From: a virus
Taxonomy: Duplodnaviria > Heunggongvirae > Uroviricota > Caudoviricetes
Reading direction: 5' to 3' (one strand)
IMG/VR virus record: IMGVR_UViG_2778261465_000006
Length of the DNA: 7,703 bases
In this document: piece by piece, positions 1 through 7,703 of the stretch
Position numbering within the stretch: the first letter of the stretch is position 1
Layout of the letters: each line of letters starts with the position of its first letter
The notes under the pieces: generated by a model
What the model was told of the DNA's origin: nothing
Databases searched by the model: none
The model's input: only the letters and a program-made list of their open reading frames with translations
Program-made: the position numbers and the translations under genes

Positions 1-61
1 CGTGATGCGTTTTAATGATTTTGTAATTTTCGTATTTGATAATTGTATGATGCTTTCAGCT

Positions 62-95
62 ACGCCAGAATAATCGCGGCGTTTTTCTTTTTGAA
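62..95 (+). terminator. Candidate intrinsic terminator upstream of the lysis cassette (tR'-like or end of an upstream gene)
   Basis: Stem acgcc (62-66) / ggcgt (78-82) with an 11-nt loop, followed by tttttcttttt. Weak stem, so low confidence. Confidence 0.25.
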
Positions 96-187
96 TAGAT
101 GTTCAAGCCTTACGCTAATGTAACTTCTATACCTTTCCTCTTCGTTCCGAACCGTGTACACCATCCGTTATTTGCGGAGGTGAGGCT

Positions 188-403
188 ATGAAATCCATGG
201 ATAAGTTAACAACGGGCATTGCCTACGGCACCTCCGCAGGCAGTGCTGGCTACTGGTTTTTACAGCTGCTCGATAAAGTCACGCCCTCACAGTGGGCAGC
301 AATAGGTGTGCTGGGTAGCTTGGTATTTGGCCTGCTGACGTACCTGACAAACCTTTATTTCAAGATTAAAGAAGATAAGCGCAAGGCTGCGAGAGGTGAA
401 TAA
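188..403 (+). CDS. essD: Class II holin / pinholin (phage 21 S21 / EssD family), 71 aa, with dual-start motif
   Basis: ORF begins MKSMDK (Met1-Lys2-Ser3-Met4 dual start giving antiholin 71 and holin 68). Two hydrophobic helices ([15 protein letters not shown]; [17 protein letters not shown]) and a charged C-tail. Strong SD GGAGGTGAGG upstream. Stop overlaps the next start (TAATG). Confidence 0.9.
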
Positions 404-900
404 TGCCTCCATCATTACGAAAAGCCGTTGCTGCTGCTATTGGTGGCGGAGCAATTGCTATAGCATCAGTGTTAATCACTGGCCCAAGTGGTAACGATGG
501 TCTGGAAGGTGTCAGCTACATACCATACAAAGATATCGTTGGCGTATGGACTGTATGTCACGGGCATACAGGAAAAGACATCATTCCCGGTAAAACGTAT
601 ACCGAAGCAGAATGCAAAGCCCTCCTGAATAAAGACCTTGCCACGGTAGCCAGACAAATTAACCCGTACATCAAAGTCGATATACCGGAAACAACGCGCG
701 GCGCTCTTTACTCGTTCGTCTATAACGTGGGCGCAGGCAATTTCAGAACATCTACTCTTCTTCGCAAAATAAACCAGGGCGATATCAAGGGCGCATGTGA
801 CCAGCTACGTCGCTGGGCATACGCTGGCGGTAAGCAATGGAAAGGCCTGATGACTCGTCGTGAGATTGAGCGTGAGGTCTGTTTGTGGGGGCAACAATGA
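403..900 (+). CDS. rrrD: SAR (signal-anchor-release) endolysin, T4-lysozyme-like GH24 muramidase, 165 aa
   Basis: N-terminal Gly/Ala-rich weakly hydrophobic SAR segment ([20 protein letters not shown]). Catalytic triad spacing E35...D44...T50 as in phage 21 R. Start overlaps holin stop; stop overlaps Rz start (ATGA). Confidence 0.9.
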
Positions 901-1364
901 GCAGGGTAACCGCGATTATCTCCGCTCTGGTTATCTGCATCATCGTCTGCCTGTCATGGGCTGTTAATCATTACCGTGATAATGCAATCGCCTACAAAGA
1001 ACAGCGCGATAACAAGGCCAGTGAACTGGAGAAGGCGAACGCCACCATTACTGACATGCAGCAGCGCCAGCGTGATGCTGATGCACTCGATGATAAATAC
1101 ACGAAGGAGTTAGCTGATGCGAAAGCTGAAAATGATGCTCTTCGGCGCAAGCTTGATAATGGTGGTCGGGTGCTCGTCAAAGGAAAATGCCCTGTGCCAT
1201 CCTCAGCCGAAACCTCCAGCGCCTCCGGCATGGGCAATGATGCCACCGTCGAACTCTCTCCAGTTGCTGGACGAAACGTTCTCGGTATCCGGGACGGAAT
1301 TATCCGCGACCAAACAGCACTGAGAACGCTTCAGGAATACATCAGGACGCAATGCCTTCGATGA
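897..1364 (+). CDS. rzpD: Rz i-spanin (inner-membrane spanin subunit), about 155 aa
   Basis: Start ATG at 897 overlaps endolysin stop. N-terminal TM helix ([18 protein letters not shown]), coiled-coil-like periplasmic domain, embedded Rz1 in the +1 frame. The track ORF from 885 uses an upstream GTG; ATG 897 is preferred. Confidence 0.85.
1117..1323 (+). CDS. rzoD: Rz1 o-spanin (outer-membrane lipoprotein), embedded in Rz in the +1 frame, 68 aa
   Basis: MRKLKMML start as in lambda Rz1. Lipobox VVGC. Pro-rich mature region ([11 protein letters not shown]). SD AAGGAG 7 nt upstream of ATG 1117. Confidence 0.85.
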
Positions 1365-1538
1365 TAGCGATAATTTTACTCATCATCCTTCACATCTGGC
1401 TCTGTAGACAGGGTGGTGCTCACTTCTGGAGTGAATCCAGATTAAACATCTCATTGCTGATGCTTGATATTGAGCATTTTGCGCGCGGTAAGGGGCTGCG
1501 TTGAGATAAGAACCAGTCATTACAAATACCAGGATTTA

Positions 1539-1561
1539 GCCTCGCATTCGCGGGGCTTTTT
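1539..1561 (+). terminator. Rho-independent terminator downstream of Rz/Rz1
   Basis: Stem gcctcgc (1539-1545) / gcggggc (1550-1556), 7 bp with one G-U pair; loop attc; followed by ttttt (1557-1561) then att. Confidence 0.6.
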
Positions 1562-1573
1562 ATTGCCATTACA

Positions 1574-1603
1574 AAAGCCACTTCCTACAGAGTGGCTTTG
1601 ATA
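1574..1603 (-). terminator. Candidate terminator for the minus-strand accessory operon
   Basis: Perfect 9-bp inverted repeat aaagccact (1574-1582) / agtggcttt (1591-1599) with an 8-nt loop. On the minus strand the stem is followed by UUUUGUAAU. Lies downstream of the minus-strand ORFs. Confidence 0.4.
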
Positions 1604-1645
1604 ATGGTTTATACCCTACACGGGATAACTTAACTGATATCCCTT

Positions 1646-1810
1646 TTAAAGGATAAAGGTATTCAAGCCTGACACATCATGCGCTGTATCGTCGCCGTAT
1701 TCCCGTATTAACAGAGACCGTAGCCCGACGGGGAACTCCTTCTGCGCGAGTGTGCGGGAATAATCAAAAACGATGCACACCGGGGTTACCGGGTACACAT
1801 ATTTCATCAT
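1646..1810 (-). CDS. Possible small ORF (54 aa, MMKYVYPVTPVCIVFDYSRTLAQKEFPVGLRSLLIREYGDDTAHDVSGLNTFIL), hypothetical
   Basis: Below the 60-aa track cutoff; found by manual translation. Sits where bor lies in lambda/DLP12 but is not Bor-like. No convincing SD. In frame with ybcV beyond its stop codon. Could be a gene remnant. Confidence 0.2.
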   Translation of the reverse strand: MMKYVYPVTPVCIVFDYSRTLAQKEFPVGLRSLLIREYGDDTAHDVSGLNTFIL

Positions 1811-1855
1811 GCCAGCGAGTCCGGTTCTGGCACGGAAGAAACCGGACGTTATGAT

Positions 1856-2266
1856 TTAGTGCGGAAATATTTGTGTAGTGTTCTGAATGTTCTCAGTAAA
1901 GAGTAATGAATTATCAAAGGTATAGTAATACCTTTTGTTTTCGTGGATATTTGTAATCCATCTGAAAACCCCTGCTGTAGCAAGATTTTTCCTGTATTCG
2001 TAAAATGATAACTCTCCTGATTTGAATCCTTTTAAGGTGGCTTCTATAAGGCATTTATTTTTTGAAAATCTTACATTTACAACCTTACCCTGTCCTTTTA
2101 TTAAAACCGTATTATCGTTTTCAAGAACAAGATGAATATTCTCTGTAGCTAAATAGTAAATGTAATGTGAGACATTGTGACGTTTTAGTTCAGAATAAAA
2201 CCAGTGATAGTTTAAATTATTTCGCACTTTATCGAATATTTGTTTAAAAATGGCAACCTGAGCCAT
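1856..2266 (-). CDS. ybcV: DUF1398 family protein (YbcV/YdfO-like prophage accessory protein), 136 aa from the second Met
   Basis: Translation [16 protein letters not shown]...[25 protein letters not shown] matches my recollection of DLP12 YbcV and Qin YdfO. SD-like GGAAGG 7 nt upstream of ATG at 2266. The track ORF begins 5 codons earlier at 2281. Confidence 0.8.
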
Positions 2267-2322
2267 TGTAGTACCTTCCATGTGATATGAGGGGCGTAGT
2301 CTGCACGATTATCTAAATTGCT

Positions 2323-2556
2323 TCAATCTGGTCTGATCTGTTTTCTGAGCAATTCAGTAATGTCACTCTTTTCTTTGTTTGCTTCAGGAGAAACTCTTTT
2401 TTCTGAGCACAGTCTCCGGCGGCAGGCTTCAATGACCCAGGCTGAGAAATTCCCGGACCCTTTTTGATCAAGAGCGATGTTAATTTGTTCAATCATTTGG
2501 TTAGGAAAGCGGATGTTGCGGATTGTTGTTCTGCGGGTTCTGTTCTTCGTTGACAT
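2323..2556 (-). CDS. ylcI: Small ribbon-helix-helix (Arc/MetJ/CopG-type) DNA-binding protein, YlcI/DUF3950-like, 77 aa
   Basis: RHH signature: basic N-terminus, beta-strand IRNIRF, helix A MIEQINIALDQ, G-x-S/N turn (KGSGNFS), helix B AWVIEACRRRL, then a charged C-tail. Located immediately upstream of cos/nu1 on the opposite strand, as I recall for ylcI in DLP12. The symbol is tentative. Confidence 0.6.
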   Translation of the reverse strand: MSTKNRTRRTTIRNIRFPNQMIEQINIALDQKGSGNFSAWVIEACRRRLCSEKRVSPEANKEKSDITELLRKQIRPD

Positions 2557-2755
2557 GAGGTTGTCCCGTATTTAGTGTCGCTGATTTGTATTGTCTGAAG
2601 TTGTTTTTACGTTAAGTTGATGCAGATCAATTAATATGATACCTGCGTCATAATTGATTATTTGACGTGGTTTGATGGCGTAGATGCACGTTGTGACATG
2701 CAGATGATAATTATTATCATTTTGCAGGTCCTTTCCGGCGATCCGACAGGTTACG

Positions 2756-2767
2756 GGGCGGCGACCT
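2756..2767 (+). other. cosN 12-nt cohesive-end segment GGGCGGCGACCT (terminase nick sites flank it)
   Basis: Exact lambda cohesive-end sequence, directly visible. Confidence 0.85.
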
Positions 2768-2805
2768 CGCGGGTTTTCGCTATTTATGAAAAATTTCCGG
2801 TTTAA

Positions 2806-2916
2806 GGCGTTTCCGTTCTTCTTCGTCATAACTTAATGTTTTTATTTAAAATACCCTCTGAAAAGAAAGGAAACGACAGGTGCTGAAAGCGAGCTTTTTG
2901 GCCTCTGTCGTTTCCT
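2806..2916 (+). promoter_or_regulatory. cosB small-terminase binding repeats R3 (2808-2814), R2 (2869-2879, inverted), R1 (2905-2915), with an AT-rich IHF-like spacer
   Basis: Heptamer CGTTTCC occurs at 2808-2814 and 2909-2915, and inverted as GGAAACG at 2869-2875. R2 ggaaacgacag is the exact reverse complement of R1 ctgtcgtttcc. The arrangement matches the lambda R3-I1-R2-R1 layout. Confidence 0.7.
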
Positions 2917-2944
2917 TTCTCTGTTTTTGTCCGTGGAATGAACA

Positions 2945-3490
2945 ATGGAAGTCAACAAAAAGCAGCTGGCTGACATTTTCGGTGCGAGTATCCGTACCAT
3001 TCAGAACTGGCAGGAACAGGGAATGCCCGTTCTGCGAGGCGGTGGCAAGGGTAATGAGGTGCTTTATGACTCTGCCGCCGTCATAAAATGGTATGCCGAA
3101 AGGGATGCTGAAATTGAGAACGAAAAGCTGCGCCGGGAGGTTGAAGAACTGCGGCAGGCCAGCGAGGCAGATCTCCAGCCAGGAACTATTGAGTACGAAC
3201 GCCATCGACTTACGCGTGCGCAGGCCGACGCACAGGAACTGAAGAATGCCAGAGACTCCGCTGAAGTGGTGGAAACCGCATTCTGTACTTTCGTGTTGTC
3301 GCGGATCGCAGGTGAAATTGCCAGTATTCTCGACGGGCTCCCCCTGTCGGTGCAGCGGCGTTTTCCGGAACTGGAAAACCGACATGTTGATTTCCTGAAA
3401 CGGGATATTATCAAAGCCATGAACAAAGCAGCCGCGCTGGATGAACTGATACCGGGGTTGCTGAGTGAATATATCGAACAGTCAGGTTAA
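2945..3490 (+). CDS. nu1: Terminase small subunit (lambda gpNu1 / NohD family), 181 aa, apparently intact
   Basis: Translation MEVNKKQLADIFGASIRTIQNWQEQGMPVLRGGGKGNEVLYDSAAVIKWYAERD... matches lambda Nu1 essentially residue-for-residue by recollection. Gene A start lies inside its 3' end, as in lambda. Confidence 0.92.
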   Translation: MEVNKKQLADIFGASIRTIQNWQEQGMPVLRGGGKGNEVLYDSAAVIKWYAERDAEIENEKLRREVEELRQASEADLQPGTIEYERHRLTRAQADAQELKNARDSAEVVETAFCTFVLSRIAGEIASILDGLPLSVQRRFPELENRHVDFLKRDIIKAMNKAAALDELIPGLLSEYIEQSG

Positions 3491-3698
3491 CAGGCTGCGG
3501 CATTTTGTCCGCGCCGGGCTTCGCTCACTGTTCAGGCCGGAGCCACAGACCGCCGTTGAATGGGCGGATGCTAATTACTATCTCCCGAAAGAATCCGCAT
3601 ACCAGGAAGGGCGCTGGGAAACACTGCCCTTTCAGCGGGCCATCATGAATGCGATGGGCAGCGACTACAGCCGTACTGGATGCACTGGAGAAGCATGA
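3465..3698 (+). pseudogene. A: Terminase large subunit gpA, N-terminal fragment (first 68 codons) joined out of frame to gene U sequence
   Basis: MNISNSQVNRLRHFVRAGLRSLFRPEPQTAVEWADANYYLPKESAYQEGRWETLPFQRAIMNAMGSDY matches the lambda A N-terminus. After codon 68 (3666-3668) the sequence is gene U read out of frame, stopping at 3696-3698. The ATPase and nuclease domains are absent. Confidence 0.85.
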
Positions 3699-4041
3699 CA
3701 CCGGGGCGACGCTTTTTGATGGTCGCCCCGCTGTTTTTGATGAGGCGGATTTTCCGGCAATTGCCGTTTATCTCACCGGCGCTGAATACACGGGCGAAGA
3801 GCTGGACAGTGATACCTGGCAGGCGGAGCTGCATATTGAAGTTTTCCTGCCTGCTCAGGTGCCGGATTCAGAGCTGGATTCGTGGATGGAGTCCCGGATT
3901 TATCCGGTGATGAGCGATGTCCCGGCACTGTCAGATTTGATCACCAGTATGGTGGCCAGTGGCTATGACTACCGGCGCGACGATGATGCGGGCCTGTGGA
4001 GTTCAGCCGATCTGACTTATGTCATTACCTATGAAATGTGA
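3649..4041 (+). pseudogene. U: Tail terminator protein gpU lacking its first 8 codons (U-derived from about 3670); an in-frame ATG at 3649 is supplied by gene A sequence
   Basis: AVLDALEKHDTGATLFDGRPAVFDE...[11 protein letters not shown] matches lambda U residues 9-131. The N-terminal MRWAATT is A-gene sequence read in the U frame. Confidence 0.8.
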
Positions 4042-4048
4042 GGACGAT

Positions 4049-4531
4049 ATGCCTGTACCAAATCCAGTAATGCCGGTGAAAGGGGCCGGGACCACACTGT
4101 GGGTTTATAAGGGGAACGGTGACCCTTATGCGAACCCGCTTTCAGACGTTGACTGGTCGCGTCTGGCTAAAGTTAAAGACCTGACGCCCGGCGAACTGAC
4201 CGCTGAGTCCTATGACGACAGCTATCTCGATGATGAAGATGCGGACTGGACTGCGACCGGGCAGGGGCAGAAATCTGCCGGAGATACCAGCTTCACGCTG
4301 GCGTGGATGCCCGGAGAGCAGGGGCAGCAGGCGCTGCTGGCGTGGTTTAATGAAGGGGATACCCGTGCCTATAAAATCCGCTTCCCGAACGGCACGGTCG
4401 ATGTGTTCCGCGGCTGGGTCAGCAGTATCGGTAAGGCGGTGACGGCGAAGGAAGTGATCACCCGCACGGTGAAAGTCACCAACGTGAGACGTCCGTCGAT
4501 GGCAGAAGATCGCAGCACGGTAACAGCGGCA
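4049..4531 (+). pseudogene. V: Major tail protein gpV, truncated after about codon 161 and joined out of frame to K sequence (the ORF runs on to 4681 in the wrong frame)
   Basis: [22 protein letters not shown]...[11 protein letters not shown] matches lambda V. Downstream residues ([12 protein letters not shown]...) are gene K read out of frame. SD GAGGA upstream of ATG 4049. Confidence 0.85.
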
Positions 4532-4809
4532 ATCTGGAGGCCACAGGGCTGTATCAGGTGCCGTTGTCAGCGGCGCAGCCGGGCGATGTGCTGCTGTGCT
4601 GTTTTGGTTCATCGGTGCCGAATCATGCCGCCATTTACTGTGGTGATGGCGAGCTGCTGCACCATATTCCTGAACAACTGAGCAAACGAGAGAGGTATAC
4701 CGACAAATGGCAGCGACGCACACACTCCCTCTGGCGTCATCGGGCATGGCACGCATCTGCCTTTACGGGGATTTGCAACGATTTGGCCGCCGCATCGATC
4801 TTCGTGTGA
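4531..4809 (+). pseudogene. K: Tail tip assembly protein gpK, C-terminal fragment of about 92 codons (NlpC/P60-like region), no start codon of its own
   Basis: Frame-1 translation [70 protein letters not shown]... matches the lambda K C-terminus. Confidence 0.8.
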
Positions 4810-5378
4810 AAACGGGGGCTGAAGCTATCCGGGCGCTGGCCACACAGCTCCCGGCGTTTCGTCAGAAACTGAGCGACGGCTGGTATCAGGTACGGATTGC
4901 CGGGCGGGATGTCAGCACGTCCGGATTAACGGCGCAGTTACATGAGACTCTGCCTGATGGCGCTGTGATTCATATTGTTTCCAGAGTCGCCGGGGCCAAG
5001 TCAGGTGGTGTATTCCAGATTGTCCTGGGAGCTGCCGCCATTGCCGGATCATTCTTTACTGCCGGAGCCACCCTTGCAGCATGGGGGGCAGCCATTGGGG
5101 CCGGTGGTATGACCGGCATCCTGTTTTCTCTCGGTGCCAGTATGGTGCTCGGTGGTGTGGCGCAGATGCTGGCACCGAAAGCCAGAACTCCCCGTACACA
5201 GACAACGGATAACGGCAAACAGAACACCTATTTTTCCTCACTGGATAACATGGTTGCTCAGGGCAATGTTCTGCCTGTTCTGTACGGTGAAATGCGTGTG
5301 GGGTCGCGGGTGGTTTCTCAGGAGATCAGCACGGCAGACGAAGGGGACGGTGGTCAGGTTGTGGTGATTGGTCGCTGA
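4707..5378 (+). CDS. I: Tail assembly protein gpI, 223 aa, full length
   Basis: MAATHTLPLASSGMARICLYGDLQRFGRRIDLRVKTGAEAIRALATQLPAFRQKLSDGWYQVRIAGRD... matches lambda I over its full length. Start overlaps the end of the K fragment, as in lambda. Confidence 0.88.
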   Translation: MAATHTLPLASSGMARICLYGDLQRFGRRIDLRVKTGAEAIRALATQLPAFRQKLSDGWYQVRIAGRDVSTSGLTAQLHETLPDGAVIHIVSRVAGAKSGGVFQIVLGAAAIAGSFFTAGATLAAWGAAIGAGGMTGILFSLGASMVLGGVAQMLAPKARTPRTQTTDNGKQNTYFSSLDNMVAQGNVLPVLYGEMRVGSRVVSQEISTADEGDGGQVVVIGR

Positions 5379-5396
5379 TGCAAAATGTTTTATGTG

Positions 5397-5420
5397 AAAC
5401 CGCCTCCGGGCGGTTTTGTC
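5397..5420 (+). terminator. Terminator-like hairpin in the I-J intergenic region
   Basis: Stem aaaccgcc (5397-5404) / ggcggttt (5409-5416), loop tccg, followed by tgtcgttt. The U-tract is partly inside the stem, so function is uncertain. Confidence 0.3.
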
Positions 5421-5438
5421 GTTTATGGAGCATGACGA

Positions 5439-5666
5439 ATGGGTAAAGGCAGCAGTAAGGGGCATACCCCGCGCGAAGCGAAGGATAACCTGAAATCCAC
5501 GCAGCTGCTGAGTGTGATCGATGCCATCAGCGAAGGGCCGATTGAAGGTCCGGTGGATGGATTAAAAAGCGTGCTGCTGAACAGTACACCGGTGCTGGAC
5601 AGTGATTCCCGCCGTCACATGCCGGGACCATCACCGTGTATGAAGATTCCCGACCCGGTACGCTGA
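5439..5666 (+). pseudogene. J: Tail tip/host-specificity protein gpJ, N-terminal fragment (about 54 codons) joined out of frame to stf sequence
   Basis: MGKGSSKGHTPREAKDNLKSTQLLSVIDAISEGPIEGPVDGLKSVLLNSTPVLD matches the lambda J N-terminus. The following SDSRRHMPGPSPCMKIPDPVR is stf sequence read out of frame. More than 1000 codons of J are missing. Confidence 0.85.
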
Positions 5667-7119
5667 ATGATTTTCTCGGTGCCATGACGGAGGATGATGC
5701 CCGTCCTGAGGCACTGCGCCGTTTTGAACTGATGGTGGAAGAGGTGGCGCGTAACGCGTCCGCGGTGGCACAGAACACGGCAGCCGCGAAGAAGTCAGCC
5801 AGCGATGCCGGCACATCAGCACGTGAGGCGGCAACCCATGCGACTGATGCTGCAGGCTCAGCACGCGCAGCCAGCACGTCAGCCGGACAGGCCGCGTCGT
5901 CGGCTCAGTCAGCATCTTCCAGCGCAGGAACGGCATCAACAAAGGCCAGTGAAGCATCGAAAAGTGCTGCTGCTGCAGAGTCCTCAAAAAGCGCGGCAGC
6001 TACCAGTGCCGCTGCGGCGAAAACGTCAGAAACGAATGCGGCAGCGTCACAACAATCAGCAGCCACTTCTGCATCCGCCGCGACCACGAAGGCGTCAGAA
6101 GCAGCCACCTCAGCCCGGGATGCGGCGGCCTCAAAAGAGGCAGCGAAATCATCAGAAACGAACGCATCATCAAGCGCCAGTAGTGCCGCTTCCTCGGCAA
6201 CGGCGGCAGGCAATTCCGCGAAGGCGGCAAAGACGTCTGAGACAAACGCCAGGTCTTCTGAAACGGCAGCGGGACAGAGCGCCTCGGCTGCGGCAGGCTC
6301 AAAAACAGCGGCTGCGTCGTCTGCCAGTGCCGCGTCAACAAGTGCCGGGCAGGCCTCAGCCAGTGCCACCGCCGCCGGAAAATCGGCAGAAAGTGCCGCA
6401 TCGTCTGCTTCAACAGCCACAACGAAGGCTGGCGAAGCCACTGAACTGGTTATTGGAACCAAACTGTCCGCAAGTCTGAACGGTAATGCATTAACAGCAA
6501 CAAAGCTGCAAACGCCAAGACGGGTTTCTGGTGTTGAGTTTGATGGTTCCAAAGATATTACTTTATGCGTGGCTGGACGATTAAGGGCAAGCCCGCCAGT
6601 GGTCGTGCCGTATTGTCTCAGGAACAGGACGGCATAAAATCGCATACCCACAGCGCCAGCGCATCCAGTACTGATTTGGGGACGAAAACCACATCGTCGT
6701 TTGATTACGGCACTAAATCCACGAATAACACTGGTGCGCATACCCATAGTTTAAGTGGCAGCACGAATGCAGCTGGTAATCACAGCCATAGAGATGGCCG
6801 TCGATTTAACCCCAGTGTTTTTAAAGATACTTATCAATATGGTTATACAAGCTCAGGTCAAAATACCTGGGGTGTACAAGGCTCAGTAGGTATGTCTACG
6901 GGGGCGTTAGCTAATACCAGTACAGATGGTAACCATAGCCACTCACTGTCCGGCACAGCAGCATCTGCAGGTGCACACGCACATACTGTCGGTATTGGTG
7001 CACACACGCACTCCGTTGCGATTGGTTCACATGGACACACCATCACCGTTAACGCTGCTGGTAACGCGGAAAACACCGTCAAAAACATCGCATTTAACTA
7101 TATTGTGAGGCTTGCATAA
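5606..7119 (+). pseudogene. stf: Side tail fibre gene stf: lacks its N-terminus and start, has a frame break at about 6563-6565, and retains the His-rich C-terminal tip domain
   Basis: Frame-2 segment (5606-6637) FPPSHAGTITVYEDSRPGTLNDFLGAMTEDDARPE... plus Ala/Ser-rich shaft matches the lambda Stf N-terminal half from about residue 55. Frame-1 segment (6565-7119) [34 protein letters not shown]...[18 protein letters not shown] matches the Stf C-terminus. The two segments are in different frames. Confidence 0.8.
5760..6420 (+). repeat. Low-complexity Ala/Ser/Thr-rich coding repeats of the fibre shaft (recurring AAKTSETNA-type motif)
   Basis: Motif K-[TS]-SETNA appears at least three times in the translation (near 6016, 6141, 6230) within a GC-rich, compositionally biased stretch. 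This explains the many overlapping spurious ORFs on both strands. Confidence 0.5.
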
Positions 7120-7703
7120 TGGCATTCAGAATGAGTGAACAACCACGGACCATAAAAATTTATAATCTGCTGGCCGGAACTAATGAATTTATTGGTGAAG
7201 GTGACGCATATATTCCGCCTCATACAGGTCTGCCAGCAAACAGTACCGATATTGCACCGCCAGATATTCCGGCTGGCTTTGTGGCTGTTTTCAACAGTGA
7301 TGAGTCATCGTGGCATCTCGTTGAAGATCATCGGGGAAAAACCGTCTATGACGTGGCTTCCGGCGACGCGTTATTTATTTCTGAACTTGGCTCGTTACCG
7401 GAAAATGTCACCTGGTTATCGCCGGAAGGGGAATATCAGAAGTGGAACGGCACAGCCTGGGTGAAGGATACGGAAGCAGAAAAACTGTTCCGGATCCGGG
7501 AGGCGGAAGAAACAAAAAACAGCCTGATGCAGGTAGCCAGTGAGCATATAGCGCCACTTCAGGATGCTGTAGATCTGGAGATCGCAACGGAGGAAGAAAC
7601 CTCATTGCTGGAAGCCTGGAAAAAATATCGGGTGTTGCTGAACCGTGTTAATACAACAACTGCACCGGATATTGAATGGCCAACAGTACCCATTATCGAA
7701 TAG
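7119..7703 (+). CDS. tfa: Tail fibre assembly chaperone Tfa, 194 aa, full length
   Basis: [62 protein letters not shown]... matches lambda Tfa throughout. ATG overlaps the stf stop (TAATG). SD-like GTGAGG upstream. Stop TAG at 7701-7703. Confidence 0.9.

Follow-up and report, generated by a model that had tools for sequence, protein, structure and literature searches.

What are the genes that run antiparallel to the late operon between the lysis genes and cos in this phage-derived DNA, and do they work as a unit? We address this question for a stretch of 7,703 nucleotides from a virus of the Caudoviricetes (IMG/VR record IMGVR_UViG_2778261465_000006), referred to at its whole length as the window. 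A sequence-only reading of the interval had proposed a ribbon-helix-helix (RHH) regulator, a DUF1398 protein and possibly a 54-aa protein, forming either a toxin-antitoxin (TA)-like or phage-exclusion module or simply a regulator plus cargo. In our judgement the interval probably consists of two lambdoid accessory genes that had been annotated before, arranged as in Qin of Escherichia coli K-12, that is, a fixed small DNA-binding gene with a swappable cargo slot behind it. The features on which the argument turns are as follows.

1538-1607, no strand: back-to-back hairpins between the convergent lysis and accessory transcription units, by hairpin search and fold z-scores
1646-1810, minus strand: 54-aa open frame, probably not a gene
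1679-1786, no strand: conserved non-coding element beneath the 54-aa frame, from sequence matches that are mostly unannotated
1856-2266, minus strand: DUF1398 gene of the YdfO/YbcV/lambdap78 family, 136 aa, low-GC cargo, by Pfam, PDB and PGAP
2267-2322, minus strand: 56-nt spacer between the two genes, containing the GAAGG ribosome-binding site of the DUF1398 gene
2323-2556, minus strand: YlcI/YnfO-family gene (hereafter the small gene), 77 aa, by Pfam, NCBIfam and PGAP; residues 1-50 are a conserved domain and 51-77 a 'Qin-type' variable tail
2326-2342, no strand: degenerate copy of a PdhR box at the 3' end of the small gene, a candidate from sequence comparison with the published K-12 ynfO box
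2557-2755, no strand: region upstream of the small gene, with homology to lambda's right end
2756-2767, no strand: presumed cosN cohesive end GGGCGGCGACCT, named after the left end of lambda, followed by the cosB region and Nu1/nohD
2945-3490, plus strand: Nu1/nohD (Pfam PF07471, 2.5e-100)

Both principal genes are real and lie where they had been placed. The 136-aa protein matches Pfam DUF1398 (PF07166) over its full length and above the cut-off (3e-43), and shares 80% identity with YdfO, the structure of which is solved (PDB 2HH8). Its start at 2266 is the choice of PGAP and has a GAAGG Shine-Dalgarno motif 7 nt upstream, which an alternative start at 2281 (141 aa) lacks. The gene has a GC content of 30-36%, as compared to about 50% in the flanks, and a pN/pS of about 0.29 over 32 distinct alleles. 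We agree that DUF1398 has no established function; the labels 'head protein' and 'envelope protein' sometimes attached to it were taken as annotation carry-over, and we set aside a second-hand claim that over-expression of YdfO increases resistance to oxidative stress, which was not found in the main text of the paper cited for it. The 77-aa protein matches Pfam DUF3950 (PF13132; 5e-21, 74.7 bits against a cut-off of 25), NCBIfam YlcI_YnfO_N (NF041551; 35.7 bits against 30) and PHROG 949 (8.8e-33), and PGAP names it 'YlcI/YnfO family protein', as it does such genes in more than 1,000 genomes.

The two parts of the small gene have different histories. Against the other allele classes, codons 1-50 give a pS of 0.4-0.7 and a pN of 0.03-0.09 (about 0.06), and judged by these values the N-terminal 50 codons are under strong purifying selection and encode a functional protein. 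Homology of this domain extends from the start codon to codon 50 and ends there; the C-terminal tail beyond varies with the downstream DNA and falls into at least seven classes. What had been described as a charged C-tail in the antitoxin style is no conserved domain for binding a partner, and instead a hypervariable segment that starts at a mosaic junction directly behind residue 50. The pN/pS of the tail within the 77-aa class is about 0.15, so that the tail is not neutral inside that class. Apparent natural fusions of DUF3950 to DUF1398 (P0134 and P0130), which would have favoured a functional link, were rejected as artefacts in which translation ran through the ynfO stop codon by taking TGA for tryptophan.

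The sequence-only reading had labelled the small protein an RHH protein. The AF2 monomer model, of moderate confidence (pLDDT 65.7), places helices at residues 19-32 and 37-52 after an extended, non-helical NIRFP segment. In a Foldseek search with this model, Arc repressor and TCP domains lead at E values of 3.5-9, with Arc (1PAR) best at a non-significant 3.5, and hhalign against RHH proteins, the sequences of which were entered by hand, gave an in-register alignment at 50% probability (E 1.6e-4) that pairs NIRFP with the NLRWP strand of Arc. A sequence and profile search of PDB and Pfam to E 10 returned no RHH family match. The RHH label thus stands as plausible, Arc being the top fold match, and falls short of an identification, with weak scores that are not significant. 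Based on the model, residues 1-50 probably form an Arc/Mnt-like RHH DNA-binding domain; from this we infer a protein that would most likely sit on DNA as a dimer and act as a small transcriptional repressor. In favour of a regulator, relatives of the family in PICI-like satellites occupy the divergent master-regulator position beside int-alpA, and two perfect 12-bp palindromes precede the satellite gene.

The possible third gene is best given up. The 54-aa frame has no PGAP call in any of the top genomes and no family match in four libraries, and its homologues do not conserve the start codon and carry indels of 1 nt and 9 nt. Judged by such comparisons it is probably not a gene, and overlies a widespread conserved non-coding element (1679-1786) that is found in 422 phage records and 4,774 of 5,426 E. 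coli genomes, upstream of bor wherever bor is present. A structured RNA was considered and rejected here, there being no Rfam match, a fold no better than that of shuffled sequences and one compensatory pair only; the idea that the small gene always needs it as a companion or target was rejected as well, the element being missing in the 74-aa class and in a quarter of the 77-aa class.

The interval does have the character of a moron-type accessory cassette antisense to the late operon, as had been suggested: deviant GC, insertion between Rz and cos, and strong hairpins at its downstream end. The terminator-like hairpin first noticed at 1574-1599 is real, strong and wider than that, with arms at 1566-1582 and 1591-1607 that are 88% complementary; on the plus strand a terminator at 1538-1557 runs into a T-run, TTTTTATT. 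Fold z-scores of the hairpin region are -5.1 and -6.6, and none of 200 shuffles folded as well. Bor is absent from the window, as first noted, and so is a ybcW/lambdap79 gene. The lysis genes and nohD of the window are DLP12-like.

Of 5,426 complete E. coli genomes, 1,014 contain at least 80% of the region. The small gene is present in 154 phage records (solo in about 110) as compared to 43 for DUF1398. In a survey of 226 distinct contexts with 48 distinct proteins, the small gene always diverged from packaging genes, either Nu1 (median distance 389 nt) or HNH/TerS (42 nt), and it stays intact where the packaging genes are destroyed, as in the window, DLP12 and Qin. DUF1398 lies downstream in only two of the at least seven tail classes, being adjacent only with the 77-aa class (99 of 100 contexts) and lying beyond the opposite-strand ybcW/p79 gene in the 64-aa lambda/DLP12 class; 81 of 180 contexts have no DUF1398 at all. 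Conversely, wherever a prophage-type DUF1398 gene had enough flank, the small gene was upstream (193/193 contexts). The co-occurrence proposed as a check on the pairing is therefore one-sided: DUF1398 always comes with the small gene, and the small gene is often alone. In K-12 the DUF1398 paralogue ycgX (43% identical) lacks such a partner, and nearly all E. coli genomes contain ycgX-type matches. Scans for more distant DUF1398 contexts found mostly lambda control-DNA contamination of unrelated 'genomes' in the genome collection and close relatives only in metagenomes.

Based on this pattern, we propose that the small gene is a fixed landmark that lies where the packaging genes begin, antiparallel to them, in phages with unrelated terminases, and that a recombination junction directly after codon 50 would open a variable cargo slot. 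In the window the slot would hold the low-GC DUF1398 gene, probably co-transcribed with the small gene and ending at the hairpin at 1566-1607. The two genes would be tied by position with no obligate partnership, and DUF1398 would be cargo that can be done without, its expression from the prophage probably being controlled by the host; co-transcription and any benefit to the host are what we infer from the layout. The option of a regulator plus cargo comes close to this comparative pattern. Against our proposal, a search for the sigma-70 consensus on the minus strand gave no match, and the complete association on the DUF1398 side (193/193), together with the tail pN/pS of about 0.15, leaves room for a specific functional link.

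Alternatively, the pair might be a dedicated operon in which the RHH protein specifically controls the DUF1398 gene and itself, neither product being toxic. We regard this as unlikely, although the genes share a strand across a 56-nt spacer in which no terminator-like site was found (2267-2322), at least 173 distinct contexts keep the arrangement, and an inverted repeat (ATCAATTA-N17-TAATTGAT, 2626-2658) lies upstream of the small gene. The same upstream region holds a 17-bp near-palindrome at 2704-2720 and, at 2726-2732, the motif AGGTCCT, which we take to be cosQ-like from the lambda sequence. Against a dedicated operon, a near-identical DNA-binding domain is found with quite different downstream genes or none. 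The upstream region is conserved among Nu1-type phages and unrelated to that of HNH-type phages; no shared 9-mer or palindrome that could serve as a common operator was found between the two, so that autoregulation by the small protein is putative only.

Also against such an operon, the K-12 DUF1398 genes, ybcV among them, are reported to be PdhR-dependent with a PdhR box directly upstream (PMC7660256), which suggests that they have a host-controlled promoter of their own. The reported box, AAcaGGTcagACCAgaT, lies at the 3' end of K-12 ynfO (PMC7660256), and the copy in the window reads ...GATcagACC... where K-12 has ...GGTcagACC.... Published work also describes induction of K-12 ydfO by ionic liquid and, from RNA-seq, a convergent excludon formed by ybcW and ylcI. 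These three cases, the excludon, ydfO induction and the PdhR dependence of ybcV, are instances of expression of K-12 homologues outside lytic growth; they count in favour of the cargo reading proposed above and, indirectly, of a promoter of the cassette that would be active in the lysogen.

The small protein might instead serve the packaging boundary or the interplay of helper phages and satellites, with DUF1398 as an unrelated neighbour. Possible roles would be silencing of the terminase in the lysogen, action at or near cos, or mimicry or targeting by satellites. For instance, its gene keeps the same place, beside the first packaging gene, in two terminase systems that are unrelated to each other. 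The homologues in satellites carry, as a fusion, the DNA-binding HTH of a small terminase subunit (Terminase_2, with 45.4 and 29.1 bits where the cut-off is 26.1); YlcI/YnfO genes have also been listed in capsid-forming PICIs of Enterobacter in a published paper. This account is nevertheless improbable: the lambda Rz-cos interval is given as non-essential in the literature column of a published CRISPRi table, no cis element near the gene is common to both packaging types, the small gene remains intact despite destroyed packaging genes, and position alone may mark only a permissive insertion site.

In a bolder form, which we consider quite unlikely, YlcI/YnfO would not be a moron regulator; lambda-like phages would have in it a core regulator, so far overlooked, that works at the packaging boundary. 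In the lysogen it might then keep the terminase genes or transcription through cos silent, or it might join in helper-satellite cross-talk. The grounds for this speculation are the purifying selection, the two unrelated terminase neighbours, the diverged copies with a fused small-terminase HTH that PICI-like satellites carry in their master-regulator position, and the fact that the gene, an ORF at 48139-48303 of lambda, is unannotated in RefSeq lambda.

Finally, a type II TA or abortive-infection pair, with DUF1398 as toxin and the RHH protein neutralizing it through its C-terminal tail and autoregulating the operon, is very unlikely. Gene order and sizes do match the usual layout, prophage-type DUF1398 was never seen without the small gene upstream, the 77-aa tail goes with an adjacent DUF1398 in all but one context and is not neutral, and ybcV appears in a published over-expression screen list beside the known toxins yoeB and hokA. 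However, physical linkage within one continuous piece of DNA explains the association of tail and DUF1398 just as well, in most tail classes the small gene stands alone, and ycgX is partnerless. In lambda and DLP12 an opposite-strand gene divides the pair, which is therefore not one operon there. The spacer of 56 nt is not that of overlapping or abutting genes, and searches of DUF1398 against Pfam, NCBIfam and PADLOC turned up no family of toxins or defence proteins; PADLOC gave it only a chance-level Csx23 hit (E 0.025), and gave none to the small protein and none to the 54-aa frame. YdfO was produced for its NMR structure (2HH8), presumably alone and in E. coli, and CRISPRi knock-down of lambdap78 left plaquing unaffected in published data.

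As a TA or exclusion candidate, the module matters little, both genes belonging to families that are already annotated and that occur in lambda, in K-12 and in E. coli genomes by the thousands. Both families are functionally blank although they are carried by the best-studied phage, and the small gene anchors a cargo slot that also houses bor and lambdap79. Simple experiments in lambda or K-12 could give a function to a family found in most E. coli genomes.

Compared with known systems, the locus resembles RHH type II antitoxins of the RelB, ParD and CcdA type in that the gene of a putative RHH protein, itself small and with a charged tail, is followed by a second small gene. It differs in that the partner changes, the tail varies strongly from allele to allele, the protein encoded downstream lies outside the toxin families and the spacer is long. 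Arc and Mnt of phage P22 are, like the small protein, short, with an extended N-terminus ahead of two helices, and their strand motifs NLRWP and NFRMP resemble NIRFP, but sequence and fold scores are not significant, and Arc and Mnt lie in immI of P22 as compared to the packaging boundary here.

Lambda itself has both genes. At its right end and in DLP12 the order is bor, lambdap78/ybcV, lambdap79/ybcW, ylcI and cos. Both families thus lie in the Rz-cos interval on the same strand, and the upstream region and cos are homologous to those of the window; unlike the window, bor is present, the opposite-strand lambdap79/ybcW separates the two genes (as the sequence-only reading had correctly said of ybcW in DLP12) and the small protein has another tail, of the 64-aa class. 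The direct pairing may, as suggested, be derived; it differs from DLP12 and lambda and equals the Qin arrangement. A preprint reports that lambdap79 triggers the Vulcan defence system, and that lambda escapers lose it through recombination with Qin, which converts lambda to the Qin arrangement.

Qin itself is the closest parallel. Downstream of the pair it has gnsB, ynfN and cspI in place of the conserved non-coding element and terminators of the window, and the DUF1398 protein of the window is only about 75-80% identical to YdfO. Otherwise ynfO-ydfO of K-12 has the same two families in the same order and on the same strand, with a spacer of 57 nt as compared to 56 nt, divergent from the Nu1-type gene nohA, and with a small protein of the same 77-aa tail class (cluster representatives 94-95% identical).

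This window is an Escherichia-type lambdoid prophage whose minus strand carries a small gene and a DUF1398 gene; the feature is known and has been annotated before, but it is uncharacterised.

Features of the window
188-403, + strand: P21-type holin
403-900, + strand: lysozyme
885-1364, + strand: Rz/Rz1
1538-1557, + strand: canonical terminator
1679-1786: conserved non-coding element of ~110 nt, between Rz and the packaging genes
2266-1856, - strand, Rz-cos interval: DUF1398 ORF, 136 aa, DUF1398 profile matched full length
2556-2323, - strand, Rz-cos interval: YlcI/YnfO-family ORF (the small gene), 77 aa, Pfam DUF3950 and NCBIfam YlcI_YnfO_N both above cut-off
2945-3490, + strand: Nu1-type small terminase gene, 3' of cos
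3465-7703, in order: short terminase-A N-fragment joined to gpU, truncated gpV, K C-terminus, gpI, J fragment fusion, Tfa

The sequence-only reading had both ORFs and their families right: besides the profile matches, the DUF1398 protein is 80% identical to the E. coli YdfO NMR structure 2HH8, and PGAP calls precisely these two genes in genomes 99.9% identical across 1350-2950. Of 5,426 complete E. coli genomes, 1,014 contain at least 80% of this stretch. The 136-aa start of DUF1398 is favoured over a 141-aa start because only the former has a ribosome-binding site. As that reading also said, bor is absent from the window; the ybcW/lambdap79 gene is absent too. The Nu1-type gene is preceded by an exact lambda-like cos. 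Past Nu1 the prophage is heavily deleted, a deletion patchwork; the side tail fibre to which the J fragment is fused is rich in alanine and serine. At 80% contiguous the whole window is found in none of the complete E. coli genomes in the collection. PGAP additionally calls a 50-aa hypothetical protein at 1352-1504 (+), whose frame runs over the last part of Rz; no family matches it, and the call looks doubtful.

The pairing of the small gene with DUF1398 was examined in IMG/VR loci carrying four YlcI/YnfO alleles, which gave 226 distinct contexts and 48 distinct proteins. Across these, residues 1-50 are nearly invariant and the gene is in every case antiparallel to the first packaging gene, whether that neighbour is Nu1 (median distance between start codons 389 nt) or an HNH endonuclease gene that opens an HK97-like HNH-TerS-TerL set (42 nt). 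Past the residues ACRRRL there are at least seven unrelated tail classes, each with its own downstream content: the 77-aa class has DUF1398 directly downstream in 99 of 100 contexts, the 64-aa class of lambda and DLP12 is followed by ybcW and then by DUF1398 and bor, and the 61-, 66-, 70-, 74- and 79-aa classes have no gene ahead of the convergent Rz. Homology between the upstream DNA of Nu1-type and HNH-type phages ends at the small gene's start codon and the tails are unrelated, so that what is conserved is exactly the 150 nt encoding the N-domain. This domain is under strong purifying selection (pS 0.4-0.7 and pN 0.03-0.09 against the window sequence). With a fixed N-domain and varying downstream content, a regulator plus cargo is the better of the two possibilities originally raised, the other being a toxin-antitoxin-like or exclusion module.

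That the small protein and DUF1398 form a toxin-antitoxin pair we consider very improbable. The small gene lies upstream of prophage-type DUF1398 in all 193 contexts with enough flank (173 directly, 20 with ybcW between), as would be expected of such a pair, but this one-sided association is equally expected of a cargo gene in a slot beside a fixed landmark. The proposed co-occurrence thus holds from the side of DUF1398, whereas the small gene often stands without it. Less biased counts agree with the context survey that the small gene is the commoner: 154 records versus 43 in the phage database and, among complete E. coli genomes, the N-domain at 9,861 places and prophage-type DUF1398 (matches spanning at least 80% of the gene) in 3,011 genomes. 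In favour of such a pair, the tail of the 77-aa class is not freely evolving (pN/pS ~0.15, from few sites), but the same DNA also holds the DUF1398 upstream region and, with it, the reported K-12 PdhR box, and the tail starts at a mosaic junction and differs from class to class. The layout is, moreover, interrupted between the two genes in lambda and DLP12; the 43% identical paralogue ycgX, next to bluR and with no small-gene partner in K-12, is a near-universal orphan with matches of its type in almost every E. coli genome; and neither protein matches any toxin or defence profile. Together with the class-specific tail, these points leave the suggested module unsupported. The 56-nt spacer between the genes also speaks against a toxin-antitoxin pair, as does CRISPRi in lambda, which showed lambdap78, the DUF1398 relative, to be dispensable for plaquing. 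P0134 (233 aa) and P0130 (177 aa), two database entries that look like natural DUF3950-DUF1398 fusions, were rejected as artefacts in which the ynfO TGA stop is read as tryptophan (...RPDWSNLD...); one database cluster of such read-through "fusions" has 761 member sequences.

In the regulator-plus-cargo reading, DUF1398 is the cargo, dispensable, low in GC and under purifying selection (pN/pS ~0.29). For the homologues in K-12, published reports describe induction of ydfO by an imidazolium ionic liquid, higher ybcV expression in a sabinene-tolerant strain, ybcV among the genes of an over-expression screen affecting glycogen, and PdhR dependence of ybcV and ybcW (PMC7660256). A PdhR box has been reported in K-12 where ynfO ends, shortly before ydfO; at 2326-2342 the window carries this box with one half-site broken (GAT for GGT), and the change coincides with the tail's I/V polymorphism (RKQIRPD versus RKQVRPD). 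RefSeq and PHROGs call the DUF1398 protein (lambdap78, PHROG 413) a "head protein", and the label "putative envelope protein" is also in use; both appear to be unsupported carry-over, since CRISPRi shows lambdap78 to be non-essential and its gene runs antisense to the late operon.

The hairpin noticed between Rz and these genes proved real and strong (its arms, at 1566-1607, are 17 nt long, the z-scores lie between -5 and -6.6, and none of 200 shuffles folds equally well), and because it stands back-to-back with the terminator at 1538-1557 the two make a bidirectional stop between convergent transcription units. The possible 54-aa ORF at 1810-1646, by contrast with the hairpin, is probably no gene: it has no PGAP call in the genomes examined and no match in any family library searched, and in homologous copies the ATG is absent or a stop follows it, and the frame is disrupted by indels of 1 nt and 9 nt. 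The conserved ~110-nt element recurs in lambda (46866-46996) and in the comparison loci L134 (1501-1608) and L003 (3961-4081); it is present, mostly without annotation, in 422 phage records, in 4,774 of 5,426 E. coli genomes and on plasmids. Wherever there is a bor gene, the element lies immediately upstream of it. The element has no match in Rfam, its RNA stability is unexceptional in a shuffle test, and covariation is essentially nil (a single compensatory pair).

The ribbon-helix-helix (RHH) fold assigned to the small protein in the sequence-only reading agrees with its pattern of basic arm, NIRFP, helix, G-x-N-F-S turn and second helix; AF2 predicts, at moderate confidence, helices spanning residues 19-32 and 37-52, and the best Foldseek matches are Arc repressor and RHH-like TCP domains, at E values of 3.5-9. 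Profile-profile comparison with a small, hand-assembled RHH set gave 50% probability, NIRFP aligning with the NLRWP strand of Arc, and sequence profile searches reached no RHH family. With no profile link and weak fold scores, the RHH assignment is plausible but falls short of being established. In E. coli PICI-like satellites one or two family members adjoin int-alpA and are transcribed divergently from the operon for replication and packaging, the place of a master regulator, and one copy carries a fusion to the HTH found at the N-terminus of a Terminase_2 small subunit. Such a satellite (L126 and L127, from E. coli CP027459 and AP026754, locus ~1-7321) sits inside terL of a BP-4795-like prophage, past codon 92, and holds int-alpA, two DUF3950 genes (one with the Terminase_2 HTH fusion), primase, TerS and a capsid gene; two perfect 12-bp palindromes, TGGTACGTACCA (4545 and 4578), lie ahead of the satellite DUF3950 gene. 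Position, HTH fusion and palindromes together support a role for the family as DNA-binding regulators. Comparison of upstream regions yielded no operator candidate common to Nu1-type and HNH-type phages. At 2704-2720 the window has a 17-bp near-palindrome, ATGATAATTATTATCAT, which is kept in Nu1-type phages and overlaps the region's best sigma-70-like match (GTGACA-16-TATCAT, + strand, towards cos/Nu1); just past it is a cosQ-like site.

What keeps the feature of interest is the small protein, which is strongly conserved, has a fixed place at the packaging boundary in lambda-like phages and has counterparts in satellites. Contigs of at least ~3.5 kb with the lambda right end occur in many assemblies of unrelated species (L014-L041: Pseudomonas, Kitasatospora, Cohnella, Flavobacterium and others) and are most likely lambda control DNA contaminating sequencing runs. 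The lambda YlcI-like ORF at 48139-48303 (-) is left without annotation in the RefSeq and GenBank records of NC_001416; it is 93% identical to the window protein over 55 residues, and is annotated in other lambda-like records. The layout of the window is that of K-12 Qin, where nohA adjoins ynfO and a 57-nt spacer separates ynfO from ydfO, and is unlike that of K-12 DLP12 and lambda, in which the order is borD/bor, ybcV/lambdap78, ybcW/lambdap79 (opposite strand), ylcI and cos. According to a 2026 preprint, lambdap79 is the trigger of the Vulcan NADase defence system, and lambda escapers lose it via recombination with Qin; by deleting lambdap79, this recombination turns the lambda layout into the window-type layout.

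Follow-up and report, generated by a model that had tools for sequence, protein, structure and literature searches.

The stretch of DNA analyzed here (7,703 nucleotides, hereafter called the window) matches NCBI draft contig NNVC01000046.1 of GCA_002485495.1 with 100% identity. The gene order on this contig and its sister contigs begins at the left end with genes for a Q antiterminator, a lipocalin, a YbgA-like protein and an AraC-type protein. It then continues through holin, lysozyme and Rz genes and the DUF1398 and DUF3950 genes to cos, nu1, A', U', V', K', I, J', stf' and tfa, where a prime marks an incomplete gene. To the right of tfa lie a gene coding for a MASE4-GGDEF diguanylate cyclase (dgcX) and then ybhB, bioA, bioBFCD and uvrB. 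The contigs that carry this arrangement break in the nin/Q region, and the gene order is known from there rightward. The lambda att core, GCTTTTTTATACTAA, is located 7.0 kb to the right of cos, with the dgcX-like gene on one side and ybhB-bioA on the other. This position, between the cyclase gene and ybhB, identifies the element as a lambdoid prophage inserted at att-lambda and oriented as in a lambda lysogen, and the cyclase gene is prophage cargo. The att-lambda flank of the contig (tfa to ybhB) matches all 5,426 of 5,426 complete E. coli genomes, with identity up to 99.9%. A lambdoid gene order, a phage attachment site and host flanks are all present at the locus.

The left part of the window carries a lysis cassette (188..1364, plus strand) composed of ORFs for a holin (188-403), a lysozyme (403-900) and an Rz-type spanin (885/897-1364). 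The identical genes in source contig L004 fall into the Pfam families Phage_holin_2_1, Phage_lysozyme and Phage_lysis, and those of the intact counterpart prophage described below are annotated as essD, rrrD and lysis protein. Two small conserved genes assigned by Pfam occupy the minus strand just left of cos, one of the DUF1398 type (YbcV/YdfO family; 1856-2281) and one of the DUF3950 type (YlcI/YnfO family; 2323-2556). Genes of both families hold the equivalent position beside cos in the K-12 prophages DLP12 and Qin.

The cohesive end of cosN, GGGCGGCGACCT, is located at positions 2756-2767 of the plus strand, and it matches lambda, Chlobot, DE3, DLP12 and Qin exactly, including the flanking bases. 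This segment is found once in the window and once in 18 kb of source contig L004. The nicks are expected at 2755/2756 on the top strand and at 2767/2768 on the bottom strand. The gap-free alignments of DNA spanning 2394-3674 reach 98.0% identity with lambda and 98.7-99.3% with the isolated phage Chlobot, and identities of this size (98.0% for lambda, about 99% for Chlobot) establish homology and exclude chance. From cosN through the stop codon of nu1 the window is identical to Chlobot, base for base, and it differs from lambda only at one position in I2 and at two synonymous bases in nu1. The I2 difference is located in the spacer between cosN and cosB (2773..2804, plus strand; lambda bp 18-50, with the extent of I2 taken from PMC4856287), where an A at 2793 replaces the T of lambda. 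The same A is present in Chlobot, which is a functional phage.

With cosB defined as in PMC9026076, the element occupies 2805..2920 and includes R3 (2805-2820, plus strand; lambda bp 50-65), the I1/IHF region (2821-2863), R2 (2864-2879, minus strand) and R1 (2905-2920, plus strand). The whole segment is identical to both lambda and Chlobot, with no indels, and is followed by the nu1 start at 2945. The heptamer CGTTTCC occurs three times in the window, at 2808 (plus), 2869 (minus) and 2909 (plus), and R2 and R1 are exact inverted copies of each other over 16 bp. Thus, the locus carries a lambda-type cosN and a lambda-type cosB, with R2 inverted, lambda spacing and a position beside the TerS gene. 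The original prediction for this DNA had described an exact cohesive end flanked by lambda-like sequence, three heptamers arranged as R3, inverted R2 and R1, and an R2 that is the exact reverse complement of R1, and each of these features is borne out by the alignments.

The same prediction had called the cos site intact, and this holds only in part. Although cosN, I2 and cosB are identical to those of Chlobot, cosQ, which signals packaging termination, is mutated. The alignments place at 2726..2732 (plus strand) the variant AGGTCCT instead of the consensus GGGTCCT, owing to a G-to-A change at 2726, and the GGGTCCT expected roughly 30 bp to the left of the nick is accordingly absent. A comparison with functional cos sites, which had been proposed as a check, yields the same mixed outcome: there is no change in cosN or the R sites relative to Chlobot, but cosQ carries the G-to-A substitution.

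We take cosQ to be exactly this 7-bp element, which reportedly corresponds to lambda 48473-48479 (Wieczorek & Feiss 2001), and the conservation pattern measured in our alignments agrees with that position. GGGTCCT begins a conserved block in lambda, DE3, Chlobot, DLP12, Qin, phi80 and N15. The bases immediately to its left differ among phages, and its first G is constant. A G is present at this first base in 122 of 123 cos sites from IMG/VR and phages, with the exception resembling a 1-bp deletion, and in all 18 of the 18 cos matches found in species-representative genomes. Overall, G is found in all but one (the indel variant) of about 145 comparison sites. The A form was seen in none of the IMG/VR viral contigs or JGI metagenome contigs and is present in 10 of 10 contigs bearing this particular stump, and so appears to be unique to this lineage. 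Natural cosQ variation "is not apparent" according to Feiss and colleagues (PMC4669245). A natural cosQ variant located beside an otherwise wild-type cos could serve for testing how strictly cosQ is recognized. Initiation of packaging requires cosN and cosB, whereas termination requires cosQ and cosN (PMC4669245). Thus, the initiation half of this cos is intact and the termination half is altered.

Immediately downstream of cosB, nu1 (2945..3490, plus strand) codes for a full-length small terminase subunit (TerS) of 181 amino acids (Pfam Phage_Nu1, E = 2.5e-100). The protein is 100% identical to lambda Nu1, and the two synonymous differences in the gene are both shared with Chlobot. The large terminase gene is reduced to a stump, A' (3465..3698, plus strand), which forms an ORF of 77 codons whose product consists of 67 residues identical to gpA followed by 10 unrelated residues. 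Nucleotide homology to lambda A extends to codon 69/70, identity at the protein level covers the 67 residues, and the stop is reached at 3698. The 77-residue A' product has no exact-protein match on record.

The remainder of the window is best described by what has been removed from it, as mapped by blastn against the whole lambda genome. The largest deletion, of 7.65 kb, runs from codon 70 of A to codon 8 of U and eliminates W, B, C, Nu3, D, E, FI, FII and Z. At its junction, 3668-3674, A and U share an imperfect microhomology of 7 bp. Another deletion of 5.16 kb joins codon 161 of V to nucleotide 466 of K at 4531-4532, with a 2-bp overlap, and removes G, T, H, M and L. The last, of 4.18 kb, joins nucleotide 167 of J to nucleotide 199 of stf at 5605/5606, with the loss of most of J and of lom. 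The resulting A'/U', V'/K' and J'/stf' fusions are all out of frame.

Tail debris therefore fills 3668..5605 on the plus strand, and includes U from codon 8 (to 4041), V codons 1-161 (4049-4532), the 3' part of K (4531-4809), the I ORF (4707-5378) and the first 167 nucleotides of J (5439-5605), with matches to the Pfam families Phage_tail_U, Phage_TTP_12 and Lambda_tail_I. The deletion map and Pfam further identify an internally deleted side tail fiber gene, stf' (5606-7119, plus strand), and the tail fiber assembly gene tfa (7119-7703, plus strand). In the window, stf' lacks 1.26 kb that is kept by sister contigs (at window 6443-6446). The A'/U' junction is found in none of the 5,426 complete E. 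coli genomes, and this exact deletion derivative was found only in draft and Logan contigs. Virion-essential genes are lost and U, V and K are truncated, in keeping with a cryptic prophage. Several earlier statements hold up well against this map, namely that nu1 is full length, that A is truncated early, that head genes are absent downstream (the interval A(3')-W-B-C-Nu3-D-E-FI-FII-Z-U(5') is deleted) and that the element cannot package itself, having neither the large terminase nor any of the head genes.

An apparently intact counterpart of this prophage is present in E. coli FDAARGOS_497, which is 99.86% identical over window positions 1-3674. Only four real SNPs separate the two, and they include the G-to-A change in cosQ, where the intact prophage carries G at the first base. 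A derived G-to-A change at an otherwise invariant cosQ base would fit relaxed selection once the phage had died. By our arithmetic, four substitutions in about 3.7 kb have a chance of roughly 10% of striking any cos sub-site. That one of the four landed in cosQ is unremarkable under a neutral process. Judging from this divergence, the stump is very young, and so the perfect nu1 and cosB indicate only a lack of time for decay. At about 0.1% divergence from an intact prophage, conservation cannot separate a sequence that is maintained from one that is too young to have decayed.

Relatives at the same chromosomal site bear on whether cos is being kept. The arrangement tfa-dgcX-attR-ybhB is common to 585 of the 5,426 complete E. 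coli genomes. At att-lambda in strain XJ5.2, the late genes from the major capsid gene to tfa are present along with dgcX in the portion of the locus examined. In strain OW1E2 the same site is reduced to a fragment of the integrase gene, IS elements, stf', tfa and dgcX, with both cos and nu1 lost. Compared with the window, two sister contigs (L005/L012) have lost another 2.4 kb. The constant element at att-lambda is thus the dgcX cyclase gene and not cos. Because these relatives keep dgcX without cos-nu1, retention of cos looks incidental, a reading that the original prediction had allowed as an equal option and that the evidence now favors. If so, cos and nu1 would have survived through deletions that have missed them so far and not through maintenance. 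More broadly, the att-lambda/dgcX family forms a decay series that extends from intact prophage to near-complete loss, and should be useful for asking which parts hosts keep.

Similar leftovers are abundant. Among the 5,426 complete E. coli genomes, 4,590 carry a lambda-type cos-nu1 segment, which occupies 8,937 places in all, and an internal segment of A was found at only 4,821 places in this collection. The first ~200 nucleotides of A occur at 10,231 places. Stumps of the cos-nu1 type are commonplace, largely through widespread DLP12-type remnants, and lambda-type examples rank with the most frequent prophage remains in E. coli.

These observations make it very probable that the region is what recent decay has left of a lambda-family prophage at att-lambda, a cos-nu1-A' stump with the same anatomy as the cos-nohD-aaaD' segment of DLP12. 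Its present form would be the product of the three internal deletions A(3')-U(5'), V(3')-K(5') and J-stf(5'). Since cosN, I2 and the entire R3-I1-R2-R1 array are identical to those of a functional phage, recognition by the terminase of a helper with lambda specificity is plausible. A superinfecting or co-resident phage of this specificity can probably bind and nick the stump cos in situ. Nu1 would occupy R3, R2 and R1, IHF would bend I1, and gpA would nick cosN of the chromosomal stump. The resulting double-strand break, together with a homology patch of 1.3-3.7 kb, would favor recombination between phage and stump as it does for DLP12, and the exchange may include marker rescue or replacement of nu1, cos or lysis genes. 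Packaging that begins at the stump cos would run rightward through tfa-dgcX-attR-ybhB-bio-uvrB.

The last step invites a more ambitious interpretation, wherein the stump serves as an in-situ packaging origin from which a helper terminase cuts the chromosomal cos and packages rightward, which would result in lateral-transduction-like or docL-like transfer of host DNA. We regard this as very unlikely, even though cosN, I2 and cosB are identical to those of functional Chlobot, the polarity is that of a lambda prophage, and the DNA in the path of the terminase comprises tfa, dgcX, ybhB, bio, uvrB, moa and beyond. Sternberg and Weisberg, in 1975, reportedly observed packaging of bio-side host DNA from the cos of an unexcised lambda prophage. 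Classical docL particles are reported to be non-infectious unless they are trimmed with DNase and tailed in vitro. A cos terminase requires a second cos to make the terminal cut, and protruding uncut DNA blocks the joining of tails (PMC6687093). No cosN-like site (three or fewer mismatches in 19 bases) was found in the 50 kb downstream of att-lambda/attR in one syntenic genome. Without a second cos within a headful, packaging would not be terminated and, from the mechanism known for lambda, dead-end particles lacking tails would be expected. In addition, phages of the cos type reportedly do not engage in lateral transduction (PMC12829572), and the presence of dgcX without cos in OW1E2 indicates that the persistence of dgcX is independent of cos. 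The lack of a second cos and the two published accounts (PMC6687093, PMC12829572) lead us to reject productive lateral transduction, and productive mobilization of host DNA by a helper is unlikely. The suggestion that the stump productively mobilizes adjacent host DNA through cos is therefore not supported, in view of the absence of a second site in the 50 kb downstream in the syntenic genome, the mutated cosQ and the same literature. As to the companion suggestion, that the stump interferes with packaging of the helper, a single additional cos on the chromosome would be expected to have a negligible effect when set against many copies of the phage.

Two other interpretations assign the retained parts a function of their own. 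The stump could be a cos-type satellite (a PICI/EcCI-like element or a helper-dependent defective phage) that keeps cos for packaging by, and interference with, a helper. It does keep cos and a TerS gene along with Q and the lysis genes, and it lacks TerL and capsid genes. However, its cosB and Nu1 are lambda's own, and the divergent cosB with an adjacent rpp-like gene that defines E. coli cos islands (PMC9026076, PMC6739421) is absent. The gene content consists of frameshifted tail-gene fusions and not of a compact, intact functional module, sister strains continue to lose pieces, and a mutation affects cosQ, on which termination of any packaged unit depends. Our PADLOC scan matched no defense model beyond HTH-level similarity of Nu1, the sole match being that between the N-terminal HTH of Nu1 and 'mad1', which we read as similarity at the level of the fold and do not accept as evidence for defense. 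On the grounds of cosB, TerS identity and gene content we reject the satellite/PICI assignment, to which we give almost no credence. The idea that cis-elements are retained in the manner of satellites is likewise not upheld, given that cosB and Nu1 are those of the helper itself, an rpp-like gene is missing and the deletions are frameshifting fusion scars.

Alternatively, the terminase parts might have been domesticated, such that expressed Nu1 and the 67-residue gpA N-terminus disturb an incoming terminase by acting as a decoy or poison. TerL binds TerS through its N-terminal region (PMC9026076), A' retains this end of the protein, and the nu1 ORF is intact. Moreover, the 5' segment of A outnumbers the internal segment more than twofold in the counts given above, and DLP12 carries the analogous aaaD'. 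This excess of A stumps is, however, attributable to vertical inheritance of DLP12-type remnants. Qin lacks A and has nohA fused to stf, and OW1E2 lacks both genes. The DLP12 nu1 gene functions in lambda (PMC3945230), and a Nu1 that is identical to the protein of the phage is more likely to complement than to interfere when supplied in extra copies. These considerations make a decoy function highly doubtful. Taken together, the proposals that the stump cos is cut during infection with occasional transfer of dgcX-bio-uvrB DNA, or that Nu1 and the gpA peptide titrate or poison terminase, seem to us very improbable. If either were true, the packaging module of a dead prophage would be a transfer origin or an anti-phage decoy.

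The decayed-prophage interpretation has its closest parallel in DLP12 of E. coli K-12, whose gene order is essD-rrrD-rzpD-borD-ybcV-ybcW-ylcI-cos-nohD-aaaD'-tfaD. Like the window, DLP12 presents holin, lysozyme and Rz genes, DUF1398 and DUF3950 genes, cos, a full-length Nu1 homolog and an N-terminal A stump fused into tail fiber genes. Its cos region aligns base for base with that of the window, and cosN, R2 and R1 are identical. The two differ in where cos has been damaged, as DLP12 has an intact GGGTCCT cosQ but a C-to-T change inside the R3 heptamer, whereas R3 is intact in the window. They also differ in their deletion end-points and in their chromosomal sites, that of DLP12 presumably being argU and that of the window prophage being att-lambda. 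De Paepe et al. have shown that high-frequency recombination takes place between lambda and the cos patch of DLP12, that 10 of 19 sequenced junctions lie at or next to cos, and that lambda recombinants carrying the DLP12 nu1 gene are viable (PMC3945230). Poteete et al. likewise found this patch to be a recombination target (PMC545071).

Qin (ydfO-ynfO-cos-nohA-stfQ-tfaQ) also resembles the window in its DUF1398 and DUF3950 genes, its lambda-type cos, its Nu1 homolog and the base-for-base alignment of its cos region. Decay in Qin has taken a different course, in that the deletion extends into the nu1 homolog at its 3' end, the A stump is absent and nohA is fused to stf. Furthermore, the R3 heptamer of Qin has a G-to-A change and there are two more changes between R2 and R1, whereas cosQ is intact. 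In lambda, Chlobot, DE3 and lambda PaPa-type phages, the first base of cosQ is G and functional A, portal and capsid genes follow downstream, unlike in the window. The E. coli cos PICIs (EcCICFT073 type, cos-rpp) share with the window the lack of their own large terminase and capsid genes and the presence of a lambda-like cosQ and cosN (PMC9026076, PMC6739421). In contrast, these islands pair a cosB of another type with an Rpp protein that reprograms the helper TerS, and they carry integration, regulation and replication modules of their own. The window has the cosB and TerS of the phage itself, and the rest of it is what deletions have left behind.

The Feiss laboratory works with E. coli C for the very reason that the defective prophages of that strain carry no lambda cosN (PMC4669245). 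The class of element to which this stump belongs, its cos, and its interplay with infecting phages are already described, and cos-nu1 stumps are already known to recombine with infecting lambdoid phages and to serve them as a store of genes.

The deletion junctions in the truncated lambda-type genes carry short or imperfect microhomology, which suggests that the deletions arose by illegitimate recombination rather than by IS-mediated loss. The A/U scar (window 3668-3674) has 7 bp of microhomology with one mismatch, the V/K scar (4531-4532) has 2 bp, and the scar inside stf (6443-6446) has 4 bp. No IS elements are present in the window. The stf remnant encodes a long, repetitive segment rich in Ala, Ser and Thr (5636-6637), over which the other frames and the complementary strand are also open for long stretches. 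These additional long ORFs are probably compositional artefacts.

Over positions 1-3674 and outside cos, the window carries substitutions relative to the intact counterpart prophage of strain FDAARGOS_497 at positions 727, 1007 and 2270. The first is a non-synonymous change in the lysozyme gene (V109 in the window versus M in FDAARGOS_497), the second is synonymous and lies in Rz, and the third is located directly upstream of the likely start of the DUF1398 gene.

The contig that carries the prophage stump and its flanks (L004) also includes a gene for a 443-amino-acid MASE4-GGDEF diguanylate cyclase (L004 11358-12689) directly to the right of the window. Because this gene has tfa on one side and the lambda att core (L004 13330-13344) on the other, it is prophage cargo at att-lambda. 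The arrangement tfa-cyclase-attR-ybhB occurs in 585 of 5,426 complete E. coli genomes, and strain OW1E2 retains the cyclase gene even though its prophage has been almost wholly lost. The gene is probably the 'dgcX' known from O104:H4-type strains. To the left of the window, genes for a lipocalin, a YbgA/DUF1722-type protein and an AraC-type regulator (L004 822-3581; 3542-6301 in L140, another locus with the same left-hand genes) have a non-phage look and are flanked by the Q antiterminator and holin genes. In other lambdoid phages, the Q-holin interval is occupied by nmpC or stx.

The winged-HTH region formed by Nu1 residues 1-55 (window 2945-3110) matches the PADLOC model 'mad1' (mads_1) with an E value of 1e-11. 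This match suggests that Nu1 and a component of the mads_1 candidate defence system have a TerS-type DNA-binding domain in common.

Exact lambda cos sequences were also encountered in assemblies of unrelated organisms (contigs L141-L157, one of which is 48.5 kb), including Oceanobacillus, Shewanella, Raphidiopsis, Archangium, an Alicyclobacillus 'plasmid' and several MAGs. Almost certainly, these assemblies are contaminated by DNA of lambda or phi80 that served as a control or vector. The sole cosQ variant besides that of the window, in a set of about 145 sites, is found around position 6519 of an IMG/VR contig (L111), where CGGTCCT replaces the expected GGGTCCT, apparently because one G has been lost. 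The K-12 cryptic prophages DLP12 and Qin present the mirror image of the state of the window, in that cosQ and cosN are intact whereas the R3 heptamer of cosB, CGTTTCC, carries a substitution in each, reading TGTTTCC in DLP12 (L134 6550-6850) and CATTTCC in Qin (L135 4353-4660).

Follow-up and report, generated by a model that had tools for sequence, protein, structure and literature searches.

A base-resolved deletion joint between terminase gene A and tail gene U in a decaying lambda-like prophage of Escherichia coli

RESULTS

The DNA analyzed here (hereafter the window, the whole stretch of 7,703 nucleotides) is that end of a lambda-like prophage which holds the late genes, arranged in prophage order (Table 1). 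A DLP12-type lysis cassette of holin, lysozyme, and Rz is followed by two leftward genes and then by the joined cos region, Nu1, and the beginning of A, collinear with lambda across its joined ends (2394-3674 of the window equals lambda 48141-48502 plus 1-920). The cosN site (GGGCGGCGACCT) is intact and is cut between 2755 and 2756, and identity to lambda is 93.9% to the left of cos and 99.5% to the right. Nu1 is intact, and its protein is 100% identical in amino acid sequence to lambda Nu1. Upstream of Nu1, a one-base deletion of a G relative to lambda lies at about position 139. Two further observations concern sequences nested within genes of the window. A 68-residue open reading frame on the plus strand (1117-1323) lies inside Rz in another frame and carries a lipoprotein-like signal (LIMVVGCSS), as expected of an Rz1-type outer membrane spanin, and Rfam family IS009 (RF02111) matches 7462-7660 on the plus strand within the tfa coding region, at 225 bits against a gathering score of 117.

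Downstream of Nu1, the morphogenesis region is reduced to fragments. By blastn, the window aligned to lambda J02459 as five collinear blocks (Table 1), and the only full-length morphogenesis genes remaining are Nu1, I (98.7% identical to lambda gpI over its full length), and tfa. The lambda proteins W, B, C, D, E, FI, FII, and Z gave no tblastn match in the 17- to 19-kb loci that hold the joint between A and U described below, a search that covered 17 to 19 kb around the joint, with the left part of this strain's prophage lying off its contig. The tail proteins G, H, M, and L and the protein Lom likewise gave no tblastn match, and T and Nu3, which were not among the queries, fall inside the deleted blocks. 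In total, about 17 kb of the left arm has been lost. Because the set of head and tail genes is incomplete, the element is a defective prophage and not a phage. Moreover, it does not look like a cos-packaged, PICI-like phage satellite, as the loci between ninE/Q and attR hold only ordinary lambdoid late genes plus cargo; that comparison covered the window and the ninE/Q-to-attR loci.

The element is placed at the lambda attachment site by its flanking genes. The window is 100% identical to part of contig NNVC01000046.1 of E. coli assembly GCA_002485495.1 (locus L003, 3582-11284), and tfa is followed on the right by a MASE4-GGDEF gene, ybhB, bioA, bioBFCD, and uvrB. Strain OW1E2 has the same tfa-GGDEF-ybhB flank and carries ybhC on the other side. 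Judged by these neighbors, the element sits beside dgcX-ybhB-bioA, between ybhC and ybhB, with the left flank placed from OW1E2, as the contig of the present strain holds the right flank only. The GGDEF gene found here corresponds to dgcX, a gene that has been placed at attB beside lambdoid prophages or their remains (PMC4287979). A survey of 5,426 complete E. coli genomes found the tfa-dgcX junction in 766. Upstream of the holin, between Q and the lysis genes, we observed genes for a lipocalin, a DUF1722/2-thiouracil-desulfurase-like protein, and an AraC-type regulator (window 1-172; locus L002, 2274-5033). Relatives at the same site have an ompC/nmpC-type porin in that slot. For the majority of matching E. 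coli sequences, similarity to the window starts only at 173.

The joint between A and U was resolved to the base. The two blastn matches that meet there have an identity of 99.46% over 920 nt on the A side and 97.3% over 865 nt on the U side, each with an E value of 0. Base-by-base alignment placed the overlap at lambda 914-915 and 8574-8575, and alignment to relatives gave the same breakpoints. The A-side parent showed zero mismatches up to 3669, in alignments both with lambda and with the two closest same-site relatives, the U-side parent matches from 3668 onward, and position 3670 is a G, as in U. The identity common to both parents is CA (3668-3669), embedded in an imperfect 7-mer, CA[T/G]CCGT, that reads CATCCGT in A and CAGCCGT in U and matches at six of seven positions. 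Because the GTG start of lambda A (lambda 711) corresponds to window 3465, codon 68 of A (TAC, Tyr) occupies 3666-3668; U is retained from codon 9 (GCC, 3670-3672), together with two bases of codon 8. The deletion measures 7,660 bp (lambda 916-8575) and removes A codons 69 to 641, the genes W, B, C, Nu3, D, E, FI, FII, and Z, and U codons 1 to 8.

The initial annotation of this sequence had proposed that a single deletion of several kilobases joined codon 68 of A to codon 9 of U across about 2 bp of microhomology (ca) and thereby removed the entire head module. The blastn and base-by-base alignments bear out the breakpoints, the comparison with lambda and the closest relatives turns the approximate overlap into an exact CA, and the intervening genes that were queried have no tblastn match in the loci holding the joint. 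A single deletion does account for the A/U joint, but it is not the sole event in the region, as the window contains at least three, or four, deletion joints. The same annotation had suggested looking for the undeleted state in related prophages, and same-site relatives supply both sides, GPEC1405 for A and CFSAN029787 for U. We conclude that the A/U joint is genuine, the scar of a deletion in a lambda-like E. coli prophage undergoing decay.

The deletion leaves two altered reading frames. Because its length is not a multiple of three, the truncated A frame (A') enters nine foreign codons and stops at 3698. The 77-residue product keeps 68 of 641 A codons and has no Pfam domain left, the ATPase/translocase and endonuclease domains of gpA being gone. 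The second frame, U', arises from an ATG in A DNA at 3649 that the initial annotation had recognized as being in frame with U, and an open reading frame of 130 residues is indeed found there. It begins MRWAATT followed by AVLDALEK and includes the stretch MRWAATTAVLDALEK. Residues 7 to 128 match Pfam family PF06141 (E = 1.4e-57; 194 bits against a cutoff of 25), and residues 7 to 130 align with residues 8 to 131 of gpU in PDB entry 1z1z (E = 2.7e-78). The native N terminus is absent, residues 1 to 8 of gpU being replaced by MRWAATT, and Z is also gone. An exact match to U' is named "phage minor tail U family protein [Escherichia coli]" in its NCBI record.

Whether U' is made is doubtful. Shine-Dalgarno pairing upstream of 3649 was calculated at -3.4 kcal/mol. 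Holin, lysozyme, Rz, V, I, J, and tfa have values of -5.6 to -10.8 kcal/mol; that of Nu1, at -3.3 kcal/mol, is as weak as that of U'. A promoter and terminator scan found no sigma-70-like or other promoter-like site between Nu1 and 3649, and at the joint itself neither that scan nor Rfam gave any match. Thus, of the earlier suggestion that a near-full-length U variant could be made, the reading frame stands, but the weak Shine-Dalgarno sequence and the lack of a promoter-like site speak against production. In lambda, the start of U overlaps the stop codon of Z. Translational coupling of U' through a TGA directly before its ATG was considered and rejected, as the frame ending there is an unsupported, TTG-started open reading frame of 47 residues in A. 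Moreover, because V is cut at codon 161 and G, T, H, M, and L are missing, U' would have nothing to terminate. Taking these features of the sequence together, U' is most probably an accidental open frame that reaches no useful expression level and has no function.

The window contains further deletion joints of the same kind. At the V/K joint, 5,160 bp comprising the 3' end of V, the genes G, T, H, M, and L, and the 5' part of K are missing, and codon 161 of V is fused out of frame to about codon 108 of K. The resulting V' protein has 210 residues, of which residues 18 to 152 match PF16461 (E = 3.5e-69), and the K fragment matches PF00877 only over profile positions 48 to 105. The J/stf deletion measures 4,176 bp in lambda coordinates and removes most of J, lom, and the 5' end of stf. 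Within the Ala/Ser-rich stf gene, 1,262 bp are absent compared with sister strains (loci L002 and L005), and another sister strain (locus L004) has an extra deletion between I and tfa with TAT in common. A', V', and J' are plainly frameshifted stubs. The overlaps are 2 bp at each of three joints (CA at A/U, AA at V/K, and GA at J/stf) and 4 bp and 3 bp (GAAC and TAT) at the two further ones; beyond these 2 to 4 bp of identity, none of the five joints examined showed any homology, repeat, or insertion sequence. The calculated chance of an overlap of at least 2 bp by random joining is about 0.16 per joint and about 0.004 for three.

Carriers of the joint are scattered across independent data sets. 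An exact look-up of the U' protein gave 14 contigs. Three NCBI E. coli assemblies contributed, as did Logan assemblies built from separate sequencing runs, and one of these contigs was seen in 19 samples. Across at least eight distinct contig contexts, which come from different projects and different assemblers, the joint and the fused protein are identical. Each of the carriers found is a draft assembly built from short reads. The A/U, V/K, and J/stf joints were found in 0 of 5,426 complete E. coli genomes by megablast of the joint and the U-to-stf block, and a 27-mer spanning the A/U joint had no exact match among GTDB species representatives or in IMG/VR. U' was present on every contig found to encode a V/K or J/stf fused product, and exact look-ups of the V' and J' fused proteins revealed no intermediate with fewer joints.

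Relatives at the same site are undeleted on one side or the other, or are deleted differently. In GPEC1405, which is 99.5% identical to window 173-3674, Nu1, A (full length), and W are retained together with the beginning of B, and there is a separate B/lom deletion. CFSAN029787 keeps B'-C-D-E-FI-FII-Z-U-V-G-T-H-M-L-K-I-J-lom-stf-tfa and matches window 3668-4532 and 4531-5605 at 99.9% identity, each block having a single mismatch. In E24377A, A (at about lambda position 2268) is joined to stf; F9792 has two fusions, of the Nu1 end with the J end and of lom with the stf end; and OW1E2 is reduced to int', insertion sequences, stf', and tfa. None of the genomes found holds both undeleted sides together, and the parent was therefore reconstructed from two relatives. 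N1193, the best overall match, was rejected as the parent because it carries a different prophage at another chromosomal site. In the N1193 prophage (locus L010, 14772-15487), a separate deletion in the head region has fused the gene for the small terminase subunit with D, the head decoration gene, another independent example of such decay.

Table 1. Positions of genes, lambda-matching blocks, and deletion joints in the window
Feature	Position	Strand	Remarks
Holin	188-403		DLP12-type lysis
Lysozyme	403-900		DLP12-type lysis
Rz	885-1364		DLP12-type lysis
DUF1398 gene	1856-2281	leftward	
77-residue ORF	2323-2556	leftward	DUF3950 (YlcI/YnfO family) by annotation in sister loci and relatives
Joined cos region of prophage	2394-2944	+	2394-2755 = lambda right end 48141-48502; 2756-2944 = lambda 1-190
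Nu1 (small terminase subunit)	2945-3490	+	Intact, 181 residues; PF07471, E = 2.5e-100
A' (truncated large terminase subunit)	3465-3698	+	GTG start; A codons 1-68 (3465-3668), followed by 9 codons of U DNA in the wrong frame (SRTGCTGEA) and stop
U' reading frame	3649-4041	+	130 residues: 7 new N-terminal residues (A DNA, other frame) plus gpU residues 9-131
A/U deletion joint	3668-3674		Left parent L012 exact to 3669; right parent L013 from 3668
V' (truncated tail tube)	4049-4681	+	161 V codons to 4532, then out-of-frame tail from K DNA
V/K deletion joint	4531-4532		Common AA; both sides match the single relative L013 (14842/20001)
K 3' fragment (NlpC/P60 peptidase)	4533-4809	+	From about codon 108; without own start
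I (tail assembly)	4707-5378	+	Intact, 223 residues; PF06805
J' (truncated)	5439-5666	+	55 J codons, then out-of-frame tail from stf DNA; 75 residues
J/stf deletion joint	5604-5605		Common GA; left parent L013 exact to 5605, right parent L012 exact from 5604
stf (side tail fiber) remnants	5606-7119	+	Internal deletion joint at 6443-6446, common GAAC
tfa (tail fiber assembly)	7119-7703	+	Intact, 194 residues; PF02413, E = 1.2e-43
Lambda block 1	2756-3674		Lambda 1-920; cos, Nu1, first 68 codons of A; 99.5%
Lambda block 2	3668-4532		Lambda 8574-9438; U from codon 9, V codons 1-161; 97.3%
Lambda block 3	4531-5605		Lambda 14597-15671; K 3' part, I, J codons 1-55; 95.9%
Lambda block 4	5606-6316		Lambda 19848-20558; stf; 86%
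Lambda block 5	6564-7702		stf 3' part and tfa

DISCUSSION

How the A/U joint arose is very probably a matter of ordinary erosion, in which deletions at very short homologies strip genes from a cryptic lambdoid prophage that sits at the attachment site of lambda. One illegitimate recombination event would have joined A after codon 68 to codon 9 of U, through the CA within the 6-of-7 match, and would have taken out the catalytic part of the terminase, the portal, the protease and scaffold, the decoration, capsid, and head completion genes, and Z. Another two or three events of this kind would have removed the segments between V' and K' and between J' and stf' and part of stf, and the outcome is a prophage unable to package DNA or to build heads or tails. 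Replication slippage and alternative end joining in E. coli yield joints with such short identity. The overlaps at the joints suggest the use of microhomology, and the events may have proceeded by replication slippage or by microhomology-assisted end joining, independently of RecA. The joints with their short overlaps, the gene losses, the chromosomal site, the undeleted relatives, and the independent deletions elsewhere are observed directly; the mechanism, the succession of the deletions, and the lack of function are inferred. Undeleted and differently deleted relatives occupy the same site, and the site thus houses a family of close prophages that decay independently by lineage, the joints in the window being one of its allele sets. 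Because the retained fragments are nearly identical to intact copies, the deletions in the window are suggested to be young.

Could the joint be an artifact of assembly, a chimeric contig built from collapsed reads of two lambdoid prophages? An E. coli genome does carry many lambdoid prophages (a median of six matching places), and the joint is known from short-read drafts and from no complete genome. The same joint and fused protein recur, however, in assemblies made independently of one another, the 2-bp overlap is far too short for repeat collapse, and sister contigs vary in stf and in the I/tfa region yet have the A/U joint in common. We therefore exclude a chimera on the grounds of recurrence and of the length of the overlap, and we consider its probability negligible. 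Deletion next to an insertion sequence, or by homologous recombination between repeats, is extremely improbable. Although IS30 and IS3 were involved in the decay of this prophage in OW1E2, there is no insertion sequence or repeat at or near the A/U joint, and outside CA[T/G]CCGT the parental flanks match at chance level. A less remote alternative, albeit an unlikely one, is that the A/U, V/K, and J/stf joints came from a single complex event with multiple breaks. The constant company of U' on contigs with either of the other fused products, the lack of intermediates among the 5,426 complete genomes, and the uniform 2-bp overlap at all three joints would all fit such an event. The look-ups, however, were of exact proteins and reached few lineages, such that intermediates may be unsampled; the stf-internal and I/tfa deletions clearly arose singly and later in the same lineage, and single deletions are seen in other strains. 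Successive deletions remain the preferred account.

Why cos and Nu1 should survive intact amid such loss invites the idea that the remnant is retained for a function, either to interfere with the assembly of superinfecting lambda-like phages or to allow cos-driven packaging of the dgcX-bio region by a helper. The perfect conservation of the Nu1 protein is consistent with this idea, as is the A' stub, which retains the 68 N-terminal residues; the part of gpA that binds Nu1 is N-terminal. Moreover, all carriers share one identical, open U' frame, and Nu1 is whole or nearly so in the other decayed versions seen. Identity among carriers is nevertheless explained by recency, as the flanking pseudogene fragments are equally identical and are 99.9% identical to the intact relative. 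Junction positions vary by strain, and one cuts into Nu1; U' lacks a good Shine-Dalgarno sequence or promoter, and V', J', and A' are frameshifted. Retention for function is thus very unlikely. More specifically, cos, Nu1, and the 68-residue A stub, perhaps with U', might have been selected because they titrate or misassemble the terminase or the tail terminator of incoming phages, or because a helper packages from cos, and we consider this version very unlikely indeed. If it were true, a selected cos/Nu1/A block would account for the persistence of Nu1 homologs in many cryptic prophages.

The erosion of a cryptic prophage by short-homology deletions, which we favor over these alternatives, has clear parallels. 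The K-12 cryptic prophages DLP12 and Qin carry nohD or nohA with a truncated terminase gene A, the lysis genes essD-rrrD-rzpD, and tfa. Like them, the element in the window keeps a lysis cassette, a cos-Nu1 homolog, and a stub of A, has lost most morphogenesis genes, and ends in remnants of stf and tfa; RefSeq annotation of its relatives uses the DLP12 names essD, rrrD, and nohD. Unlike them, it lies at att-lambda and not at argU or the Qin site, its cos-Nu1-A segment is 99.5% identical to lambda, and between its joints short stretches of U, V', K', I, and J' remain. Compared with the morphogenesis region of lambda J02459 itself, the window is collinear and 96 to 99.5% identical where sequence is retained, but three blocks totaling about 17 kb have been lost from the 22-kb left arm, and the stf sequence is divergent (86%). 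The joints resemble those of short-homology illegitimate recombination in E. coli, with 2 to 4 bp of identity and no other homology. Closest of all are the lambdoid remnants beside dgcX at attB in E. coli O104:H4, 55989, E24377A, and H10407 (Richter et al. 2014, PMC4287979). Those remnants share the site (dgcX-ybhB-bioA on the right), lysis genes of the essD/rrrD type, Nu1/nohD, and tfa, and their size varies by strain (PMC4287979). In contrast to them, the window has breakpoints of its own, at A codon 68/U codon 9, V codon 161/K codon 108, and J codon 55/stf, which occur in none of the complete genomes searched, and its lineage has the lipocalin, DUF1722, and AraC genes, not ompC/nmpC, between Q and the holin. 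The A/U joint is a deletion allele specific to a strain lineage, and the element that carries it is of a known kind, the cryptic lambdoid prophage at attB with dgcX.

The joint is of little importance in itself, and we regard it as a tidy, base-resolved case of a lambda-like prophage disabled by short-homology deletions. For annotation, U' and the V' and J' stubs are best treated as pseudogene fragments. Ultimately, the att-lambda/dgcX locus is a natural series of independent deletion alleles, one that is usable for studying the rates and mechanisms of prophage decay.

Follow-up and report, generated by a model that had tools for sequence, protein, structure and literature searches.

Results

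Organization of the locus

The window analysed here is a 7,703-nt stretch of DNA (positions 1-7703) which matches positions 3582-11284 of contig NNVC01000046.1 (E. coli GCA_002485495.1) at 100% identity. Beyond the matching stretch the contig continues with a MASE4-GGDEF gene (dgcX), followed by ybhB, bioA, bioB and bioF. The remnant is inserted at the lambda attachment site, between ybhC and ybhB-bioA, and dgcX, a diguanylate cyclase cargo gene, adjoins the 3' end of tfa. As judged from the sequence, the region is most probably the structural (late)-gene arm of a dead lambda-like prophage at this attachment site.

According to BLAST comparison with lambda (NC_001416), positions 2756-7703 are collinear with the phage and contain, all on the plus strand, cos, nu1, A (codons 1-68), U (9-131), V (1-161), K (108-199), I, J (1-55), three stf pieces and tfa. 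Positions 2756-3674 correspond to lambda 1-920 (99.5%), 3668-4532 to lambda 8574-9438 (97.3%, gap-free) and 4531-5605 to lambda 14597-15671 (95.9%, gap-free); 5606-6316, 6564-6717 and 6933-7702 are stf/tfa sequences of 86-90% identity. Ahead of nu1, positions 2394-2944 comprise the homology to the right end of lambda (2394-2755, equivalent to lambda 48141-48502, 93.9%), cos and the cosB leader. The 12-nt cohesive end of cosN (GGGCGGCGACCT, 2756-2767) is the same as that of lambda, and the first 196 nt differ from lambda by one mismatch and a 1-bp deletion.

The full-length nu1 gene (2945-3490; Pfam Phage_Nu1, E=2.5e-100) codes for the small terminase subunit of 181 aa; it has two synonymous and no nonsynonymous differences from lambda, and the protein is 100% identical to lambda Nu1. 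Only codons 1-68 remain of the large terminase gene A (3465-3669), identical to those of lambda; the homology stops at 3669, beyond which the ORF reads on in a different frame until the stop at 3698. The tail terminator gene U retains codons 9-131 (3670-4041; Phage_tail_U, E=1.4e-57) within a 130-aa ORF (3649-4041) whose start ATG lies in out-of-frame A sequence, and V, the gene of the major tail tube protein, retains codons 1-161 of 246 (4049-4532; Phage_TTP_12, E=3.5e-69), its ORF being extended out of frame through K sequence to 4681. The C40/NlpC-P60 tail tip protein gene K is represented by codons 108-199 (4531-4809; NLPC_P60 profile positions 48-105 of 105). By comparison with lambda and profiles, the tail assembly gene I (4707-5378, 223 aa) is full length, and lambda comparison identifies the central tail fibre gene J by codons 1-55 of ~1132 (5439-5605), followed by an out-of-frame run to 5666.

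Three pieces of stf follow. The Ala/Ser-rich shaft fragment (5606-6446; stf nt ~203-1045 of 3405; phage_tail_N positions 77-134) and a short fragment enclosed by the fourth and fifth deletion joints (6447-6565) are both in the native frame. The tip (6565-7119) consists of the last 184 codons, has a T4 gp37-like needle and head with HxH motifs (PDB 2XGF match), and starts at a native internal Met codon which is now located at the fifth joint; its alignment to lambda orf-314 begins at M115. The full-length tfa (7119-7703, 194 aa; Caudo_TAP, E=1.2e-43) encodes a tail fibre assembly protein identical at 182/194 positions to that of lambda and at 193/194 to that of OW1E2.

A first-pass annotation had described the retained segments as stop-free and nu1, I and tfa as full length, and both statements were borne out, with no internal stop or indel in any native frame. 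The stf tip that it called intact amounts to only the last 184 of the ~1132 stf codons, out of frame with the remaining shaft.

The undeleted relative and the deletion joints

The bioA-bioF region of E. coli XJ5.2 is 100% identical to that of the genome carrying the remnant. Its ybhC-ybhB interval contains int, xis, IS1, ybcN to Q, the lipocalin/ybgA/AraC cargo (common to the XJ5.2 prophage and the remnant prophage) and lysis genes, and then an undeleted late arm with cos, nu1, A to J, lom, stf (1132 aa), tfa and dgcX. XJ5.2 carries the same prophage at the same site, with the late arm whole.

Instead of the three or four deletion joints proposed earlier, five were counted in 3465-7703, all with microhomology of 2-4 bp and without long repeats. 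At the A/U joint (3668-3669, microhomology CA, out of frame) 7656 bp are lost relative to XJ5.2 (7660 relative to lambda). The V/K joint (4531-4532, AA, out of frame; 5161 bp relative to XJ5.2) has taken the 3' end of V, the genes G, T, H, M and L, and the 5' end of K. At the J/stf joint (5604-5605, GA, out of frame; 4263 bp relative to XJ5.2) most of J is missing, together with lom and the 5' 202 nt of stf. The two others are inside stf. Joint 4 (6443-6446, GAAC) is an in-frame loss of 1266 bp (422 codons) private to this genome, the segment being kept in all sister contigs. Joint 5 (6564-6565, TA) is a frameshifting loss of 421 bp that separates the tip from the shaft, and it is present in every carrier whose sequence covers it. 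Furthermore, a sister contig, ERR11737925, has lost a further ~3.7 kb from I codon ~103 (mid-I) into the middle of tfa, and another has a 3-bp deletion by slippage in a GCT run of the stf shaft; erosion is still under way within the carrier lineage.

A search of 5,426 complete E. coli genomes found no instance of the five-deletion set, and the carriers of these joints form one small lineage of draft assemblies only. Joint 4 is private and later. The four shared joints always occur together, no genome or contig having a subset of them among the few dozen samples available, all of a single clone. Remnants at the same site in other strains have different, independent deletion sets which remove I, nu1 or both. 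Among the 767 complete genomes carrying dgcX, tfa is retained beyond its last 187 nt in only 319 and is reduced to its last 95-166 nt in ~58%. The tfa of CFSAN029787 is frameshifted.

Age of the deletions and selection on the retained genes

Compared with XJ5.2, the U-V block is identical at 865/865 positions (no mismatch in U), the K-I-J block has 2/1075 mismatches, the short stf fragment 0/123 and the tip and tfa block 1/1140. Leaving out the recombination tract of the stf shaft, the retained DNA shows 3 differences in ~4.1 kb, level with the host flank (4-5/7028). This near-identity to the undeleted copy means that the deletions are very recent, and therefore the absence of stops is to be expected: ~4 substitutions since the undeleted state, 3.6% of substitutions being stop-creating, would give ~0.14 stops. 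Of the two explanations offered at first for the open frames, recent deletion or selection, the former is strongly supported by the whole late arm, the near-identical sequence and the identical bioA-bioF of XJ5.2.

The latter is not supported. The dN/dS relative to lambda is ~0.1 (0.05-0.3 for the retained frames), a value that dates from the period in which both were still functional phages. The derived late-gene substitutions of the deleted lineage are I P92S (nt 4980, private to this genome), tfa A63S (nt 7305, common to the lineage, and possibly older than the deletions), stf R>H and nu1 A158A, making three nonsynonymous changes and one synonymous, for which P=0.04 under the phage-phase ratio (0.097 relative to lambda) and 0.75 under neutrality, with very little power at n=4. 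The survival of genes is at chance level as well: when deletions of about the observed sizes were placed randomly on the lambda left arm, at least three genes remained intact in 45% of trials (mean 2.5), and the end genes nu1 and tfa survived in 45% and 53%. The intact genes are those which chance and position would leave, as in ordinary prophage decay.

Discussion

It is very probable that this dead lambda-like prophage arm underwent five very recent microhomology deletions, and that the survivors are neutral debris, still eroding and not domesticated. The prophage was probably dead before these deletions, since it had apparently already lost, beside an IS1, its region for immunity and replication; we infer this earlier loss from a single feature, a sister contig ending exactly at the XJ5.2 IS1 boundary. 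Within one narrow E. coli lineage, five separate deletions (7.66, 5.16, 4.26, 0.42 and 1.27 kb) would then have removed ~18.8 kb of the ~23.6 kb arm, and the joints suggest RecA-independent illegitimate recombination or replication slippage. Near-identity to the undeleted copy of the sister strain alone explains the surviving open frames. nu1 and tfa probably survived because they are at the two ends of the arm, tfa being shielded additionally by the adjoining dgcX and host genes, and I because it was placed by chance between two breakpoints. According to PMC7744054, mutation in bacteria shows a bias towards deletion, and genes at prophage borders have been proposed to benefit from 'deletion shielding'.

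The stf tip and tfa might also serve as a reservoir from which incoming lambdoid phages gain a new receptor-binding tip by homologous recombination, a role we regard as unlikely; this would describe what the DNA can do and need not imply a selected function. The donor role suggested at first sight is mechanistically plausible, since tip and tfa are 95-97% identical over ~1.1 kb to the stf/tfa of 18 sequenced lambdoid phages, but it is already demonstrated for K-12 cryptic prophages, which have been shown to pass sequence to lambda through homologous recombination. At 88-95% identity, these exchanges involve stf/tfa in the case of Rac and Qin, and the R-Rz-cos-nu1-A stretch in that of DLP12 (PMC3945230). 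The tip spans needle and head, and its central head segment is unlike that of lambda. Additionally, the shaft carries 35 clustered mismatches relative to XJ5.2, from ~5801 onward, a recombination tract showing that exchange has happened here. This tract and the GCT slippage lend partial support to the idea that the Ala/Ser shaft favours recombination; DNA tandem repeats, however, are absent, and the deletion joint in the shaft has only 4 bp of microhomology. Since the stf of the remnant itself is frameshifted by a deletion, a working fibre could be obtained only from the tip and tfa part: the left crossover would have to lie on the right-hand side of joint 5 (6565), as one further left would import the frameshifting 421-bp deletion, the 1266-bp deletion and the missing 5' end and so destroy the fibre. 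Lambda PaPa would not be repairable, its stf frameshift region (orf-401/orf-314) having no match in the window. Moreover, the exact tip allele (at least 99%) occurs in no phage of the collection searched, and there is no sign that such exchange maintains the block.

Five large deletions within ~0.07% divergence would be a high rate if all were neutral, and a single complex event, or selection favouring the loss of prophage DNA, may have played a part. That the four shared deletions were a single event (e.g. breakage and end-joining in abortive induction), or were each driven by selection against prophage DNA, is nevertheless improbable. It would be consistent with the lack of carriers of a subset, with the single microhomology type of all joints, and with the fact that over the same period no deletion arose in the host flank (7 kb) or in the Q-cargo-lysis stretch (7.2 kb). 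On the other hand, for the latter upstream part P is ~0.26 if events are uniform, which is not significant, the sampling of one clone is thin, and the private 1266-bp deletion, like the L006 and 3-bp deletions, clearly arose separately and later, so serial deletion does occur.

Domestication of nu1, I and stf tip with tfa under purifying selection for a host function is very unlikely. All retained frames are open with low dN/dS relative to lambda, tail-fibre genes are reportedly enriched in incomplete prophages (PMC7744054), and tfa adjoins dgcX in the 319 complete genomes. Against this, a remnant 99.9-100% identical to the undeleted copy has left no time for selection to show, the lineage-specific changes are mainly nonsynonymous, and the count of intact genes is that of chance. 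Other remnants at the locus are without I and nu1, half of I and half of tfa are gone in one sister contig, and tfa is cut to at most 166 nt in most dgcX genomes and frameshifted in CFSAN029787. Finally, although the source is a short-read draft contig, assembly artefacts can practically be dismissed, as the same joints recur in 4 independent NCBI assemblies and at least 5 independent Logan assemblies of sequencing runs, one Logan contig being seen in 19 samples.

Comparison with known systems

The arrangement of stf resembles the split gene of lambda PaPa (orf-401/orf-314), with a shaft ORF upstream, a tip ORF in another frame downstream and then an intact tfa. In PaPa the break is a single-base frameshift (HK630 annotation; PMC3945230), whereas here it is the 421-bp deletion, accompanied by the loss of the 5' 202 nt and 1266 bp. 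Over its whole length of 184 aa the tip can be aligned with chain residues 74-242 of the T4 gp37 tip (PDB 2XGF; E=2.6e-53), including the HxH repeats and the C-terminal motif, with a divergent central head segment; residues 1-73 of the crystallised fragment are missing, as is all that lies upstream of them, and therefore the tip could not be joined to a virion unaided.

Bobay, Touchon and Rocha (2014), as cited in PMC7744054, described defective prophages that are inherited vertically and kept under purifying selection. Deletional decay and persisting tail-fibre and border genes are common to these and the present remnant, but the pieces retained here bear no mark of purifying selection (three nonsynonymous changes against one synonymous), and retention varies between strains. 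Lambdoid prophages of variable completeness with dgcX were reported at the lambda attB of E. coli (Richter et al. 2014, PMC4287979); they share the chromosomal site ybhC | ybhB-bioA and the MASE4-GGDEF gene directly after tfa, but the five-deletion set is not described there.

DLP12, Rac and Qin are likewise defective lambdoid remnants keeping essD-rrrD-Rz, cos, a nu1 homologue (nohD/nohA), a terminase fragment and stf/tfa pieces, and the RefSeq annotation of relatives uses the DLP12 gene names essD, rrrD and nohD. In contrast to them, the present remnant is located at attB-lambda and not at argU or the Rac/Qin sites, is much younger in view of its ~0.07% divergence from an undeleted copy, and still has U, V, K, I and J fragments of the lambda type. 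It is from these K-12 cryptic prophages that donation by recombination is already known for such a remnant (PMC3945230).

Organization of the prophage remnant and its undeleted sister copy

The window was located, with 100% identity over 7703 bases, at positions 3582-11284 of contig NNVC01000046.1 of E. coli GCA_002485495.1. Its first 2.7 kb are occupied by a DLP12-type lysis cassette (essD, rrrD, Rz/Rz1), a DUF1398 gene and a YlcI/YnfO-family gene, and according to BLAST lambda-like sequence begins at 2394, where the lambda right end (48141-48502) matches 2394-2755. This is followed by cos, nu1 and the first 68 codons of A at 2756-3674 (lambda 1-920, 99.5%), U and V at 3668-4532 (lambda 8574-9438), K, I and J at 4531-5605 (lambda 14597-15671), and stf and tfa matches in the remainder of the window after 5605. 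The order cos-nu1-A...U-V...K-I-J...stf-tfa is that of the lambda late arm, the blocks being 86-99.5% identical, and Pfam matches were obtained for Nu1, U, the tail tube protein (V), NlpC/P60, I, phage_tail_N and Caudo_TAP. Nothing remains of W, B, C, D, E, FI, FII, Z, G, T, H, M or L, little of A and J, and only parts of V and K; genes essential for particle formation are missing and the prophage is defective (cryptic).

After tfa the source contig carries dgcX, a MASE4-GGDEF diguanylate cyclase gene, then ybhB, bioA, bioB and bioF. The ybhB-bio stretch is the bio side of the lambda attachment site (ybhC on one side, ybhB/bio on the other). Of the two sides the source contig covers the bio one, and E. 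coli XJ5.2 and OW1E2 show both. The Q-to-holin 'moron' slot is variable: lipocalin, YbgA-family and AraC-type regulator genes are found in the window lineage (source contig 289-3581, upstream of the window), EC01 and XJ5.2, the last with an extra IS3 between lipocalin and ybgA, and an ompC/nmpC-type porin gene in GPEC1405 and F9792 (L003 and L013 3773-5427 compared).

XJ5.2 was found through the bioA-bioF region of the source contig (100% identity), and it is the proper comparison for the window. Its prophage, lying between ybhC and ybhB, contains int, xis, IS1, ybcN...Q, the lipocalin/ybgA/AraC-type cargo, lysis genes, cos, nu1, a complete late arm A...J, lom, a 1132-aa stf, tfa and dgcX. CFSAN029787 was considered as reference ancestor and rejected: it is near-identical in the U-V and K-I-J blocks, yet its bio genes are 2-3% off the window genome, and because of this difference the likeness reflects horizontal spread of the prophage, not host kinship. 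In XJ5.2 itself (L022 25169-28894) the annotation gives a frameshift in the large terminase gene A and an internal stop in the portal gene, both in DNA that the window has lost. In the XJ5.2 lineage this prophage would thus be eroding through point mutation and IS insertion, and in the window lineage through deletion.

Deletion joints and retained genes

The first-pass annotation had counted three or four clean deletion joints; there are five, sized here against XJ5.2. The A/U joint (3668-3669, microhomology CA) removed 7656 bp, the V/K joint (4531-4532, AA) 5161 bp, and the J/stf joint (5604-5605, GA) 4263 bp including lom and the first 202 nt of stf, while two further joints inside stf, at 6443-6446 (GAAC) and 6564-6565 (TA), removed 1266 bp (422 codons) and 421 bp, respectively. 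Only the 1266-bp joint is in frame. That the fifth joint joins two stf alleles was rejected, since phage PhiR34_1, GPEC1405, OW1E2 and XJ5.2 all have the 421 bp in collinear position; it is hence a deletion. Tandem Repeats Finder detected no tandem DNA repeats in the shaft as a deletion substrate, and the short imperfect repeats (15-27 nt) that exist do not coincide with joints.

Every retained piece is open in its native frame. As had been claimed, nu1 (2945-3490, 181 aa; two synonymous and no protein-changing differences from lambda), I (223 aa) and tfa (7119-7703, 194 aa; 182 of 194 residues identical to lambda Tfa, ungapped) are full length. Codons 1-68 of A are the same as in lambda, and U codons 9-131, V 1-161, K 108-199, I 1-223 and J 1-55 hold neither indels nor stops. 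The stf tip, described earlier as intact, consists of the last 184 of about 1132 codons (6565-7119), starting with a native internal Met (equivalent to M115 of lambda orf-314), and it has been cut out of frame from the remaining shaft.

Two ORFs of the region deserve a remark. The truncated U ORF at 3649-4041 now begins at an upstream ATG supplied by out-of-frame A sequence; its 130 aa consist of six new residues and U residues 8-131, and gene callers label it a complete Phage_tail_U protein. An antisense ORF of 280 aa within the stf shaft (5905-6747, minus strand), for which several assemblies call a gene of 245-246 aa, is probably an artefact of base composition in the GC-rich Ala/Ser codons and can be likened to lambda orf206b, which is annotated antisense to orf-401.

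Beside nu1, the 12-nt cosN cohesive end GGGCGGCGACCT and its flanks are the same as in lambda. Within the cos region (2744-3490) cosB has one mismatch and a 1-bp deletion, and the neighbouring Nu1 is 100% lambda in protein. Judged from the sequence, this chromosomal cos, which is oriented towards tfa-dgcX-bio, could in principle be recognised by the terminase of a helper lambdoid phage.

Age of the deletions and their distribution

Between the window and XJ5.2 there are 0/865 mismatches in the U-V block, 2/1075 in the K-I-J block, 0/123 in the short stf fragment and 1/1140 in the tip and tfa, and 4-5/7028 in the host flank. From this near-identity it follows that the deletions fall within the time of about 0.07% divergence. 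Since only about 0.14 stops are expected (3.6% of the possible substitutions create a stop codon), no selection is needed for the stop-free frames. The annotation had left the choice between recent deletions and selection on the retained pieces; with 0-2 mismatches in each of these prophage blocks, recent deletion is the correct branch.

Carriers of the same joints were sought by exact look-up of three joint-spanning ORFs, which located them in four assemblies at NCBI and in no fewer than five independent Logan assemblies, with one Logan contig occurring in 19 samples. The carriers are GCA_002485495.1, GCA_009648055.1, GCA_050900905.1 and GCA_965179105.1, together with the runs ERR11737925, SRR29737981, SRR26143888, ERR12127897 and ERR12183132. 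All contigs covering more than one joint region have the A/U, V/K, J/stf and 421-bp stf joints, and among the contigs located in this way there was no intermediate with only some of them. Because these four joints are always together, they are old relative to the clade, and the survey gives them no order among themselves. The population survey that had been proposed for ordering the deletions could nevertheless place the later ones: the 1266-bp stf deletion is found only in the window genome, ERR11737925 (L006) has an extra deletion of about 3.7 kb from mid-I to mid-tfa, and GCA_009648055.1 lacks 3 bp in a GCT run of the shaft.

Neither the whole window nor the three main joints occurred in 5,426 complete E. 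coli genomes. Four genomes covering more than 80% of window 3611-5665 were dismissed as carriers, as they hold an unrelated potB prophage with its own A/Z and V/L joints. In E. coli E500002 (L014 8855-11411, next to potB) this kind of unrelated lambdoid prophage shows the same decay style with A'/Z' and V'/L' fusion joints; its V is cut at the same codon region, and V homology stops at window 4532 in both.

The lambda attachment locus has been eroded by independent deletions in GPEC1405 (portal/lom joint, full stf), EC01 (ynfO/lom joint) and F9792 (nu1/J and lom/stf joints). OW1E2 retains only int', IS elements, stf', tfa and dgcX, and CFSAN029787 a nearly complete arm with a frameshifted tfa. 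Decay by deletion only, as it had been formulated, is therefore true of the window lineage, but the prophage family has decayed also by IS insertion, frameshift and nonsense mutation.

Probable recombination tract in the stf shaft

The sole stretch divergent between the window and XJ5.2 is the Ala/Ser-rich stf shaft, where 35 of the 36 mismatches cluster at reference positions 5801-6745, with identical sequence on either side. In the window this tract spans 5801-6446 and runs on into the 1266 bp that sister contigs keep (e.g. L007 6395-7339). Here the window lineage shares 99.7% identity with stf of GPEC1405 and of phage PhiR34_1. The clustered mismatches look like a gene-conversion or recombination tract, whichever lineage was the recipient. 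The suggestion that the Ala/Ser shaft favours recombination gains partial support from this tract and from the 3-bp slippage, but the shaft is free of tandem DNA repeats and its joint has only 4-bp microhomology.

Tests for selection on the retained genes

When five deletions of about the observed sizes were placed randomly on the 23.6-kb arm, at least three genes remained intact in 45% of the trials (mean 2.5). The survival of nu1 was 45% and that of tfa 53%, both high because these genes are terminal; I survived in 10%, like any small gene. The pooled dN/dS against lambda is 0.097 (16 nonsynonymous and 53 synonymous changes), but this low ratio dates from the working-phage phase. Only four derived changes belong to the deleted lineage: P92S in I (window genome only), A63S in tfa (whole clade), an R>H change in stf (one sister) and the silent A158A in nu1 (one sister). 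This proportion of three nonsynonymous to one synonymous has P=0.04 under the ratio 0.097 and 0.75 under neutrality, and in this tiny sample (n=4) it points to relaxed constraint and leans against domestication.

The same genes are not retained across strains either: I is absent in GPEC1405, EC01, F9792 and OW1E2, nu1 in EC01 and OW1E2, and tfa is truncated in the sister contig L006 and in about 58% of the genomes with dgcX. Among the 771 of 5,426 complete genomes that have dgcX, 319 retain more than the last 187 nt of tfa beside it; in the others, where the match begins at query 420, 466 or 491, 95-166 nt are left. That tfa survives so often is best accounted for by its place at the border, beside dgcX and host genes, in line with the 'deletion shielding' idea summarised in PMC7744054. 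The chance test, the substitution ratio and the losses elsewhere thus give no support to selection on nu1, I or tfa. More generally, open frames together with a low dN/dS against a reference phage are no evidence of domestication; the branches to compare are those after inactivation.

Mode of decay and horizontal spread

The sequences show five joints with 2-4 bp microhomology, near-identity to an undeleted sister and further deletions still segregating. Judged from the joints, the deletions probably arose by RecA-independent illegitimate recombination or replication slippage. The immunity and replication region would already have been lost earlier (a sister contig stops exactly at the IS1 boundary known from XJ5.2), and the retained genes are probably neutral debris.

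Selection for the loss of prophage DNA, or a single complex event making the four common joints, is the alternative to be weighed. The four joints always occur together, and the rate is high: five large deletions in the arm against none in the 7-kb host flank over the same time span. Counting 5-7 microhomology deletions per about 0.07% divergence, roughly as frequent as base substitutions, with none in the adjacent host and cargo DNA, burst removal by a single break-and-rejoin or by strong selection can be imagined, but we consider it improbable. If it were true, structural arms would be lost in bursts, unlike the slow neutral erosion usually assumed.

The prophage is almost the same in strains that are 2-3% apart in their bio genes (CFSAN029787, OW1E2), therefore the phage or a prophage segment has spread horizontally not long ago. 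This fits the view that dgcX hitch-hikes on lambdoid prophages (Richter et al., PMC4287979). Source contig 11358-17537 was also compared with L015, L016, L003 and L012: dgcX, the spacer and ybhB are near-identical across strains (ybhB 0/477 mismatches), and bioA, directly beyond ybhB, differs at 39/1290 positions, so the shared block ends between ybhB and bioA, past the expected attR. Such a boundary suggests that a larger segment was transferred by homologous recombination, or that specialised transduction took place, and not simple site-specific integration.

The window is an ordinary case of a very young lambdoid prophage remnant eroded by deletion, and remnants of this kind have been described before at the locus. 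The initial description was largely right, and of its two alternatives the recent date is the correct one; selection on nu1, I or tfa finds no support. Its importance beyond bookkeeping is little, but it is a clean, well-dated case of rapid microhomology whittling of a dead lambdoid prophage, and with an undeleted sister and still-segregating deletions it can serve as a teaching case or as calibration for prophage-decay models.

Comparison with known systems

Residues 1-184 of the stf tip match residues 74-242 of the T4 gp37 tip (2XGF, E=2.6e-53) and share its HxH motifs; the needle and head are present, whereas the collar and shaft are absent.

The tip and tfa had been proposed as a donor cassette for incoming lambdoid phages. 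Over about 1.1 kb they share 95-97% identity with 18 sequenced lambdoid phages, stf/tfa is 88-90% identical to lambda (thus at least about 88% on both sides of an exchanged segment), and the shaft shares 99.4% identity with phage PhiR34_1; no phage in the collection had 99% or higher identity to the tip allele of the window. As read from the joints, the left crossover of a useful exchange must lie to the right of 6565, because otherwise the frameshifting 421-bp deletion would be imported. Lambda PaPa would be irreparable from this locus, since the part of stf holding the PaPa frameshift has no counterpart in the window. The homology needed for donation is therefore there; repair of PaPa is not to be expected, and the idea is not new: De Paepe et al. 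(PMC3945230) demonstrated by experiment that, at 88-95% identity, lambda takes up DNA of Rac and Qin in the stf/tfa region and DNA of DLP12 in the stretch R-Rz-cos-nu1-A. For the window remnant, too, the homology points to a donor capacity that appears to be real, and it is one already known from the K-12 prophages.
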